In this document: positions 1-59,159 of the stretch, one piece after another
Numbering within the stretch: the first letter of the stretch is position 1
How the letters are laid out: every line of letters begins with the position of its first letter
Virus record (IMG/VR): IMGVR_UViG_3300044506_000022
Coordinates: 1-59,159 of that record
DNA: 59,159 nt
Reading direction: 5' to 3' (one strand)
Source: a virus
Lineage: Duplodnaviria > Caudoviricetes
Program-made: the position numbers and the translations under genes
The notes under the pieces: generated by a model
The model's input: only the letters and a program-made list of their open reading frames with translations
The model's database searches: none
Told to the model about the DNA's origin: nothing

Positions 1-30
1 CTTGGTTTATTTTATATAAACAAGAATATT
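1..30. repeat. 30-bp terminal direct repeat (copy 1); circular overlap
   Basis: cttggtttattttatataaacaagaatatt is identical to 59130-59159. Confidence 0.95.
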
Positions 31-136
31 TTCTATGTATTTGATCACTCTAGCTCCCGCCCCTGCTATCCTAATTGTTGAGTGATAATTTCCCTATTCA
101 CCAAACTACCGCGCTTAATCTTTTTGTTTTTAAAGA

Positions 137-445
<309 letters not shown>

Positions 446-451
446 CTAAAT

Positions 452-481
452 AAAAAAGAAGCCCCACAGCAGGGCTTCTTT
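452..481 (-). terminator. Intrinsic terminator-like hairpin upstream of groES
   Basis: aaagaagccc-N7-gggcttcttt with a T-tract on the minus strand. Confidence 0.75.
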
Positions 482-577
482 AAAACTCATCAATATTCAG
501 TTATCAAAGACCGATGAAACTAGTATATGAGATCCGATGAAGAAACGTTTTCCATCACTTCTTCATATTATTATTTT

Positions 578-649
578 ATTATAAATATTCCTCTATAACG
601 TACCGTATTTGTACCGAATTAGTTCCATTTTTGTTCCGTTTTTGTTCCA
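578..649 (-). promoter_or_regulatory. Putative late promoter with five 11-bp-phased activator repeats
   Basis: GTwCCr at 600, 611, 622, 633, 644; minus-strand TATAAT at 583-578; lies downstream of the ArpU-like gene. Confidence 0.7.
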
Positions 650-679
650 TTTGTTTTATCGTATGACCGAATTGATCTA

Positions 680-907
680 CTAAAATAACTCTTCGTTCTT
701 TGCCTTTTCCATAAATCGGTCATGATAGTCCTTCATAACCTGCAAAGGCATTTCAATAAGGTCGATAATCCCGAAAGTGTTGACTGCGTAATACAGACCA
801 TCTCTATACACAAAGAAGTAACTACCGTCTATCTTATTTAAGATATAACCATTCTCTTCTAACCAATTGTTTTTTTCCTGCTTTTCAGTCATTACTACAC
901 CAAACAA
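680..907 (-). CDS. Hypothetical protein
   Basis: ORF in operon orientation. Confidence 0.6.
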   Translation of the reverse strand: MFGVVMTEKQEKNNWLEENGYILNKIDGSYFFVYRDGLYYAVNTFGIIDLIEMPLQVMKDYHDRFMEKAKNEELF

Positions 908-1332
908 AACGCTTTCGCAACTAACTTAATGATGTCATTTTTCTGTTCATAATAATTCTCTCGTCTAATCTTTAATATATTCATTACTGCTTCATCAAAT
1001 CGACCGTATATATACCGATGTTCCCAGATGGTTTTCTGTATGTCATTTAAGCTGTCATAAATAATATCTAGCTTATGTTTAATCAATTCATTCTTAGCCA
1101 CTTCTTCACGAATTTTTTCTTGTTTAAGATACATCGACTCGATTGTATTACTAACTCCACTACAGGAACCTTCTTTCAATTCGTAACTAGGAGTTAGTTT
1201 AATGTTTGGTAATTCCATTTGAAGTGTTTGGATTAAAGCATTTATCTTTCGGTATGAACTTATTATTTTTTCTGCTTTTCTTCTGACTTCATTTGTTAAA
1301 TTCACTTCATCGAATAATGCCAGTTGTTCCAT
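895..1332 (-). CDS. ArpU/RinA-family late transcriptional activator
   Basis: KLTPSYE motif, C-terminal HTH-like region (LNDIQKTIWEHRY...YYEQK), last regulator before the late operon. Confidence 0.8.
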   Translation of the reverse strand: MEQLALFDEVNLTNEVRRKAEKIISSYRKINALIQTLQMELPNIKLTPSYELKEGSCSGVSNTIESMYLKQEKIREEVAKNELIKHKLDIIYDSLNDIQKTIWEHRYIYGRFDEAVMNILKIRRENYYEQKNDIIKLVAKAFCLV

Positions 1333-1348
1333 ATGCTCACTCCTTAGA

Positions 1349-1540
1349 TTATTTTCGATTTCTTTTCCGAGCTTTCCTAACTTCCTTACGTTTACTTTTC
1401 TTATCCTTAATTACGCTTTTAGAAATATGAACATCATGATAAGTAATCCTCTTTCTGCCGATAGGTTTTGAAGCTAATCCTACTATTGCACCTAAGTAAG
1501 CAGATGGAATATAAGGATTATTCATTTTTATCACCTTCAA
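1349..1540 (-). CDS. Small basic hypothetical protein
   Basis: ORF with Lys/Arg-rich C-terminus. Confidence 0.55.
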   Translation of the reverse strand: MKVIKMNNPYIPSAYLGAIVGLASKPIGRKRITYHDVHISKSVIKDKKSKRKEVRKARKRNRK

Positions 1541-1886
1541 GTGCTTTTAGTGCGATTTCTAATATCTCCGTTACGTCTTCATATACCAGTTGTTCAATCC
1601 TTATTATTTCCTTCAACGCTTGTTCGTTACGGTTGATTTTATCTTTTAAAGCTAAATTATCGTGAATTTTTTCGTTTAATTTATCGTGAACCCACCAGAA
1701 TTTATCTAATTCTTTTAGTTTTTCTTCCAACTGTTCCACTTTCTCAGCTTGTTCGATAAACCAATTAAGCCATCCGTAAGTTATGACTGTTCCTTTTGCA
1801 TTTGGAATTTCTTCTCTGCAACCTTTATAAAACTCTTTAATTTGTATCAACTTCTCTTTATCAGTCATTAGGCACCTCCATTTCAA
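1518..1886 (-). CDS. Hypothetical coiled-coil phage protein
   Basis: ORF; WFIEQAEKVEQLE coiled coil; likely start MTDKE after ggaggt RBS. Confidence 0.65.
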   Translation of the reverse strand: MKWRCLMTDKEKLIQIKEFYKGCREEIPNAKGTVITYGWLNWFIEQAEKVEQLEEKLKELDKFWWVHDKLNEKIHDNLALKDKINRNEQALKEIIRIEQLVYEDVTEILEIALKALEGDKNE

Positions 1887-1896
1887 TTTACATAGA

Positions 1897-2232
1897 TTAG
1901 TAGGTAACTTTATTAGTAATTTCCATTAGAGCTAAATACACCATTTCATCTAAGTTTTCTTCTGGTACTTCATACCAAACTAATGGTTTCTCGTGTTCAA
2001 ATTTAAAGTCATATAAGAAAACCGCTTGTTCTTCACCTGTGTCAAGATTTCTCTCTGTTCGTTCTATTCTTTTCGTTACTTTAACAGGTAAAACTAAACC
2101 GATTGATTTAACTCTTAACATCTGATTTAAATTGTATTTAGGTTGTTTCTTGTTATTTTGTTTATTTTCATTACATTCACCTTCTTTGTACTCATTTATC
2201 AACTTAGTAATCTCGTGAACTAAATTTTCCAA
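1897..2232 (-). CDS. Hypothetical protein
   Basis: ORF with aggagggg RBS and TTG start. Confidence 0.65.
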   Translation of the reverse strand: MENLVHEITKLINEYKEGECNENKQNNKKQPKYNLNQMLRVKSIGLVLPVKVTKRIERTERNLDTGEEQAVFLYDFKFEHEKPLVWYEVPEENLDEMVYLALMEITNKVTY

Positions 2233-2244
2233 AAAGTACCCCTC

Positions 2245-2445
2245 CTAATCTTTAATCCCGCCAAAGTAAATGTACTTCCTTAATTTCTGTTTACCGCATT
2301 TGATACACTTATAAGTTGACTGGAACTCTTTCGTAGGATTAAGCCCCCAAGATACTGTCATACCAATTTCAATCTCATCATTCAGACGTTTAAACTCGTG
2401 TTTACATGTTATTCTTCTACATAGTTTAAGTAGTTTTTTAATCAT
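2245..2445 (-). CDS. Small putative Zn-binding protein
   Basis: CKH...CIKC motif. Confidence 0.6.
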   Translation of the reverse strand: MIKKLLKLCRRITCKHEFKRLNDEIEIGMTVSWGLNPTKEFQSTYKCIKCGKQKLRKYIYFGGIKD

Positions 2446-2477
2446 ATCTCTTTATCTCCTATTTACCGTAATGTCCA

Positions 2478-2729
2478 TCATTCGTATTCTTCTAAAATGT
2501 TTAATGCTTCCTCAATTTCATCTTCACCACCAAAATCTAACATGGATACTGCTGTTATAACTTCGTTTTCAACTTCTTCAAATTTGTCTTGCACTTGATA
2601 TTCGAAGCACTTATTATCTCCTGTTTTACCTTCATCAGTGTCAATCATTGTGTAAGAAAATTGATGACTAGCAAAAAACAACTCTTTTTTGATTCTATTA
2701 TTTTCATAAGTAACTACAAATTTAGCCAT
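2478..2729 (-). CDS. Hypothetical acidic protein
   Basis: ORF with RBS. Confidence 0.65.
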   Translation of the reverse strand: MAKFVVTYENNRIKKELFFASHQFSYTMIDTDEGKTGDNKCFEYQVQDKFEEVENEVITAVSMLDFGGEDEIEEALNILEEYE

Positions 2730-2763
2730 TTGTTATCGCCCTTTCTTATTGAACATTTTTTAC

Positions 2764-2961
2764 CTAGATTTCACCCACATGTTCAAAATCAACTTTATTA
2801 AACACAACTGTATATCCGTCCGTATCAACAAATAGAATGTTCTGGATGTACCGTCCAGTGTATTCCTTACCTTTTTGGATTCCTAACCAACTATCATTTC
2901 GTAGTGCTCTTACTTTGGCTTGCTTCAACTTAACTTCCCCTCCTGCTCGAACCATCTTCAA
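2764..2961 (-). CDS. Hypothetical protein
   Basis: ORF; probable TTG start after aggagggg. Confidence 0.55.
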   Translation of the reverse strand: MKMVRAGGEVKLKQAKVRALRNDSWLGIQKGKEYTGRYIQNILFVDTDGYTVVFNKVDFEHVGEI

Positions 2962-2981
2962 TGCTGACTTTAAGCTTTTGC

Positions 2982-4154
2982 TTATGCCTTGTTTTGTTTA
3001 TATTTTTTTAAAGACTCTCGTTTTATATTTGAAATAGTCGGAACAGAAACACCAAACTTTTTAGCAATTAAGCTTTGCTTATCACCAGACTTTAGCATTT
3101 CTCTTATTTCAATTATTTGTTTATCTGATAATTTACCTACTAACATTTCAACTTTTCTGAATAACCTCTCTCCTCTGTCCCCTCTTTTATATCTTTCGTG
3201 TAACGCATTAATACTGATACCGGTTATTCTTGAAGCTTCCGCAAAACTAATTTTTCTTCCTTTGAGGATCACTTCTGGTTTTTTCTTTTTTAATTGAGCT
3301 AGATTAGTAGTTTTCTTTTTCCATTCTTCAATAGATTTAACATGAAATTCACCTTTGTGATAACGGTTTTTAAATTCCGTATAATCATCAAACGTAGTGT
3401 TAAATCCATATAATTTATGAAATATTTTATGTAGATCTTTAAGAAGAGGTATCCCTAAATTCTCTTGGTGTTTCTTTTCAAACAACGCAACAATTTTTTG
3501 TATTTCATCAATAGAAAAATCAGAAACGTATTCTATTTCTTTTAAACCTAATTCCGTTATTACTTCGTCTCTCATAATATGAAATGGCTTTATATGATGG
3601 ACTTCCAAATCATCAGAATTAATACCAGTAATATCGCATTTGTAATTATTTTTTTCTAACGACTCTTTTATCCAATTAGAAATACGATCTCTTAACAAAG
3701 TTCTAATTCCGGTAATTCCACCTTTCCAATTACTACTATTTTCTCTTCTTCTAGATTCCGTTCTACACCATTTACAACGTGTTCCTGATAAAATTTTATT
3801 CAATGACGTTTTATTAACTCTTCCTGGATGTTTAGAGCAGATATACTCCAATGGAGTGGCTACATTCACATACTTATTATCCAGTAATGTATACCCTAAC
3901 TTTGCGAACTCTTTTATAGCATCATCATAATTATATTGCCTGTTCGCTTCATTAGATCGTTCGGCACCGCATAATTTACAACCACTACCTCTCAATAATG
4001 TATGGTATGTGATTGTTAAAACTTTATCTTTATGAATAGAACAAATATATTTCATTTTCGTAGAATTGCTTATATAGCTTGTTTCTAATAATTCGTATCC
4101 ACGTTTTTCGAATTCTTTTTTAACCGATTCAAAATTATGTTTTGTTCCTCTCAA
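2982..4154 (-). CDS. HNH-type homing endonuclease-like protein with repeated Zn-ribbon modules and C-terminal HTH domains
   Basis: Two GY.LL...Y.N...YIC..H...CxxC repeats, CDITG...LEVHHIKPF...HKIFH HNH-like core, terminal HTH (QSLIAKKFGVSVPTISNI); TTG start after ggaggt. Confidence 0.75.
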   Translation of the reverse strand: MRGTKHNFESVKKEFEKRGYELLETSYISNSTKMKYICSIHKDKVLTITYHTLLRGSGCKLCGAERSNEANRQYNYDDAIKEFAKLGYTLLDNKYVNVATPLEYICSKHPGRVNKTSLNKILSGTRCKWCRTESRRRENSSNWKGGITGIRTLLRDRISNWIKESLEKNNYKCDITGINSDDLEVHHIKPFHIMRDEVITELGLKEIEYVSDFSIDEIQKIVALFEKKHQENLGIPLLKDLHKIFHKLYGFNTTFDDYTEFKNRYHKGEFHVKSIEEWKKKTTNLAQLKKKKPEVILKGRKISFAEASRITGISINALHERYKRGDRGERLFRKVEMLVGKLSDKQIIEIREMLKSGDKQSLIAKKFGVSVPTISNIKRESLKKYKQNKA

Positions 4155-4174
4155 AATAACCTTACCTCCAACCA

Positions 4175-4245
4175 AGTTATATAAGTTATATAACTAATTT
4201 TACTAAATAATTGTTCTATTGTCTATATAAGTTATATAACTTATA
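4175..4245. promoter_or_regulatory. Palindromic operators in a divergent promoter region
   Basis: agttatataact at 4184-4195 and perfect 20-bp palindrome tataagttatataacttata at 4226-4245. Confidence 0.7.
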
Positions 4246-4266
4246 ATATGAATTGAGGTGATAATG

Positions 4267-4419
4267 ATGGCTATCGATAAAGAAAAGAATACTCAAATCT
4301 TAGTTACTTTCCCAAATAAAGTTGTTGAGGAAATTGAAAGGTATTGGCATGATAATAAATTGAAAAATAGAAGCGAAACGATTAGAGAACTTGTTAAAAA
4401 AGGGTTAAAGAGAGAGTAA
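4267..4419 (+). CDS. Ribbon-helix-helix (CopG-like) regulator, 50 aa, absent from ORF track
   Basis: MAIDKEKNTQILVTFPNKVVEEIERYWHDNKLKNRSETIRELVKKGLKRE; gaggtg RBS; NRSE.IREL motif. Confidence 0.85.
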   Translation: MAIDKEKNTQILVTFPNKVVEEIERYWHDNKLKNRSETIRELVKKGLKRE

Positions 4420-4428
4420 CAAACTCTC

Positions 4429-4845
4429 TCATACTCCACCTTTTAGGTTTTCCTGAATATCTTTTATTTGAACCTTAATTATTTGAATCATTTCAACCGT
4501 GCTTGTATAAGCATTCCTCCACCTCATACACTCTGCTTCAGCTTCTGCTTCTTGTCGTCTATAAGGTGCTGCTGCCATTTCTGCTTTGTATTCTTTATCT
4601 TTGACTGTCTTTTGTGGATCTAGTGAGTAAACTGTTGCGATTGTTTCTTTTCTTGTTGCTTCTGCTAGTTTCCAATCTTTTAAGCTTGCTGCATGCAATT
4701 TTCCAGTTAATTCAAGAATTTTCCCATATAGCGAAAGTTTTTTTATTAGCTCAGCTGGAAAATCATCGGATAACACACTCACTTGTTTATATAACTCTTT
4801 TAATTTATCTCCTGGAGTTGATTTATCACTCATCCTCATCACCAT
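4429..4845 (-). CDS. Hypothetical helical phage protein
   Basis: ORF in operon. Confidence 0.65.
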   Translation of the reverse strand: MVMRMSDKSTPGDKLKELYKQVSVLSDDFPAELIKKLSLYGKILELTGKLHAASLKDWKLAEATRKETIATVYSLDPQKTVKDKEYKAEMAAAPYRRQEAEAEAECMRWRNAYTSTVEMIQIIKVQIKDIQENLKGGV

Positions 4846-4862
4846 GAAGTAATTTAGTTATT

Positions 4863-5291
4863 TCATAAACTAGGTTTTCCATTTGACACCTCGATTTCTA
4901 TTCTAGGTTTATCCGAATACCACTTCCGAACATTCAACTCTACAATCTGACTGTCATCCTTCCAGATAACCTTATTGAGTGCATCCTTTATCCCTTTTAC
5001 ATAGTTATCTACATCTGGCTTAGAAGTAGGACGTAATGCCCCACTCTTTGCCTGTTCTAGTTTTGTCTTACTCTTGCTTATATATTTCGGTATCGCTCTA
5101 TACACATCAACGACTAACCTTAATTCACCTTCAAGTAATTCACTCGGAGCATATTGTGAAGCTACTAATCTTACATACTGTTTAAAGTCACTCGATTTCT
5201 TAGGATCGTATGCTCTCGTAGTTCCTCCTTGTGTACTGAATCGAGGTCTACCTTGTGCTACTGGTTCACCGATAACCGTAAACTGAATCAT
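4863..5291 (-). CDS. rusA: RusA-family Holliday junction resolvase
   Basis: GEPVAQGRPRF and KPDVDNYVKGIKDALN..IWKDDSQIV motifs. Confidence 0.93.
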   Translation of the reverse strand: MIQFTVIGEPVAQGRPRFSTQGGTTRAYDPKKSSDFKQYVRLVASQYAPSELLEGELRLVVDVYRAIPKYISKSKTKLEQAKSGALRPTSKPDVDNYVKGIKDALNKVIWKDDSQIVELNVRKWYSDKPRIEIEVSNGKPSL

Positions 5292-5449
5292 AATAATCCC
5301 CTCAATTCACAGATGAATTTTTGTATTTCTAATACTTTTACTTCACATATTGCATATAGAGGATCATTTGCTTTTAAACTATTCTTTCGTTCAAGAAGGA
5401 GAGTAATCTCTCCCTCGTACTTTCTGATTAGTTGTTGGATTTCGTTCAT
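5288..5449 (-). CDS. Hypothetical protein, 53 aa, absent from ORF track
   Basis: MNEIQQLIRKYEG...ELRGLL; aggag RBS; ATGA overlap with rusA. Confidence 0.6.
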   Translation of the reverse strand: MNEIQQLIRKYEGEITLLLERKNSLKANDPLYAICEVKVLEIQKFICELRGLL

Positions 5450-5463
5450 GGTTTGCTCCTAGA

Positions 5464-5832
5464 TTATTTGTTTGGTAGTAATGTTAGGTCGTAATTTGAT
5501 TCAATAAATTTAATAGACTTGTTTCTATTGCAGTCATTACCTAAATAAGTGTAAATTTCCATCATTTCATCAAAAGTGAAACTAGTACCTAAATATTCGT
5601 TTACAATATTTCTAATTCTTTTTTGCCAATACTCGCTTACACCTTTACAGCTTGGTCTTGATAACCATGCAATTACTTTACATTTCAATTCCAACTCGGT
5701 TTCAACATCTTCCAATCTAAAATAAATATTGTGCTTAGGTTCAACTATTAGTTCAAAATTAGAATTAATAAAACAATTTGGAGAATATTTTTCTGTAATC
5801 TTCATAAACTTCTTTGCTAACTCGATATTCAT
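5464..5832 (-). CDS. Hypothetical phage protein
   Basis: ORF; aaggag RBS before MNIEL. Confidence 0.7.
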   Translation of the reverse strand: MNIELAKKFMKITEKYSPNCFINSNFELIVEPKHNIYFRLEDVETELELKCKVIAWLSRPSCKGVSEYWQKRIRNIVNEYLGTSFTFDEMMEIYTYLGNDCNRNKSIKFIESNYDLTLLPNK

Positions 5833-5868
5833 AAATGCTGCTCCTTTCATAGTTACGAATTAAATTCC

Positions 5869-6234
5869 TTAAATAACCTTCCCACCATGCTTATAAGGTC
5901 TTGATTTGTTATACTCATGCTTCAATTCAACCAATCTCTGCATATCTATATTTTCTTTTCCGCAATAATCCAAGATTCTGATAATACAATCAGCAAGTTC
6001 TACACCAGTTCCTTCTAGTTTTCTACCTTCTGCATTTTCGATATTTTCATCAATACAGTGTTCATCATCAAAATAATAAGCAACTGGCATGTTATTTCTG
6101 TATTCCTCTAACGCTTCTGAAAGTTCACTGTGACATAATGCAATTATCTCTCCAAAACCTCTATCATTTTCCCACCAACCGTGATCAACCGCATTTTGGT
6201 GAACTTCTTTTGCTAATTCGTTTAGATTTTTCAT
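5869..6234 (-). CDS. MazG-like nucleotide pyrophosphohydrolase
   Basis: HSELSEALE and ELADCIIRILD motifs, K..YN..RPYKHG. Confidence 0.85.
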   Translation of the reverse strand: MKNLNELAKEVHQNAVDHGWWENDRGFGEIIALCHSELSEALEEYRNNMPVAYYFDDEHCIDENIENAEGRKLEGTGVELADCIIRILDYCGKENIDMQRLVELKHEYNKSRPYKHGGKVI

Positions 6235-6407
6235 TTATAACTCTCCCTATCTCATAATTTATAGTTTTATAAATCTCTTGTTCTTTTTGAGGAAGAGGGA
6301 CGTACCTTCCAGACTTCATTTGTTCATACGTCCCTTTGTTTGTATTCAGCAAAATTGCCATTGTGCTATTTTTGTAGTGTAATGTCATTTGAGCTATTTT
6401 AAGGACT

Positions 6408-6779
6408 TCAGAAAGGTAAGTCTGAGTCATTTTCACTTTGTACATCTTTGAAAAATTTACAGATTTCAGTAAATAATAAATCTTTAGTTCGTTGGAATTT
6501 AGGTAACTCGTCATATCGTTTCATGCAAGGATGAGTTTTCTTCTCTGGATCCTTTTCTTTTCCATATACCCAACCTTCTTCAAGCTTTTGTTTTAACCAA
6601 TTTTCGTGAGATTGTTCAGGAGTTACATCATGTTCAAGATGGAACTTAACCCCATTAATTGCACTTTCCTTTTGCCATTCAGGTGAAACCTCCCAATCTA
6701 CTTGACTCGTATCTCCTACACTTTCACAATAAGCCTTGTTTATTTGGTGACATAACTTTGCGATTTGTTCAATTTTCAT
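6408..6779 (-). CDS. RyR-domain protein with acidic DLPF tail
   Basis: HENW...EGWVYG..KD..KKTHPCM..YDELP..QRTKD RyR-repeat signature. Confidence 0.85.
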   Translation of the reverse strand: MKIEQIAKLCHQINKAYCESVGDTSQVDWEVSPEWQKESAINGVKFHLEHDVTPEQSHENWLKQKLEEGWVYGKEKDPEKKTHPCMKRYDELPKFQRTKDLLFTEICKFFKDVQSENDSDLPF

Positions 6780-6798
6780 TTATTTTCTCTCCCTTTGT

Positions 6799-6939
6799 TT
6801 AAATAATTTCTTTCCATCCGTTCTTCAATTTCCATTTCAACTGACCTTTCTTTAAAGGTTCATATGCGTACACTGATTGATAACCTTCTTTTCGATAAAG
6901 TAAAACCCACTTTGCTTTCTTTATCTTTTTTCGAGCCAT
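6799..6939 (-). CDS. Small basic protein, 46 aa, absent from ORF track
   Basis: MARKKIKKAKWVLLYRKEGYQSVYAYEPLKKGQLKWKLKNGWKEII; gaggt RBS. Confidence 0.6.
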   Translation of the reverse strand: MARKKIKKAKWVLLYRKEGYQSVYAYEPLKKGQLKWKLKNGWKEII

Positions 6940-6941
6940 AT

Positions 6942-7220
6942 TTAAACCTCACAGATTGCATTTAGCGCTTCTGGATTCAACACTTCTATGTGTGTTCCTT
7001 TCATTCCGAGTGACTTCGAACGAATGATACCTACAAGAGCTAATTTACTGATTGTGGCTGTAACAACAGTTCTAGAAATTTCTTGTCCTTCGATTAGATC
7101 CGCAGCAACGAATACTCTTGATTTTTGGCCATCTAACGCTTCAGATAAAATCTTTGTTACCTCTAATTCCGTATGAGATAATTGTTTAATCACCGTACTT
7201 GTATTTGTCATTAATTCCAT
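6942..7220 (-). CDS. Stand-alone CodY C-terminal winged-HTH domain (no GAF domain)
   Basis: LSHTELE...SRTVV.ATISKL...GIIRSKSLGMKGTHIEVLN matches the CodY wHTH (LSYSELE...[34 protein letters not shown]). Confidence 0.9.
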   Translation of the reverse strand: MELMTNTSTVIKQLSHTELEVTKILSEALDGQKSRVFVAADLIEGQEISRTVVTATISKLALVGIIRSKSLGMKGTHIEVLNPEALNAICEV

Positions 7221-7232
7221 TTCAATCGCTCC

Positions 7233-7637
7233 TTATTTTGAATTGTATTTATTCCACTCTTTAAGATCTGTTTCGCTTATCGTTTTGTCTATGATGAAGG
7301 CTCTTTCTATGTCCGTTGCATCCATGAAATACGCTTTTCCGAACCTGTTTTCGAATGCTTGTTGCCATACTTCCATTCGTTTAGGATCTGCATGAAGTTT
7401 CTTATGACAGTCGTTGCAAACTGGAAGACAGTTAGTGAATACTCCTCTAGCTCCTTGGGAACGAAGCTTTACATGATGCATATGTAGTTCTCTTTGTTGT
7501 ACTCCACATTCTTGACAGGTATTGTTGTAATGCTTTTTGGCCTTTTCTCGAACAGCTGCAGGGAATTTATTTCTTTCACCTGCCTTTGCTACTCTCCTTT
7601 TATGATTAGGTTTTGGAACAGCTGGCATCATGCCCAC
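7233..7637 (-). CDS. HNH endonuclease
   Basis: CQECG...HHVK.RSQG...NCLPVCNDCH..H. Confidence 0.85.
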   Translation of the reverse strand: MGMMPAVPKPNHKRRVAKAGERNKFPAAVREKAKKHYNNTCQECGVQQRELHMHHVKLRSQGARGVFTNCLPVCNDCHKKLHADPKRMEVWQQAFENRFGKAYFMDATDIERAFIIDKTISETDLKEWNKYNSK

Positions 7638-8194
7638 CTTTTAACGATGCTGCGTAATTCCAGATTCTCTTCTTCTACCTCATTAAGTTTTTCATTCAGT
7701 TTAATATTTTTAACTACTAACTCCATTGCTTCTTTAGTAACCTCTTCACGATTTTTCACTTCTTCATTTACACGTTCACGCTCATTTACTACACATCTTT
7801 TCTCCAACTTGAGTAATACTTCTAATGAATTGATACGTTCCTCTAATTCTTTCTTTTCTTCTACCAAGTTATGATTCTCAAAAAGAACCTCATTTAATTT
7901 CATATTTGCTTCTTGTAATTCTGCTAGAGTGATAGTTGGTTCAGTTGATTTTTCTGATTCCCCAGTTTTGCCTTTAGCCATTTTCTTCTCCCCTTTTTGG
8001 ATTTTGTATGGCGGTACGATTAAATCTCCTAATTGCCTAATTTCTATATACACATTACACTTTTCGCAATATTCCGACCTTAATTTGTGTGGTTTTAGAG
8101 TCATTCCCTTTTGATATTGGCAATGTATACAGTGTTTTTCGATTGTGTCATGTATTTTTATCCGAACCGCTCTCTTCCGTTTCCGTTCATCCAC
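7628..8194 (-). CDS. Zinc-finger plus coiled-coil protein
   Basis: CIHC...CEKC N-terminus, heptad-rich C-terminus. Confidence 0.65.
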   Translation of the reverse strand: MDERKRKRAVRIKIHDTIEKHCIHCQYQKGMTLKPHKLRSEYCEKCNVYIEIRQLGDLIVPPYKIQKGEKKMAKGKTGESEKSTEPTITLAELQEANMKLNEVLFENHNLVEEKKELEERINSLEVLLKLEKRCVVNERERVNEEVKNREEVTKEAMELVVKNIKLNEKLNEVEEENLELRSIVKRWA

Positions 8195-8205
8195 CTAATT
8201 ACCTC

Positions 8206-9477
8206 CTAAGCAGTAACTATGTTTCTCTTAAACTTAGATTCTTCTACACACATTTCTGGAAGATTAGCTCTTACAAGTGCATCTGCAAATGGTGGTGGAA
8301 CTGCATTTCCACATCTAGCTATTTGTTTTGATTTTGGATACATTTTTCCGTTGTAATCACGATCTATAATGTAATTCGGAGGGAATCCTTGACCTACGAA
8401 TAATTCTTCTGGTTGTAGCATCCTTAAACCAATATCTATTATTTTGTAATTTTGGCTCTTTACGGTAACTAAACCAAACCTATCCTTAGTTGTAATGGTG
8501 TGTAACGGTTCATCAACACTTTGTCCAAATCCTTGACCATAGTATTTAGTTAGAAATGCTGTTACTAAAGCAAACCTATTTCCTCCTGCAGTTATCGTAT
8601 GAAGAGGTGAATCAAGCGATAGTCCTCTAACTTCATTAGAAGATGTTTCAGTATAATAACTGGTTAAAAACGCTGCTTTTTCTTGTCCAGGGATAATAAA
8701 AGGCGTTGGATTATTTATGACGAACTTTTCAATCCCTTTATTGATTCTTCTGAGCGTGTTAGGTGATAGATCCTTTTTACGATTAAATATAGAAGGTGTT
8801 TCTATGCTCCAATCAATTATTTCGCTCGATGTTTTCCAAGGAAGTAACTTGCCTGCTTGAACTTCTAAGCTGTTAGGATCTCCATGCGTAGGTTTTGGCC
8901 ACACAATCTGTCTACCGTCACAACGAGCAACCATGAAAAATCTTTTTCTTATCGTCGGAGCCCCATAATCACATGCTCGTAACTCTTTGAATTGAACTTC
9001 ATATCCAAGTGATTCTAATGCTTTAACGAATGATTGAAACGTTTTTCCTTTTTGATTATCATCTGGATACCCATCTTCCGTTAATGGTCCCCATGTTTTA
9101 AATTCCTCAACATTCTCAAGCATGATTACTCTTGGCTTAACAGCAATTGCCCATTTAACAGCTATCCAAGCAAGACCTCTTATTTTCTTTTCAACAGGCT
9201 TTCCACCTTTTGCTTTACTAAAATGTTTACAGTCTGGGCTGAACCAAGCTAAACCGACTTTTCTCCCCTTAACTGCTTTAACAGGATCTACATCCCAAAC
9301 TGATTCACAATAATGTTCTGTATCCGGGTGATTTACTTTGTGCATAGCGATGGCATCAGGATCATGATTAATTGCAATATCTACTGATAGCCCAGTTGCC
9401 ATTTCTATACCAGTTGAAGCTCCGCCACCGCCCGCGAAATTATCTACTATGATTTCTCTGAATAGGTCTAGCTGCAT
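8206..9477 (-). CDS. DNA (cytosine-5)-methyltransferase, orphan
   Basis: FAGGGG (I), SPDC (IV), ENV (VI), R.RFF (VIII), GNAVP (X); no cognate REase nearby. Confidence 0.93.
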   Translation of the reverse strand: MQLDLFREIIVDNFAGGGGASTGIEMATGLSVDIAINHDPDAIAMHKVNHPDTEHYCESVWDVDPVKAVKGRKVGLAWFSPDCKHFSKAKGGKPVEKKIRGLAWIAVKWAIAVKPRVIMLENVEEFKTWGPLTEDGYPDDNQKGKTFQSFVKALESLGYEVQFKELRACDYGAPTIRKRFFMVARCDGRQIVWPKPTHGDPNSLEVQAGKLLPWKTSSEIIDWSIETPSIFNRKKDLSPNTLRRINKGIEKFVINNPTPFIIPGQEKAAFLTSYYTETSSNEVRGLSLDSPLHTITAGGNRFALVTAFLTKYYGQGFGQSVDEPLHTITTKDRFGLVTVKSQNYKIIDIGLRMLQPEELFVGQGFPPNYIIDRDYNGKMYPKSKQIARCGNAVPPPFADALVRANLPEMCVEESKFKRNIVTA

Positions 9478-9525
9478 TAGTGATTCACCTCATTTTGGCT
9501 ATATATAAATTTTTTATTTTACCTT

Positions 9526-9555
9526 GTCATACTTTTAAAGCTTGTCCCATACACT
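9526..9555 (+). promoter_or_regulatory. Sigma-E-like promoter, antisense to the DnaC-like gene
   Basis: GTCATA-N16-CATACACT in an ~80-bp intergenic gap. Confidence 0.55.
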
Positions 9556-9558
9556 TTA

Positions 9559-10392
9559 TTAAGATTGATTTTCTTCCAGATACTTTTTCAATCTACCCTT
9601 AGCGATTTCTCGTCGGAAAGAAGTCGCTTTGTTCTCAACTGTTAAACTTGTTTCAACTAAACGATCATATGAACGAGGCCCAATCTGATTTGACAATTCC
9701 AATGGTTTAAGATTAGAAGTATAAAAGATTGGTAGTCCTTTTCGATAACGACCATCAATGATATTGAACATAACTTCTTGCACCCAATCACTTAATTTCT
9801 CGGCTCCTATATCATCAAGAACGAGTAAGTCACATTCTAACAATGCTTTCATAATCTGTTGTTCTGATTCTTTATTATCTTTATTGAATGTACCCTTTAT
9901 CCGTCTCAATAACTCTGGTACACTTTGGAAAACAACTGAATATCCTTTGCTTTCTAAAGCATTAGTTACAGCTGCAGCAAGATGTGACTTTCCGTTTCCG
10001 TATGTTCCCCAAATCAATAAGCAATCTTGTTTCCAGTTTGGATATTCTTCGATGTACTTTTTAGTAGCATTAAACGCTTGTTCTGAGCCTTCTCTCACGT
10101 TGTAAGTATGTAATGTTGACTCTGCGAACTTTTCTCCTAAACTACTAATAGAAAATAACTTTTTAATTTCCATTCGTTGATGATGTGTTTCAGCTTGTCT
10201 AATACGCTCTCTTTCTATTTCATTAACGCATTTACAAACTGGCTGCACCCAATTATCAATATTTAAAAGAGGAATTTCTACTTTCATTTTAGGAATGAAT
10301 GTACCGCAATGCTCACAAGTCTTTCCTTCTTGGTTTTCATCACAAGCCGATGTATTCATCAGTTGGGTAATTGTACTTGTCAGCCCCTCCAT
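9559..10392 (-). CDS. DnaC/IstB-like helicase loader ATPase
   Basis: N-terminal CEHC..CKC, Walker A GTYGNGKS, Walker B LLVLDDIG, TSN, DRL. Confidence 0.92.
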   Translation of the reverse strand: MEGLTSTITQLMNTSACDENQEGKTCEHCGTFIPKMKVEIPLLNIDNWVQPVCKCVNEIERERIRQAETHHQRMEIKKLFSISSLGEKFAESTLHTYNVREGSEQAFNATKKYIEEYPNWKQDCLLIWGTYGNGKSHLAAAVTNALESKGYSVVFQSVPELLRRIKGTFNKDNKESEQQIMKALLECDLLVLDDIGAEKLSDWVQEVMFNIIDGRYRKGLPIFYTSNLKPLELSNQIGPRSYDRLVETSLTVENKATSFRREIAKGRLKKYLEENQS

Positions 10393-11047
10393 TTCGATTC
10401 CCACCTTTTTTAGTTATTTCATGACCTTCTAAATAACACTCATTGTTTAGAAATGTACTAGCATGTTTAATGAATTTAACTTCTGTACCTTCATGCTTGA
10501 TTAATGCTGCATATCGTTTTGTACCGTTTACGATCTCTTCTAAACTATGTTTCTTTAATGCTCGTAGAAATGATGTACTAGCTTTCTTCTTATCTACTTT
10601 TCTTGGGTACTCTGACCAGAATGATTCAAATTGCGAATGTAAATGAGCATTATCTTTTTTTGTATTGGTAATTGTATTGTTAATAACTGTATTATTATCC
10701 TCGGTGTTTTCGCCTATAGGGGTGTAGTTGTTTTCACCTATACCCTCTAGTTGTTTTCGCCTATACCCTCTAGTTGTGATAATGCGTTTTTCAACTTGTT
10801 TTGTACCTTCTTTATAAATTAAGCTCACTTCTGCATATCCTTTATGTGATAAGCTCGATATGATTTTAGAAACACGATCCTTGCTTATATTAAAGAACTT
10901 TGCGAAATGTTCATTCGTTGCAAAGCATTCGTTACTTTGGGATAAACTATCTATTTCAGCTAATAAGAATTTTTCTGTCCACCCTAAATCATCAGATAAC
11001 CAAATCTCTTTAGGAATCCAAATACCTTTAAACGACCGTTCCATCAA
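10340..11047 (-). CDS. Phage replication initiator protein
   Basis: N-terminal wHTH, C-terminal FESFWSEYPRKVDK...HASTFLN domain; internal iterons; precedes the helicase loader. Confidence 0.88.
   Translation of the reverse strand: MMERSFKGIWIPKEIWLSDDLGWTEKFLLAEIDSLSQSNECFATNEHFAKFFNISKDRVSKIISSLSHKGYAEVSLIYKEGTKQVEKRIITTRGYRRKQLEGIGENNYTPIGENTEDNNTVINNTITNTKKDNAHLHSQFESFWSEYPRKVDKKKASTSFLRALKKHSLEEIVNGTKRYAALIKHEGTEVKFIKHASTFLNNECYLEGHEITKKGGNRNGGADKYNYPTDEYIGL
10650..10777. repeat. Putative origin: iterons plus AT-rich tract inside the initiator gene
   Basis: tgttttcRcctata at 10705, 10729, 10752; cctataccctctagttgt at 10737 and 10760; AT-rich 10650-10700. Confidence 0.75.
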
Positions 11048-11069
11048 TCCACCACCCTAGCAATACTCT

Positions 11070-11549
11070 TCAATCAATTCTTTTTAATAAGTATTTTCCT
11101 GCGTGCTTATTTACTCCACTTAAAATTTGACTAATTCTGCTTTTACTAAACCCTAATCTATTCGCTGCTTCAGATTGAGAATTAAAAATAAATACTTCTC
11201 CTGTATCTAAATTATTAGCTATGATTGGTTTTTTAGGTGTACCACCTTTTGTTCGTGCTTTTAAATTTATTGTCAGAGGTACTAATTCGAGATTTTCATA
11301 ACTATTGTCCGTTTTTATTTCGTTTATGTGATTTACAGTCATCCCTATGCATTTATTTCCCCAACGCTTTACTGCGAAAATTTGATGTTGATATACTGTT
11401 TTTCCTTTTAACCTGGCACTAGGATAACCACTACCAGCAAAAGAATTTTTTACATTTCTATTTAAAATAACTCCATTTTCTAAATCAATATCTAACAAGT
11501 GAAGACGTTCGTTAATGTAGGTAAAAGTACTTTCACTCATTCCGCTCAT
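11070..11549 (-). CDS. HNH homing endonuclease with NUMOD1-like domain
   Basis: HQI...VNHINEIKTDN..ENLE and F.SQSEAANRLG motifs. Confidence 0.85.
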   Translation of the reverse strand: MSGMSESTFTYINERLHLLDIDLENGVILNRNVKNSFAGSGYPSARLKGKTVYQHQIFAVKRWGNKCIGMTVNHINEIKTDNSYENLELVPLTINLKARTKGGTPKKPIIANNLDTGEVFIFNSQSEAANRLGFSKSRISQILSGVNKHAGKYLLKRID

Positions 11550-11797
11550 TTATTTACCTCAACTTTGCGCATTTTTGTTTTGTATATAGTATTTTCGCTA
11601 ACTTCACCGAATCGGTTGTATGCTCGTTTATCGGTTTGTTTAAGGCCTTTTTCTTTGTAAGTCCATATTTTATGTAAAGTGCTCTCTGGTTGAATTGGAC
11701 AAATGCACTCATATCCTCGTTTTTCTAAGTCCTGAACTGCTCTGACTAGCTCAATCTTACTTTTTCGTTGGACTGGAAATTCAAACAAATTCATCAC
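11546..11797 (-). CDS. Hypothetical phage protein
   Basis: ORF with aggtga RBS. Confidence 0.65.
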   Translation of the reverse strand: MMNLFEFPVQRKSKIELVRAVQDLEKRGYECICPIQPESTLHKIWTYKEKGLKQTDKRAYNRFGEVSENTIYKTKMRKVEVNK

Positions 11798-11874
11798 CTG
11801 CTTGTCCGATATAGGTTTTGAAAAGGAGCTCCGATTATGGAGCTAGTGTCGTATAATGACCGAACTGCGACACA

Positions 11875-12165
11875 TTATGTTTCTTGGAAATATCCAATTT
11901 CTTTATAAATCTCGTATATCTCATTGAAATTTTTAGCGTTTAAAAGTAACTCAATTTCATCTGTACCAATAAAATATTTAACTGGTTCAACATCTTGAAA
12001 ATTTCTTTTATAACCATGTAGTATTACACTTCCGTCTTTGCAACCCTCAGTATCAGTCATAGTTAAATTACCATCTATACCGATTAAAGCTCTTATTACA
12101 TCTACTCGTTTTGTTTTATTTTCATGAGCAATTCTGTTTTGTAGATTTTCTCTCATATTAACCAT
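11875..12165 (-). CDS. Hypothetical protein
   Basis: ORF. Confidence 0.65.
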   Translation of the reverse strand: MVNMRENLQNRIAHENKTKRVDVIRALIGIDGNLTMTDTEGCKDGSVILHGYKRNFQDVEPVKYFIGTDEIELLLNAKNFNEIYEIYKEIGYFQET

Positions 12166-12215
12166 TCCTCTCTGTTACTTCATTTATCAGTGTTCCATTA
12201 CCGTAATGTGTCACA

Positions 12216-12461
12216 CTATATTAATTCTTCTCGTTTAAATTTAAACGCTTCTTCACCTCTAAAAGAGTAATTGTAATCATAATGGTTGCCACATTTATAA
12301 CAGTACAACCATCCCCAACCTTGCTCTTGTAAACCACTATTTTGTTTTCTTTTCTTAGAAAGTCTGCCATCTTTATTTATTTTGTACTCAACTTCTACTA
12401 CTGCATTTACTTGTAAAACTAATTCTTCTCCACAATCACAAATAGGTTTTTGATAAGTCAT
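12216..12461 (-). CDS. Zn-ribbon hypothetical protein
   Basis: CDCG...CYKCG. Confidence 0.65.
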   Translation of the reverse strand: MTYQKPICDCGEELVLQVNAVVEVEYKINKDGRLSKKRKQNSGLQEQGWGWLYCYKCGNHYDYNYSFRGEEAFKFKREELI

Positions 12462-12500
12462 TCTATCACCTCATGTTGTTGCATAGTTTTTACCAACTGT

Positions 12501-12824
12501 TCACCAGTGTCCGTTACGTTTCATTACATCGATGATTTCATCAATGTACGGTTCATCAACGTTTATAATGATGTAACTGTTATAAGGCTTTTTACCGTCT
12601 TTCTCTCTGCCGAAATGGATACTTGTTTGCACATCGTCAATCGCTTCGAACATATTTTCAACTTGCTCAGTTGTTCCGTACTTCTGTATATCTTTCATAT
12701 TTAATATGGTATATCTTCTTTCGCTTCCCTCTAATACAGTCCCATCAAAAGCACTTTCCTTATTTAGATTTTTTGATAAAATCTTTTTAACTTCTTCATT
12801 TACCCTTCTGTGGCTAGAATTCAT
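12501..12824 (-). CDS. Hypothetical phage protein
   Basis: ORF with RBS. Confidence 0.65.
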   Translation of the reverse strand: MNSSHRRVNEEVKKILSKNLNKESAFDGTVLEGSERRYTILNMKDIQKYGTTEQVENMFEAIDDVQTSIHFGREKDGKKPYNSYIIINVDEPYIDEIIDVMKRNGHW

Positions 12825-12853
12825 TTATCAAACACTCCCTTAGTTCATCTGAA

Positions 12854-13060
12854 TTAAACTCGCAAAATCGTACACATCACATAATAAATAACCAAATAAT
12901 AGATCCATGCCGTTCTCTTTTTCTGCTTTTTAGTCAGCATTTCATAAGTAACTAAGATTATTAAGATTGCACCAGTTAAATTGATAATTAAGCTGTTGAT
13001 TGACCTTACATTATGCGCCCTATCAGAGCCCCATTTAAGGAGCTCATAGATAGTATTCAT
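12854..13060 (-). CDS. Small membrane protein
   Basis: Two hydrophobic segments. Confidence 0.45.
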   Translation of the reverse strand: MNTIYELLKWGSDRAHNVRSINSLIINLTGAILIILVTYEMLTKKQKKRTAWIYYLVIYYVMCTILRV

Positions 13061-13343
13061 ACGAAACTACTTCTCGCTTATCTAAATCAGATAAATCGAT
13101 TTCTTTTGTTTTCAATATCTCGATGAATTTGTCTTTTATTTGTTGGTAACGTTCTTCTGTTAATCTATCTACATAAAAATCCGAATTGAAAATTTGTTCT
13201 TTATAATTTTCTTTGCTTTTTCTTACTCTAAAACGGACACTATTAACATGACCTGAGAAATCAACCATTGTGCAATATTCCGTTTTCTCATTGATTAGAG
13301 TTGCCAACATCATTAATTCAGCTACTTTTTGAAAGTTATCCAT
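13044..13343 (-). CDS. Hypothetical protein
   Basis: ORF with aggaggt RBS. Confidence 0.7.
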   Translation of the reverse strand: MDNFQKVAELMMLATLINEKTEYCTMVDFSGHVNSVRFRVRKSKENYKEQIFNSDFYVDRLTEERYQQIKDKFIEILKTKEIDLSDLDKREVVSYEYYL

Positions 13344-13375
13344 TTGGTACCTCCTAATTAATAAGACTTTTAATT

Positions 13376-14077
13376 CTATGGAACATAAACTAACTTTCCA
13401 GTAAGCTCTGTTATTTCTCTTTTAAACAAGTCAGCGTTACTATTGTTGTCACTGAGATGTAGTAACCATATTTCTTGCACCTTACTTAAATCATTTGCTC
13501 TAAAAAAGTCTTTTACGTTTTCTAAGTTGAAATGTGATCTAAGTAACCGATTTTTCATTGATGGCGGGACGATTCCGTTTCTGATGTTTTCGTTGAGTAT
13601 TTCTAATGAATAATTAGTCTCGACCATGATATGTGTAAGGCCTTTAAACTGGTATTTAATGTAATAAGTATCTGTAGCAAAAAGGAGTTTATCTCCTGCA
13701 TCATTTGTTAGTAAGAATCCTAAAGGTTCAGAAACATCGTGCATTATGTCGAAAGGTAATATGGTCCATGTGCCCATGTTGAATTGCTTCTTTGATTGAA
13801 TGTGTTTCACACGATGACCAGTTGCTTTAATTGCATCTGCTGTCCCTTTTGACATGTAACAAGTTATTCCGGCTCTCATTACTTCATTAACTGACTTACT
13901 GTGATCTCCATGCTCGTGACTTACTAAGCAACCTGCTATGTTTGAAGTTTGAAAGTTAAGCTTCCGTTGAATATCTTTGAATTTAATCCCTGCTTCTATG
14001 AGCAAAGGAGTCTTGCCATCAGTAATGTGATAGCAATTCCCTTTACTACTAGAAGCTAAGGCTGTTATCTCAATCAA
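13376..14077 (-). CDS. Metallo-beta-lactamase-fold hydrolase (probable recombination nuclease)
   Basis: ASSSKGNCY, SHEHGDH, HD, TDT, LHLS motifs; next to RecT. Confidence 0.9.
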   Translation of the reverse strand: MIEITALASSSKGNCYHITDGKTPLLIEAGIKFKDIQRKLNFQTSNIAGCLVSHEHGDHSKSVNEVMRAGITCYMSKGTADAIKATGHRVKHIQSKKQFNMGTWTILPFDIMHDVSEPLGFLLTNDAGDKLLFATDTYYIKYQFKGLTHIMVETNYSLEILNENIRNGIVPPSMKNRLLRSHFNLENVKDFFRANDLSKVQEIWLLHLSDNNSNADLFKREITELTGKLVYVP

Positions 14078-14982
14078 AACCCTGGACCACCTACATCGAC
14101 TACTTCTGGTTGTTTTGGTTGAGTATCCTCGATGATTTCTGCATCTTGAGATTGATCTATGTTTTCTTCGTTTACTTGAAACTCAACATCTATAATTTCT
14201 TTGTTGGCATTTTCCCCAACCTCTTCTGCTAATTGAGCCTCAGCTGTAACGTCATCTTGACGATTGATATGATCGAACACTAGGCTTCCATCATCACTAC
14301 TATTTAGGAATTTTTTACATGCCCGATTAATAACTGTTTTCTTTGCCATTTCCTGTCTGAACTCTTCGTGCGTAGTGCCTTTTTGTTCTACTTCTTTTTC
14401 TTTATCCCAAAATTGAGCTTTGCTCCATGCCTTTCTAAGTTCATCAATTGTCATCAATTCTGTATAAATTGAGTTATCTTCTAAAATGATTGTGCAATAA
14501 GAACCTAGAATCTTATCTTTATTGATGTTTCCAAACTTTTGTTTGTGAGTTAAATTAGTAATTTTTCCGTTAATCATTTCATAATCAACTTCATCGCCTT
14601 CATAGATAACCGCAGCATCGATACTCTTTGCGCCAGATACTCTCTTAGTGACTGCCATTGTTCCGAAATAGGATCGTTGGAAGGTTAACTGACTACCGTA
14701 AACGATAAAGTACCCTTGTTTTTTTGCAGGATTTAAACCTTGAACCACCATATCTAGTAAGCTATTTGCAATACTATCTTTCGTACAAACTTCTAAAGCA
14801 GGTTTGTATCCGTTATTCTTACCTGTTTTAATACCTTGTAGGATTAACCAAGCACTTTTCATTGCATTCTCTGGACTATAGTTAGTAGGGAAATGAATCT
14901 CCCCATTTTCTTGAAACTCTTTAACCTTGGCAGCTACTACATCCACCGTATCTTTTTTAACTAAAGCTAATTGATTGCTCAT
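14074..14982 (-). CDS. recT: RecT-family ssDNA annealing recombinase
   Basis: QGLNPAKKQGYFIVYG, QRSYFG, EMAKKTVINRACK. Confidence 0.9.
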   Translation of the reverse strand: MSNQLALVKKDTVDVVAAKVKEFQENGEIHFPTNYSPENAMKSAWLILQGIKTGKNNGYKPALEVCTKDSIANSLLDMVVQGLNPAKKQGYFIVYGSQLTFQRSYFGTMAVTKRVSGAKSIDAAVIYEGDEVDYEMINGKITNLTHKQKFGNINKDKILGSYCTIILEDNSIYTELMTIDELRKAWSKAQFWDKEKEVEQKGTTHEEFRQEMAKKTVINRACKKFLNSSDDGSLVFDHINRQDDVTAEAQLAEEVGENANKEIIDVEFQVNEENIDQSQDAEIIEDTQPKQPEVVDVGGPGF

Positions 14983-15227
14983 TCTTCTTCCTCCTCGTTC
15001 TCATAAACAAATTTGACTTTCTTTCCTTTGTGCTCTTTTAAAAAGTTTTCTAAAAGGCTTGCGAATCTAGAAGCACCTACAATATCACGTTCCAGAGTTG
15101 CATCTTCTGGACATTCATAAAGTGGGTAAGTGCTAATATGTTCTTCATCATTGATATATAACTTTTCACGACTAGCTCCATCGGAGTTATAACCAGTGAC
15201 AACTTTAACTGTTACGATTTCATTCAT
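14979..15227 (-). CDS. Hypothetical protein
   Basis: ORF coupled by ATGA overlaps on both sides. Confidence 0.65.
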   Translation of the reverse strand: MNEIVTVKVVTGYNSDGASREKLYINDEEHISTYPLYECPEDATLERDIVGASRFASLLENFLKEHKGKKVKFVYENEEEEE

Positions 15228-17224
15228 ACAATTACCTCACAATCGACTGTTATTAATGAATCATCTATTTGTTCAACTCTTAATTGCTTATCTGGTTCAC
15301 TAACAACTAGCGTGATGATTTGTGATTTTGTATCAATCAATTTAGTGACAGCTTCTGAATTATCAATCCATATCGGAGCAAGAAAACCGTAGTGATCAGA
15401 TAAAGTATTGATAATATCCAAACCGACATTTATTTTTGCTGCGTTATTCAATCCAGAACTGTAAGAAACTCCTTGGAACAACGTTTCGCATGTTTCAGTA
15501 AGCCCTCCATTGATTTGTTCTGAGAATAATTTAAAGTGAGCATGTTTAAATCGATTGTTAATCTTCTGTTCCAATAGCTGCACTTTGTTTCTGATAAACT
15601 CTTCTGTAAGGAATAACTCACCTTCTAATTTTTCATATTCAGCAGACAGTTCTCTTTCTTCTACTTCTAGTTCAGCGATACGTGTTTTCGCTTTTTCAAC
15701 TTGATCAATAGTTCCTAACTGGCTGTTTAATGACTGTAAGTCTGATTGTAATTTTGCAATTTCACTTCTGATTGAACTAATAGAAGTTTCAACAGATGTT
15801 TGTAACGTGTGAATATCTTGTTTGATGCCAGCTATTTCTTTTTGTTTGTCAATGTACTCTGGTTCTGTTTCAACATTTGAAATACCAGTTTTTGTTTGTT
15901 CAATATCAGCAAGAAGATTTTCGAATTCTGATTGTTTATGTTTGCTATTTTCATTGATTAAATTTGATTCTTCCGTTAGTTTGGTGATTTGGTGATTGTA
16001 TTCATCGATTACTGATTTTTCTCTTTTACCTTGACTAGCAATTTCTTCAAGTTGGTTTGATTTTTTCAAATTAAAGTCAGCCAACGCTTTTTCTTTTGCT
16101 GCTTCTACTTTTTCTGCAGGTAATGATTGACCACAGCTAGGACAGCTTTCTTCTCCAGTAAATTCAAATGTTTTATTGTTCTTTTCATGCCACTCTGTTC
16201 TTAATCGATCAGCGATGTTAGTTAATCGAGCAATACCTTGTTTTAATGAATCTATTTCACGTGTCTTAGAAGTGAAATCATTTTTCAAACTATCTAACTC
16301 ATTTTTCTTTTGATAATATTCAGTTTTCTTAGCGCTTAATAATTCATCAGATTTCATTTGATGTTGGTTTTTGATTTGAATTAAATCGCCTTCTAACTCG
16401 CGTAATTTCTTTTGTTTTTCAGCTACTTCGCCACCTGAGTTAATGCGACTGATTTGTTCGTTTTTTTCGTTCATTTGAGATTGTATAAACCCTATTTCAG
16501 TGTTTAATGTTTTTTCATCAAGTCCATTTGTATCTGGTAAGTTACGGTTAATTTCATCAATACGAACCGGTATTTTATCAAGTTCTTTATTAATAAGAGA
16601 ACGTCTTGAATTAATAACCTTACGGTGATCTTCAATACTTCGACCATTTAATATTCCTGGTAGCCTTGAAAGATTTTGATTAGAAGCAATAACCTCTTCT
16701 GTTGAAACATCACCACATATTTCAAGTAAGATACTTCTTCTTTTTTCCCAATGCAGCTGTTCATTAAAGTAACTTGGATTAGTAAGTAATTTGAAAATAT
16801 CTTCATCTACGATTTCAGCGACTTTATCTGTGTACTCTTTTTTCTTGCATGGAACATCATCAATGAAATACTTAGTTTCGTGTCCAGTGAATTGTTTTTC
16901 AGCAGAACCACGTTGTTTAGTCCATTTTTCAGTAAAGACCTTTTTAAGGGATAATTTACGACCATCTAAACTAAAGACACCTTCTACTTCATGCTCTAAT
17001 CCATGAATCACTTTTCCAGATGGAGAAACTGTTTTAATTTGAAAATCCTTTTTGTTTTGGCTGTCTTTATCAAACAAAAGGTAAATGAAAGAATCGAACA
17101 AAGTTGTTTTGCCAGTAGCGTTATCACCGAACACCTTCACATTTCTGCATGATGCATCTAAAGCGAATGATTTAACACCTTTGAAATTTTTCAATATTAA
17201 TTTATCTAAAGTAATTTGTTTCAT
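15224..17224 (-). CDS. SbcC/Rad50-like AAA ATPase with coiled coil and zinc hook
   Basis: LKNFKG, GDNATGKTT, CPSCGQ hook, IWIDNSE. Confidence 0.88.
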   Translation of the reverse strand: MKQITLDKLILKNFKGVKSFALDASCRNVKVFGDNATGKTTLFDSFIYLLFDKDSQNKKDFQIKTVSPSGKVIHGLEHEVEGVFSLDGRKLSLKKVFTEKWTKQRGSAEKQFTGHETKYFIDDVPCKKKEYTDKVAEIVDEDIFKLLTNPSYFNEQLHWEKRRSILLEICGDVSTEEVIASNQNLSRLPGILNGRSIEDHRKVINSRRSLINKELDKIPVRIDEINRNLPDTNGLDEKTLNTEIGFIQSQMNEKNEQISRINSGGEVAEKQKKLRELEGDLIQIKNQHQMKSDELLSAKKTEYYQKKNELDSLKNDFTSKTREIDSLKQGIARLTNIADRLRTEWHEKNNKTFEFTGEESCPSCGQSLPAEKVEAAKEKALADFNLKKSNQLEEIASQGKREKSVIDEYNHQITKLTEESNLINENSKHKQSEFENLLADIEQTKTGISNVETEPEYIDKQKEIAGIKQDIHTLQTSVETSISSIRSEIAKLQSDLQSLNSQLGTIDQVEKAKTRIAELEVEERELSAEYEKLEGELFLTEEFIRNKVQLLEQKINNRFKHAHFKLFSEQINGGLTETCETLFQGVSYSSGLNNAAKINVGLDIINTLSDHYGFLAPIWIDNSEAVTKLIDTKSQIITLVVSEPDKQLRVEQIDDSLITVDCEVIV

Positions 17225-17237
17225 GATTTTCCTCCTA

Positions 17238-17322
17238 TTGATGAAATTTTTATATTGGGGTAAACTAACCGTATAATGTTTTGTAATGCCTTTGTCTCCT
17301 GCTGCTAACAGGAGGCATTTTT
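17238..17322 (+). ncRNA. Candidate ~50-nt counter-oriented small RNA (sigma-A promoter plus terminator)
   Basis: TTGATG-N17-TAAACT (17238-17266), then hairpin tgtctcctg-N7-caggaggca plus TTTTT (17293-17322). Confidence 0.45.
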
Positions 17323-17629
17323 ATTTACATAAAGGAATTTCTTCTGCAATGAACCTTGCACTAAGTTCATTTAAAATTGCTATTTTTAACCCTTGATGGT
17401 GTATCATTTCATGAACAACAAAGTCTGGTTTGAATTTAGTAATGATGTTTACTTTGTTCTCATCTTTAAAATGAATTAAATGGCAAAATCCAATCGAACT
17501 AACAATTTCGTAGGCTGTAACGCTATTCGATTTTTTAAACAATATATTGCTTTTGATTACTGCATCATCTGCCAAGAAATCATAAAATTCATTTTTAACT
17601 AGAATTGGTAATTCCTCGTAATTCATCAT
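17321..17629 (-). CDS. Hypothetical protein
   Basis: ORF. Confidence 0.6.
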   Translation of the reverse strand: MMNYEELPILVKNEFYDFLADDAVIKSNILFKKSNSVTAYEIVSSIGFCHLIHFKDENKVNIITKFKPDFVVHEMIHHQGLKIAILNELSARFIAEEIPLCK

Positions 17630-17796
17630 CGATACTCCTTTAAGGCTTTCGCCAAGATTCGCATTGCTTCTTCTGAATCTGCTTCATTTAAACATTCCAT
17701 AGCATTTTCAGCTTGTGAGTAAAAATCTTCTAGTTTGTTTTCTACTTCTTGGACCTTATCTTCTAAGCTTTCAACTTCTGCTTGGTAGTAAGGCAT
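17626..17796 (-). CDS. Hypothetical acidic protein, 56 aa, absent from ORF track
   Basis: MPYYQAEVESLEDKVQ...KALKEYR; coupled to the next ORF. Confidence 0.6.
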   Translation of the reverse strand: MPYYQAEVESLEDKVQEVENKLEDFYSQAENAMECLNEADSEEAMRILAKALKEYR

Positions 17797-17809
17797 TCCA
17801 TCTTCCCCT

Positions 17810-17980
17810 TTAATCTATATTTATCAGGACACTTACTGGACCTTCTACTCGCTTAACTATTCCGCATTTATCGGTGATTTTAATTTCATTTTCATTTCCA
17901 AAAAGTAGTTCTGTTACACCTTCTCTTTTTGCTAATTCCTCATGTAAGTCTTTAGTTGAATAATCTGATAATGTTCTCAC
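17810..17980 (-). CDS. BC1881-like small phage protein, 56 aa, absent from ORF track
   Basis: STKDLHEELAKREGV...GPVSVLINID; GTG start with ggagg RBS. Confidence 0.65.
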   Translation of the reverse strand: MRTLSDYSTKDLHEELAKREGVTELLFGNENEIKITDKCGIVKRVEGPVSVLINID

Positions 17981-18148
17981 TCTTCTTCCTCCCCAGTAAT
18001 GAATAACTTACAAAAACCTCGTCTGACTGACTTTGATGAGAAAACTAATGTTATGCCGATACCAGTTGCTAATCCGTATGCAAATACGATTAACATATAT
18101 GGAAGCATTGTTTTCTCTCCTTTTTTATTTTTTAACAGTACTGTGACA

Positions 18149-18325
18149 CTATTCTTTTACTTCTTCCAAGCAATCGACAGAAAATCCACCTGTCTTACCT
18201 TCAAGCAAAACAACCTTTTGTCCATGACCTAATTCCCATGGCTCACTTCTTGTAGTCCAAACTTTATTAGGGTTTTTTCTTGCTTCGTAACAATTAATCA
18301 TTTTCACTTTTGTTCCAATTTTCAT
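18149..18325 (-). CDS. Hypothetical protein (58 aa)
   Basis: MKIGTKVKM...; aagggag RBS. Confidence 0.65.
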   Translation of the reverse strand: MKIGTKVKMINCYEARKNPNKVWTTRSEPWELGHGQKVVLLEGKTGGFSVDCLEEVKE

Positions 18326-18350
18326 GTTTTTGTCTCCCTTATATCCTTTT

Positions 18351-18524
18351 TTATTCGAAAAGTTCATTTTCAATTGCGAACTGAGTCGGATTTCCAAATC
18401 TGTCCATCATATTGAATTCAACTAACTTTTTAAATGTTTGTTCTTTCGATAAAACGATCCCGCGATTTCTTAAATACACTTGTAATTCATTTACTGCAGC
18501 AACTGCTTTTGAAGGTATTCTCAT
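18351..18524 (-). CDS. Hypothetical protein, 57 aa, absent from ORF track
   Basis: MRIPSKAVAAVNELQ...GNPTQFAIENELFE; ATGA overlap with the antirepressor gene. Confidence 0.6.
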   Translation of the reverse strand: MRIPSKAVAAVNELQVYLRNRGIVLSKEQTFKKLVEFNMMDRFGNPTQFAIENELFE

Positions 18525-19252
18525 CGAGCAACCTCCACTTTAAATTCCTTAAGTAACACATCAATTAACTTAACCTGACCTTTGCCAGTTATCATTGTTG
18601 TTCCACTTTGAATGTCACCCTCGGTCCTTTTAACAATTGTTGGTAATAGTTCGAATAGTCCTTGCTCAACGAATTGTTGCTTAGGGAAGTTTTTCTCTCT
18701 GCCCGTTTTGATTAAGTACCCTTTATCTCTTAGCCATTCCATTAATTTATTGCGACCGATGTTAATTCCATGTTTGTCAAAAATTAACTTAGCAAATGCT
18801 CCAATGTTTATAGAACCATCACTGATTGCTACGACTTTGCCGAAATTTGTGTATTGCTTATCTTGTTCAATCTGACTTTCAAGTTTAATGATTTTTTGTT
18901 GTTGAAACTCCATCGCTCTTTTGATAATCATTTCTGGACTGTTCCACATTTTTTCGATTTGAAGGAAATATTGTCTTGCTTGTTTTCCTTTTTCAGTACG
19001 TTGGATCATTGCTATTTCTTTTGCCATGTCTAGTTTTATGTAGTGATCAATAAACGTTGTCATGTTACCTTGAGCTGTTGCTCTTTTTTGAGCAGTAGCT
19101 ATAAAATCTACTTTTTCAGTAAATCCATAATCAACCATTCTAGGAAACCAATCTTTATATAAAGTTTTCACTCCTAAAAACTCGTGCAACTCACGGCCAC
19201 TAATAATGATTTCACCTTGATCATTTTGTTTTGTAGTGATTAGTTCGTTCAT
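18521..19252 (-). CDS. Phage antirepressor (AntA/AntB N-terminal plus KilA-C/ANT C-terminal)
   Basis: SGRELHEFL...DMAKEIAMIQR..KGKQARQYF; IGRNKLMEWLR...TGKGQ. Confidence 0.9.
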   Translation of the reverse strand: MNELITTKQNDQGEIIISGRELHEFLGVKTLYKDWFPRMVDYGFTEKVDFIATAQKRATAQGNMTTFIDHYIKLDMAKEIAMIQRTEKGKQARQYFLQIEKMWNSPEMIIKRAMEFQQQKIIKLESQIEQDKQYTNFGKVVAISDGSINIGAFAKLIFDKHGINIGRNKLMEWLRDKGYLIKTGREKNFPKQQFVEQGLFELLPTIVKRTEGDIQSGTTMITGKGQVKLIDVLLKEFKVEVAR

Positions 19253-19386
19253 TCCTCTTCCTCACTATTTTCATTTTTTATTTGTTCTAATTCGTACATT
19301 TCAGTAAAGTACGGTTCGAATGCTTCTTTAAATGCTTCTTCTTTTTTCTTGGTGCCATATGTTACCGTTCCTACACGAAGAACCAT
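19249..19386 (-). CDS. Hypothetical protein, 45 aa, absent from ORF track
   Basis: gaggtga RBS; ATGA overlap with the antirepressor gene. Confidence 0.55.
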   Translation of the reverse strand: MVLRVGTVTYGTKKKEEAFKEAFEPYFTEMYELEQIKNENSEEEE

Positions 19387-19434
19387 TAAATATCACCTCT
19401 TTGTTAAATCATATGCAGGAATAGTAAACATAAT

Positions 19435-19735
19435 TTCCACTTAAAGTGGAATCACTTAGAAAAAAATATTTCCTCAATTGACTTACCGTAAAATTCACTC
19501 AATCTTTTTAATAAGTCTTTACCTGGAAATCGTTTACCGTTCTCTACTGCGTTATACATTTGTATAGATATGTTTAATGCTTCCGCAATTTCCTTTTGAG
19601 TACGAGAGCCACGCAAGGAAATTAATACTTCATTCTTCAATTTTACACCCCTCTCACTCCACTTACAGTGGCTTTATACTTTTATTATATCCACCATAAG
19701 TGGAAAGTCAATACATTTTTATACTTTTTGTGGAA
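19435..19735. promoter_or_regulatory. Genetic-switch operators TCCAC-N5-GTGG(AA) and lytic promoter
   Basis: ttccacttaaagtggaa 19435-19451; tccacttacagtgg 19658-19671; tccaccataagtggaa 19690-19705, filling the spacer of minus-strand TTGACT-N16-TATAAT. Confidence 0.8.
19452..19640 (-). CDS. Cro-like XRE HTH regulator
   Basis: TQKEIAEALNIS.QMYNAVENGKRFP; first gene of the lytic operon. Confidence 0.9.
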   Translation of the reverse strand: MKNEVLISLRGSRTQKEIAEALNISIQMYNAVENGKRFPGKDLLKRLSEFYGKSIEEIFFSK

Positions 19736-19834
19736 ATTGATACAAAACAATTTCATATCCGTGAATTTTATGTGAAAATTATAGTAAATATATCTTATTT
19801 CAGAAGGTAATACTAATTAATAAAGGTGATTAAT

Positions 19835-20167
19835 ATGACATTTGGTAAACGTTTGTCTCGATTAAGAGAAAGTCGTAATATGGATCAAACTAAATTAGGG
19901 GAAATTTTAAATTTAAGTAAAAGTACAGTTTCAGCATATGAGCACGATCAACGTCAACCAAGCCCAGAAACTATCGTACTAATTGCAGAAATATTCAATG
20001 TTACTACGGATTATTTATTGCGTGGAGAAGAAGATACAACTAAAGATAATGAACTTTCAAGAGAACTAAAAGATTTTATTGAGAGATATAATAAATTGGA
20101 TGAAGATGAAAAAGAATTTTTAATGAAGAAAATAGAGAAATTAACTAAAACACTAGAAGAAATGTAG
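19835..20167 (+). CDS. CI-like immunity repressor (XRE HTH, no S24 peptidase domain)
   Basis: FGKRLSRLRE...SKSTVSAYE...TTDYLL; divergent from cro across the operators. Confidence 0.85.
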   Translation: MTFGKRLSRLRESRNMDQTKLGEILNLSKSTVSAYEHDQRQPSPETIVLIAEIFNVTTDYLLRGEEDTTKDNELSRELKDFIERYNKLDEDEKEFLMKKIEKLTKTLEEM

Positions 20168-20169
20168 AG

Positions 20170-20201
20170 CCCCCTTTAGAGATTAAGGGGGTTATTTTTT
20201 T
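20170..20201 (+). terminator. Terminator after the repressor gene
   Basis: ccccctt...aaggggg followed by ttattttttt. Confidence 0.7.
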
Positions 20202-20307
20202 CAATCTGAATTATTTCGAATAATTCGTCAATTACTTTTTTGCTGTCGAATCCTTTTTCTTTTAATAATTTGATTAATGCTAATGCTTTCGACTCAACTG
20301 TTTTCAT
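20176..20307 (-). CDS. 43-aa protein under a LexA box; candidate SOS antirepressor, absent from ORF track
   Basis: MKTVESKALALIKLLKEKGFDSKKVIDELFEIIQIEKNNPLNL; aggggt RBS; own extended -10 promoter. Confidence 0.65.
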   Translation of the reverse strand: MKTVESKALALIKLLKEKGFDSKKVIDELFEIIQIEKNNPLNL

Positions 20308-20340
20308 AATCTCAACCCCTGTTAGATAAATTGTAAATTA

Positions 20341-20369
20341 ATTATAACATTTTTCAGGAACGTGTGTTC
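20341..20369 (-). promoter_or_regulatory. Extended -10 promoter with Firmicutes LexA (DinR) box
   Basis: TGTTATAAT on the minus strand (20349-20341); GAAC-GTGT-GTTC at 20358-20369. Confidence 0.75.
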
Positions 20370-20575
20370 TAGTTTTTTTCTTATAGTACTTATATACTAT
20401 TAAATAAATTAAGAGTATTCTTACAAAATTACTATTCGCTTTTAATTATATGTATAATTTTCCGACAAATAAAGACTAAATTTACAACAATTAGCGACAA
20501 AATATTTTTATGTCAATATTTTCCAATTATAATTAAATTATAAAAAAACGGGAAACCTATCGTTACTGAGTAGAA

Positions 20576-20899
20576 ATGAGTGATAATGTGCTAGGTGAAA
20601 GGTTAAGACAACTCAGAATCGAGCATAAGTACTCACAAAAAGACGTGGCCGAACTAACAGGTGTCACGCGAAGTACATATGCTGGTTATGAGAACAACAA
20701 TGCTCCACCAGATGTATTTATAATTATTAAATTAGCTAAATTATATAAGACTTCAACAGATTTTATCTTGTTTGGAGTAACAGAGAATTTCATCCTCCCT
20801 CTTGAATTTAAAGAAGTACTCAACGATCTGCCCCATGAACGAATTAATAATTTTTGGGAACATCTTATTGAATTTGCTCGATATTTATCTAAACGATGA
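20576..20899 (+). CDS. Second XRE-family HTH regulator
   Basis: LGERLRQLR...SQKDVAE..GVTRSTYAGYE...STDFIL. Confidence 0.88.
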   Translation: MSDNVLGERLRQLRIEHKYSQKDVAELTGVTRSTYAGYENNNAPPDVFIIIKLAKLYKTSTDFILFGVTENFILPLEFKEVLNDLPHERINNFWEHLIEFARYLSKR

Positions 20900-20900
20900 T

Positions 20901-20952
20901 TTGTTTGCGATAGTTATGCACTTCAAATGAAATATATAACTATCGCAAACAA
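20901..20952. other. Putative attP of the serine integrase
   Basis: 52-bp element: 17-bp perfect IR (ttgtttgcgatagttat/ataactatcgcaaacaa), inner ttca/tgaa IR, central AA at 20926-20927; 13 bp past the integrase stop. Confidence 0.75.
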
Positions 20953-20965
20953 TTAAAATAGCATT

Positions 20966-22435
20966 CTATTTGTTATCAAATGTATATTCAAAGTTAACTT
21001 CGCCATCATGATGTACAGTTAGTTTTTTAATCAAGGTTTTAAACACTCGGTAAAGATCGTTATCTTTCTTCTCCAATTCCTCGAACGCTTTCTTTACTGT
21101 CTCAATTTGTATTTGAGTAAATTTTGTTGTATTTAATGAAGAAATCTGTTTTTCTAATTCAATTTTTTTTAATTCAAAATCATTTTTTCTCTTTTGAAAT
21201 TCTTCTTTACTGATAAGTTGGTCTAAATATAAATCAACTAATGATTCTTTTTTAGTTTGTATTTGCTCTAATTGTCTCTTTGATGATTCTAATTGTTTTA
21301 CACCTTTTTGCTCTAACTTGTTTTCAATATTAAAATTGATTTCTTTTCCTTCTAATAATAATTGATTAATTACAAGTTCTCTGAAATCCTCGTATCTTAT
21401 AGGTATATGGTTTTCACAAAGATGTACTCCGCCCCTTCTGTAAGCACTACACTTCATATATCTCCATTCTGTTTTGGTGCCATCTTCTTTCTTCCTCCAG
21501 GAAGCTGTCGTAATCATATTACATCCACACTTCCCACAAACAGCAATGCCACCTCTAAACTCATTAACTAGTGACCATTTTGTACGTTTAGGAATTTCTT
21601 TTCCATTCGCTTCTTCCCAAACCTCAATAGGTACAATTGCACGATGTTGATTCTCGAATATTCTCCATTTTTCAGGAGGGTTTTGAATTTGCTTTTTCCG
21701 ACCACCGAATTTAACTTTTGTATATCTACCGAGAATAACAGTACCTTTATAGATAGGATTTTTAATCATGGTGTTAACTGAAACATATTGCCATTTACCA
21801 CCAGAACGAGTTGTGTAACCTTCTTCATTTAGACGATTAGATATATTTTTAAGTCCGATTCCATTTGTATACCAATCAAAAATCATTCTGACAATAGGTG
21901 CTTCTTTTTCATCTGGAACTAATTTTTTATATTCGTCTACTCTATATCCAAACGGAGCTTTAGATCCTCGATGTTCACCTCTTCGCACTTTTGCAGCAAT
22001 AGCACTAGAAATGGATACTGATAAAGTTTTTGGATATTGAGCTGCAAACATTGCGAACATCTCAAATTTCATATCATTCTTACCTTCGTATAAAGAGTCG
22101 TAACCTTCCTCGATTGTTACAAGGCGAACTCCATGAGCTATAAATACCTCTTTTATTTCTAATGCGTCTTTCAAGTCCCTCGCTAAACGATGAATTGACT
22201 TGAATACAACTAAATCTATAAGTTTTTTCTTTGCTTTTGATAATAATACTTGCATAGCCTCACGTTCTAAAAACGCTGTACCAGTTATTGCCTCATCATA
22301 ATGGACTGTACTATCGTCCCACTCATAACCATTACGTTCTAGCCAAAGTCGGCAAATGTCAACTTGGTTTTCTACTGATGTCACTTGTTCATCTTTTTCA
22401 GTTGATACACGTACATAAACTGCATAGTTAGACAT
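20966..22435 (-). CDS. Large serine recombinase (integrase)
   Basis: YVRVST catalytic Ser, RLARD, recombinase domain (PFGY, NPIYKG), Zn ribbon CGKCG...C..C, coiled coil. Confidence 0.95.
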   Translation of the reverse strand: MSNYAVYVRVSTEKDEQVTSVENQVDICRLWLERNGYEWDDSTVHYDEAITGTAFLEREAMQVLLSKAKKKLIDLVVFKSIHRLARDLKDALEIKEVFIAHGVRLVTIEEGYDSLYEGKNDMKFEMFAMFAAQYPKTLSVSISSAIAAKVRRGEHRGSKAPFGYRVDEYKKLVPDEKEAPIVRMIFDWYTNGIGLKNISNRLNEEGYTTRSGGKWQYVSVNTMIKNPIYKGTVILGRYTKVKFGGRKKQIQNPPEKWRIFENQHRAIVPIEVWEEANGKEIPKRTKWSLVNEFRGGIAVCGKCGCNMITTASWRKKEDGTKTEWRYMKCSAYRRGGVHLCENHIPIRYEDFRELVINQLLLEGKEINFNIENKLEQKGVKQLESSKRQLEQIQTKKESLVDLYLDQLISKEEFQKRKNDFELKKIELEKQISSLNTTKFTQIQIETVKKAFEELEKKDNDLYRVFKTLIKKLTVHHDGEVNFEYTFDNK

Positions 22436-22489
22436 TGTATTCCCTCCTTATACAATATTATACTAGCAGTCTGTTTAATTAGGAAAATA

Positions 22490-22519
22490 AAAAAAGAGAT
22501 AGGCTATATTTACCTATCC
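22490..22519 (-). terminator. Terminator ending the ParM/ATPase operon
   Basis: gatagg-N9-cctatc with a minus-strand T-tract. Confidence 0.55.
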
Positions 22520-22528
22520 CACAGAGAA

Positions 22529-22765
22529 TTATTTAATTAGAGTTAACTCTCCACATCTTTCTAAAATTTCTACATCATCCAATTTACTTACATTGACTTT
22601 CACATGACCACTCTTAGTTTTTAAAACTGTATACCCATTAATAAATCTAACAAAACGACCTTCAATTGTTTCTAGATCACCAAAGTTAGTTAATGTCATT
22701 TTTAGCAAATCGCCTTTTTGTGGTTTTAAGTTGATAAGAGTTAAATACTTTGTTCTAATATCCAT
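22529..22765 (-). CDS. YolD-like (SH3/WYL-like) small protein, paralog B
   Basis: GDLLKMT...GRFVRF...VLKT...LDDVEILER, paralogous to the next ORF. Confidence 0.55.
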   Translation of the reverse strand: MDIRTKYLTLINLKPQKGDLLKMTLTNFGDLETIEGRFVRFINGYTVLKTKSGHVKVNVSKLDDVEILERCGELTLIK

Positions 22766-22779
22766 AATAGACCTCCTAA

Positions 22780-23058
22780 TTAAATAAAATTGTTTATTCT
22801 TTCTAAAATAAGCACATCATCTATACAAATAATGTCTATCTTTAGTTTTTCCTCTTGTGTTTTCAAAACGAGTTTACCTGGAATGAATTTTACAAAAAAA
22901 CCTATAACTGTTTTGGTATTTAATCCATTGTAATTTGAGTAAGTTACTTCCAACATATCTCCTTGTTTTAACTCTAAGTTAATTATCCGTATATAGGTGT
23001 TTCGTATAAAATCTACATTGAAATTGTGAGGAGGTTTATTTTTATACCACATTAGCAC
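22780..23058 (-). CDS. YolD-like (SH3/WYL-like) small protein, paralog A
   Basis: GDMLEVTY...GFFVKF...VLKT...IDDVLILER. Confidence 0.55.
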   Translation of the reverse strand: MLMWYKNKPPHNFNVDFIRNTYIRIINLELKQGDMLEVTYSNYNGLNTKTVIGFFVKFIPGKLVLKTQEEKLKIDIICIDDVLILERINNFI

Positions 23059-25195
23059 CCTCCTTGCTTGGTGGAGCTGACATATATGCCATAAAAGGAA
23101 CTGTGCTTTCGCCTCCAGTTCGCAAAATATTGATTGCGTGCCATCGTTTTAGTTTCATACACTCTTCTAAAGTAAAAGGTGCTACTTCTTCTAAAAAGGC
23201 TTTCCATGTATCTTTTGAAGTCGGATACAGATGATAATGAGGTAACGCATTTTTAATAGATAATCTAGCTTGCCTTGGCAACTGCTCCCAGTAATGAAAT
23301 AACCAAGTGAAGCTGACTCTCCATTTTCTGCTCTCTACTGCCATACTCTCCCATAACTTTGCACTTCTATTAAATTGATGTGGTTCGTCAACGATCACAA
23401 AGAATGGATGTTGGTGTTCTTCTTTTCGCATTTGCATAGCCAAATTAATTTTCGTCATTAATAAGTTTCCGATTAGATTAATTTGCTTTGGTGTTAATCC
23501 ATCCAGTTTGCTAACATCAAATACGAAAGCTTTCTTTTGACTGAGGATTTCAACAAAATCAAGTTCATTATTACTCGTAAAACAATCCATAAGGAACGGA
23601 TCGCCCATAATCATATCTAATCGATTGTAGATCGGCTTGATTAGTTTCATTCTCATTTTGTCGCTTTCTTCTTGATACTGAATGAGTGTATTTTTATGAA
23701 TACCATCTGGTAAGCTATCAATGGCTGATTGTAAATACTCTTCATCTTCCATAATACTAAATAATTCACTCATTTTAGTTGTCTTCATACCGATAACAAA
23801 GGATCTCAAATATCTCTCAGTTTGCACGTTATCTTCAAGGCTATCTTCAAAGAATGAAAGAACTGTATCAGCTAATAATCCTTTTCCGTATTGGTTATAT
23901 TTTGCTTCACACCAATCAAAGCTAGGTTTCATTTTTGAAATATTAATGATTTCATATTCTTCTGGTTTTAATACCTTTGAGATTAATTCAGATACTTCTT
24001 TTTTGGCCGGATCAATCAGTAACGCTCCAAACCCATTTTTTACTGCTTGAACTAACTTGTTTGCTCCATATCCTTTTGTTTTACCTTGCCCCATCCCTCC
24101 AATTGCGCAATAAGGTAAGCATAGTTCATCATGGTTTTTAATTGGCATATAAATATTTGTTTCTTGCCCTTTATAAAGGTTCGTGCCTAGAAGCATACCG
24201 TCTTTGGTTAAGAATTTAGGTATGATTGTTTGTGATATTTCGATTCTTTCAATTCCGTATTTTTCTTGTAATGTAGATCCTGGTAATAAACATAACCTTG
24301 ATACTTCATAACTGCTCATGTAATTTGAATTATTAAATCTTGATTTTCTTCTTATCATATTTTCATAGTTTTTTGTATTACGATTTACACTTTCAAGTTT
24401 GTTATCTCCATCAAAAGAATTAAAAGCTGTTTCTAACGCTCTCATTAATGTTTCAGTACGTTTTTCTTTGCAATCTACACATAAGTTTATATTCACGTTA
24501 AAACCTGTATATTTTGCTTTTTGAAGGGTTTCTGGACGCAATTGACCATCTTTTAATAACATTGCTCTTTCACTAGCAAATAGATCGTATTTTTCAGGTT
24601 CAAATCCCATTAATTCAGTAAAGGTATTATGAGCTCCTAAAATTATACTGGCTACTCCTTTTATCGCTAAATTACCGAGATCCTTCTTATTGAATCGAAT
24701 TTTATAAGGTAATTCCCCTTTTTTAAATCCTTCATATCCTTCTTGTACACCAACAGACCAATCGTAATGCAAAGGTATTGCTAATATTTGAACTAAACAT
24801 TTTTCATTCTCTTTCATTAAGTTTAGTGTTTCTAGTAAATAGACTAACCAATCAGTACGTCTATCAGCTTTTAACGAGAGGAAATAATGATTTTTGTACT
24901 GCATACTTTTAATTGCTGTAGGTTTAAAGTTTTTTAGTGGATCATCACCTTCTTTCAGTGTGATATTTGGAAAAGTGGAAAGTAGAGATTTTTCGGATAG
25001 ATCTGCCATTCCGTTATTTGTTGTAAGATAAAAGGAAGGATTAGGTTTTTGTAAGAGTATTTCGTATGAGAAGAAGTTGTTTTCTTTATCTTTGTATCGT
25101 TGGTATGGTGTTTTGTATTGGTTGAGTGCTTGAGTAAGGTGTTCAACTTTATCATTACTCAGCTTACTATCTGGAATAAGCTGAAAGTGTTTCAT
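23042..25195 (-). CDS. FtsK/HerA-superfamily (TraD/VirD4/VirB4-like) ATPase
   Basis: Walker A GGMGQGKT, LIDPAK, Walker B FVIVDEPHQF, ESRKWR...HYWEQL. Confidence 0.8.
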   Translation of the reverse strand: MKHFQLIPDSKLSNDKVEHLTQALNQYKTPYQRYKDKENNFFSYEILLQKPNPSFYLTTNNGMADLSEKSLLSTFPNITLKEGDDPLKNFKPTAIKSMQYKNHYFLSLKADRRTDWLVYLLETLNLMKENEKCLVQILAIPLHYDWSVGVQEGYEGFKKGELPYKIRFNKKDLGNLAIKGVASIILGAHNTFTELMGFEPEKYDLFASERAMLLKDGQLRPETLQKAKYTGFNVNINLCVDCKEKRTETLMRALETAFNSFDGDNKLESVNRNTKNYENMIRRKSRFNNSNYMSSYEVSRLCLLPGSTLQEKYGIERIEISQTIIPKFLTKDGMLLGTNLYKGQETNIYMPIKNHDELCLPYCAIGGMGQGKTKGYGANKLVQAVKNGFGALLIDPAKKEVSELISKVLKPEEYEIINISKMKPSFDWCEAKYNQYGKGLLADTVLSFFEDSLEDNVQTERYLRSFVIGMKTTKMSELFSIMEDEEYLQSAIDSLPDGIHKNTLIQYQEESDKMRMKLIKPIYNRLDMIMGDPFLMDCFTSNNELDFVEILSQKKAFVFDVSKLDGLTPKQINLIGNLLMTKINLAMQMRKEEHQHPFFVIVDEPHQFNRSAKLWESMAVESRKWRVSFTWLFHYWEQLPRQARLSIKNALPHYHLYPTSKDTWKAFLEEVAPFTLEECMKLKRWHAINILRTGGESTVPFMAYMSAPPSKEGANVV

Positions 25196-25197
25196 AA

Positions 25198-25617
25198 TTA
25201 AACCCCCTTAATTGCTCTCCCAACTTCCATTAAGATGCTCATTAGTCCAGGTGCAAATTGTAAGCCGACAAATCCGATACATGCCCATCTAATTAGATTT
25301 AATCCTTTGTGTTTTTGGCCCATCATAATTAAAACACAGCCTGCGCTAATTGATAGAAAACAAACAGGATATGCAATTCCTGCTATGAACTCAAATAACG
25401 GATCAAAGGCATGTGCAACTTTATCTTGTATTGCTCCATTAACCGGAACACTTTGGCTTGTTGTTGCAGAAACAATTCGATTAACTATTAAATTTAAAGA
25501 AGTTCCTAACGAAAGACTTCCACCTATTAATGGTAAATAATAATTATTTTTCTCTTTAGGTTGTTTCCAGGAATCGTCCATAAAGGCTTTAAATTTTATA
25601 TACTCAATCTTTGCCAT
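25198..25617 (-). CDS. Membrane protein with TrbC/VirB2 pilin-like C-terminal hairpin
   Basis: FDPLFEFIAGIAYPVC...LIMMG...GLNLIRWACIGFVGLQFAP. Confidence 0.6.
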   Translation of the reverse strand: MAKIEYIKFKAFMDDSWKQPKEKNNYYLPLIGGSLSLGTSLNLIVNRIVSATTSQSVPVNGAIQDKVAHAFDPLFEFIAGIAYPVCFLSISAGCVLIMMGQKHKGLNLIRWACIGFVGLQFAPGLMSILMEVGRAIKGV

Positions 25618-25628
25618 CATTCTCCCTC

Positions 25629-25910
25629 CTAGACTAATGAAAATAAAATGTAAGATGTAGCACCAATACCGATACATTTTAATGCTGTTTTAGGCATTCC
25701 AATACATATAAGAATGAATCCAACAGCAATAATAATTAAACTGACCTTCATTCCCATTACCACCATAGGAGCAGCTTTAACAATTGCATAAGTTGTTCCG
25801 TGCTTAGTCGCTTGATGTAGAAAATTATCGCCAATAAAATGGCCGACTTTATCAGCAGCCCAAAATATTCCATCATGTATTCCTTTTTGAATCTTACTAA
25901 TTATTTCCAC
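25629..25910 (-). CDS. Small membrane protein
   Basis: Two C-terminal hydrophobic segments; aaaggag RBS, GTG start. Confidence 0.65.
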   Translation of the reverse strand: MEIISKIQKGIHDGIFWAADKVGHFIGDNFLHQATKHGTTYAIVKAAPMVVMGMKVSLIIIAVGFILICIGMPKTALKCIGIGATSYILFSLV

Positions 25911-25957
25911 GGTTTTCTCTCTCCTTTCTGTTTAAACTAAAATAAAGGAGTGATACT

Positions 25958-26053
25958 ATGTCAGCAATTATCACAAAATTAGGTTGGGGTATGGTGATTG
26001 GTGGATCTGCGGTTGCTGTTTTAAAAGCGATAGGGGATTTTTTAGGATATTAA
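25958..26053 (+). CDS. 31-aa hydrophobic peptide, counter-oriented, absent from ORF track
   Basis: aaaggagtgatactATG; MSAIITKLGWGMVIGGSAVAVLKAIGDFLGY. Confidence 0.55.
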   Translation: MSAIITKLGWGMVIGGSAVAVLKAIGDFLGY

Positions 26054-26277
26054 ATAAGTTGATTTGCAAAATCCTCATCGCCATCATCTTGTGGAGTATT
26101 TACAATAGAAGACTGATTAATGAATGGATGTGATGAAATTGGTGTCACATCTTTTTGAATTAATGATTTGATATACCTAGAAAAGTTTTTTCTATTTAGT
26201 GCATGATCATAAAGTTTCTTTTCGTCTGGATCGCTGATATTAAAACAAACATTTTTACGTTTAAATTCATTTGCCAT
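26050..26277 (-). CDS. ParR-like RHH DNA-binding/adaptor protein
   Basis: KNVCFN.SDPDE..LYDHA...NFSRYIKSLIQKD plus disordered acidic tail; coupled to the ParM-like gene. Confidence 0.7.
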   Translation of the reverse strand: MANEFKRKNVCFNISDPDEKKLYDHALNRKNFSRYIKSLIQKDVTPISSHPFINQSSIVNTPQDDGDEDFANQLI

Positions 26278-27118
26278 AGACTCTCTTCCCTACTTCGTAG
26301 AATCCTGCAGCATTAGCAAATATTGGTGGAAGCTCAATTAATTGCCCTCTAACATTTACAATTGGTTTTATTAATTGAGCTCTTGGGAAATATTCTGTTA
26401 AATATGGTATAACTTTTTCAGCTGCACCTCCTATAACATAAACTTCATCATCTTTTCTCCATTTGGTTAAAGCATTAACTGCAATTTTTCTTGCTAAATC
26501 TACTGGATTTGTTGGTGAAATATCTTCATTACCATCTGAAAAACCTCCGTAAATAGTCCAAGAATTTAAGTCCGAAAACTTCTTATTATTCATTGAAGCT
26601 AAGTTTACAGTTCCACTTCCAATATCAATCATTCTTAATTGACCATGTTTCATAATATTGAAAAATGCACTTGCTCCCTCTGCAGCCACTTCACATTTAT
26701 GAATAATAAAAGTTTTTTCTAACCCATTTACTGTTATTGAGTGTTCCCCTTCTAGCATGTTGCGTATAATTTTTTTTTCAGATTCAACGTGCTTAGAAAT
26801 TGGTTGACCTACAATTATCTTTAAGTTTTTTTGGTCCGTGTATTGGTGTATGGCTATCAGAACTCGGATTAGTGTGTCAGAATTAGCTTTTGTGTCGCCT
26901 CTGATATTACCACCTGATTCACTTTCTAATGCTAAACTTCCAGCAAATCCTCTTTTCCCTTTATAAGCAAATTCAATATCGCATTCTCCTAGTCGATCAG
27001 TAAGTTTACGCTCTCTATATTCCCCAATTGCTGAAAGGAATTTTAGAACCCCAATAGGCCCAACAGCTTTAACTTCATTACCTCCTCCATCAATACCAAT
27101 TACCATATAATCTCCCAT
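26267..27118 (-). CDS. ParM/StbA-family actin-like ATPase
   Basis: GIDGGGNEVK, GQP, AEG, IDIGSGTVN, IGGAA, FANAAGFY actin-fold motifs. Confidence 0.9.
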   Translation of the reverse strand: MGDYMVIGIDGGGNEVKAVGPIGVLKFLSAIGEYRERKLTDRLGECDIEFAYKGKRGFAGSLALESESGGNIRGDTKANSDTLIRVLIAIHQYTDQKNLKIIVGQPISKHVESEKKIIRNMLEGEHSITVNGLEKTFIIHKCEVAAEGASAFFNIMKHGQLRMIDIGSGTVNLASMNNKKFSDLNSWTIYGGFSDGNEDISPTNPVDLARKIAVNALTKWRKDDEVYVIGGAAEKVIPYLTEYFPRAQLIKPIVNVRGQLIELPPIFANAAGFYEVGKRVYGK

Positions 27119-27300
27119 ACTCTCACCCTTTCGTGTGATGTAGGTGAGAGGTAAACGAGTATGAAGTTTGTTTAGGTGTGAAGTACCTCCCACTTAATAA
27201 AGCATACTATCTATTTCTTGAAAAATTGCGTGTACTAGAAAAAAATTTCTTTAGAGGAAATAGGAAGGTGATTATCGAAAGTTATTTCAGAGGTGGAAAA

Positions 27301-27501
27301 ATGAATTTAAAAAATCGTATAAAGATTATTTGTGCCGAAAAAGAAATACAATTATCAACTATTGCAGATCATCTGGAAATTAGTTATTCGAAGTTTAGTA
27401 AAATGGTAAATGGTAAACAGGTAATAACAGTTAAGGAAGGATTAATAATAACGAGGTTTTTAGATAAACCATTTGAAGAGGTATTTTACTTAGAGGAATA
27501 A
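27301..27501 (+). CDS. XRE/Cro-like HTH regulator divergent from the ParM operon
   Basis: LKNRIKIICAEK...SKMVNGK...FEEVF; gaggtgg RBS. Confidence 0.85.
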   Translation: MNLKNRIKIICAEKEIQLSTIADHLEISYSKFSKMVNGKQVITVKEGLIITRFLDKPFEEVFYLEE

Positions 27502-27512
27502 AAATAGACTCA

Positions 27513-27839
27513 TCAAGTAATGAGTCTTGTTAAATACTGTAAATTATCTGCTTCACGTTTGATACGATGATAAACAACTTTCTTAGAATCAATTTCCTTT
27601 TCTAGTTCTAATATACCTTTTTTTAGTTCGTTAGTTTCTGAATGCATTGCAGCTTCTCGTAATCTTTCACTTTTTTCATTCTTTGCGCCAGCAAGTAAAA
27701 GTTTGTTTTCTAAAGAGGTTAGTTTAAAATTAGCAGTCTTTAATTTATGTACTGAATCATAATAATCTTTTTCAACTTTTTCTAATTCCAATGGAATCTT
27801 TTTTAGTCTCTCAAGAAGGTAGTCTCTCATTAATTCCAC
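27513..27839 (-). CDS. Coiled-coil hypothetical protein
   Basis: ORF with aaggag RBS; AKNEK..REAA. Confidence 0.65.
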   Translation of the reverse strand: MELMRDYLLERLKKIPLELEKVEKDYYDSVHKLKTANFKLTSLENKLLLAGAKNEKSERLREAAMHSETNELKKGILELEKEIDSKKVVYHRIKREADNLQYLTRLIT

Positions 27840-27877
27840 TCCTTAGAAATGCTTTTGTCAGCAACTCGCTTGCTTCA

Positions 27878-28002
27878 AGCATATGTTAAAGTTACATAAA
27901 AAATGCAAGTACCCCAGTTCGATAATTAATAATATAAGATAGTCCATTTTAAACGATAAGTAACAAATTTATAGTCATACCGTTAATACCCCTGCATATC
28001 CT
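27878..28002. promoter_or_regulatory. Divergent sigma-E/K-like promoters
   Basis: Minus: TGCATT-N16-CATATGCT (27907-27878); plus: GTCATA-N15-CATATCCT (27974-28002). Confidence 0.5.
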
Positions 28003-28028
28003 TTAGTAAAACTACTGGGGGGGATATT

Positions 28029-28355
28029 ATGAGTGTTGAGGGGGAAGACATGTCTAATAAGCAAAAAATACATAGCGCCATACATATTGTAAATGATTGG
28101 ATGGAAAGAAATTGGGATGAAGACGAAGAAGTAATTAATAGCATGAAAGAGATTATTGACCAATTGGAGAAATCTTTTCAACGAGAAGAAATATTAACCA
28201 AAATTATGGAGCTTAATAACAAAGCTTCAAATTATATAGGCCAAAAATATGAAGAAGCGTTGAGAAGAGTTAGTAACATAGCATATTACAGTATAATTCC
28301 TTTTGGTGCGGTCAAAAAAATCGGAAAAATAGTAGATGAAGCTTTAAAAAAATAG
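28029..28355 (+). CDS. Hypothetical helical protein
   Basis: ORF with RBS, followed by a terminator. Confidence 0.65.
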   Translation: MSVEGEDMSNKQKIHSAIHIVNDWMERNWDEDEEVINSMKEIIDQLEKSFQREEILTKIMELNNKASNYIGQKYEEALRRVSNIAYYSIIPFGAVKKIGKIVDEALKK

Positions 28356-28362
28356 AGAATGG

Positions 28363-28391
28363 GCTCACCTTTATAGGTGGGCTTTTTCTTT
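28363..28391 (+). terminator. Intrinsic terminator
   Basis: gctcacct-ttat-aggtgggc plus tttttcttt. Confidence 0.75.
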
Positions 28392-28427
28392 GTTATAATA
28401 TAAGCAATTTCATTTAAACAGAGGACT

Positions 28428-28494
28428 GATGTTACATTTAAAATAGCTAGAGTGTTAGATTTAAAAGCAAAAGGATATTTGGGAAATTAACTAA
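28428..28494 (+). pseudogene. Frameshifted C-terminal remnant of an XRE HTH gene
   Basis: DVTFKIARVLDLKA then, with one A removed, KDIWEIN*; no start codon or N-terminus. Confidence 0.45.
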
Positions 28495-28514
28495 ATAAAA
28501 GGAATGAATTACCT

Positions 28515-28859
28515 ATGTTTCCAACTGAAAGACAAGATTATTACATAAAAACTTTAGAGCAAAACTTACATCGTTCTATATTTGCAGTCATCTATAATAC
28601 AATATTGTCAAAAGGTGGAGGGTTTGAACTAATAAGAAAATTCCCTAAGACAATGACTAATGATGATGTCCAATCTATTATTAATTCAATTAATAAATTT
28701 ACTAAAATAAATGAACCTATTCTATGGAAAAGATACAACAATGAAGCAATATCAAAAAAAGAAATTGAAACATTACTAACAGAGTATAGAATACTTGAAC
28801 TTTACTACAAGCTTCCAATCGAAGCTGAAATAATCAAAGGATTAATGAATAAATTTTGA
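28515..28859 (+). CDS. Hypothetical protein (moron-like)
   Basis: AT-rich ORF with aaagga RBS. Confidence 0.55.
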   Translation: MFPTERQDYYIKTLEQNLHRSIFAVIYNTILSKGGGFELIRKFPKTMTNDDVQSIINSINKFTKINEPILWKRYNNEAISKKEIETLLTEYRILELYYKLPIEAEIIKGLMNKF

Positions 28860-28895
28860 AACACTTCCGTTCACAAAATTTCCAAACAATATTAC

Positions 28896-28920
28896 AGGTT
28901 TGTTGATTTTATCACCGAAT
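28896..28920 (+). promoter_or_regulatory. Sigma-H-like promoter
   Basis: AGGT-N17-GAAT upstream of the 28943 ORF. Confidence 0.4.
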
Positions 28921-28942
28921 TTATTATTTGAGGTGATGATGA

Positions 28943-29284
28943 ATGGCTAAAAATTTAGCTGAAGAACAATTTATCAATGAATGTGTAAAAGCAATTAGTA
29001 ACAAGAATTTAGATCATTGCTTACTGTTGAGTGGTAAAGATAACGGTCAAAAGAGATTCCAAATCGATGCTTACGAACTAAATTTAGAACATGACGAACA
29101 CATTATTTTATTATTTACTTCAGATGGGATTAGTCGTTTTATGGAAAAAGCAGGATTTAGTTATTTAAGTAATGAAGAAGCAACTAGTAATTTCAAACGA
29201 ATTATCAAAGAACTCATTGAGGTACATGATGCACAGCAAAAATTCCAAAAAATTTTATGTACAATAGCCATGGAATCAATCTAG
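28943..29284 (+). CDS. Hypothetical protein (moron-like)
   Basis: ORF with gaggtg RBS. Confidence 0.65.
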   Translation: MAKNLAEEQFINECVKAISNKNLDHCLLLSGKDNGQKRFQIDAYELNLEHDEHIILLFTSDGISRFMEKAGFSYLSNEEATSNFKRIIKELIEVHDAQQKFQKILCTIAMESI

Positions 29285-29309
29285 ACTCCATGGCTATTTA
29301 TAATTACTT

Positions 29310-29675
29310 CTATTCCTTTTTAGTTAATTCAGTAGTTACCCAAACTTTTTGCCCATCTTCTAATTTTGCAACCATATATCCTACATGCCATTCATCAACT
29401 GTCATTTTCGTTCCAACTGGAAATTCAATTGCCTTCCCATCATTTACTAATTCATCAAATTTAGCTTGATCCTTTATCATAACTGCATGAACAAATTCAT
29501 CATAACTTTTTTTGTCAAATTCTAAATAAGTCTGTTTTTTAAGTTCAATTTTTGTACCTGGATCAAATCCTTCGCTATCACTTGAACCTTTATCATTCAA
29601 AACTAGCCAAGTCATCCCTATTGCAAATAAAATAATAAAAACCAAACAACCTCCACGCTTACTTTCTTTCTTCAC
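29310..29675 (-). CDS. Membrane-anchored extracellular protein
   Basis: KKESKR then one TM helix and a small beta-rich domain. Confidence 0.7.
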   Translation of the reverse strand: MKKESKRGGCLVFIILFAIGMTWLVLNDKGSSDSEGFDPGTKIELKKQTYLEFDKKSYDEFVHAVMIKDQAKFDELVNDGKAIEFPVGTKMTVDEWHVGYMVAKLEDGQKVWVTTELTKKE

Positions 29676-29762
29676 CGGACATAACCCTTCCCTTTTGTTA
29701 TTAAATTCAGAATAATATTTCTATTAAAGAGTATACCAAGTCTATTAAATTTATTCACCAAT

Positions 29763-29795
29763 AAAAAAAGCCCTACTCCATAGAGGAATAGGGAC
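29763..29795 (-). terminator. Terminator at the end of the late region
   Basis: ccctactcc-N5-ggaataggg with a minus-strand T-tract. Confidence 0.7.
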
Positions 29796-29802
29796 AATAA
29801 CC

Positions 29803-30123
29803 TTAAAACAAACTTTTATTAATCGTAATTTTCCCTGTCATAACAGTTGTTACGTTACCAAGTGCATCTGTTAATACAGCTCCATGATAAAATATACCTT
29901 CTAAACTTTGTGTATCTATAGGATTTAGAGTAATTGTAAATTCACCTTTCGTAGGATTGCTTAATGTTATTCCGTTTGTGTCTGTTTTTAAAATGTTGCT
30001 AAAACCCCATTTTATTTTAGATCCTGTTATATCCAGTTCAGCATTGTTTTCTTTTGTAACGGGAACTATAATTTCTTTACTTTCGCCAGCAAACATTGAA
30101 AAGTTTTGTTTAGTGGCAGTCAT
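29803..30123 (-). CDS. BppU-like Ig-fold structural protein
   Basis: GESKEI.VPV...LDITG...GEFTITLNP.DT..L.G.FYH...TG.ITI. Confidence 0.6.
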   Translation of the reverse strand: MTATKQNFSMFAGESKEIIVPVTKENNAELDITGSKIKWGFSNILKTDTNGITLSNPTKGEFTITLNPIDTQSLEGIFYHGAVLTDALGNVTTVMTGKITINKSLF

Positions 30124-31973
30124 TAGACATCACCCTTTAAATTAATGATAAGAATTCTTGAGCCCTGTAAATATACCTTAGGATTATGATTTCCATCTAG
30201 TCTTATGGATAAATTTCTATTCCCATTTAAATAAATTTTGTTTGTGGTTTGAATTAAATTTGCGGAAATTGAATCGATGATTGTTATAGCATCTGATAGA
30301 GTGACCGAGTAGGAGTTTTGTTTAAGAAGTTGGAATATGGCTGTATCTATAATTGCGATTGAATCCGATAAGACTTTGAATCCATTAAATTTTTTAGTTA
30401 ACGAATCGGTAATTGTAACTGTATCTAATAATGTTAAATTGTAAGATTGCTTTTTATTTGTTATTGAGTCAGAAATAGCTATAGTATCCGATAAATTTTT
30501 AAATCCAATAATTTTTTTAGTTAATGTATCTGCTACAACAATAGAATCAGTTAAAAACTTAGTATAAGTTGTACCAATTGCACTTGATGAAGTAAGCGAA
30601 TCTGTAGTTAATATCGAATCAGATAAAGATTTGTTTACTGTGTATTTTTTTGAAATATAATCAGATAGAGTTACTGTATCAGATAATGATGTATTCCCTG
30701 TAAATTGTTGAGTTAATGAGTCAGTAATCGAAATACTGTCAGTTACTGTTTTAAACCCTAAAAATCCTTTTGATAATCCTTCTGATATTACAATTGAGTC
30801 GGAAAGTAATTTATTATAAGAACCCTTTTTATTAATGTTTAAATCTGAGATAGTAACAGAATCAGAAATCGCCTTTTTATATACTGCTGTTTTTTTAGTT
30901 AAAAAATCAGTAGTAGTTATAGTATCAGAGAGAGTTTTAAATCCAACAAATTTTTTAGATAATGAATCGGTAATATTTACTGAATCTGAAATAGATTTAT
31001 AGTTTGTACATTGTTTATTTGTTAATGAATCTGTAACTGAGATAGAATCAGATAAATTTGTCACATAGTAATTAGGAAGACCAACTGCTGTTCCAATCGC
31101 ATAGTTTTGAGTTATTTCAGAATCTGTTAAAACACGATTATAAATACGAAGAGCATAAATATTACCTTTAAATGCATTGGTAGTACCAGACACTGCTTCA
31201 TCACCAATTAGCCAGGTTCGCGTAGTAGAGAAATCCCATATGCTTGACATCGTTAGAAAATTGACATATGCACCATTTAGATACACACTAACTTTTTTTG
31301 TTGTAATATCTACTGTCCATGCAACATGTGCATATACATTATTACCTGTATACGGTTGTCCTATATTAGAAGTTTGTCCATTTAATTCATATGAAAAACC
31401 ATTCCCACCTGATAGGAAAAATCCACTTTTATTTAAGTCTGAAAGTATGTCTAATCCACTGGAACTCGGTTTGATTAATGCTTCGAATGTGTAATTACCT
31501 GTAAACTGTATATCTGATATTCTACCGAATACACTCCCGTTAAATGGAATGTACGTACCGATTACATCACTACTACTTGCTGTTGCTCCGTTGATAATCA
31601 TTAGGTGTTTTCCTGGTGTATTTGGCGAAATATTTGTCCAAGTATTTCGTATAATACTTTCACCTGACCACTGAGCAGGTGTATTGTCTGTCCAGTTCAT
31701 TTGTGCACGAATTGTTAGACTATATCCATTAACAGCTTCAATAATAGCAAAAATCGTTGCTACAACACCATCATTCGTAATATAATCACCAGGTTTTACG
31801 CCAGCTGCATCAAATGTTGTACGTGAATAACTACTTACAGTAAAGGTGTATGTCTGTCCTTGCGTATAATTGCTAATCCCTGAATCAAAATCAATTTGTC
31901 CTAGATTTGTAAACTGAATGTAATTATTACTTGCATTCCAATAAGTTTCTAATCCGTTTGTTACAATAGGCAC
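30123..31973 (-). CDS. LamG/ConA-like lectin-domain protein with a 13-repeat stalk
   Basis: IVTNGL..YW, YTFEALI, HVAWT, VYLNG, FKGNIYALRIYNRVLTDSEI; about 13 LSD(S/T)I.I(T/S)D repeats of 20-24 aa. Confidence 0.8.
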   Translation of the reverse strand: MPIVTNGLETYWNASNNYIQFTNLGQIDFDSGISNYTQGQTYTFTVSSYSRTTFDAAGVKPGDYITNDGVVATIFAIIEAVNGYSLTIRAQMNWTDNTPAQWSGESIIRNTWTNISPNTPGKHLMIINGATASSSDVIGTYIPFNGSVFGRISDIQFTGNYTFEALIKPSSSGLDILSDLNKSGFFLSGGNGFSYELNGQTSNIGQPYTGNNVYAHVAWTVDITTKKVSVYLNGAYVNFLTMSSIWDFSTTRTWLIGDEAVSGTTNAFKGNIYALRIYNRVLTDSEITQNYAIGTAVGLPNYYVTNLSDSISVTDSLTNKQCTNYKSISDSVNITDSLSKKFVGFKTLSDTITTTDFLTKKTAVYKKAISDSVTISDLNINKKGSYNKLLSDSIVISEGLSKGFLGFKTVTDSISITDSLTQQFTGNTSLSDTVTLSDYISKKYTVNKSLSDSILTTDSLTSSSAIGTTYTKFLTDSIVVADTLTKKIIGFKNLSDTIAISDSITNKKQSYNLTLLDTVTITDSLTKKFNGFKVLSDSIAIIDTAIFQLLKQNSYSVTLSDAITIIDSISANLIQTTNKIYLNGNRNLSIRLDGNHNPKVYLQGSRILIINLKGDV

Positions 31974-32011
31974 TTAATCACCCACTTTCGGGGGTATGAG
32001 AATATTTCATA

Positions 32012-32470
32012 TTAACTAAACGTAATTTGCCAAGTAACTTGCAATTGATCTGCAGCTTGATTAAGTGGATAAGCACCCGTTAATTGATGAGCAAATAATG
32101 TTCCACTTGTAGATGCATTAAATAACCCTGCCTCTTGAACTGTTATTGAAGCAGTAATGCCAGTTAATGTAGCAACATACTGAACGACATTTCCTGATGG
32201 ATTAGAACGAGTAACCGCTACACGAGCATAACCATTTCCAGATAGTTCTGTTCCTAATGTAGTATCAGTAGCAGCGACTGCAGTTGTAGAAGAACCAAAA
32301 CCCATGTATGTTATAACTGAATTCCCTGCATTTGTTGAATTTAATAAAGAAGCTAATGAGTTTTTGCCTACGGTAGTAACAATATTTTCTATCCAACCAC
32401 TGTCTTTAAGTAAAATACCATTACGAAAATGTTCAACTCTTAATCTACCAGTTACTTTAATGTTCGACAT
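32012..32470 (-). CDS. Fibre-anchor-like virion structural protein
   Basis: NIVTTVGK...G..TTA..ATDT.LGTEL...EAGLFNASTSGTLFA...LQVTWQITF. Confidence 0.6.
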   Translation of the reverse strand: MSNIKVTGRLRVEHFRNGILLKDSGWIENIVTTVGKNSLASLLNSTNAGNSVITYMGFGSSTTAVAATDTTLGTELSGNGYARVAVTRSNPSGNVVQYVATLTGITASITVQEAGLFNASTSGTLFAHQLTGAYPLNQAADQLQVTWQITFS

Positions 32471-32500
32471 TTGACTACCTCCTAAAATTTTTTAAGCAAT

Positions 32501-32529
32501 AAAAAAGACGTAGGATAATATCCCACGTC
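32501..32529 (-). terminator. Terminator after the endolysin gene
   Basis: gacgtagga...tcccacgtc with a minus-strand T-tract. Confidence 0.6.
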
Positions 32530-32540
32530 CTCTAAAAACC

Positions 32541-33161
32541 TTATTTAATTCGTAATTTCTGACCTGAAACGATAAAGTTTTGGTCTTCTAGTTTACTAAG
32601 ATTAGCAATCTGTTTAACAGTGACACCGTATTTAAGCGCAATATCTGAAACCGTATCTCCGGGTTTAACTACATAATAAACAGGTTGAATTGGATGTGAT
32701 ACCACTACAGCATCATATTGATAAAGTTTGAATGACTCTATTACGCTAATTAATTCCTCAGCATAAGTAGGCAGAGTACAGTAATCACTCTCTCTAACAG
32801 CGTGTGCTGCCTTTCTATAATTCTTCTCTCCTATTACTCTTGCATATTTTTTAGGATCCCACGATACACCGTTTTTATAGAGTTTACCTAAATCTTGAAG
32901 TGACTCTAAAAAAGTAGGGTATTTTCTAAAAGGTGCCATGATTTGGTACGATACATCACCTTTATATTCTGTTGTCCTCATCACAATTGATCGACCGTTA
33001 TACGAACCTTTTATTCCAAACAGATTATTTCCTTTTAATGCTAATCCACTTTTGCCATATCCACTTTCTACACATGCCTGTGCAATAACTAAAGAAGCGA
33101 GGACATTGTAATCCCTCGCCACTTTTTGAGCATATGGAGCAATTTTATCAATAAAAATCAT
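32541..33161 (-). CDS. Endolysin: GH73 glucosaminidase plus LysM
   Basis: AQACVESGYG, NNLFGIKG, FRKY; C-terminal YVVKPGDTVSDIA...GQKLRI. Confidence 0.9.
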   Translation of the reverse strand: MIFIDKIAPYAQKVARDYNVLASLVIAQACVESGYGKSGLALKGNNLFGIKGSYNGRSIVMRTTEYKGDVSYQIMAPFRKYPTFLESLQDLGKLYKNGVSWDPKKYARVIGEKNYRKAAHAVRESDYCTLPTYAEELISVIESFKLYQYDAVVVSHPIQPVYYVVKPGDTVSDIALKYGVTVKQIANLSKLEDQNFIVSGQKLRIK

Positions 33162-33174
33162 ATTTATTCCTCCC

Positions 33175-33651
33175 TTATTGTACTGATGGAGTTACTTGTT
33201 TAACTTGATCTAATTCCTTTTGGATTGCTTCAATTTTCGCTAAAAGTTCTGGTACAGATTGCGATTGTACTTGAGTTTGTACTGGTTGAACTACTGCTTG
33301 TGGTTGTACTGGTTGAGCAACTACTTGTGGTTGTTCTACTGCTTGAGCTTGACCATCAAGAATAGGTTGTTGAATTGCTTCTGATTGATTATTAACTTCT
33401 TCTGATACATGATTTTCTTCTGCAGGATCTTCTAAAGGCTCTGGTTGAGCGTTCGTAATGATTTGATGAGTAAGTTGTAGAGCAGATTGCTTACCATCTA
33501 CATACGATTGACCAAAAATATAAGCCATCACGACTCCGGCAATACTAAGCACTGATTCAGTCGGAATTTTTAAGTCTAACCCTTGATTTGCTACCATTAA
33601 TAAAGCTGATACAATTGCCATCCATAATTTGCGTGATTTTAATTTTTCCAT
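33175..33651 (-). CDS. Holin-like protein with long Gln/Val/Pro-rich tail
   Basis: KLKSRKLWMAIV...YIFGQSYVD 2-TM region, then low-complexity tail and short coiled coil. Confidence 0.65.
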   Translation of the reverse strand: MEKLKSRKLWMAIVSALLMVANQGLDLKIPTESVLSIAGVVMAYIFGQSYVDGKQSALQLTHQIITNAQPEPLEDPAEENHVSEEVNNQSEAIQQPILDGQAQAVEQPQVVAQPVQPQAVVQPVQTQVQSQSVPELLAKIEAIQKELDQVKQVTPSVQ

Positions 33652-33652
33652 T

Positions 33653-33847
33653 TCAATTCTCTCCCTTTGATTTTGATTTTTTCTCATGTTTACTGAAAAT
33701 CCCATATACAACAACAGCTCCTGCAACACAGTTAGCTGTGTAATTAATAACATCTTGCGTAATCACATTAATGTGAAAAGCGTTTAATACGAGTTTTATA
33801 GTCGCTAATAAAGCGATGGCTAATGTATAAGCGTTTCTACTATCCAC
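33653..33847 (-). CDS. Small holin
   Basis: Two TM segments, basic C-terminus, in the lysis cassette. Confidence 0.7.
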   Translation of the reverse strand: MDSRNAYTLAIALLATIKLVLNAFHINVITQDVINYTANCVAGAVVVYGIFSKHEKKSKSKGEN

Positions 33848-34169
33848 TTAGCTCACCAACTTTCCGATGTAGTTCCTTGTGAATTTCTTTTATTTCTGCT
33901 AATTCTTGCAAAACTGTATCATGTGTTTCTAACATCATTTTTTCTTGCTTTTCTCCTGCAAGCCTAGCCACGTATCCAAGAACAGGAAGTGCTACACCTT
34001 GAAAAAACACTGAGATTAGGTACTGCATCCAACCTACTAGATTAGTAGGACGTTGCCACAATAGAGGTAAAACTACCATTATAGAAATCAAATAAAAACA
34101 ATGCATCGTGCTCATCCAGTAAGCTAGTTTTTCACCTATCCAATCGTTTGCTTTTCGCAACTTGTTCAC
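33840..34169 (-). CDS. Membrane protein (DUF1003-like) in the lysis cassette
   Basis: Two TM segments, FQGVALPVL, C-terminal coiled coil. Confidence 0.55.
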   Translation of the reverse strand: MNKLRKANDWIGEKLAYWMSTMHCFYLISIMVVLPLLWQRPTNLVGWMQYLISVFFQGVALPVLGYVARLAGEKQEKMMLETHDTVLQELAEIKEIHKELHRKVGELSG

Positions 34170-34173
34170 CTCC

Positions 34174-34443
34174 TTATTTATGCGTGAAATAAGACAACAC
34201 TACTGAAGCAAGAGAAATCCCTACCGCTACCCACATCGGCAATACATTTTTATGAGTTGCTTTTTCTCTCTCTAATCGGTCTAACCGTTCATCTCTTAAC
34301 CTCAATTTGTCGTCAAGCATTTCTTTTGAAACAAAATGACTCTGCCATGCATCTAATTTCATATCTAGTTTCATGATGGCTTCCTCGATAGTTTCAAGTC
34401 TTGTTTCTAATCTTGTTAATCGTTCTGCTTCTGTTGGAGTCAT
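34174..34443 (-). CDS. XhlA-like lysis-associated protein
   Basis: ERLTRLET coiled coil plus C-terminal TM. Confidence 0.6.
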   Translation of the reverse strand: MTPTEAERLTRLETRLETIEEAIMKLDMKLDAWQSHFVSKEMLDDKLRLRDERLDRLEREKATHKNVLPMWVAVGISLASVVLSYFTHK

Positions 34444-34500
34444 TATCTACTGCTCCTTTCGAATAAAAGGCATAAAAAATACACCTTCTTGGGTGCTTGT

Positions 34501-34719
34501 TTACATTTGTTTACCTCTATCTCGTTCAATTGACTTAATGCAATGATTTTTTTGAATTAAATTTAGCAACTTGCACATGAAATTACAAAACGGACAATCA
34601 TGTTTTGCTAAGTGTTTCCCCATCCTTGATGACATAGTTTCGTCTGGATATCCACCTAGTAGAGCATTACAAAACTGGTCAATTGAGATTAAAACGTTCC
34701 AAATATATTGCTTTACCAT
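34501..34719 (-). CDS. Small phage protein of the tail/lysis region
   Basis: WNVLISIDQ..NALLGG.PDETMSSRMGK...C..C...HC. Confidence 0.7.
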   Translation of the reverse strand: MVKQYIWNVLISIDQFCNALLGGYPDETMSSRMGKHLAKHDCPFCNFMCKLLNLIQKNHCIKSIERDRGKQM

Positions 34720-35225
34720 ACGATACCATTCACTTCTTCGCTTGTTGTCGCTAACTTGACTTGTTTAACGAGATTATCCCATTTGTCGAACTGAGAGGCT
34801 AATAAACTACGACCATCAAGCCAAGCTTGAATAAATTGGTTCTTAGTATGCATTGCTCCGCCAAGTTCAACAGTAAACCAGTTAACCGGACTCCCGTCAT
34901 AAGCATTACTATTAATAAAACTGTACTCGGCATTAAACTTACCAATGCTTGTATCATCAGCTAAATAAGTATACATCGAACCTAAAGCTGACGATTTAAA
35001 GGTAGCGATCGACTGTTTATAGAAGTTTGTTAATTCAACTATTTTTTGTTCTTTAATACCTTCTAAAGTTAGTGAAGGTGTTATAAAACTTCCATCACTT
35101 TGATGAATTTGTCCTAATAATCCAAAGTCGCTTTTCATTTCATTTGACTGTAACACATAGTCTTCATTTACATATTTTTCACAAATAACAATTTTACTTG
35201 TCGGTTCTATTTCGATAACGCGCAT
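34713..35225 (-). CDS. Tail fibre assembly-like protein (DUF4376-like)
   Basis: F.SSALG..Y.Y; ends ATT.EEV..IVW. Confidence 0.65.
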   Translation of the reverse strand: MRVIEIEPTSKIVICEKYVNEDYVLQSNEMKSDFGLLGQIHQSDGSFITPSLTLEGIKEQKIVELTNFYKQSIATFKSSALGSMYTYLADDTSIGKFNAEYSFINSNAYDGSPVNWFTVELGGAMHTKNQFIQAWLDGRSLLASQFDKWDNLVKQVKLATTSEEVNGIVW

Positions 35226-35242
35226 TTATTTATACCTCCTTT

Positions 35243-35791
35243 TTACAAAAACTCTAATACTTGCCACTTCAACCAACCTGTATATCCAGTCCCGTCCCAT
35301 GCAAGAATATTTAATGTTGTTGCATTTGGAAAACTTGTAATAGTGGGTTGCACACTTCCACCACTTGAAGAATCAGCATAATAAGCTAATGCAATAGCTT
35401 TTGAAGGATTAATACTTGCAATTGTTATGTTATAATTTATACCAGTTACTGTTGCACTACTTGTCGATGTATATGTCCCACTTTGCTTACTTTTTACGTT
35501 ATTAAATTCAATAATAGTTAATCCTACATTTATATTATTTATTGAAGCAGAAGTACTTGTTAATTGTATCGTTGTATTATTAATTATTTCAGGAGTAATA
35601 TTATAAGCAATATTTGTTGGCAAAGGATTTCCGTAATCTAATATAACTATTGTTTTATTTGGGTCTATACTACCAATCGTCACATTTACCAATTTAGTAT
35701 TCAGATAAGCAACAGAAACTTTTTGGATAGAGTTAATACTTTTACGATTACCAACCCCATCTCCAGGTCTACTAAATCCTGCTATCGGCAT
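35243..35791 (-). CDS. Tail fibre-associated/receptor-binding protein
   Basis: Two internal repeats (SIQK...SID.NK.I...IEF; SKQSG...SIN.SK.I...LEF). Confidence 0.6.
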   Translation of the reverse strand: MPIAGFSRPGDGVGNRKSINSIQKVSVAYLNTKLVNVTIGSIDPNKTIVILDYGNPLPTNIAYNITPEIINNTTIQLTSTSASINNINVGLTIIEFNNVKSKQSGTYTSTSSATVTGINYNITIASINPSKAIALAYYADSSSGGSVQPTITSFPNATTLNILAWDGTGYTGWLKWQVLEFL

Positions 35792-36228
35792 TAGAAGTCA
35801 CCGCCTTGAACTACCACTTCCCAAGCAGTCGCAACAGTAGTACCGATTGTAGCGTATAGCTTGTAGTTTGGTGGTAATACAAGTGCTCTATTATCATTCG
35901 GTTGACGAACGATTACTTCTGATTGTCCATTAACTTCTGAAATTGTGATAGATGGTAAAGTTACATCTGTATAAACAGTGTTGTTTGAAGCAATTGTGTT
36001 AGCTGAACCGTTATTAATGAAAATTCGTAAGGCACTAGCAACAGATGTACCAAGTGGTAATGCTTTGATTTCATCTACCCTTGAACCGTTTGCTCCTGCT
36101 GTAAAAATTAAAACTGCGTTTGTAGTAGTGCCATCATGATTCTTTGATGCGGTTGCATCGGCTGTTTGAACTTGCCCCCAGTTTATTTTAGGTGTAGACG
36201 GAAAAATAGGTACTGTATTTGCTGGCAT
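35791..36228 (-). CDS. Tail fibre-associated structural protein
   Basis: MPANT.PIF, TAGANGSRV, LVLP..YKL, GGDF; follows the fibre gene. Confidence 0.6.
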   Translation of the reverse strand: MPANTVPIFPSTPKINWGQVQTADATASKNHDGTTTNAVLIFTAGANGSRVDEIKALPLGTSVASALRIFINNGSANTIASNNTVYTDVTLPSITISEVNGQSEVIVRQPNDNRALVLPPNYKLYATIGTTVATAWEVVVQGGDF

Positions 36229-36231
36229 AAA

Positions 36232-37710
36232 TTAAAAACCTCCCCATGCATTGTTATAAATATATAAAGTAGAACCAACGGTTGAACTTCCAACGGTAGC
36301 CTGTGTCAATACTGAAGAACCACCTACAGTCATTGTTCCAGTTACTGCAACATTACCATTAAAAGTTGCTCCACCTTGAGCTGATGTGGCATTTGGTGGA
36401 TAAGTAGCATTATTTCCAGAATCAAAAACAATTGTTCCTGTTGGGACGGTAGTTGTAGCGTTTCCGATTGCTACTGCAGTGTTTTGTTGACTTGATAAAG
36501 AAGCACCGTAAGCTGCGACAATTGCGATAGCACTTTTTGAAGCTACCCCTCTTAAATAAACATTGATACTTCCATCTGCTTGCTTGTAAGCTATAACTCT
36601 TAAATTCTGACGAGAGTTAATTGGATCGTTACCTTCTTGCATATATTGATAGTTAAATTTACTTGAATTTCCGCTTCCTGTATCCCTGTTTCCAAACATT
36701 ATCCAGTCATTAATCAAAACAGTTGAATCCCAATCTGGACCACCTTGGAATTCGATTATGAGCTTATCGAACGTGGTTGATTGAGAAGCAGGTAACGTTC
36801 CAACTAGCCAATATTGGTCTTGAGCAGGTGCATTTAGTTGAATACGTTGACCAACAACTCCATCAGCATGTAAGCCATCTAATGTATCTGAATCTAGTCC
36901 ATTCCCTGAGCCTGTATAGATATTAGCTAATGGGACTTTTTTATTTGCATCTAAAGGAGCTATACCATTTGCAAGGTTTTTTGAAAAACTAGTCCAAGTT
37001 GAACTCCATGTAGTACCTCCATCTGGTGAATTGCGTAAATACAAAAGATTAGAATTGTTTCTTCCATAGGCTAAATGAGTAATAGAGTTCGCACTATCAT
37101 TTATTACAAATAAATCAAACGTATCAGTTGTATTCGGTGCATTAGTTAAGTTAGCGACAGTAATAGCATAAGTACCTTGTGTTTTTAAACTATTCCAATC
37201 ACCACTAGTTACTTGAGTTGGTGTACTTGACATAGCACCTGCGAATGAAATCTGTGAACCATTTACGTTCAAAGGTACAAGATTACGTCTATCAGTAATG
37301 TTCCCGCTAATTATCTTAGTTACGTTAGCGCCTACACTAATTGCATAAAGTTTTACATAACCAGTGTCAGCACCAGGTTCTACAGGAGAAGCACTTGCCA
37401 CCCCTTGTTTTATCATTATTGAAGGTAGTGAATTTACATCATCATGACCTATTTGGATAATATCGATACGAGGCAACGTAGGGTTTGATGCTGTTACTGT
37501 TAACTGAATTGTATTTGTATCATTCTCAACCCTGTATCCATCTACCCAAGCAACTCCTGCTCCAATGTTAATCTTCATATCGTTACCGGTTAAGGTTGTT
37601 GGAAAATGAGTAGATTGAACAACCCCATTACCAAAGAAGTCTTTATCTCGATTTATAAAGTCTGTCCTCTTATACTTAATTCCATCATAAAAACTAATAT
37701 TCATTGTCAT
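36232..37710 (-). CDS. Tail fibre protein
   Basis: G.AWVDG...PRID...ITDRR anchor, pyocin-knob-like segment, GLDSDTLDGLH. Confidence 0.8.
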   Translation of the reverse strand: MTMNISFYDGIKYKRTDFINRDKDFFGNGVVQSTHFPTTLTGNDMKINIGAGVAWVDGYRVENDTNTIQLTVTASNPTLPRIDIIQIGHDDVNSLPSIMIKQGVASASPVEPGADTGYVKLYAISVGANVTKIISGNITDRRNLVPLNVNGSQISFAGAMSSTPTQVTSGDWNSLKTQGTYAITVANLTNAPNTTDTFDLFVINDSANSITHLAYGRNNSNLLYLRNSPDGGTTWSSTWTSFSKNLANGIAPLDANKKVPLANIYTGSGNGLDSDTLDGLHADGVVGQRIQLNAPAQDQYWLVGTLPASQSTTFDKLIIEFQGGPDWDSTVLINDWIMFGNRDTGSGNSSKFNYQYMQEGNDPINSRQNLRVIAYKQADGSINVYLRGVASKSAIAIVAAYGASLSSQQNTAVAIGNATTTVPTGTIVFDSGNNATYPPNATSAQGGATFNGNVAVTGTMTVGGSSVLTQATVGSSTVGSTLYIYNNAWGGF

Positions 37711-37713
37711 TGT

Positions 37714-38253
37714 TTATACTCCTCCCGCATGAACGAATAGAGCAGTAGACCTAGCTGGCTTGGCGTTATTTACTGCGTTTTGTAAATCAGCTCGTATATA
37801 AGAAATATTATTTGGATTGTTGACTATTACTTGAAAAGTAAATACGTCATATCCTCCAAACACAAAATTCCCCATTGGAGAAACACCCATCGTAAAACTT
37901 TGAGGTCCATATTCGATAATAGTAGGTGCAAATCCAGTAAAGTTCTGAACGATTTGACTAATATTGGCTACAGTTGGACCACCTGTGTAAATTGGTAATA
38001 TTGCTAGTATCCTAGTTCGATAATTAGCGTCACTTTCATTTAAACGTCTTGGAACTCCCCAATCTTTACCATGATTGTCTAAAGCAGTTCCTGTTGCGGT
38101 ACTAACTGCAAATTGATTAGCTAAATTCGTTTGTTGTGGGTCTACTGCATCTAACTGATTGCCAATAGTACCCATCATTTGACCAAGATTTGAATTAGTA
38201 TCTTTTGTAAATAAATTAGAAAGTCGATTTAATAGCGTTGTTGCATTTCCCAA
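37714..38253 (-). CDS. Baseplate wedge protein
   Basis: TATG..LD..G...GV.R..NESD..YR.RI; KPA. Confidence 0.75.
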   Translation of the reverse strand: MGNATTLLNRLSNLFTKDTNSNLGQMMGTIGNQLDAVDPQQTNLANQFAVSTATGTALDNHGKDWGVPRRLNESDANYRTRILAILPIYTGGPTVANISQIVQNFTGFAPTIIEYGPQSFTMGVSPMGNFVFGGYDVFTFQVIVNNPNNISYIRADLQNAVNNAKPARSTALFVHAGGV

Positions 38254-38266
38254 TTTGTTAACCTCC

Positions 38267-39352
38267 TTACATTGGAGTTACAGTAATTGTTCCAGACTGA
38301 GGAAGTTGAAAAGATGAAAATGTAACATCTGCATCTGTACTCGTTGCGTTTATTACTCCCGAAACTCCTAATGCAACTGCGATTAATTGAGATTCGTAGA
38401 GTGTCCCAATAGTCCCTCCACCAATACCTAAGTTGTTAATAAAGTTTGTAATTGCAGTTTGGACTAGGTTACTAGTTGCAGTTGGATCATATCCACTTGC
38501 TAGTTTTACATTGATTGTTCTATTAACTGTAATCGGTGTAGGTGCGAACACTTTTGCATCATCTGTAATAATTCTTCCTGCATCAATCACGCTTTGTACT
38601 TGTGTAATCAAGGCTGCGCTTGGTAAAGAGTTGTTTGTCCCTACAATAAATATATCAACCGTCCCTGCACCTCTGTTTTGAGGAACTACTTTTGCAGTTT
38701 GTATTCCTGGAATACTTAGTACCGTTTGTTGGTACCATGCTAATGTTCCTTGAGCTTTTGATGAAAGTGCTGCTAACAATCGTTGTCTGTACGAATCGTC
38801 TATCTCTGTATCACTTCCATAAGTACCATTCGCTAAACTAGTAAGTTGTACTCCGTCTATACCTGGTACTGAAGAACCGATGACAAGTAACGTATTAGGA
38901 GCGATATTCCCAATGGACCCTGCTGTTTGACAAGTTGCAGTCATATTAACACTTAATGTTCCAGTTGTTAGATAAGTTGTAGAGTCAGTCGCAAATGTGA
39001 TTGGCGCTTGACCAGGAACAGGAATAGTCGTTATAACTGTCCCTTGTGGTATGGTTATCTGTTGTGCTGAAACAACATTTCTTACAAATGTGAAATTCCA
39101 ATTAGCAGGAGTGGCTTGTTTTCTTGTTATCCCTAAATCCGCACCTTTTGCATCTAATCCACTTCCAGTTGCGCTAGTAATGTAAGCTTGATTCTGAGCA
39201 TTGCCAATCGCAAAGTAGATTTCATCAATGACACTTGCGACTGCTGATAGAATCTGTCCGATTATAGACGTTGGTGTAAAATCGGTTAACTTACTGCCGA
39301 TTGTTTGTAAATAAAAAATCATGGCATTTAATATGTCGTTAAAACTAGGCAT
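38267..39352 (-). CDS. Baseplate J/gp47-family protein
   Basis: ATG..LD, GNI, G.DTE.DD.YR.R, RGAGTVD. Confidence 0.9.
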   Translation of the reverse strand: MPSFNDILNAMIFYLQTIGSKLTDFTPTSIIGQILSAVASVIDEIYFAIGNAQNQAYITSATGSGLDAKGADLGITRKQATPANWNFTFVRNVVSAQQITIPQGTVITTIPVPGQAPITFATDSTTYLTTGTLSVNMTATCQTAGSIGNIAPNTLLVIGSSVPGIDGVQLTSLANGTYGSDTEIDDSYRQRLLAALSSKAQGTLAWYQQTVLSIPGIQTAKVVPQNRGAGTVDIFIVGTNNSLPSAALITQVQSVIDAGRIITDDAKVFAPTPITVNRTINVKLASGYDPTATSNLVQTAITNFINNLGIGGGTIGTLYESQLIAVALGVSGVINATSTDADVTFSSFQLPQSGTITVTPM

Positions 39353-39355
39353 TCA

Positions 39356-39760
39356 TCATCCTCCTATCACGACAGGTATTTCAATCGGTCCGTAACCACT
39401 GACCGTTGCTTGTATTGTGATAACTAATGTGTTGACTGCTTGTGTATCGTCAATGATCACATTTTGAACCGATAGAATTCGGCTATCTTGCATCAAAGTA
39501 TTTTGGACAATGGTTGTCATTTCTTGTTTCATCGTATCTGTAATAGGTACATCTATATAATCTGTTAAATTGGTTCCAACTGGATCATCCCATAAATACG
39601 TGTAAGGCAAAGTAGTTAAAAAAGTATTGATAGCTTGTTTAACATTGTCAGATCCACTAATTAAAAAAACACTTCCAGATGTTGAAAGTGTTAAATCTCC
39701 TTTGCTATCTAATGTTAAATCAGTCCCAAGCGGATCCGTTGAAGGTAAAGAATAAGCCAT
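39356..39760 (-). CDS. Baseplate wedge gpW/gp25-like protein
   Basis: GDL...SG.DNVKQA...L.QDSRI..V. Confidence 0.75.
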   Translation of the reverse strand: MAYSLPSTDPLGTDLTLDSKGDLTLSTSGSVFLISGSDNVKQAINTFLTTLPYTYLWDDPVGTNLTDYIDVPITDTMKQEMTTIVQNTLMQDSRILSVQNVIIDDTQAVNTLVITIQATVSGYGPIEIPVVIGG

Positions 39761-39766
39761 GTGTTA

Positions 39767-40216
39767 TCACCAACTTTGTGAAGTTTTCCCATTGATCGTG
39801 ACACCTTTACTTGAGTTGATACTAATTGAACCATCTGAATTAATCAGAATAGAACTTCCAGTTGAATGAACAAATCCTACTGCTCCAAACGGTACATTCG
39901 GCTGTAAAGTAACTGGAGAATAAACACCACCAATTACTGTCCCTGTATTCAAATCCCCCATATCAAATATGACTTTTACCATCGTCCCTTCTTGTGGAGG
40001 AGGGAAAATTAAGCCTAAATTGTTACCGATATAAGGAGTTGCTATTTTTAACCAACCTGTCTCGATTTGATATGGTTCTAGCATCACTTTTACCGCATAC
40101 GGTGCCGAGTTGTTAATGGAAGTTACTGTTCCTTCCAATACGAATTGTTTTTGATTTGTATGTTCATTGACTATATGTTTAACTTGTTCAACCCAGTTTA
40201 ATGAAGGATTGTACAT
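39767..40216 (-). CDS. Baseplate spike (gpV/gp45-like)
   Basis: VKVMLEP...ETGWL...PP..G..V.V.F..GD...G.VIG..Y. Confidence 0.8.
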   Translation of the reverse strand: MYNPSLNWVEQVKHIVNEHTNQKQFVLEGTVTSINNSAPYAVKVMLEPYQIETGWLKIATPYIGNNLGLIFPPPQEGTMVKVIFDMGDLNTGTVIGGVYSPVTLQPNVPFGAVGFVHSTGSSILINSDGSISINSSKGVTINGKTSQSW

Positions 40217-40218
40217 TA

Positions 40219-41331
40219 TTACATACCTCCATCATCTTGTAATAAGAGATTACTCAAATAAATATCACAAAAATAACCACTCTGCTCCATGTCGAAGGTG
40301 TGAGTGGCTTTACGGATATAATATGTTTGGCTTAATCCTTTTCCTACACCTTGAAGATTGATTGGCTGGTTAGGAATAAGCTTTGAATTACCGCTAACTT
40401 GCATTTGCGCGATTAATTCCATTTTACTTAATTGATCTAGTAAGCTGTTCGCTCTTTTCTGTGCTTGATCTTGTGTTAAACCTGTATAATAATACGTTTG
40501 ATTTACAGATGTTTGATAGGTTGTATTTCGTTGTGCTTTTGCTTTAATGTGCTTGTGTGTCGTTTTGTTAAATGAATGGACATTTACAATGATGTTCTTA
40601 GCAGCATGAGGACTTCTGCTTAATTGGCATTCAAGAATGTTCCAACCCCATGCATAATCAAAAGGATTAGTGGTTATTTTTGATTGAATCGCACTAGCTG
40701 GCATAAAGTACAACGTGTTATCCCATACCATTACCTCAAAACCTTCATTGTCAGCTAAGTATGCAAGAATATCCCACTCACAATTATCTTTCGTCATATT
40801 AATAGAATCACCACTGTAATAATGACCTGCTAACGTGTAAGTGTCTTGAATCTGAGTGTTAAGTCCGTGATTTTTAGCAAACATTCTAGCAACTGCACTA
40901 CTTGTCATATTTTGAAATTTGTTTGTTGTTTTATTGTCTAATAATGGAGCAACTTGACTTCTTCCTGTTAAGTTAATAACCTCTCCATGTTCACTTAAGT
41001 TAAGGTCAATCGTATCAACATATCCATACATAATTCTTGTAAGATCATTTGTAGTGTAAGATTGTGCGTTTTGTGGAAATCCTACAAAGATTTCTACTAA
41101 GATATTGCTCTTTGTAAATAAAAGACTAGTTCCATCATTTGTTGAAATGAGATAATCCTTTTTAACGTTATTCGTAATTTTAAACGGTAGACTGATTGTA
41201 AAATCACTAGCATAACGATTACTGTTAAGATTGACTGTCCAATTTAAAAAGAATGTTTGATTTCCATCCAGACGAACAATTGAACGAGGTTGACTGTATC
41301 CACGAACGTTATTATTTTTAATTGGAATCAT
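40219..41331 (-). CDS. Baseplate hub (gpD-like)
   Basis: GYVD, LTGR...L.D, WD.L.YLA..EGF, ~370 aa, position. Confidence 0.75.
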   Translation of the reverse strand: MIPIKNNNVRGYSQPRSIVRLDGNQTFFLNWTVNLNSNRYASDFTISLPFKITNNVKKDYLISTNDGTSLLFTKSNILVEIFVGFPQNAQSYTTNDLTRIMYGYVDTIDLNLSEHGEVINLTGRSQVAPLLDNKTTNKFQNMTSSAVARMFAKNHGLNTQIQDTYTLAGHYYSGDSINMTKDNCEWDILAYLADNEGFEVMVWDNTLYFMPASAIQSKITTNPFDYAWGWNILECQLSRSPHAAKNIIVNVHSFNKTTHKHIKAKAQRNTTYQTSVNQTYYYTGLTQDQAQKRANSLLDQLSKMELIAQMQVSGNSKLIPNQPINLQGVGKGLSQTYYIRKATHTFDMEQSGYFCDIYLSNLLLQDDGGM

Positions 41332-41924
41332 GGAATCACCAACTTCTGTCCAGTAATAATTTTTGTACCACTTAAATTATTTGCCGAAGCGATTTTTTTA
41401 TATAGAGAACCACTACCGTAATATTTCAATGATATTTTCCAAAGCGAATCATCTTTTTTAACAATATAGGTCCGTTGAGGAGCAGAAGTGTTATTCGTCT
41501 TGCTTATTCCATTCGGAAATACAACAGATGTATTTGGTGGTACACTATTTGTACTCGAAGGTTTAAAGTTAAACATATTTACGATCTCTAGTTCAATCGA
41601 GTAAGGAATTCGACTAGGTGCTTGATAATCATATTTAAAGTTTTTGATTATAACACTTAATGGATTGTTCGAACCAAATTTGAATGTATATACTCCACCA
41701 GATTTGTACATTTGATAAAGTTTTTGTGCTTTTGATAGAGCATTTTTATAGTTAAACAAGCCACTAAAACTAATGTTGTCATCAAATGAACCAAAAGATT
41801 GCACATCTTTATACCCTCCTGGGAACTTATTGACTGCTAACATTTGCTCTCCACCAAGAGGGATGGTTTCTGGTAGATCGTCGATTTCGAAATTAAAGGA
41901 ACCTAATTGTAGTTTATCTGCCAT
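41328..41924 (-). CDS. Tail tube initiator/LysM protein
   Basis: C-terminal LysM YIVKKDDSLWKIS.KYYG...GQKLVIP; follows the tape measure gene. Confidence 0.8.
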   Translation of the reverse strand: MADKLQLGSFNFEIDDLPETIPLGGEQMLAVNKFPGGYKDVQSFGSFDDNISFSGLFNYKNALSKAQKLYQMYKSGGVYTFKFGSNNPLSVIIKNFKYDYQAPSRIPYSIELEIVNMFNFKPSSTNSVPPNTSVVFPNGISKTNNTSAPQRTYIVKKDDSLWKISLKYYGSGSLYKKIASANNLSGTKIITGQKLVIP

Positions 41925-41938
41925 TTAGTTCACCTCGA

Positions 41939-44251
41939 TCATGGCATAGCACCGAAAGTAGGATATGGACTTGTATTCATATTCATTTTTCTGGTTTCTT
42001 TATGGAAATCTTGTGCAAATTGCTTTCCGTTATTACTATTTACATTGATGTTGTAATGATTTGTTGTATTACCGCTTTTATGAGTTGGACCGCTTTTGTT
42101 TCCTCCTCCAGTTGCCCAGTTCCATAGATTTTCACTACCACCCTTTGCCCAGTTCCATAGATTTTTACCACCTTTACCAATCGTACTGAAAATATCGGTT
42201 ACAGGCTTAAATATTCCTAGTAAGTCATCAACAAGTTTCATGAAGTCTTTTTTCAAATCTCCGAAGTGACCTGTGAACAAGTCTACGAAAATTTTTCCGT
42301 AATCTGCCCACGCGTGGATATACGTGTTGAAAATTTGTTTGATGTCTTTCCATATTCTTGTTAATCCATCTCTAAAACCGAGGAAGTTTTTATTCCACAT
42401 CAGTATTCCTGCTGCAATTATCGCGGTTACTCCTGCAATTATCCATCCGACAGGTCCCATTGCAACAAGCCAATCGGCTGCAATTCCTATTGCCCATCTA
42501 GCTGCTTGAATGCCTAGCTTGATTAAGAAACCTGAGAACCTTCCAAGTATTTTAATCACCGCTAGTGTTCCTGTGCCCATGAACTTGAACGCAGTTCCGA
42601 GTCCTTTTAACCCTTTCGCAAGCTTAGTTGCTTCACCTGCTGCATTTTTTAACTTGAACATCTTAAATGCTGCATTAGCCATCTGAACATTACCGACAAT
42701 TAATTTGATTACGCCTGAAAGAAGTTTACCTCCTACCATTAACAATGCAAAGTCCCCCACAATTTTAGCAATTCCTGGATGTGCTTCTGAGAACTTAAGA
42801 AGTCCGCCCATGAACTTATTCAAACTTTTTATTGCAGGATTCAGCATTATTGCAAGTTGTTGACCAACCCGTAGCATTAAGGACATACTGTTTGACTTGA
42901 ACAAATTCATTTGTCCTTCAGGTGTATTCTGCAAGTCATTGTTAATTTGCTCCATTGACTTGGTTTTACCCAACTGGCCACGCATTTTCTCCAACTGCTC
43001 CATTGACCTAGGATTTGAGAAAATACTTGCTGCCCGTCCACCTTGTATTCCAAAGATGTCATGATATGCTGCAGTCAGTTTCATTGGGTTCATCGTCTTA
43101 GATAATTCAATCATTGTCTTTAACATTCCGTCCAAGTCTCTTAAACTTCCGTCCTTGTTAAAGAATTGAGAGTTACCTTGCTTGTCTATGAAACCTAGTT
43201 CTTCCATTGCTTTCCATGACCTTGATTTTTTGTACCCTTTTATATTGCCTTTCTTATCTAAAATAGGTTTAGGCATACCACCACTTATTCCGGGAACCAT
43301 TCGCATAATCATATCAGCTGCATTTGTACCACCATGTGAACCTGATAACCCAAGTGTATTAGCAACCGCTGCTAATGCCATTGTATCTTTTTCCTTCATG
43401 TGTAGTGTATTTGCAGTCGGCGCTAGGTATTTTATGGTCTGTTGCAATTGAGAACTATCACCTGGTTGCATCATTGAATACTTATTGAACGTATTTAAGA
43501 AGTTTTCAAAACTTTTCGTATCATAATGACCGAACAAGTGAGACATTTCAATAGCTTGTTTTGTTGATTCTATCGGGTCACTTGCCTTATGTTCATACAT
43601 TTGAGACTCTGCAAACTTCGAAACTGGTAACATTAATTTTTGAGCATCGCCTATTTTGTTAAATCCGCCCGATGTTAGTGTTTGAGCAATCTGTGCAACT
43701 TCCATGTCGTTAAACTTTGAAACTGCTGCAGACGTATTCATTACTGCATCACCGAACTTCTGCATTTGCTTTGTACTTGCCCCAGTTGAGTCTTGGATTA
43801 CTGTCATGTTTGCCTGGAACTCTCCGGCTTTTTTAACAAGTTCCATTACTCCCCATGCACCAACTGCTCCAATTGCTAAATCATGTACCCCTGAACTTGC
43901 AAGTTCTTTTCCTGCATTGTATTTTCCTTGAAGTTCTGCCATTTCTCTTTGATAATTACGCATTTTCATAAAGCTTTGTTCAATTGCTGCTATTTCTTCT
44001 TTAGATTTTCCAATTGCAGTTAAGTCTTTAGAAAGGCTACTGAATGCTTTTACATCTCCTAACCTTTCTAAATCCCTTGTCATTGCTTTGATTTCAGCTT
44101 TGCTTGCACCCATCATTTTTAGGGATTTGTTCATTTCTTTAATGGAATTATGAGTATTTAGCATACTGCCTTCCATCATTTTCATCGGCCTAGTCAAATG
44201 ATCTATAGCAGTAATTTCAACTGCAACTTTAAACATTTCACCTATGCTCAT
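41939..44251 (-). CDS. Tail tape measure protein (TP901-like)
   Basis: Long helical protein, GLSGS.GGT, IFG..G.RAA, MGPVGWII. Confidence 0.88.
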   Translation of the reverse strand: MSIGEMFKVAVEITAIDHLTRPMKMMEGSMLNTHNSIKEMNKSLKMMGASKAEIKAMTRDLERLGDVKAFSSLSKDLTAIGKSKEEIAAIEQSFMKMRNYQREMAELQGKYNAGKELASSGVHDLAIGAVGAWGVMELVKKAGEFQANMTVIQDSTGASTKQMQKFGDAVMNTSAAVSKFNDMEVAQIAQTLTSGGFNKIGDAQKLMLPVSKFAESQMYEHKASDPIESTKQAIEMSHLFGHYDTKSFENFLNTFNKYSMMQPGDSSQLQQTIKYLAPTANTLHMKEKDTMALAAVANTLGLSGSHGGTNAADMIMRMVPGISGGMPKPILDKKGNIKGYKKSRSWKAMEELGFIDKQGNSQFFNKDGSLRDLDGMLKTMIELSKTMNPMKLTAAYHDIFGIQGGRAASIFSNPRSMEQLEKMRGQLGKTKSMEQINNDLQNTPEGQMNLFKSNSMSLMLRVGQQLAIMLNPAIKSLNKFMGGLLKFSEAHPGIAKIVGDFALLMVGGKLLSGVIKLIVGNVQMANAAFKMFKLKNAAGEATKLAKGLKGLGTAFKFMGTGTLAVIKILGRFSGFLIKLGIQAARWAIGIAADWLVAMGPVGWIIAGVTAIIAAGILMWNKNFLGFRDGLTRIWKDIKQIFNTYIHAWADYGKIFVDLFTGHFGDLKKDFMKLVDDLLGIFKPVTDIFSTIGKGGKNLWNWAKGGSENLWNWATGGGNKSGPTHKSGNTTNHYNINVNSNNGKQFAQDFHKETRKMNMNTSPYPTFGAMP

Positions 44252-44289
44252 ACTTCTTCACCTCTAATCAAAGGGAAAAGGCAAATCCC

Positions 44290-44457
44290 TTAATCTTTGG
44301 AATTTGCCTCAATAAATAGTTCTAGTGCTGCTCTTCTATATACAGTTGTCCATGTTTTGCATTCTTCAAAAGAAACACCGTAAGAAACTAACGCAAGGCA
44401 TTCTTGAAAGGCTCGGGAACCCTTCAGAGCATCAATGCGTTTTCTTATCCGTTTCCC
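44290..44457 (-). CDS. -1 frameshift extension of the tail assembly chaperone (gpGT-like)
   Basis: G GGA AAC slippery site at 44457-44451 in the correct phase; -1 frame open 55 codons to TAA at 44290. Confidence 0.75.
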   Translation of the reverse strand, partial: GKRIRKRIDALKGSRAFQECLALVSYGVSFEECKTWTTVYRRAALELFIEANSKD

Positions 44458-44816
44458 TGTTCATCTACTCCGTTCAGAGTAGCATACAATAAACGAATTT
44501 TATTCCAATCTTTTGTTTTAAACTGACTTAAAAAGTCTCGATATTCACTGTATTTTCCCAATCTTTGTATTGATTGGTCATTAATTTTCACGATTGTTTT
44601 AGCAATTAAACAAGACTGAAGAACAATCATACCTGCCCCATTTGCTTCAACTAAATCACCTAATTCAGCTGCAACGATCATCTCATCAGCACCAGTTGAT
44701 TCACGTAGTTCAACAATTCTTCCATCACTTAGTTGCGCTTGGTTTTCAGTTAATACCTGAGTATTCACTTGATTCTCTACTTGATTCTCTACTACTTGGT
44801 TATCTAATGTTTCCAT
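44445..44816 (-). CDS. Tail assembly chaperone (gpG-like)
   Basis: Between tube and tape measure genes; ends at the slippery site. Confidence 0.75.
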   Translation of the reverse strand: METLDNQVVENQVENQVNTQVLTENQAQLSDGRIVELRESTGADEMIVAAELGDLVEANGAGMIVLQSCLIAKTIVKINDQSIQRLGKYSEYRDFLSQFKTKDWNKIRLLYATLNGVDEQGNG

Positions 44817-44825
44817 ATTTTATCC

Positions 44826-45251
44826 CTACCCCTTCATGCGCTTCGAACAAGCGCCTTTAAAATTTTCTTTAATTTCATCTTCTGAATTTGATGCGTCTCC
44901 GCCATATCCATACAGGATAGTGTCAGGGTATATCCAAACTTCTGTATTCCCATCAAATTGCGTAATAGTCTCTGTAACACGAACCCTTGGAGCAGGTCTT
45001 CCTGCTAATAGTTCTTGATCAATCGCATCAAAGAATCTAGCAATCTGACTATCTATTTTTCCAGTTTTAAAATCCATATCCCAACCTTTATAAATGAGCT
45101 GTTGACGTTCAGCAACTTCTCCAAGTGGATGCCAAGTTTTAATTTCGTGTTTTTGGTTCTTTTGAAAACTATCTACTTCAATACTTAATACTCCTGTCGA
45201 AGCATATAATTCAATTTTAGCTGAACTACCTAGAATACGATCTTTAGCCAT
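44826..45251 (-). CDS. Tail tube protein
   Basis: 141 aa directly after the sheath gene. Confidence 0.75.
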   Translation of the reverse strand: MAKDRILGSSAKIELYASTGVLSIEVDSFQKNQKHEIKTWHPLGEVAERQQLIYKGWDMDFKTGKIDSQIARFFDAIDQELLAGRPAPRVRVTETITQFDGNTEVWIYPDTILYGYGGDASNSEDEIKENFKGACSKRMKG

Positions 45252-45265
45252 TTAGTTCACACTCC

Positions 45266-46807
45266 TTATTGGCCTAATTGAGTTGTAGTAATAACAACCC
45301 CTGCACTTATTTGAGTACGGAAAATCATAAAACGGTTCATATTTAATAACTTGACCGCATAATCACAAAGCAATCGGTTTTGTGCAGTAATCGAAGGTGT
45401 ATTATTACTTGTGTCACATGTGATTCTGTAATCAGCAATCATTTGATCACTTGCACTTGCAGGAGATTTTAAAGGAAGTAAGATATTATCTACGGACTGC
45501 TTTACTTGTCTCATTAAATCGCCTGTAATCGGTTGGTCTACATACTGACCTCCAACAAACATTACTTGCGTATCGATGTAATCTTTCATACGACGTGTAT
45601 ACAACTGAGCATCTACTGTTCGAGATTGACAAAAGCCTCCACGAACTCCGATAGTTCCTTTTGGTGTTGTTACACCAATTGCATTGATTTGTAAGTTTGA
45701 AAGAGTCGCTAAATCAATTGGGCCAATATTTAAGCTTGGATCTGGTCCTAATATTCCATTTATCGTTTTATTACCAGTGCTTAGATGTGGTTTTAACTGA
45801 GAAAGTAACCCTGCGTAATATCCCAATGGACTTACTGTTTGTGTTGTATTTGTGACAGTTTCAAAAATCTGTACCCAAGGATAGACACAAATCAGTCTGT
45901 CTGAATCCAAACTGTTAACAAGAGAACTTAGTCCATTGATTGCAGTCCCTTTTGGAAATGTAGTAATGGCGATACGTGGAATCCCACCATTTTGTGTAAT
46001 CGACTGAGCATTATTTACAAGAGCAGTTTGAATAGTAGGATCACTTTGTCCTGCACAGACAACTAAATTAACTGGAGCAGAATCTAACGCAAAGATACCT
46101 GTTTTAGATGGTGTTGAAACACCGATATAATCAGCAGGTAAAGTTGTAGCTCCGTTTGTTCCTCCACTCATAGTAAAAGTACCTAATGCCCATGTGCTGT
46201 TATTGACAGTTCCTGGATAGATTGCAGTAGCCAAATTACTAAGTCCCGTACTTCCTGCATTACCATTACCGAAAATTAAATCTGCAGTTGTTGCACCTGC
46301 CGGAACAGTTGTTGCACCTTTCGCAACTACATTTGTCCATGTTTCACTCTCTGCTCCATATTGAATTTGGATATTGAATGTATTTGCAATAGATCCTGCT
46401 GAAGTAATAACGATTAAACTATTGCCCCATGTACCATTAGAAATGGCATTTAGTGTAAATACAGTACCAGGAGTTGCTTGTGTATCCTTTAAAACTACTG
46501 AAGCAGGAGTTGACGGTGTACCTGTTGCATCAATACGAACGACATAGACGTTGGCATTACCTTGTCTAAAGATTCCGCGAGCTTCTAAAGTTCCAGTTAA
46601 AGTTAACTGAGGATCTACTTCACCGAACTGTTTAACCAAATCTGTGTACGATGTAATTAATGTTGGTTTATTAAGTGGCCCTCTTGAGAAAGTTCCAATT
46701 AAACCGATATTACCAGTCGGTATATTCGTTGCTCCTTGAGGAACTGGCACCTCTAAGAAATACTGATCATCTACTGTTAGGTTGTTTAAGTTATTAATGA
46801 TTTGCAT
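45266..46807 (-). CDS. Contractile tail sheath protein
   Basis: IGTFSRGP.NKPTLITSY...FG, G.WGN, YPW, RR..DYI, CD.SNNT. Confidence 0.9.
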   Translation of the reverse strand: MQIINNLNNLTVDDQYFLEVPVPQGATNIPTGNIGLIGTFSRGPLNKPTLITSYTDLVKQFGEVDPQLTLTGTLEARGIFRQGNANVYVVRIDATGTPSTPASVVLKDTQATPGTVFTLNAISNGTWGNSLIVITSAGSIANTFNIQIQYGAESETWTNVVAKGATTVPAGATTADLIFGNGNAGSTGLSNLATAIYPGTVNNSTWALGTFTMSGGTNGATTLPADYIGVSTPSKTGIFALDSAPVNLVVCAGQSDPTIQTALVNNAQSITQNGGIPRIAITTFPKGTAINGLSSLVNSLDSDRLICVYPWVQIFETVTNTTQTVSPLGYYAGLLSQLKPHLSTGNKTINGILGPDPSLNIGPIDLATLSNLQINAIGVTTPKGTIGVRGGFCQSRTVDAQLYTRRMKDYIDTQVMFVGGQYVDQPITGDLMRQVKQSVDNILLPLKSPASASDQMIADYRITCDTSNNTPSITAQNRLLCDYAVKLLNMNRFMIFRTQISAGVVITTTQLGQ

Positions 46808-46821
46808 GTGTTCACCATCCT

Positions 46822-47391
46822 TTAATCATGTAGATTCATCTGTCTAAAGACGACATTTGTTTTGTAATCGTCATCATTGAATTGAATAACCTTAGCAGTT
46901 GGAGTTGTCTGAGCATCTAGTACTCTAGCAGTCACATTAAATGTCAAATCTCTTTGGTAGAAATTTGTTTCACCTTGACTGTTGTGTTGTCCTTTATACG
47001 AAAAAACAGCAGTCTCTACTCCCGGAATACCGATTTGTAATTGGGGATTACTCACCAAATACTGCTCAATACTCCATCCGAGTGAGGCACGCTGTTGTGG
47101 TGTTGCTGTAAAAAGGGATAACTGTAACAAATACGTTAGTCGCAGCTTTTCCTTATAAACCGTAGCGGTTAATCCATCTGCAGAAGGTACGATAGCATGA
47201 ACTGTCTCTCGACTGGTCTTATGCTCACCTCTGTCAGAGATTTGAAAAATCGCCAAGGTTGGTAGATTATTGTCCACGCTGAGATATTTTGTGTCTGGCC
47301 ATCCTACGAAAATCTTTTTAATTCCTAGATTACTAAAGGCACTTTGAAGTGCAATTGAGATACTTTCTATTGGATCTTTTTGAAGGTTCAT
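46822..47391 (-). CDS. Tail terminator/completion protein
   Basis: Position before the sheath gene; LPTLAI motif. Confidence 0.55.
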   Translation of the reverse strand: MNLQKDPIESISIALQSAFSNLGIKKIFVGWPDTKYLSVDNNLPTLAIFQISDRGEHKTSRETVHAIVPSADGLTATVYKEKLRLTYLLQLSLFTATPQQRASLGWSIEQYLVSNPQLQIGIPGVETAVFSYKGQHNSQGETNFYQRDLTFNVTARVLDAQTTPTAKVIQFNDDDYKTNVVFRQMNLHD

Positions 47392-47414
47392 TGATGTCCC
47401 TCCCATTGGTGCTC

Positions 47415-47885
47415 TTAGATATAACTCTTAACAATTGCTCTTTGCATTTCTTCTTTCAAAAATGCATGGTTTTCAAAAACAGCTGGACGCAAAAAAGGCC
47501 GAGGTGGAATATGTTTCGTTCCAAACTCTTGCCATTCTGCTACTTCATCATTTGTTCCGACAATGCCAGTTAACCCTTCAACATGAACGAGAATACTACC
47601 TCGTAAATTTGTTGTTTTCGATTTTTTACCACTTGAAGAATGTCCAATTAACGGATCGTCACCACTTGCTCCTGCTTTTAATTTGGCAGCAACTGTTTGT
47701 TCGCTTAATGGTGTCCAAGCAGGAAAATCTCCCACTGCAGGTTGATACGTACCAAACTTTTTCTTTGCATCGCCTTGCACTTTTACTGCAGTTTTCAAAA
47801 TACCTTCACTAACATTCAAGGTCACTCGTGCAGGTGCTTCAGCTAACTTTCTAGCCAAGTCCTCTAATGATCTAAATTGCTTCAT
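47415..47885 (-). CDS. Neck protein (HK97 gp10-like)
   Basis: LRGSI...VGT....A.WQEFGT.HIPPRPFLRPA. Confidence 0.8.
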   Translation of the reverse strand: MKQFRSLEDLARKLAEAPARVTLNVSEGILKTAVKVQGDAKKKFGTYQPAVGDFPAWTPLSEQTVAAKLKAGASGDDPLIGHSSSGKKSKTTNLRGSILVHVEGLTGIVGTNDEVAEWQEFGTKHIPPRPFLRPAVFENHAFLKEEMQRAIVKSYI

Positions 47886-48253
47886 TAAGGACTCACCTCT
47901 CTAGTTGCATAAATGTAGTCAACTACATCAACACCTTGGAATGGAGTCGGTTGAAGAAAATTCACTTTATAAGTGTGGCCCCCATATTGAATTTCATCTC
48001 CTGTTAGAAAGATGCCAGGTAATGTTAATAACTTCAATTTTTCAACTGGCTTTCCACCTGCAAGCGTTGGTGTTAAATCCATCTTTTCTGACTCAATGAC
48101 GATTGTTGCAGTGAATGTATTTGTAGTAGCATCTAAAGGTGTAGCGTAAATGTCATATTGCGTTGCAGCTTGAACCCTGTTAACCGCCACATTGATACCA
48201 AAATTGGTTAGAATCATTGATAGTCTTAGTTGAATGTCACTTGCTAAACTCAT
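47885..48253 (-). CDS. Putative head closure protein
   Basis: Position; GDEI.Y.G..YKV. Confidence 0.55.
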   Translation of the reverse strand: MSLASDIQLRLSMILTNFGINVAVNRVQAATQYDIYATPLDATTNTFTATIVIESEKMDLTPTLAGGKPVEKLKLLTLPGIFLTGDEIQYGGHTYKVNFLQPTPFQGVDVVDYIYATREVSP

Positions 48254-48906
48254 TAGGACATCCCCCCAATCGGACGAAAACGAATAAATTTATTAAACAT
48301 GTGTTCATACTTCTCAGCTTGCTCTTGTACTCGTTTTGCCACCTCTGTATCATCGATTTGCAACCCTTGACCAACTTTGTATTTTTGCATTTTACTTCCC
48401 TTATCAACTGCTAAAGCATTTAAAGCGAAGCTTGCAGAAATATAAGAAAGTGCAATTATGTCAGGCTGCGGAATTGTGAATAAGTCATTGGTCAATTGAT
48501 GCATAGCATAATAAGAAAACGATAGAGATTGAGTTGATTGCGGTGTAGGACTAACGATCACATACAATTCACTGTCGTACCAATCAAATGACGTTTCTTG
48601 CAACAAGGCATTGTTGTTTAGAGTTGGTAATACAAAACTAGTAAACTGAGTTAGATCAACGTTTGAAGATGGATTGATACACTTGTTAAAACTAGCTTTA
48701 TCAACTCGTATCCAATCACTAGGCAATGTATATTGACTTTGCCCTGCTACTAGGTTCAAAGTGAATGGTATTCTCCTTGGTTTATATCTTGAATACCAAG
48801 AGGTGCCATCTTGTACAAATTCATCTATTTCATCATCAGTAAATAAGGTACTTGCTCCATCTTTCAACAAGCCCCTTACTTTTTCTCTAAGAGTTAAAGG
48901 AGTCAT
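48253..48906 (-). CDS. Putative head-tail adaptor
   Basis: VR.LL.D....FTDDEI; L..GQ..Y.LPSD. Confidence 0.6.
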   Translation of the reverse strand: MTPLTLREKVRGLLKDGASTLFTDDEIDEFVQDGTSWYSRYKPRRIPFTLNLVAGQSQYTLPSDWIRVDKASFNKCINPSSNVDLTQFTSFVLPTLNNNALLQETSFDWYDSELYVIVSPTPQSTQSLSFSYYAMHQLTNDLFTIPQPDIIALSYISASFALNALAVDKGSKMQKYKVGQGLQIDDTEVAKRVQEQAEKYEHMFNKFIRFRPIGGMS

Positions 48907-48917
48907 ATTTTACTCTC

Positions 48918-49082
48918 CTATTCCTTAGTTTTTCCTCTAGTTTTTCTTTTGACTGGTTCATCTGGTACTTCTTCATTCTCAAGGTCCACATGAGCAAACC
49001 CTTCATAAGCTTCAAAAGGTCCTATACGTTGACCAGTAATCGGATGAAAAAAAGGCTCTTCGCCATTTCGTAACATGATCAT
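48918..49082 (-). CDS. 54-aa protein, paralog B, absent from ORF track
   Basis: MIMLRNGEEPFFHPITGQRIGPFEAYEGFAH...KRKTRGKTKE; aaggaggg RBS. Confidence 0.75.
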   Translation of the reverse strand: MIMLRNGEEPFFHPITGQRIGPFEAYEGFAHVDLENEEVPDEPVKRKTRGKTKE

Positions 49083-49094
49083 AATGAACCCTCC

Positions 49095-49271
49095 TTAACT
49101 TTCAGTCGGCTCATTCGGTGTAATATCCTCTTTAACACCATCAGCAACAATATTTGTGTATTCTGTATTCTCAGTTGGTTGATGTGCGTACCCATCATAA
49201 AATTCAAAAGCGCCTACACGTTTTCCAGTAACTGGATGGACAAATGGAACTGCTCCGTTCATTAGTAACAT
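49095..49271 (-). CDS. 58-aa protein, paralog A, absent from ORF track
   Basis: MLLMNGAVPFVHPVTGKRVGAFEFYDGYAH...; aggagga RBS. Confidence 0.75.
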   Translation of the reverse strand: MLLMNGAVPFVHPVTGKRVGAFEFYDGYAHQPTENTEYTNIVADGVKEDITPNEPTES

Positions 49272-49344
49272 AAAGATTCCTCCTACTAGTTGGATTTAAA
49301 AAGAAAAAGAGAGCTCAACTTGAACCCTCTTTGTAGAACATCGA

Positions 49345-52107
49345 TTAGACTAGTTTGATAGAACGTGATTTTGGATTTAAGATAGCACCAGTAGAATCTA
49401 CAGTCTGTGGTGTAGCCATTACGCTATTTTCACGACCGTAGAACACTTTTGCATCAACGATGTTCCCGTTGTTATCGTATTTTGGATATGGCCCTTCGAT
49501 TTGGTAAGGTGTTTCAATCGCGTAACGTGTAGCACCTTTTTGAGTTAATAAGATACGGTTATCTCCTGCAACCCAAGGAGCGTTGATACGTGCAAAGTTA
49601 ACACCAGAACGAGTACCAAACATGTTAGAAGTACCACCACCAGTTAATGAGCCAAGGTCTGGTTGATTTAATTTGTACCAAATTGATGCATTTTCGATAT
49701 ATTGTGAAGCATTTAGAGACATAATTCCTAAGTTCGGTTTATTAAAACGAGGAGCACTACCCATAAAGTTAGCTTGTGCAGTGATCAATTGTAATAAAGT
49801 ATTGTAATACGCTTCAGCAGTTGTTCCACCTGGCACTGTAGTTGCCCAACGAACATAGTTAGTTACACCACTATAAGCAAATGTTGGTAAACCAGTAGTG
49901 GTATTTGCACCTGATGTATTTGCGAAGTAAACAATTCCGTTTTCAAAATCAACTGCATAATCACCAGATTGCACGTTACCGTTTGCATCTAAATAGCCCA
50001 TTGTTTTTTGTGCAGCTGAAATTGTGATAGTAAATGGATTGATTGTTGTTGTTTGCATTTGTCCTGCAGCGTTTAATTGCGTACGAACACGAGGACGTAC
50101 AATTGGATTTGTTCCTGCTGTACCTGTTGCAGTTCCACCTAAAGTTAAATTGTATTTGTAGTTAACGTTTGTACCATTTGATACAGATGTCATCGCACCT
50201 GCAGTTGCAACCTCAGAAGCGACAACTTGTGGTTTGTACTCATCTGAAGCCATTACCATTTCAAGATAAGCTAGGTTATCTAATTTTCTACGTTTATCAT
50301 AACCGATATGATAGATACCGCGAGTGATCGCATCGTATTTAGCAGGCCCACTTGCCAAAGTTTTAACAGCTTCAGTAGATAGTGAGATAGCGTTCTTTCT
50401 CCATTGTGGAGCATATGATAACCAAGCTAAGTTAATAACAGATTCAGGAATACCAGAACCCTCAGCAACTAGAATATCTTGTAAGCCAGTTTGTGGATTC
50501 ACCGTATTAGCACTTGTAAATGTTTCAACTGGCCATCTAACCTCAGAACCTTCAAAAACTTCTGGTGCTAGGAATTGCATTGATTCAACGTCTTGGAATG
50601 ACTGAATCAATAACGCTTGTTGAACAGTCGGTTGGTTTAATAATTGGGAAGTCGTAACAGAAACAGCATCTGTCGCGATCATGCTATCAACCATTGCCAC
50701 TGAATCCTTCATTGCTTCGTAACCAATTGTTTTCTCGAATTTATCCATGATTTCTGAAACAACTTTTTGGTTATACTTACGAACTGATGGATCGTGTTGA
50801 TGTCCGAATTCATCTCCAATACGATCAAAGCTATCTAAAAGAGTTTGTACTTGTTTACCCCAAGGTTTATGCTCATGTGTTACTTCTACTCTCACATGTC
50901 CACCTTCTCCTGTATTTGTGCCATTAAACCCTACTGAATCCAATTTAGCTACGCTTGAAGTTTTGCTATAAAGATTTGTCATAGAATCGATGATTGCTGT
51001 AACAACATCTTTATCTGTCGCTTCCTTAACAGAATCAGACATTAAAAAAAGCACCTCTTCAGGTACTTTGCCTTTTAACTCTTCAATTTTGCTATCTGCA
51101 AATGCTTTTGTTTCTGCTTTTGCTTGCTCAAATGCTTTTGCTTTTTCTTCTTCTGATTTTTGTGCTGCTACTGCATCTAATGCAGGTTGTGCGATTGCTT
51201 TTGCTTGTTCTTCTACTAAACTTTTAAACTCTTCACTGTCTTTCATTGCTTTTAGGATGTCTTCTAATTTCATATCTTCTACCTCTCCCTCTTGGCCATC
51301 TGTATTGACCGCATTAAATTGATGATTTCTTGCTAATTTGTAGCTATCGTATTCACTTGAACCTAACTTACGAATGTTTTGAGAAACGTTTATGGAGGCT
51401 GACTGATACTCTTCTGATACATAAACATCTTGGCATGGTTCACAAGTGTAATAATCAATGTCTCCATCTCCATCTGGATCTTGTGGAGTAAGCTCTGCAT
51501 TACAGCTAGGGCAGACAGGTGTTGTCGTTGTAACTCCATCATTTAACACCTCCTCGACTTGGGAATCAGTAAGAACTGATATGACTTCACAACCAGGAGT
51601 GGCAGGATTCATCACAACATCATAAGAAAGTATTTTTAGTTTTGTGGCCACATCGACCATAACTCCATTAATACGTTTTCTTACCGAATCACCTAGAGCC
51701 CTCATGCTAATTCCAACAGGCACTCCTGCTTTAATAAGTGCTTGTAAATCTTTTCCTTTAGCTGTATCTAAGACTTCAGCATCGATATAAACTGAACCAT
51801 CTGTTTTATCAACGAATTGGTTATAAATTTTAATAACTGTATTGTCTATACTTGTATCAAATACAACTTGCCCACGTTTATTTGTAAAAGCTTTTGGATG
51901 AGGTGATTCCCCTATCATTCGGCCAGAACTAACAGCTTCATTCGATTCTTCAACACCATCATTCATTACATTAAACGGATACAGACGATCGTTGTCGTTA
52001 TGGACATTTGCTTGTGTAGCCTTCCATCTTGCTCGGACTTTACCATCTTCATTGGAATCAATTAGGATAGCAGGAGACACAATCATATCGTTAAAAACAT
52101 GTTTCAT
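49345..52107 (-). CDS. Prohead protease-scaffold-major capsid polyprotein
   Basis: T4 gp21-like motifs N.N.RLYP, GESPHP, T.KG, GISMRALG, YDVV.NP; helical scaffold; C-terminal ~440-aa capsid-like region; no other MCP candidate. Confidence 0.85.
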   Translation of the reverse strand: MKHVFNDMIVSPAILIDSNEDGKVRARWKATQANVHNDNDRLYPFNVMNDGVEESNEAVSSGRMIGESPHPKAFTNKRGQVVFDTSIDNTVIKIYNQFVDKTDGSVYIDAEVLDTAKGKDLQALIKAGVPVGISMRALGDSVRKRINGVMVDVATKLKILSYDVVMNPATPGCEVISVLTDSQVEEVLNDGVTTTTPVCPSCNAELTPQDPDGDGDIDYYTCEPCQDVYVSEEYQSASINVSQNIRKLGSSEYDSYKLARNHQFNAVNTDGQEGEVEDMKLEDILKAMKDSEEFKSLVEEQAKAIAQPALDAVAAQKSEEEKAKAFEQAKAETKAFADSKIEELKGKVPEEVLFLMSDSVKEATDKDVVTAIIDSMTNLYSKTSSVAKLDSVGFNGTNTGEGGHVRVEVTHEHKPWGKQVQTLLDSFDRIGDEFGHQHDPSVRKYNQKVVSEIMDKFEKTIGYEAMKDSVAMVDSMIATDAVSVTTSQLLNQPTVQQALLIQSFQDVESMQFLAPEVFEGSEVRWPVETFTSANTVNPQTGLQDILVAEGSGIPESVINLAWLSYAPQWRKNAISLSTEAVKTLASGPAKYDAITRGIYHIGYDKRRKLDNLAYLEMVMASDEYKPQVVASEVATAGAMTSVSNGTNVNYKYNLTLGGTATGTAGTNPIVRPRVRTQLNAAGQMQTTTINPFTITISAAQKTMGYLDANGNVQSGDYAVDFENGIVYFANTSGANTTTGLPTFAYSGVTNYVRWATTVPGGTTAEAYYNTLLQLITAQANFMGSAPRFNKPNLGIMSLNASQYIENASIWYKLNQPDLGSLTGGGTSNMFGTRSGVNFARINAPWVAGDNRILLTQKGATRYAIETPYQIEGPYPKYDNNGNIVDAKVFYGRENSVMATPQTVDSTGAILNPKSRSIKLV

Positions 52108-52183
52108 TGATTTACTCCTCTCTTTTTTAAACATTAAAAAGAAGCGATGTTCACATTTCTCATCACCGCCCTTTCGTTTATAT

Positions 52184-52423
52184 TTATAAATCGAATCTGA
52201 ATTTGTGTTTTTGCGATTCTACCTGAATTGTTGCTAATGGTATTAATTCTCCTTCTTCAACTTCTGGAAAGTCATCACCCTTTAGCACTAACCCAACAAC
52301 TAATCGCTCTTGGTCAACGTATACTTGTTTCACATCAGTTACCTGTTCTTTTATTCCTAACAAGGAAAGTATCAACGGACTTGTAATCTCGATTCGACAT
52401 AATTTCTCAGCTATGTCACTCAC
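52184..52423 (-). CDS. Hypothetical protein
   Basis: ORF with gggagg RBS. Confidence 0.6.
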   Translation of the reverse strand: MSDIAEKLCRIEITSPLILSLLGIKEQVTDVKQVYVDQERLVVGLVLKGDDFPEVEEGELIPLATIQVESQKHKFRFDL

Positions 52424-52479
52424 CTCCCTTTAAGGCATAATAAAAAGCACATCAACTAATCAAATTAGTCAACATGCTT

Positions 52480-52734
52480 TTATAAACTTTCTAAACTATT
52501 CAGATCAGCCGAACAACCAAAGTCTGTAATTTCAATATCTTGATTTACTTTTAATTTCAAATCATCGTCATAGGCATTTGCATAATAATTTGATTTAATA
52601 ATTGCGTTTTCAATAGGATTAACAATTATTTCATCTTTAGGTGTACCTTTAACACGAACAGTAACATATACGTATTTAAAACCTGCCTTTACTGCTTCGT
52701 TAAATGTATTAATTAATTTTTGCTTTCTATTCAT
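52480..52734 (-). CDS. Hypothetical phage protein
   Basis: EIIVNP.EN...K..YY..AYDDDL.L. Confidence 0.7.
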   Translation of the reverse strand: MNRKQKLINTFNEAVKAGFKYVYVTVRVKGTPKDEIIVNPIENAIIKSNYYANAYDDDLKLKVNQDIEITDFGCSADLNSLESL

Positions 52735-52882
52735 CTTTTACACCTTTACTTTTTTGTGACTTTAAGTAACTTTCCTTCCAATAATCAGCATCTGACTTAT
52801 GTTCTAGTAATCTCGTTGATAAAAATACAATAGCAAGCGCTTGTAACCCCATAAAAATCATCAACCATTCTACTTCTGACAT
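52727..52882 (-). CDS. 51-aa membrane-anchored protein, absent from ORF track
   Basis: MSEVEWLMIFMGLQALAIVFLSTR...; ggaggt RBS. Confidence 0.55.
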   Translation of the reverse strand: MSEVEWLMIFMGLQALAIVFLSTRLLEHKSDADYWKESYLKSQKSKGVKDE

Positions 52883-52898
52883 TAGTTACTACCTCCAT

Positions 52899-53321
52899 TT
52901 ATAATTCAATACCCTCTGCTTTAAGGGCTGCTAAACAAATCGCTATTTTTGCGGATTCATCATATACTTGGTTATCACTAAAATCAGCGTACCATTTCCC
53001 TTCAAGACTTTGAGCTAGTTTGAATAAGTGTTTATCTTTTAACTTCTCAACTACTTTCCAAGCTAATGAAATTGATTCTGCATAATTTGGAGCATCTACT
53101 TTACAAGGTTTGTCTGGACCATTTTGACAATGATGACAATAACTATAAAAACATCTTTTACAAGCAGGTCCATTATGGTTATCCACTTCAAATGCAAATG
53201 TATCAATTTCACCATCTTCATCAAGTTCCCAATCATGCTCAGACCGTGTACCGAAATCGACTTGTGGTACTAGTCCCATTATTTTTTCAGCAACTAATTG
53301 ATTTATTTTTTGAATATCCAA
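52899..53321 (-). CDS. BC1872/ABA-sandwich-like protein with Zn-binding insert
   Basis: INQLVAEKIMG...YAESISLAWKVVEKL...AICLAAL; insert CKRC....CHHC. Confidence 0.65.
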   Translation of the reverse strand: MDIQKINQLVAEKIMGLVPQVDFGTRSEHDWELDEDGEIDTFAFEVDNHNGPACKRCFYSYCHHCQNGPDKPCKVDAPNYAESISLAWKVVEKLKDKHLFKLAQSLEGKWYADFSDNQVYDESAKIAICLAALKAEGIEL

Positions 53322-53338
53322 TTTGTCTCCTCCTACCT

Positions 53339-55579
53339 TTAACTGTCATAAACAGTTGTACAGCGACATAATGGATGTCTTGGCAAACTCGGTACATCAT
53401 CAATATTAAATACTTTTTCGTGATCCCCTCGGCACGTTGGACATGTACGATTATCCACTACTGCCATATATTGAACTTTAGTGACTCCTGCTTCTTTATA
53501 GTTTGATAGATTAGAAGCATTGTAAGCGAATGATGTTTCAGTTACTGCTATCATCTCTGCTCGCCATTCTGGTACATCAAGAACACTTTGAATACGCGCC
53601 ATCCATTCTTTTAAGCTTTCGCTTTTTTCATAAGCTTGAGAGAGTTGTTTTGCTAATAGTTGCCTTGTTGTTTCTTCAATTCCTCGTATCCTCTCTCCTG
53701 CTGCTTGCTCTAAATCCTTTTTGACACCACTGTGTATGAATTTGAAATTGACATTTAATCCAGTTGGTTGCTCAAATGCAAAGTTACCTGAAGCGTAATA
53801 AGCTTTTAAAATAGCGTTATGAAGACTATAGTTTCCTTCTTCAATAACTGCTTTTCTAGCTTCGTCAAACGTCTTCAGTATCTTTTGTTCGACTAGTTCA
53901 TTCACCTTTGTTTTCTTATCCCCAGTTTTATCAACAATCACACAACAACCATCGTGTTCATGTTCCCATTCAAGTGGCGGTGCAGGATATTCAATCACGC
54001 TATCATGAATAGTCCTGAGTTTATCAATGCTTTGTATCTTCTTCTCTAACCCTTGTTTCTTCATTTCCTTGAAAACAGCTAAAAAAAAAGCTTTGACATC
54101 TTTCTTCAAAGATTGTTCAATGCTTTGGATTTTTTTACTATGAAGTGGATGGGATTCTTTACTATCCTTTATCGACTTATAAGCCGGTGCAGTTGATGGA
54201 TTTTCTGGATTAACCGCATTTCGATTTGTCTCTTGTTCTTTTCGCTCTTCATCCTCTTCAGCAACAACTTTTTCAAGTTCAGCTATTATAGCAGGTTCAT
54301 TTTCAATTCCCATATCTCGGCCAATGTAATTTAATCCAAACTCACGACTTATAATTGGATTTGGCTGAGAGCTTCTTAACTTAATCACGCGATCAATTTT
54401 CTTATCAACGTCTTCGTTGCTTGTACTAGACCACAAGAAGTTGTATTGCACTAAGTCTGGATTGATTCCTTGTAGTGTTAAGGCTAAGTCAAATATACTT
54501 CTTAGTCCACTAAAAGCTGAATCATCTCCATACTCAAGTAAGTCTCTTAATTCCTGTGTATCTTGCTCAAACTGTGCTTTTTGGTCTTCAACGATGTCAC
54601 GATTAACATTACGTCCAAAACCTAAAAGATGAAGTGGTACTCCTGTTCCAATCATGAGAAGTTCTTGTAAATGCTCTATATCTTTTATGTGATCTAGCTG
54701 AGCGTCACCGTTAAGGTCAGTAATACTAGTTAGACCGTTTCCAAAGTAATCAGATGTGATTGCTGCAAGTTTAGGATTATTTAGATTGTTTTCTTCCTTA
54801 TAAGTTTTAACATCATCCCAACTACCAGGATTGTCTTTGCTACCTACAGAATGCAATCGTCTAGGCACTGCCCTAGTTCTTCTACGAACAACCAAGTCTT
54901 CCTCAGTCATCGTCAGTTTTCTAAAGATTGAACGACAACTTAAATATTTGCTATTACCATATAGTTGGCCAGTTTCATGATCGTATCGAATGTGATTAAT
55001 AGCAAACAATGGAAAACGATTTAAGATTTCACGAGAGACTGGATCTATCTGTCTAAATGCATCTGCTAAATCATCAAATCGCCCTTGAATATTCTCGTTA
55101 CGTTGCATCGTTAGTGCAGGAAGGTTTTTAATATCTAGCACTTTCTTTGCGACTGGATCAACAATACAATTCAAAAAGAGCTCGCCATCTTTAGTAAGAG
55201 AACGAGCCCAAGGAGTTAATTTACTATTGATTTGTGTTTTTTGTAAAAGCTCAGTAATGATGAACTGTGCTTGTTCTGCAATCTTTTCATCTACGCTTTC
55301 CGATGGAATGATTTTTACATTCAATCCTCGCTGAATAGCTGTGCTTGCAAATACATGATTAGCACGTTTAAGTCGTGGATCACTCTTAATCATTACATCG
55401 ATTTCTTGTAAAGTAGCAATCTTTTCCCAGTTGATTCTAAATACATCATAATCAAAGAGGGTAGGTGATGTTTTACTAACATTCCCTTTGTCGTGTTCAG
55501 TTGTTTTATTGGCCCCTTCTGGAAGCCAATTCAGAAAGGATGAAAATATATATCGTAATCCATCTGAGACTTTTCCCAT
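53339..55579 (-). CDS. Portal protein fused to a Mu gpF-like minor head domain
   Basis: Follows terL; DGELF, HIR, GVP..LLG portal motifs; C-terminal RAEMIAVTE...DNRTCPTC...P.HPLCRC. Confidence 0.85.
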   Translation of the reverse strand: MGKVSDGLRYIFSSFLNWLPEGANKTTEHDKGNVSKTSPTLFDYDVFRINWEKIATLQEIDVMIKSDPRLKRANHVFASTAIQRGLNVKIIPSESVDEKIAEQAQFIITELLQKTQINSKLTPWARSLTKDGELFLNCIVDPVAKKVLDIKNLPALTMQRNENIQGRFDDLADAFRQIDPVSREILNRFPLFAINHIRYDHETGQLYGNSKYLSCRSIFRKLTMTEEDLVVRRRTRAVPRRLHSVGSKDNPGSWDDVKTYKEENNLNNPKLAAITSDYFGNGLTSITDLNGDAQLDHIKDIEHLQELLMIGTGVPLHLLGFGRNVNRDIVEDQKAQFEQDTQELRDLLEYGDDSAFSGLRSIFDLALTLQGINPDLVQYNFLWSSTSNEDVDKKIDRVIKLRSSQPNPIISREFGLNYIGRDMGIENEPAIIAELEKVVAEEDEERKEQETNRNAVNPENPSTAPAYKSIKDSKESHPLHSKKIQSIEQSLKKDVKAFFLAVFKEMKKQGLEKKIQSIDKLRTIHDSVIEYPAPPLEWEHEHDGCCVIVDKTGDKKTKVNELVEQKILKTFDEARKAVIEEGNYSLHNAILKAYYASGNFAFEQPTGLNVNFKFIHSGVKKDLEQAAGERIRGIEETTRQLLAKQLSQAYEKSESLKEWMARIQSVLDVPEWRAEMIAVTETSFAYNASNLSNYKEAGVTKVQYMAVVDNRTCPTCRGDHEKVFNIDDVPSLPRHPLCRCTTVYDS

Positions 55580-55597
55580 TGTTTCAACTCCTTTCTA

Positions 55598-56908
55598 TCA
55601 AAAAATGTCGTAAGAACTACTCATAATATCTTCGTATGAAGTTACAACAGGGTTGCTTGTAATAATTTTTTGTTTTAATCCAAATTCGTTATATATACCG
55701 TATCTAATAGAGTCCATTGCGTGATCATTAACCTTAAGTGGCTTATCTTCACCACGATTAACTGCTTTCTCGTCCCAGACATAGGACATGAATTCTTTGA
55801 TTGTATTTTTACAACTAGAATGAATGAAAAGTAATTTATTTTTTAATCGTTGACTAACGAATCGAATACCATTTAGAACATCATTGTTTGCTTTATGCAC
55901 AGTGATGATGTTTCTTTGTTTAATTTCAGCAATAAACGATGCAGCCGATGGATCTACCCACATATGAGTACAAGAATAACCTTCAATGAATTTTGTTAAA
56001 TCATCACAATACTGGCTATCCGTTTTTTGAACAGATGAAGCACGACCATCATAGTAATATTCTTTTATGCTTGTAGCTTCTTCACCGTTTACACCAAACA
56101 TGATAAAGCATGTAGGGTTTTGGGTTCCGTAATCACAAGATACATAATAATAGTCATATTGTTTTAATTCGTTTACAACATGTTCTTCTTCTCGAAACAT
56201 GTCATAAATAATACCTTCAGCAAGTACCCATAACCCCAAAATATATCGCTGATAAAAGATACCACTGTACATGCGTTTATATCTTTCTTTAACTTTTTCA
56301 GATAAAGAAAGATTGTCATCCATCGTGAAATGAATGTGCAGCATGTTCTTTTCTTCAAGTTGATTTAAATACTCAACTTTGAACCAGTGGTAAGGTCCGT
56401 TAGGGTTACAGTTAAACCATAACTTTGAACCTTCAACAGAACAACGAGCAGTTGCTTGGTTGACGAATGATTGAGGCATTAAAGCTACTTCATCAAAAAA
56501 CATTCCTGCAAGTGTAATCCCTTGGATTAAATCTTGAGATCCTTCATCTTTCCCACCAAACAAATAGAAAAAGTTTGTATGGCCTTTGAATCGTATCTCA
56601 AGCATATTCTCTGCTCGATGTTCTTTTACATAGTACTTTCTAGCTTGAAGCATTCGTTTCAGTGGTTTTACAACATTACGTCTTAATGAACCGATTGTCT
56701 TACCTGCTAAGCCAAAACTTTCATCATTAAATGTATCAGTTGCCCAAATAACAAAGGATAATGACATTACAATTGTTTTTCCGGCACGAACCGAACCGTC
56801 ACAAATGATTCCATCTTTATCTGGATGTTTTTTCCACCAGGTTAATATTTGTAATTGCTTTTTACTAAATGGTTTAAATTTAAAAGGAGCAGGTTTAAGT
56901 TTCTTCAT
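55598..56908 (-). CDS. terL: Terminase large subunit (PBSX-like)
   Basis: DGSVRAGKT, FFDEVAL, CNP..P.HWFK, DYGTQNP, VDPSA, DHAMD. Confidence 0.95.
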   Translation of the reverse strand: MKKLKPAPFKFKPFSKKQLQILTWWKKHPDKDGIICDGSVRAGKTIVMSLSFVIWATDTFNDESFGLAGKTIGSLRRNVVKPLKRMLQARKYYVKEHRAENMLEIRFKGHTNFFYLFGGKDEGSQDLIQGITLAGMFFDEVALMPQSFVNQATARCSVEGSKLWFNCNPNGPYHWFKVEYLNQLEEKNMLHIHFTMDDNLSLSEKVKERYKRMYSGIFYQRYILGLWVLAEGIIYDMFREEEHVVNELKQYDYYYVSCDYGTQNPTCFIMFGVNGEEATSIKEYYYDGRASSVQKTDSQYCDDLTKFIEGYSCTHMWVDPSAASFIAEIKQRNIITVHKANNDVLNGIRFVSQRLKNKLLFIHSSCKNTIKEFMSYVWDEKAVNRGEDKPLKVNDHAMDSIRYGIYNEFGLKQKIITSNPVVTSYEDIMSSSYDIF

Positions 56909-57761
56909 CCCAAACTTCCTCCGTTTTTCCTTCAAGTGCTTCTAAGAAACCATCATCTTCATACTCTTCTTCCTCATCGTCACCATTACGTTTCTTATTG
57001 ATTTTTAATTTCTCTTCTTCTATGCGACGTTTAAAGTTATCCGGGAATAGATCAAAGTAAAGAGATAGTTTTTCTAAAGCTTTCATTTTGTCTTCTAGCT
57101 TTATAGAAACTCCATCTTTGCCTTGTTTAACCTCTGATATTAACGTTCCATCTACTTCATCATAGTTTTTGAAATGAACATAATTGACTTCTGCTAATAC
57201 AGGGTTGCCATCTTTATCTTTGTCAACTTCTATTTGTTTTCTGCCGAATGAAAGGTAATCCGTAATATCAGAAAAGGCTATGTCGATGTACTTTTGTAAA
57301 ACAGCCCTAGCATCAAGAATTAATCCTTGATCACGCTCAGTTTTTAGTCGCTCAATTTCTTTTTTAATACTAGCATTTACTAGCATCCTACTCCCATTGG
57401 CATTTGCAGTAAAATAGTCACATTCATAAGCCTTTTGATAGGATTTAGTAGCGTTATAATATTTCATGTAATACATACAAAAAAGCCTTTGCTTTTCAGT
57501 GAGTTCATCACTTGGCAAAGACTCTTCATCAATGTTCTTATTAGGTACAGAATGAACCTTTTTCTTTTTGGTAACGTTCCTTTTCGGATTGGTAACGTTA
57601 CTATTCATTTGGTCATCCCATTTATCTTGATTTTTCCACTTTCTAATTTGAGTATCCTTTACTCCTAGTTGTTCAGCTATATCTTTTAATAGCATAGCTC
57701 CATTACTCTTTTTATACAGTTCAAATGCCTTATCTCGATTTGGACTACGTTCTCTCGGCAT
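56895..57761 (-). CDS. terS: Terminase small subunit
   Basis: MPRERSPNRDKAFE HTH, LTEKQRLFC..Y...NATK.Y..AY, DKMKALE.L. Confidence 0.92.
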   Translation of the reverse strand: MPRERSPNRDKAFELYKKSNGAMLLKDIAEQLGVKDTQIRKWKNQDKWDDQMNSNVTNPKRNVTKKKKVHSVPNKNIDEESLPSDELTEKQRLFCMYYMKYYNATKSYQKAYECDYFTANANGSRMLVNASIKKEIERLKTERDQGLILDARAVLQKYIDIAFSDITDYLSFGRKQIEVDKDKDGNPVLAEVNYVHFKNYDEVDGTLISEVKQGKDGVSIKLEDKMKALEKLSLYFDLFPDNFKRRIEEEKLKINKKRNGDDEEEEYEDDGFLEALEGKTEEVWDEET

Positions 57762-57818
57762 TACCACCACCTCATGTTAATCACTTATGTTATTTTCTAT
57801 ACTTCTTAATATTTAGCT

Positions 57819-57986
57819 TTACTTTAAAAACAAAATACTTATCAGGATATTGTCAAAATAATAATCTACAAGCCAATCTAAAGGTTTTATTCTGCGATTC
57901 GTTAACATATCTAGCACCACGAACGGAGTAATTGGTACTAATAATAAAATTAATAAAAACATCCACCACCAAGGTTTATCTAACAT
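57819..57986 (-). CDS. Small membrane protein, 55 aa, absent from ORF track
   Basis: MLDKPWWWMFLLILLLVP...; aggtga RBS. Confidence 0.45.
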   Translation of the reverse strand: MLDKPWWWMFLLILLLVPITPFVVLDMLTNRRIKPLDWLVDYYFDNILISILFLK

Positions 57987-58019
57987 TTCACTTCACCTAC
58001 CATTCAGTATATAGTCAGC

Positions 58020-59114
58020 TTAAACATAGTGTATTGATTCTAAATCTTGCTCACTAAATTCAAATAACATAAACCTTTTGTGAGCACCTATAAAACCCAT
58101 CGTTTTATGCCACTTATCCGTTTTATTTCTAGTTGCCAATGTACGAACCATCATGCCGAATACATCTTTAGCATCCTCAACGTGCCAGTGTCCGAAATGT
58201 AACTCACGTGTTTTCGCCTTACTCCACTCCACTGGAAACTCAATAGGGAATATGTTGTGTAAGTTCTTCCTGTTTTTATCACCGTGGCAAACTCCAACAA
58301 AGCACTCACCGAAAGTATGGACTTTTCTTTCTTCTAAACTATCATCATAGTTAACTTGTGGATATAATGCTTTTATAAATTGAACAAATGCCCAACTCAT
58401 CGAGTGATCGTGATTACCTGGCGAATAGATAACTTTTACTTTCTTGCCTTGTTTTAAACTCAATTCAATAATTGGTGCATAAAATTTGTGTGCATCATTC
58501 CATGCCTTTACTAAGTCAATTTCTCCTATCTGAGTCCCGTTTGCAGTCTGTCCTTTGAAGTTATCTGTATGCAATAAATCTTGCCCTAAAATAATTAATA
58601 CCTCTTCCCATTTCCTAGATAACAGCTTGTCCATTATTTTAGCTTGGGTAGACTTGTAATACTCATAATCAGATACACCAAAATGACTATCGAATAATGG
58701 TATTTCTAACATTCTTTTTTCTTTTATTTCTACTGGATCTACTTTGATTTGAATTGGTTGTATTTCTTTGATGGCTTCAATTAGTTGATTAATAGAGGAT
58801 TTATTCTTATCTATCCTTGCCCATACTCTCTCAATCTCTTGAGTTTGTGGGTTGTATTGTACCGTAGCTTTATTTGTTTTGTACTCTAATGCTAAATTAA
58901 CATCATGAAGGATCGTTTGGTCTTTGACGATTTTCTCATCAACTTTAACTTTCTTTACCCAACGATTCAACGATACTCTGAATGATACGATACTTTGCGA
59001 GCTACCTAATTCACTTACATAGTAAGCATAGATTTCTTCCAGGTTCTTACCTGCTAATTTAAGTGCGACACATTTTTGTTTAATGTCATATGGTATATGT
59101 GTGTATTGATTCAT
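58020..59114 (-). CDS. Calcineurin-like metallophosphoesterase
   Basis: DSHFG, GQDLLH, GNHD, HGD, GHWH motifs. Confidence 0.85.
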   Translation of the reverse strand: MNQYTHIPYDIKQKCVALKLAGKNLEEIYAYYVSELGSSQSIVSFRVSLNRWVKKVKVDEKIVKDQTILHDVNLALEYKTNKATVQYNPQTQEIERVWARIDKNKSSINQLIEAIKEIQPIQIKVDPVEIKEKRMLEIPLFDSHFGVSDYEYYKSTQAKIMDKLLSRKWEEVLIILGQDLLHTDNFKGQTANGTQIGEIDLVKAWNDAHKFYAPIIELSLKQGKKVKVIYSPGNHDHSMSWAFVQFIKALYPQVNYDDSLEERKVHTFGECFVGVCHGDKNRKNLHNIFPIEFPVEWSKAKTRELHFGHWHVEDAKDVFGMMVRTLATRNKTDKWHKTMGFIGAHKRFMLFEFSEQDLESIHYV

Positions 59115-59129
59115 TTCACCTCCACCTCG

Positions 59130-59159
59130 CTTGGTTTATTTTATATAAACAAGAATATT
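59130..59159. repeat. 30-bp terminal direct repeat (copy 2)
   Basis: Identical to 1-30. Confidence 0.95.

Follow-up and report, generated by a model that had tools for sequence, protein, structure and literature searches.

The 43-codon open reading frame (ORF) that lies convergent with the repressor gene of a temperate soil phage is fairly likely to encode a LexA-gated, AimX-like antirepressor, which would bind the two-helix tail of the repressor CI and stop its cooperative binding to three TCCAC-N5-GTGGA operators. Inactivation of CI by a LexA-derepressed small protein is the best-supported reading of the locus. An earlier note on this DNA had proposed an SOS-derepressed peptide that inactivates a non-cleavable CI; the proposal gains from the conserved promoter, box and reading frame, from the homology of CI to AimC and from published experiments on AimX, while complex prediction for the two proteins lends it weak support.

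In the proposed mechanism, the ORF would be a genuine gene that encodes a small helical antirepressor and is transcribed from its own sigma-A type extended −10 promoter, the −35 region of which would be occupied by the LexA of the host. In the lysogen, LexA would keep this gene off, and CI, made of an HTH domain and a two-helix C-terminal oligomerisation tail without a protease domain, would shut the leftward lytic promoter cooperatively at the three operators. Upon DNA damage, activated RecA would promote the self-cleavage of LexA and the small protein would be made. It would then form a 1:1 complex with CI by binding its C-terminal tail, like that of AimX with AimC and of SinI with SinR, so that the CI oligomers and their operator binding would be lost and the cro, ant and replication genes would be transcribed.

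The window analysed, a stretch of 59,159 nucleotides from a metagenome, is a complete 59-kb temperate myovirus. Its TerL is 62–66% identical to terminases of Bacillus, Psychrobacillus, Geobacillus and Clostridium phages, and a Bacillota host is therefore likely. The cI-like gene (19835..20167, plus strand) encodes a protein of 110 residues, in which the Pfam scan recognized only HTH families (HTH_3 at 1e-15; Phage_CI_repr). The AlphaFold2 model of CI (pLDDT 87) contains an HTH domain (residues 3–63), a disordered linker (64–72) and two C-terminal helices (73–86 and 90–109). Six-frame searches of the whole phage returned no Peptidase_S24, no Peptidase_M78/ImmA and no LexA. This is in line with the earlier note, which had described a 110-residue CI without an S24 domain and had found no ImmA-type gene, and it is the combination characteristic of LexA-antirepressor switches, namely a repressor that is not cleavable through RecA and no dedicated protease.

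The cro-like HTH gene of 62 residues (19452..19640, minus strand; HTH_3 at 3.8e-11) is divergent from cI and is followed by ant and by replication and recombination genes. The leftward lytic promoter, TTGACT-16-TATAAT (19711-19684, minus strand), matches the consensus at 11 of 12 positions. One operator-like palindrome, CCACCATAAGTGG (19691..19703), lies between its −35 and −10 elements, a second, CCACTTACAGTGG (19659..19671), in the cI–cro intergenic region, and a third, CCACTTAAAGTGG (19437..19449), just past the cro stop codon, 222 bp from the second. The motif CCAC-N5-GTGG has three sites in the window against 0.12 expected, and none of 100 shuffles contained three or more. The distal location of the third palindrome suggests looping by oligomeric CI.

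The Ant-family protein, with AntA and KilAC parts (18521..19252, minus strand; Pfam AntA 1e-22 and ANT 7e-21; phrog_63 1.3e-52), is encoded in the leftward early operon, where its gene comes after cro and the third operator. The corresponding position is likewise occupied in phiCM3, in A118 and in the Bacilli locus L058 described below. The protein could be the actual antirepressor, though its gene lies inside the CI-repressed operon. Neither this gene nor the 107-residue HTH gene (20576-20899) had been mentioned in the earlier note.

CI resembles the repressors of the extended arbitrium system, which is known from two preprints (Kabel et al., bioRxiv 10.1101/2025.11.23.689978; Aframian et al., bioRxiv 10.1101/2021.09.20.460909) and from the PDB entries 9sf2 and 9iaq. 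It is 36% identical over all 110 residues to ORF32, the repressor at the AimC position of the arbitrium phage phiCM3. Its profile matches the phi106 repressor (9sf2_A, 1e-6) and the AimC of BMBtp14 (9iaq_A, 1.3e-6), and its model matches the folds of 9sf2_A (entitled “Phi106 repressor in complex with AimX”), 1b0n_A (SinR) and 3op9. CI shows all the properties by which AimC is recognized, being an HTH protein of 80–140 residues without an autocleavage domain, with a helical C-terminal oligomerisation domain and with homology to AimC. The 62-residue gene (19640-19452) corresponds to AimL, a small HTH gene divergent from aimC that heads the early operon. The 43-codon ORF agrees with AimX in position and size, AimX being an ORF of 29–80 residues convergent with the 3′ end of aimC, and it has no similarity to the ORF at the AimX position of phiCM3. 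The order of genes in phiCM3 is aimR (NF038310, 280 bits), an aimP-like ORF, a convergent 43-residue ORF, ORF32 and a divergent HTH gene.

The AimR and AimP genes expected upstream of aimX in the extended arbitrium system are absent from this phage. AimR (NF038310) had no match in the six frames of the complete phage or in two related, incomplete contigs, and its family was found neither among the 61 ORFs of at least 90 residues nor in the NCBIfam scan of two unexplained ORFs of 364–397 residues. Because no AimR or AimP is present, the phage appears to be an arbitrium-less, SOS-only variant of the AimX–AimC design.

AimX ORFs are described as 29–80 residues long and convergent with aimC, the one of phi106 lying just downstream of a LexA site (Kabel et al.). 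According to the same preprint, AimX lifts repression by AimC, forms AimC–AimX heterodimers and blocks DNA binding by AimC, and the AimX proteins are highly divergent. The aimX gene of phi106 was reported to be controlled via its LexA site on the basis of a non-cleavable LexA and a box mutant (Aframian et al.). The window shares with the phi106 family a short HTH repressor without a cleavage domain but with a helical C-terminal oligomerisation domain, a divergent cro-like gene and a small convergent ORF that reaches the 3′ end of the repressor gene, with the LexA site just upstream as in phages of the phi106 type. Unlike that family, the complete phage has no aimR or aimP. Its small ORF does not belong to an AimR-dependent transcript; a separate extended −10 promoter precedes it, and the box covers the −35 region of this promoter. 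In sequence, the small protein shows no relationship to the AimX candidates with which it was compared.

The small ORF (20176..20307, minus strand; MKTVES..., with an ATG start) is recorded as a predicted protein of the same contig and belongs to no Pfam, PHROG or NCBIfam family. Its AlphaFold2 model consists of two helices, 4–17 and 22–38 (pLDDT 86.8), which bears out the helical character ascribed to it earlier. The putative ribosome-binding site, an SD-like AGGGG (20316..20320, minus strand), stands 8 nt before the ATG, and the extended −10 element TGTTATAAT (20341..20349, minus strand) was read from the sequence further upstream. The LexA (Cheo) box GAACGTGTGTTC, which reads AGAACACACGTTCC on the minus strand, is located at 20358-20369, within the interval 20357..20370, and is separated by 11 nt from the TATAAT, so that it covers about −35 to −24 of this promoter. 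The ORF, its ribosome-binding site, the extended −10 and the GAAC-N4-GTTC across the −35 region are thus all found where the earlier note had placed them.

GAAC-N4-GTTC is the established LexA site of the Bacillota, and it is the motif used as the LexA site in both arbitrium preprints (Kabel et al.; Aframian et al.). Its exact form occurs once in the window against 0.54 expected; as 41 of 100 shuffles contain at least one, the count is uninformative and alone proves nothing, while the conservation of the box exceeds chance. The box would therefore be a LexA operator at the motif level, the motif being that of a host placed only as a likely member of the Bacillota. At this level the locus has the operator overlapping the promoter that is typical of LexA-antirepressor switches, and this overlap is conserved in the relatives.

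Two related viral contigs, L010 and L011, repeat the layout of cI, terminator, 43-residue ORF, TGTTATAAT and LexA box. The −10 element is identical at 9 of 9 positions in both, with diverged flanks, and each of the two loci has a single GAAC-N4-GTTC, the box AGAACAAACGTTCT, at the place homologous to that in the window; box and −10 element are thus nearly invariant among the three sequences. A G-run precedes the small ORF at the same 8-nt spacing. The small-ORF homologues (L010:1078-1209 and L011:4339-4470; 35% identity) are convergent with the cI homologue, and a search of 1.84 billion representatives added two more, P0015 (43 residues, 54%) and P0016 (44 residues, 51%). The protein family comprises four distinct sequences of 43–44 residues with 11 invariant columns.

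The second XRE-family HTH gene (20576..20899, plus strand; 107 residues; HTH_3 at 7.6e-16) is divergent from the promoter of the small ORF, with 268 bp between the two genes. The TF-smORF modules of Vibrio phages are arranged in the same way (PMC10432266), and a palindrome, ATAGTA-N6-TACTAT, is present at 20383-20400, just upstream of the box. With a box count within chance and a host assigned no further than the Bacillota, these features would fit an antirepressor gene in which GAAC-N4-GTTC is not a working LexA site and control is exerted by, for example, the 107-residue protein. Such control is improbable, however, given that the box is kept at the same place in L010 and L011, neither of which contains the 107-residue gene in its sequence, and that LexA boxes at the equivalent place work in phi106 (Aframian et al.). 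The palindrome, tried as a site for the 107-residue protein, was rejected as not significant, being present in 30 of 100 shuffles. The TF-smORF modules of plasmid-like phages of Vibrio and Aeromonas (Silpe et al. 2023) are otherwise alike in that a small protein without a family inactivates cI without proteolysis; the window also has an XRE-family gene that points away from the small ORF. They differ in being SOS-independent and activated by the adjacent transcription factor, while here the LexA box is conserved and the HTH gene is missing in the relatives.

The cI gene and the small ORF, transcribed from opposite sides, end in a common hairpin terminator (20168..20200, from a terminator scan), which folds with −15.3 and −13.8 kcal/mol on the two strands and holds the stop codon of the small ORF in its loop. 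The U-run after the hairpin is good on the plus strand and poor on the minus strand in the window, and good on both strands in L010. The U-poor tract would permit antisense read-through into cI, and the effector could then be the transcript itself, an SOS-induced convergent transcription or antisense RNA that lowers cI expression, with the ORF incidental; this was also the earlier model for aimX (Kabel et al.; Aframian et al.). For the present locus this is highly improbable. On the small-ORF strand of L010 and L011 a U-run comes directly after the hairpin, and the length, the start and 11 residues of the ORF are conserved at 35–54% identity, its frame being the only one open in both lineages. 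In phi106 and phiW23, stop-codon and recoded aimX alleles are described as excluding a role of the RNA (Kabel et al.). On the U-run of the relatives and on these alleles the suggestion in the earlier note that the transcript might act antisense to cI is not supported.

A coding role of the ORF also agrees with a variant contig from another soil run, in which three of the four changes in the ORF are synonymous third-position changes (a weak result at depth 2). In another sequencing run (X2) the ORF had no coverage, and no RNA sequencing run containing the region was listed. Identities at the three codon positions between the window and L010 (21, 27 and 25 of 43) are uninformative at such divergence.

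L010 and L011 have one block of 92–100% identity in common, which comprises the C-terminal 40 codons of CI, the small ORF and its promoter. Within it, the small ORF is 98% and the CI tail 96% identical; for the CI HTH domain and the integrase the identities are 72% and 77%. The conservation thus appears to represent two independent lineages only, L010 and L011 sharing a single block. Integrase identities, 27% between the window and L010 and 77% between L010 and L011, change in the same direction as those of the small ORF, so that covariation does not cleanly favour CI as the partner.

The integrase itself is a large serine recombinase of 489 residues (20966..22435, minus strand; Resolvase, Recombinase and Zn_ribbon_recom; phrog_95 2.5e-115). 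Recombination directionality factors (RDFs) of serine integrases can be small, as are Orf7 of TP901-1 and SprB of SPbeta. All three loci have the small ORF placed between cI and the integrase gene, low integrase identity accompanies low small-ORF identity, and sprB was reported to rise after mitomycin C (Aframian et al.), all of which would suit an SOS-switched excisionase. It is nonetheless quite improbable that the small protein is such a factor. Between L010 and L011 it is 98% identical in one block with the CI tail (96%) against 77% for the integrases, and the ORF keeps to the cI terminator while the orientation and distance of the integrase gene differ between the window and L010. Moreover, the lytic genes would stay repressed if the prophage were only excised.

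A host or other phage target instead of CI, with the SOS-induced product acting as a modulator of LexA or RecA or as an inhibitor of growth or division, is unlikely. Small SOS-linked phage proteins with host targets do exist, and gp7 of GIL01 is reported to bind LexA (PMC4551915); in addition, no known antirepressor resembles the small ORF in sequence, and the predicted complex of its product with CI is weak. Against this, the small gene is fixed beside cI with a common terminator in both lineages, while on the other flank the orientation of the integrase gene and the presence of the extra HTH gene vary. A host target would leave the phage without a visible route from SOS to induction, and the same position is occupied by proven antirepressors in AimC-type phages (Kabel et al.).

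Complex prediction of CI with the small protein, the partners expected of an antirepressor acting on its repressor, gave a score of 0.40 (0.38, 0.40 and 0.40 in the three runs) against 0.00 for the best of three controls, and was graded weak. Partner pLDDT was at least 71, and at least 98% of the contacts agree between runs. In the calibration, 116 of 157 solved complexes and 2 of 215 mismatches came up to the mark; only 18 of the 157 complexes and both of these mismatches did so with scores of 0.60 or less. The complex 9sf2 has already been solved, and likeness to it may contribute to the score. The possibility that the small protein mimics the tail of CI was tried by aligning its family with the CI C-terminus; the probability was 2.6%, giving no sequence-level support.

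The SinI–SinR pair of B. subtilis (1b0n) is chromosomal and not SOS-controlled. SinR is likewise an HTH repressor of about 110 residues with a two-helix tail, and its antagonist is a small helical protein pairing with this tail. The fold match between the CI model and 1b0n_A covers 105 columns (E 8.2e-4). No SinI family was detected in five small-ORF sequences compared with Pfam up to E 10, where no family fell below E 0.0056 and the weak rows (Rep_fac_C, DUF6674 and RecX_HTH1) were unrelated. The parallel to SinI–SinR is also drawn by Kabel et al.

The Bacilli genome locus L058 has the order ant, cro, CI (132 residues), hairpin, convergent 39-residue ORF and GAACGCTTGTTC. AimR had no match on its contig, and L058 thus appears to be a second arbitrium-less example. 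The small ORF of the window has no sequence similarity to the ORF of L058 or to ORF31 of phiCM3.

Other searches for relatives were narrow in yield. The pattern of box plus −10 matched, in IMG/VR, the contigs of L010 and L011 only, and the CI profile, run against metagenomes, yielded no more than two relatives (41–42%). No match was obtained in the phage collection by blastn of 19300-21000 or tblastn of the small ORF; its word-index protein search returned only itself, the ESM Atlas gave no usable match, and the fold search with its model gave none at E 0.001 or below. Comparison of the family with PDB chains gave nothing beyond ankyrin-repeat consensus designs. Among these, the designed ankyrins 4qfv and 4o60, and likewise a 1341-residue ankyrin-repeat protein (P0014), were rejected, having only LxLLxEKGxD in common with the family, which is a resemblance to the repeat consensus and not homology. 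L019, the sole return of the related-locus search, was spurious, its match lying inside an open frame of 3544 residues. Marginal profile matches (E 1e-3 to 1e-2) in 14 of 401 Bacilli genomes lay inside frames of 173–807 residues in 13 cases and in a 73-residue frame in one; none was taken as a relative.

The antirepressors with which the earlier note compared the small ORF, Tum of coliphage 186 and those of the Gifsy phages, come from Proteobacterial phages, are larger, unrelated proteins and work with a different LexA motif, and no homology with the small ORF is expected. The comparison holds for the logic, in which a LexA-repressed antirepressor induces a prophage whose repressor stays uncleaved (PMC3121763), but the closer relative is AimX–AimC. 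In Sar–SroF of phi3T and SPbeta, a LexA-repressed small antirepressor gene with an upstream SOS box is similarly directed against a non-cleavable repressor (Chmielowska et al., bioRxiv 10.1101/2025.11.27.690993). SroF is described there as having an integrase-like fold and Sar as a dimeric DNA mimic, while in the phage studied here the likely target is the oligomerisation tail of the repressor, an XRE HTH protein.

Many temperate phages of the Bacillota have short repressors that are not cleavable through RecA, and a route from DNA damage to induction is known for only a minority of them. The locus of the window, its relatives and the L058 prophage suggest as a general answer a tiny LexA-gated protein aimed at the pairing tail of the repressor and working without arbitrium signalling. 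The locus adds a new family of 43-residue proteins, is of use for the annotation of “empty” intergenic regions beside cI genes and bears on how peptide communication joined an SOS switch. It is a more doubtful proposal that the aimX–aimC–aimL core is a free-standing SOS-only switch, present beyond arbitrium phages and beyond the genus Bacillus and maybe the older form, with AimR–AimP one of several interchangeable inputs added onto the promoter of the small antirepressor. The 107-residue XRE protein would then be a second input at the 268-bp control region, so that LexA and a phage transcription factor would act together at a single promoter. The value of these results is incremental, the mechanism having been presented in the 2021 and 2025 preprints and the structures released in 2026, and the CI or small-ORF family may already be included in the AimC/AimX cluster lists or in the figure on aimC outside arbitrium of the 2025 preprint.

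The HTH domain of CI is closest to ImmR (7t8i_A, at 5.2e-12 with the profile and 3.4e-10 with the single protein), which belongs to the ImmR–ImmA system of ICEBs1 and of Listeria phage A118 (ORF36/ORF35), and CI is 42% identical to the A118 repressor. The metalloprotease gene of A118 lies directly downstream of its repressor gene, while the phage studied here has none. Such a metalloprotease gene follows the repressor gene in 6 of the 30 best Bacilli loci.

The cI-like gene (19835–20167, plus strand) ends in a hairpin terminator (20168–20193 plus a T-run) and encodes a repressor of 110 residues, CI, whose only family matches are to helix-turn-helix (HTH) families. Its AlphaFold2 model (pLDDT 87) contains an HTH domain (residues 3–63), a disordered linker (64–72) and two helices (73–86 and 90–109). 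Six-frame searches of the whole phage gave no match to Peptidase_S24, Peptidase_M78 (ImmA) or LexA, which bears out the description, in an earlier note, of a CI without an S24 peptidase domain in a phage without an ImmA-type protease.

Among annotated phage repressors, CI is closest to that of Listeria phage A118 (42% identity over 94 residues). In A118 a metalloprotease gene lies directly 3' of the repressor gene, the ImmR/ImmA solution, whereas the window phage has no such gene. The likeness to Bacillus phage phiCM3 is more telling: its ORF32 aligns over all 110 residues of CI with 36% identity, both C-terminal helices included. The phiCM3 genes are ordered ORF29, ORF30, ORF31, ORF32 (convergent) and ORF34 (divergent). 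ORF29 encodes an AimR receptor (NF038310, 280 bits; cut-off 70), ORF30 looks like an AimP pre-peptide gene, and the 43-residue ORF31 and ORF32 end in a common bidirectional terminator. The CI profile also matches two proteins of known structure, the “Phi106 repressor” (9sf2_A, 1e-6, residues 4–90) and the BMBtp14 AimC (9iaq_A, 1.3e-6), while the fold of the model matches 9sf2_A, deposited as “Phage Phi106 repressor in complex with AimX”, SinR from the SinI complex (1b0n_A) and 3op9 over 105–117 columns.

Convergent with cI is a small ORF of 43 codons (20307–20176, minus strand), whose stop codon is located within the loop of the cI terminator hairpin. On the same strand, an AGGGG ribosome site is placed 8 nt upstream of the ATG, preceded by an extended -10 element, TGTTATAAT (20341–20349), and a candidate LexA box of the form GAAC-N4-GTTC, AGAACACACGTTCC (20357–20370). 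Because 11 nt separate this box from TATAAT, it is positioned at about -35 to -24. The convergent ORF, ribosome site, extended -10 and box over the -35 region that had been noticed earlier are all present, and the helical character ascribed to the product agrees with a predicted two-helix hairpin (AlphaFold2, pLDDT 86.8). The box occurs once in 59 kb against 0.54 expected, and 41 of 100 shuffles contain at least one; taken alone, this count is no more than chance, and the case is made by conservation.

Relatives of CI share 58–71% identity with it, and two of them, from the IMG/VR viral loci L010 and L011, were used for locus comparison at the DNA level. In each, a cI homologue and a hairpin are accompanied by a convergent 43-aa ORF, TGTTATAAT and AGAACAAACGTTCT, the latter being the sole GAAC-N4-GTTC of either locus. 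In the three-way alignment, the window and both loci preserve the box, the -10 element and the ribosome-site G-run, whereas the DNA further upstream and the 5' leader have diverged. L010 and L011 are 92–100% identical over a 540-bp block running from the last 40 or so cI codons through the hairpin and the small ORF with its promoter to about 200 bp beyond, with flanks at 55–80%; being nearly identical there, they count as one lineage, and the evidence comes from two lineages, not three.

In both lineages only the small-ORF frame is open, the other two being full of stops. Among 1.84 billion representatives, it matches two further proteins of 43 and 44 residues with 54% and 51% identity (E 7e-4 against the whole library). 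An ankyrin-repeat protein from the same search was discounted, since residues 8–21 of the small ORF, ALALIKLLKEKGFD, are close to the ankyrin-repeat consensus (xELVKLLLEKGAD) and such matches reflect this motif resemblance. The five sequences of the family align without internal gaps and share 11 invariant columns, including a central G-x-D-S turn. A variant contig from another soil run carries four changes in the ORF, three synonymous third-position changes and I32T, which is weak evidence because a contig of depth 2 may contain errors. No Pfam, PHROG or NCBIfam model covers the family, and it has no convincing match among 401 Bacilli genomes.

The arrangement resembles the AimX-AimC switch of arbitrium phages. 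As described by Kabel et al. (10.1101/2025.11.23.689978), aimX, aimC and aimL are found in about 75% of arbitrium systems, and few aimC and aimL homologues outside them. There, AimC proteins are HTH repressors of 80–140 aa without a cleavage domain, forming dimers or tetramers through a C-terminal helical domain, and AimX is an ORF of 29–80 aa that converges on aimC, with a LexA site just upstream of it in phi106. AimX relieves repression by AimC, forms an AimC-AimX heterodimer and abolishes the gel shift, a mechanism these authors compare to SinI-SinR. Repression of phi106 aimX by LexA is reported from a non-cleavable LexA and a box mutant (10.1101/2021.09.20.460909). The SroF repressors of phi3T and SPbeta, which are described as answering to the LexA-controlled small antirepressors Sar and YopT, are unrelated to this design (10.1101/2025.11.27.690993).

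In the most likely mechanism, LexA would occupy the -35 region of the strong extended -10 promoter, DNA damage would lead to synthesis of the 43-aa protein, and this, by analogy with AimX, would pair with the two-helix tail of CI and break up CI oligomers. A prediction of the complex of CI with the small protein scored 0.40 (runs 0.38, 0.40 and 0.40), the highest of three controls being 0.00; the tool grades this “weak support”, and the likeness to the already solved 9sf2 may contribute to this score. The partner has a pLDDT of at least 71, and at least 98% of the contacts agree between runs. In calibration, 116 of 157 solved complexes passed the mark, as did 2 of 215 mismatches; those passing with a score of 0.60 or under were 18 of the 157 and both mismatches. 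The proposal of the earlier note, an SOS-derepressed peptide that inactivates CI, is the best reading and a reasonably probable one, in which LexA binding, translation of the ORF and binding to CI are steps that we infer.

In sequence, the small ORF resembles none of the AimX candidates compared, nor the CI tail, and its assignment to an AimX family would therefore be by position and partner only. Rather than a new kind of system, the locus is a LexA-only form of the AimX-AimC switch without arbitrium; what is novel is the small-protein family. The hairpin has no good U-run on the minus strand of the window, so that some read-through into antisense cI may occur; for aimX, an antisense role is argued against by stop-codon and recoded alleles (10.1101/2025.11.23.689978).

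Between L010 and L011, protein identity is 96% for the CI tail, 98% for the small ORF, 72% for the CI HTH domain and 77% for the integrase; between the window and L010 the corresponding values are 45%, 35%, 80% and 27%. The small ORF thus tracks the CI tail rather than the DNA-binding domain, which is suggestive only, as integrase identity changes in parallel and these genes are neighbours. The integrase gene points toward the small ORF in the window, but away from it, on the same strand as cI, in L010 and L011, and the window enzyme is only 27–30% identical to theirs, which means that recombination has joined the immunity module to different integration modules.

TCCAC-N5-GTGGA palindromes are located at 19437–19449, 19659–19671 and 19691–19703. 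They contain the only three CCAC-N5-GTGG sites of the window (0.12 expected; none of 100 shuffles reaches three). One lies between the -35 and -10 of a leftward promoter, TTGACT-16-TATAAT, the second 32 bp from it and the third 222 bp from the second, just past cro. Two sites at the lytic promoter and one beyond cro resemble the three-operator looping arrangement of the lactococcal phage TP901-1, and the distant site suggests looping. CI oligomerisation should be important here. An Ant-family gene lies inside the operon that CI would repress, with the same placement in phiCM3, A118 and the Bacilli locus L058, and this position makes it an unlikely trigger.

A search with the CI profile found matches in 232 of the 401 Bacilli genomes, and the best 30 loci were inspected. 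In six of these, an M78 protease gene is next on the same strand. Three have a convergent small ORF, then a signal-peptide-like ORF and a receptor-like gene, which is a confirmed AimR in L049, contains TPR repeats in L048 and has no Pfam family in L044, where a LexA box precedes a 43-aa ORF by 18 nt. One, L058, has the layout of the window without a receptor: ant, cro, CI (132 aa), a hairpin and a convergent 39-aa ORF (GTG start) with GAACGCTTGTTC about 75 nt upstream. The AimR matches of that genome are on another contig, and its 39-aa ORF has no detectable relation to the small ORF. Five of the remaining 20 loci share a neighbour, an ORF of 288–294 aa, which in the three scanned is a chromosomal GXGXG-domain gene.

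Two loci with CI or ImmR homologues, L015 (5410–5936) and L057, carry a perfect GAAC-N4-GTTC (AGAACAAACGTTCT and CGAACGTATGTTCT, respectively) directly in front of an ImmA-type M78 protease gene. The L057 box is located 175 nt past the stop of the plus-strand CI gene and overlaps TATAAT. The protease gene may thus be under direct LexA control, a putative third SOS wiring to such repressors.

A second XRE-family HTH gene (20576–20899, plus strand, 107 aa) separates the small-ORF promoter from the integrase gene, diverges from the small ORF and is absent from L010 and L011. It recalls the TF-smORF modules described in Vibrio phages (PMC10432266). No significant site for its product was found in the window; the protein could regulate int, the small ORF or immunity.

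The window is an entire IMG/VR virus record of 59,159 bp; it has direct terminal repeats and a completeness estimate of 100%, and nearly all of its genes run leftward. Pfam matches to terminase, portal, sheath, baseplate and lysin genes indicate a temperate contractile-tailed phage, also encoding RecT, RusA, a DnaC-like loader and a cytosine methylase. TerL is 62–66% identical to phage terminases of Geobacillus, Psychrobacillus, Bacillus thuringiensis and Clostridium tetani, and the sequencing runs containing this stretch are soil metagenomes only; the host is presumably a member of the Bacillota. A full-length GroES (Cpn10) homologue is encoded at 137–418 (E 5e-34), and the early region contains genes for a RyR-domain protein (6408–6779) and a protein with a CodY-type HTH (6942–7220). 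Just upstream of the gene for the large serine integrase is that of a 717-aa protein (23042–25195), whose sole match is phrog_5156 (unknown function, E 5.7e-184); two small ORFs of paralogous appearance (22529–22765 and 22780–23058) lie between these genes. Alongside the integrase, the phage encodes an actin-like protein (ALP_N, ParM-type; 26267–27193), which may serve in segregation or hint at a plasmid-like lifestyle.

Follow-up and report, generated by a model that had tools for sequence, protein, structure and literature searches.

A module of the kind studied here, which the original prediction had put forward as a candidate undescribed system, is common in phages of spore-formers and has been noticed in print before, for SPP1, the Tyroviruses and Novomoskovsk/Bolokhovo. 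The parts of the SPP1 literature available describe gene 32 as non-essential, call gp31.1, gp31.2 and gp32 a possible 'trans-membrane translocon' or "putative translocon", put the identity between GBK2_32 and gp32 at 75% and note similarity to TrwB, VirB4 and FtsK. For the Tyroviruses (Thrax gp11-gp19; Kirov, PJN02), the accessible sections list ParM, an RHH protein ('ParG-like'), small proteins, a TrwB/T4SS-like ATPase and a site-specific recombinase, located on one strand and in the order also found here; their authors propose that this 'plasmid-like' region supports a plasmid-prophage life style. The published notes on the Tyroviruses and Novomoskovsk/Bolokhovo, in the portions at hand, read the genes as plasmid-derived. 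A reduced, relaxase-free set derived from conjugation, in which a VirB4-like ATPase is paired with a VirB2-like pilin, is also found in archaeal Ced (CedA, CedA1, CedA2, CedB), a cellular system which, according to the available parts of the reports (PMC9905601, PMC11868833), imports chromosomal DNA and has the polytopic channel protein CedA. Our literature search found no functional study of the module.

Actin-type partition by ParMRC is known from plasmid R1 and from the AlfA/AlfB and Alp7A systems of Bacillus plasmids. We analyzed a window of 59,159 nucleotides, a record which comprises a complete 59-kb phage. The phage is temperate and its host is a spore-forming soil bacterium. The module genes are intact and all of them lie on the minus strand, in the order ParM, ParR-type RHH, small membrane protein, VirB2/TrbC-like pilin, ATPase, Y1 and Y2, followed by a terminator (Table 1). 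The seven minus-strand ORFs of the predicted operon are all present and uninterrupted, and their tight coupling was confirmed; they do not form a single block, a 139-bp spacer separating ParM-RHH (block 1) from TM-pilin-ATPase-Y1-Y2 (block 2). For ParM, the pilin and the HTH gene, the starts in Table 1 (27118, 25620 and ~27301) are the corrected, likeliest ones; the mechanical ORF start of the HTH gene was 27178.

Table 1. Features of the module and its surroundings in the window.
Feature	Position	Strand	Basis
Large serine recombinase (integrase), immediately downstream; neighbour outside the operon	20966..22435	-	Resolvase, Recombinase and Zn_ribbon_recom domains; phrog_95 E 2.5e-115
Intrinsic-terminator-like hairpin, then T run; closes the operon	22496..22520	-	9-bp stem, 4 GC pairs, 7 T in tail
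Small soluble protein Y2, 78 aa	22529..22765	-	Paralogue of Y1 (BLASTP)
Small soluble protein Y1, 90-92 aa	22780..23058	-	Paralogue of Y2 (BLASTP)
VirB4-like ATPase, 717 aa	23042..25195	-	phrog_5156 E 5.7e-184, structure model, invariant residues
VirB2/TrbC-like pilin-type membrane protein, 140 aa	25198..25620	-	T4SS_pilin, TrbC, phrog_5422, hydropathy, alignment
Small membrane protein, 93 aa	25629..25910	-	Hydropathy
RHH-type DNA-binding adaptor with ParR-type C-terminal tail, 75 aa	26050..26277	-	phrog_8966, family alignment, tail class
ParM/Alp-family actin-like ATPase, 283 aa	26267..27118	-	ALP_N, phrog_691
Divergent promoter and leader region	27119..27300	.	Contains leader aligned with relative L009
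Leader, almost identical in relative L009	27134..27209	-	~65/76 positions near-invariant in alignment
Divergent small HTH (XRE-like) gene, ~67 aa, from ATG ~27301	27301..27501	+	Weak HTH_26, PHROG repressor families; start inferred from RBS

The operon is flanked by the tail/lysis region on one side and the integrase on the other, and it has a regulator and a terminator of its own. The divergent gene predicted as an XRE regulator is present on the opposite strand with a weak HTH signal (HTH_26 E 0.0039, below the cut-off; PHROG repressor families also match), the hairpin lies directly past the last gene (22520..22496), and the expected phage integrase was found to be a large serine recombinase. 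Relaxase (PF03432), Replic_Relax, TraG-D_C and TrbL gave zero matches anywhere in the 59-kb record, in agreement with the predicted absence of a relaxase, and no VirB3, VirB6, VirB8, VirD4 or wall hydrolase was recognized in the window phage.

The likeness to SPP1/GBK2 consists of a large soluble ATPase following small membrane proteins, 5′ of recombination and replication genes. An alignment with GBK2_32 covers 99% of the length of the window ATPase (24% identity, E 1e-28), and the genes upstream of GBK2_32 match pilin and RHH profiles. The SPP1 type differs in lacking ParM and in having an additional small membrane protein of another kind, with an ATPase identity of only ~24%; moreover, SPP1 is lytic whereas the window phage carries a serine integrase. 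The match to gp31.1/31.2/gp32 names the module but does not explain its function in the window. With respect to the Tyroviruses, their string includes an M23 peptidase (E 1.7e-17) and a Replic_Relax protein (E 5.1e-11), both missing from the window, and their ATPase exceeds 900 aa and is accompanied by a tyrosine recombinase instead of a serine recombinase; the private paralogues Y1 and Y2 are a feature of the window. Judged from sequence, the presence of the M23 peptidase and Replic_Relax in the same string may count for a conjugation-type ancestry. Ced lacks sequence-level kinship with the window module, which has no CedA counterpart and whose ATPase matches NCBIfam CedD weakly (E 0.018, far below the cut-off).

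Y1 and Y2 share 42% identity (BLASTP, E 8e-18), and Y1 was absent from all other surveyed loci, being seen in the window phage only. Neither protein has a Pfam match even at E≤1; both are small SH3-like barrels, with SH3-like barrel neighbours in the Atlas. Their labelling as YolD-like was not confirmed: it lacks sequence support, and YolD clusters show up only among sub-threshold neighbours. The 93-aa protein, predicted as a 2-TM protein, retains its membrane character, with one strong hydrophobic segment reported (hydropathy peak of 2.62 at residues 50-68). Homologues occur only in the 75%-identity relatives of the window (L008/L009/L024 and L060-62), and searches of Pfam and further families gave no assignment. 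In the pilin-like protein, hydropathy and alignment show an N-terminal peptide that is cytoplasmic and conserved, along with a signal-like segment and a hairpin of two helices. Its window copy matches phrog_5422 (E 1.4e-31) and reaches 22.6 bits with T4SS_pilin, under the Pfam cut-off of 26.6; at the family level (n=44), T4SS_pilin matches 22/44 and TrbC/VirB2 13/44 members at E≤0.01. These family-level matches, which are new here, point to VirB2 and bear out the predicted VirB2-like protein.

The ATPase comprises an N-domain (~1-317) and an ATPase domain (~318-714). Both predicted motifs are present, Walker A at 366-373 and Walker B at 599-606, and their residues are invariant in 44 relatives, down to 34% identity. 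In our structure model (pLDDT 88.6), the protein is VirB4-like in both halves, and the VirB4-type N-domain is new here: compared alone with 48,161 chains, it matched TrwK/VirB4 (7o42_A) with a Z of 14.6 (rmsd 3.3 over 224 residues), the runner-up having a Z of 7.5. The C-domain matched VirB4 (4ag5) with a Z of 27.6 (rmsd 3.4 over 336 residues), tied by fold with TrwB, DndH and HerA (VirB4/TrwB/HerA Z 25.6-27.6). Titles of PDB entries indicate that HerA-type ATPases also act in anti-phage defence. None of the 44 ATPases is matched at E≤0.01 by a Pfam model, be it for VirB4 or for another family. No defence family of PADLOC was significant, mad8 and HerA being weak matches (E about 0.008-0.009). 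Hydropathy revealed no hydrophobic or transmembrane segment in the 717 aa. By structure comparison, the protein has a VirB4 architecture instead of that of the TraD/VirD4 or FtsK-type membrane pump initially proposed. With the FtsK/SpoIIIE/Streptomyces TraB dsDNA pumps it shares the ASCE P-loop superfamily and the proposal of a lone ATPase moving DNA at a septum; it differs in its Z with the FtsK motor (16.7, well below VirB4/TrwB/HerA), in lacking a membrane domain and in that no gamma or wHTH DNA-recognition domain was seen. The two-domain architecture and the VirB2/TrbC-type gene directly upstream are shared with the T4SS VirB2-VirB3-VirB4 core (R388 TrwL/TrwM/TrwK), from which the window differs by the lack of the Pfam VirB4 match and of the other T4SS components named above, and by being encoded by a tailed phage.

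The ParM-like identity is supported by Pfam ALP_N (E 1.5e-15, 58.1 bits vs. a cut-off of 26.3) and phrog_691 'partition protein' (E 4.9e-44); homologues are 276-285 aa long. As in ParMRC, the actin-like ATPase gene is followed by a small overlapping RHH gene (11 nt), whose product has a tail fitting a ParM-binding peptide. The predicted RHH adaptor belongs to an RHH-type family (phrog_8966, E 1.2e-12), annotated as ParG-like or CopG/Arc in other phages, and its tail is of the ParM-associated type. In 25/26 unique RHHs adjoining ParM the C-terminal end is acidic and hydrophobic, and the GG motif occurs in 0/26; among 34 RHHs away from ParM, a GG[IV][KR]-type tail was found in 15 and the acidic/hydrophobic type in 3. 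These two tail classes, defined from sequence, track ParM adjacency and are new here. D6E-type loci have two RHHs, one of each kind. As the sole RHH of the window has the ParM-type tail, a link between ATPase and DNA is conjecture there. The RHH co-varies with ParM: in two relatives, each with an ATPase identity of 74-75%, ParM identity was 83% vs. 38% and RHH identity 71% vs. 40%. Unlike ParMRC, the window lacks an iterated parC array, our iteron search being as empty as predicted, and the pair is joined to a T4SS-like block in one operon. The leader aligned with L009 is near-invariant despite saturated synonymous sites in the genes; within it, a short motif of the CACCTA type is repeated and 8 consecutive nt are complementary to the parM RBS. 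This leader is a candidate ParR operator or centromere.

Co-occurrence was counted over 49 ATPase lineages after dereplication. Of these, 46 have the pilin and 34 the RHH, and RHH, pilin-like protein and ATPase are the conserved core; ParM is present in 15 (13/47 once two loci fetched via their ParM are excluded), so that the expected co-occurrence held for the core but not for ParM. ParM+RHH is a facultative, swappable cassette and not an obligate part of one machine. In every lineage that has it, ParM lies upstream with strand and gene order unchanged, and the ATPase tree needs at least 7-8 gains/losses. As ParM is missing in ~2/3 of lineages, and as Lietuvens, Flasso and PVJ1 have ParM+RHH but no ATPase of this kind, a shared 'plasmid-like' slot could explain the adjacency, not joint function. 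At E≤1e-30, 433 clusters (50% identity) match. Rough dN/dS was 0.08-0.2 for TM, pilin and ATPase, with dS saturated; a few matches in the 401-genome sample contain stops (e.g., G076, G178) and most do not. In that class sample SpoIVA, an endospore marker, was present in 272/401 genomes and in 23/23 ATPase-positive ones, and the ATPase occurred in 0 of 129 SpoIVA-negative genomes (Fisher p about 1e-4, uncorrected for kinship and phage gene-pool boundaries). Five additional carriers, four of which came out of a second class sample, likewise all have SpoIVA. The ATPase is found in 130 phage records, all of them from Bacillus, Geobacillus, Lysinibacillus or Brevibacillus or belonging to deep-sea phage D6E, and for 30 GTDB loci the titles name endospore-former genera, save three short contigs of one MAG. 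The constant company of ATPase and SpoIVA in the tested genomes is new here and upholds, as a correlation, the predicted restriction to spore-formers.

Tentatively, we favour as best explanation two joined cassettes in one transcription unit, by which the phage genome would be handled at the membrane in the manner of a plasmid. The cassettes could instead be unrelated neighbours, ParM/ParR serving episomal (plasmid-prophage) partition and the pilin-ATPase pair a membrane-associated superinfection exclusion or anti-phage/anti-plasmid defence, expressed early or from the prophage. We regard this as unlikely. It would suit a C-domain equally near the HerA and DndH defence ATPases (Z 19-26.6), the weak PADLOC matches, an operon site typical of accessory slots, the non-essential gene 32 described in the available SPP1 text, and a ParM/RHH pair that swaps independently of the ATPase block and is also found alone. 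However, the N-domain is specifically VirB4-like and not a HerA HAS-barrel, the partner protein is VirB2-like, no defence family is significant, ParM-linked and ParM-less modules share one RHH family, the ParM linkage recurs over at least 7 events with constant order, and the Replic_Relax and M23 genes of related loci suit DNA transfer better.

The reading of the original prediction, one machine that combines a filament with a pump, seems rather improbable. In it, phage DNA bound by the RHH protein would be pushed poleward by ParM; the ATPase, with a pilin-like channel, would then pump this DNA through the septum of the sporulating cell or to a sister cell, and spores would thereby carry the phage. 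The tracking of endospore formation by the ATPase across hosts, phage records and GTDB titles agrees with it, as does the recurrent ParM linkage; but the SpoIVA correlation is a raw one, ParM is absent from most lineages, and the ATPase has neither FtsK/SpoIIIE features nor a transmembrane domain. VirB4-type ATPases are not known to act as DNA pumps. That the genes are decaying conjugative-plasmid leftovers captured by a phage and now functionless is very improbable and was already disfavoured: the record has only part of a T4SS set (relaxase, VirD4, VirB6 and Replic_Relax were not found) and the published notes, as far as available, give the genes a plasmid origin, but decay, anticipated as a possible outcome, is contradicted by intact ORFs, invariant catalytic residues, dN/dS well below 1 and a core kept in 46/49 lineages, lytic SPP1 included.

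According to the two-cassette reading, cassette 1 would be a ParM/ParR-type actin partition pair, whose RHH protein would bind phage DNA, probably at the conserved leader that precedes parM, and couple the bound DNA to ParM filaments through its C-terminal tail. Cassette 2, which many phages of endospore-forming Bacillota carry and which is the same module as SPP1 gp31.1/gp31.2/gp32, would be what remains of conjugation-type machinery after loss of the relaxase. It is made up of a VirB2/TrbC-like membrane protein, joined in the window by a further small membrane protein, and a VirB4-type ATPase that is soluble; phages without ParM have an RHH of the same family for this cassette. The analysis establishes the gene content and folds, and how the genes are conserved, linked and distributed; we infer the membrane docking, the ATPase-DNA link and the biological role. 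By analogy with VirB4/VirB2, the ATPase may dock on the cytoplasmic face of the membrane via the pilin-like protein(s) and spend ATP on remodelling these or on building from them a platform or conduit in the membrane. This structure would be tied by the RHH protein to the phage's own DNA while ParM would carry the DNA to the cell poles, and the module may thus serve the positioning, anchoring or transfer of the phage genome at the membrane rather than classical conjugation.

The window (59,159 bp) is an entire virus record with direct terminal repeats and an estimated completeness of 100%. DNA nearly identical to it was found only in soil-metagenome contig sets (n = 3), none of them derived from RNA. 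Nearly all genes are encoded on the minus strand. Downstream of the operon, at lower coordinates, the large serine recombinase gene is accompanied by repressor-type HTH genes, an anti-repressor gene and genes for SbcC-like, RecT, DnaD-like initiator and DnaC-like loader proteins, while tail and head genes are located upstream, at higher coordinates. As recombinase and repressor genes lie on one side and tail and head genes on the other, the record corresponds to a temperate tailed phage. The nearest relatives of the operon come from genome contigs of Bacillus sp. and Gottfriedia acidiceleris (75–76% ATPase identity); a megablast search of the 5.2-kb operon region against phages returned nothing useful.

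Coordinates of features in and around the operon
Feature	Position	Strand	Remarks
DnaD-like initiator gene	10340-11047		
23-nt repeat unit, 3.1 copies	10705-10777		86% matches; inside the DnaD-like initiator gene
Large serine recombinase gene	20966-22435		Resolvase, Recombinase and Zn_ribbon_recom domains; phrog_95
Terminator-like hairpin	22520..22496		End of the operon
parM start (most likely)	27118	minus	Product of 283 aa
parM leader	27134-27209	minus	76 nt
Second terminator-like hairpin	27527..27506		Closes the upstream coiled-coil gene
Predicted coiled-coil protein gene (108 aa)	27513-27839	minus	Own terminator; just upstream of the divergent HTH gene

All seven minus-strand ORFs of the original prediction were found, and all of them are intact. 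The start selected for parM is the most likely one because of its ribosome-binding site, the length of the homologues and the alignment with L009, one of the closest relatives of the operon. A 139-bp spacer without terminator follows the RHH gene, and its RNA fold is not significant (z −0.49). Beyond the spacer, the genes for a 93-aa membrane protein, a 140-aa pilin-like protein, the 717-aa ATPase and two small paralogues, Y1 and Y2, are tightly packed. Because a terminator-like hairpin closes the upstream coiled-coil gene, whose product matched no family, the operon promoter must fall within the 180 bp that the operon shares with the divergent HTH gene. Y1 and Y2 are 42% identical (E 8e-18). 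Their earlier designation as YolD-like finds no support in their sequences: neither of them gave a Pfam match at E ≤ 1, PF08863 included. Their surroundings in the Atlas are small SH3-like barrels, and the YolD clusters listed there stay below the naming threshold (feature score 0.86; TM 0.65–0.67). The 23-nt repeat within the DnaD-like initiator gene is a plausible origin-iteron array.

The ATPase belongs to phrog_5156 (E 5.7e-184), a family of unknown function in PHROGs. Two chance matches aside, no Pfam family matched any of 44 members of the ATPase family at E ≤ 0.01; no PDB chain was matched by sequence at E ≤ 10, and no NCBIfam match of any weight was obtained. A structural model was built on the 44 relatives (mean pLDDT 88.6). 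In this model, residues 318–714 superimpose on the C-domain of VirB4 (4ag5_A; Z 27.6, rmsd 3.4, 336 residues aligned), and TrwB (Z 26.7), DndH-C (26.6), HerA (25.6) and DotL (24.9) are also near; the FtsK motor (Z 16.7, 217 residues) and EccC (16.8) score lower. As VirB4, TrwB, DndH-C and HerA nearly tie, the C-domain alone cannot choose among VirB4, VirD4 and HerA. The N-domain was modelled separately (residues 1–320, pLDDT 85.7) and compared with a set of 48,161 representative chains. By far the best match was the N-terminal domain of TrwK, the VirB4 of R388 (7o42_A, residues 39–424; Z 14.6, rmsd 3.3, 224 residues), the next one having a Z of 7.5, and TrwK chains were eight of the ten best Foldseek matches of this domain (E 1.2e-4). 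The protein is thus built like VirB4, with its two-domain architecture, and differs in this from coupling proteins, HerA and FtsK. Since no sequence model matches it, the ATPase is VirB4-like by fold and not a member of the family by sequence models. HerA and TrwB, considered as identities for the ATPase, were discarded on account of the VirB4-type N-domain.

A translocase ATPase, set beside TraD/VirD4/FtsK-HerA pumps, had originally been suggested. The protein has instead a VirB4-type N-domain and no hydrophobic segment by hydropathy, it lacks the N-terminal membrane domain and the motor that are features of FtsK/SpoIIIE, and its C-domain scores 16.7 against FtsK versus 27.6 against VirB4. 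Walker A (GxxGxGKT) and Walker B (DEPH) motifs, and likewise several Arg, Lys and Gln residues downstream of them, are invariant in the 44 sequences, with identities down to 34%.

The pilin-like protein scored 22.6 bits with the Pfam model T4SS_pilin, just under the cut-off of 26.6. When the 44 cognate proteins encoded upstream of the ATPases were aligned, 22 matched T4SS_pilin and 13 TrbC/VirB2 at E ≤ 0.01. Relatives of the 140-aa protein begin at an internal Met. Its hydropathy peaks at residues 75–100 and 113–131, with a weaker segment at about 30–55, and its layout is that expected of the VirB2/TrbC pilin family: a cytoplasmic peptide conserved at the N-terminus, then a signal-like segment, an FDP motif that is also conserved, and a two-helix hairpin. 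A complex prediction for the ATPase and the pilin-like protein (alignments A1 and A4) gave a score of 0.00 without controls, which carries no weight either way. No TrbL/VirB6 match was obtained in the record, and the small membrane proteins matched no VirB3 model in Pfam. A VirB3 identity could be assigned neither to the 93-aa protein nor to the other small membrane protein encoded in SPP1-type loci, there being no Pfam match and the Atlas being uninformative. As for relaxase and coupling protein, the models PF03432, PF13814 and PF12696 (relaxase/VirD4) had no match in the six frames of the whole record.

The product of the first gene of the operon matches Pfam ALP_N, an actin-fold N-terminal domain, with 58.1 bits (cut-off 26.3), and phrog_691 (E 4.9e-44), confirming its ParM-like identity. 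The RHH gene (75 aa) lies directly 3′ of parM, with an 11-nt overlap, and belongs to phrog_8966, a phage family; its relatives have been labelled ParG-like or CopG/Arc by other annotators. As the best match of its profile in the PDB is a designed protein (E 0.069), the RHH fold rests on the family pattern and on these labels. All RHH proteins of our survey share the N-terminal core (alignment A5), and their C-terminal tails fall into classes. Directly after ParM, 25 of 26 unique RHH proteins end in an acidic stretch with a hydrophobic last residue, and none of the 26 has a GG motif. Away from ParM (n = 34), a GG[IV][KR][FIV]-type strand is found in 15 proteins and the acidic-hydrophobic tail in three, the others having related IKVEV or PFxPSK tails. 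Tails of the GG[IV][KR][FIV], IKVEVGNK or PFxPSK type were seen in the ParM-less modules of surveyed loci L001–L003, L012, L016, L029, L036–L040, L052, L079 and L081. Two tandem RHH genes are present between ParM and the pilin-like gene in loci L014, L015 (phage D6E), L054 and L068; in D6E-type loci, the pair combines a tail of the ParM type with one of the PFxPSK type.

The overlap with parM, the ParM-type tail and the covariation with ParM support the original prediction that the RHH protein of the window is probably the DNA-binding adaptor of ParM. That RHH proteins of this family act exclusively as ParR was ruled out, as the same family heads ParM-less modules. The tails found there suggest a different docking partner, possibly the ATPase. 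Two relatives with equal ATPase identity to the window (74–75%) are informative: in L009, ParM and RHH are 83 and 71% identical to those of the window, whereas in L024 the values are 38 and 40% and the RHH tail differs. ParM and RHH therefore travel together and are swapped independently of the block formed by the membrane protein, the pilin-like protein and the ATPase. In our reading, an RHH protein is part of the core module; ParM-linked forms would either add a ParR or, as in the window, retain a single RHH with a ParM-type tail. The RHH protein may be an operon repressor only, or it may in addition serve the ATPase as a DNA adaptor.

The absence of an obvious parC array was borne out by a repeat search of 25.9–28.1 kb and by TRF on the whole window, both of which yielded short two-copy matches only and no iteron array. 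The parM leader is almost identical in the window and in L009 (positions 5960–6075), although the coding sequences are saturated at synonymous positions. Compared with L009, the window carries an insertion of 11 nt; the leader contains a short repeated motif, and an 8-nt stretch of it is complementary to the parM ribosome-binding site. We regard the leader as the most promising candidate for RHH binding and as a candidate parC; its role could be that of an operator or a centromere, or lie in translational control.

A tblastn search detected the ATPase in 130 phage records, corresponding to phages of Bacillus (120), Geobacillus (5), Lysinibacillus (2) and Brevibacillus (1) and to deep-sea phage D6E (2). 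In TP-84, 031MP004, BpsM-61, Sam46, SP-10 and GBK2, the gene is located in the early region, with one or two small membrane-protein genes just upstream and recombination and replication genes downstream. For the neighbourhood survey, ORFs were called in 52 IMG/VR and 30 GTDB loci and searched with iterated profiles seeded from the window proteins. Out of 92 ATPase sources, 63 were kept because the gene was complete and preceded by 3.2 kb of sequence or more, and 29 were dropped; clustering at 90% identity resulted in 49 lineages. The expected co-occurrence of the genes held for the pilin-like protein (46/49) and the RHH protein (34/49), but ParM is present in 15/49 only (13/47 without L092 and L097, two ParM-positive lineages fetched via their ParM). 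A serine recombinase is encoded in nine of the 49. Among the surveyed loci, the 93-aa protein is found only in the relatives with 75% identity to the window, and Y1 and Y2 only in the window itself. In loci with both ParM and ATPase, these genes share one strand, and ParM comes first, followed by RHH, pilin and ATPase. The sole exception seen is Basilisk, with its ParM-RHH pair 1.3 kb downstream of the ATPase gene. Mapping ParM on an ATPase tree of 48 rows (L089 was too distant and was omitted) requires at least eight changes, seven of them forced by well-supported branches. ParM homologues were found in 55 phage records, seven of which were inspected: in D6E, Kirov and PJN02 the ATPase is encoded 1–3 kb downstream of ParM, in Basilisk it is encoded just upstream, and in Lietuvens, Flasso and PVJ1 ParM and RHH are accompanied by no ATPase within the stretch examined.

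Several of these genes have counterparts in the literature. According to the SPP1 re-annotation (PMC6316719), gp31.1 and gp31.2 are membrane proteins, and gp32 is a non-essential protein of 836 aa with a C-terminus resembling TrwB, VirB4 and FtsK; a trans-membrane translocon of unknown role was proposed, and synteny with GBK2 was noted. The Tyrovirus (PMC9703825) and Kirov (PMC10454425) papers describe a plasmid-like region with ParM, RHH, a type IV secretion system protein, a replication-relaxation protein and a Xer recombinase, and suggest a plasmid-prophage phase. For Novomoskovsk and Bolokhovo (PMC9658697), TrbC/VirB2 and Replic_Relax were reported together with a protein of the FtsK/SpoIIIE family and an RHH protein, all interpreted as plasmid-prophage relics. 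The original prediction was largely right, except in suggesting that the system may be undescribed: the gene set had already been noted several times. Within the literature, supplementary files being outside its scope, our search found descriptive notes only and no functional study of the module genes.

We confirmed an M23 peptidase in the Kirov gene string (E 1.7e-17) and Replic_Relax in that of PJN02 (E 5.1e-11). M23 peptidase/endopeptidase and Replic_Relax occur at positions 7171–7866 of the Kirov locus and 8005–8367 and 11358–12185 of the PJN02 locus. In the Tyrovirus-type order, Replic_Relax comes right after the ATPase and is followed by the Xer recombinase, and this set is nearer to a transfer apparatus than that of the window. 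The Ced DNA import system of Crenarchaea provides a precedent for a reduced, relaxase-less VirB2/VirB4 set.

By their titles, the 30 GTDB loci come, three excepted, from Bacillus, Gottfriedia, Ectobacillus, Brevibacillus, Anoxybacillus, Clostridium (MAGs), Salinibacillus, Sediminibacillus, Fictibacillus, Ornithinibacillus, Oceanobacillus, Paenibacillus, Tumebacillus, Alicyclobacillus, Gorillibacterium and Sulfobacillus. The exceptions, L065, L081 and L083, are short contigs of a single MAG labelled Elusimicrobiaceae, with the module at 40–50% identity; a binning error or a swept-in phage contig is more likely here than a true host outside Bacillota. SpoIVA is a hallmark of endospore formers and was used as a proxy for endospore formation. 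In a sample of 401 genomes drawn evenly from the class of one carrier, this carrier included, 23 had an ATPase match (E ≤ 1e-10) and 272 had SpoIVA. All 23 carriers have SpoIVA, and none of the 129 SpoIVA-negative genomes has the ATPase (one-sided Fisher p ~1e-4; p 0.001 for the 17 carriers with strong matches, as judged from E-values). In a second class sample, 4 of 399 genomes, the central one included, had the ATPase (E ≤ 1e-25); these four and one Sulfobacillus genome were all SpoIVA-positive (5/5), SpoIVA being scored there in carriers only. The restriction to spore formers that had been anticipated is thus found as a correlation, which is real within the samples, the statistics ignoring phylogeny and phage host range.

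The conserved core of the system is the VirB2-like/VirB4-like pair plus the RHH protein. It is a T4SS-derived, relaxase-less, phage-encoded module, joined in the window to a ParMR cassette, so that one unit encodes both a pair of the ParM/ParR type and a VirB2-like/VirB4-like pair. Conjugation and type IV secretion have VirB4 as their signature ATPase; small membrane partners hold it at the cytoplasmic side of the membrane, where it energises the handling of the VirB2 pilin. By analogy, the phage ATPase would dock on the pilin-like protein or proteins and remodel or assemble them, the RHH protein would tie the system to phage DNA, and ParM, where present, would deliver RHH-bound phage DNA to the poles. 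That the module handles phage DNA at the membrane is the general reading that we tentatively adopt, at slightly less than even confidence.

Its main rival, which we hold to be possible but rather unlikely, takes the ATPase block for an exclusion or defence device, with ParM/ParR as no more than a neighbour in the same genomic slot. A PADLOC search gave for the ATPase only mad8 (E 0.0077) and HerA (E 0.0094), neither of them significant, and no match for the other six operon proteins. Decay of plasmid remnants is very unlikely: the ORFs are intact, rough dN/dS values (dS is saturated) are 0.08 for the ATPase, 0.10–0.13 for the 93-aa protein and 0.16–0.21 for the pilin-like protein, and 433 clusters (50% identity) of the ATPase family were found at E ≤ 1e-30 in a set of 1.84 billion representatives. 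Some prophage copies are evidently degraded, as a few genomic ATPase genes have in-frame stops or are fragmentary, for instance on contigs G076:C111 and G178:C15, but most are intact. A specific form of the DNA-at-membrane reading is the originally predicted machine in which a ParM filament and a pump deliver phage DNA into the spore. The distribution among endospore formers favours it, and we nevertheless consider it improbable. We are equally doubtful that phages of endospore formers have in common a relaxase-less VirB2/VirB4 device with an RHH adaptor, and with ParM in one third of the lineages, that moves or tethers the phage dsDNA genome at the polar or sporulation septum. Were such a septum device to exist, the phage could be captured in the forespore or passed to the sister cell without lysis, by a phage-owned DNA transfer route distinct from both injection and conjugation.

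Irrespective of its precise role, a VirB2/VirB4 pair shorn of every other T4SS part has been selectively kept in hundreds of phage lineages. One carrier is a lytic model phage that can do without the module under laboratory conditions, and the hosts so far are endospore makers only. Selection, laboratory dispensability and endospore-forming hosts together point to a phage function missed by standard plaque assays. Candidates are phage genome carriage in spores, plasmid-like inheritance, cell-to-cell passage and exclusion of rivals. This question becomes sharper with the VirB4-type N-domain, the tail classes of the RHH proteins and the association with endospore formers, and the tail classes offer a way to find out with which partner the DNA adaptor interacts. 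In annotations, the labels MsbA, AAA-like or hypothetical would be better replaced by VirB4-like ATPase, VirB2-like membrane protein and ParR-type RHH. As SPP1 and Bacillus subtilis are tractable, the function that this module fulfils for its phages is directly testable.
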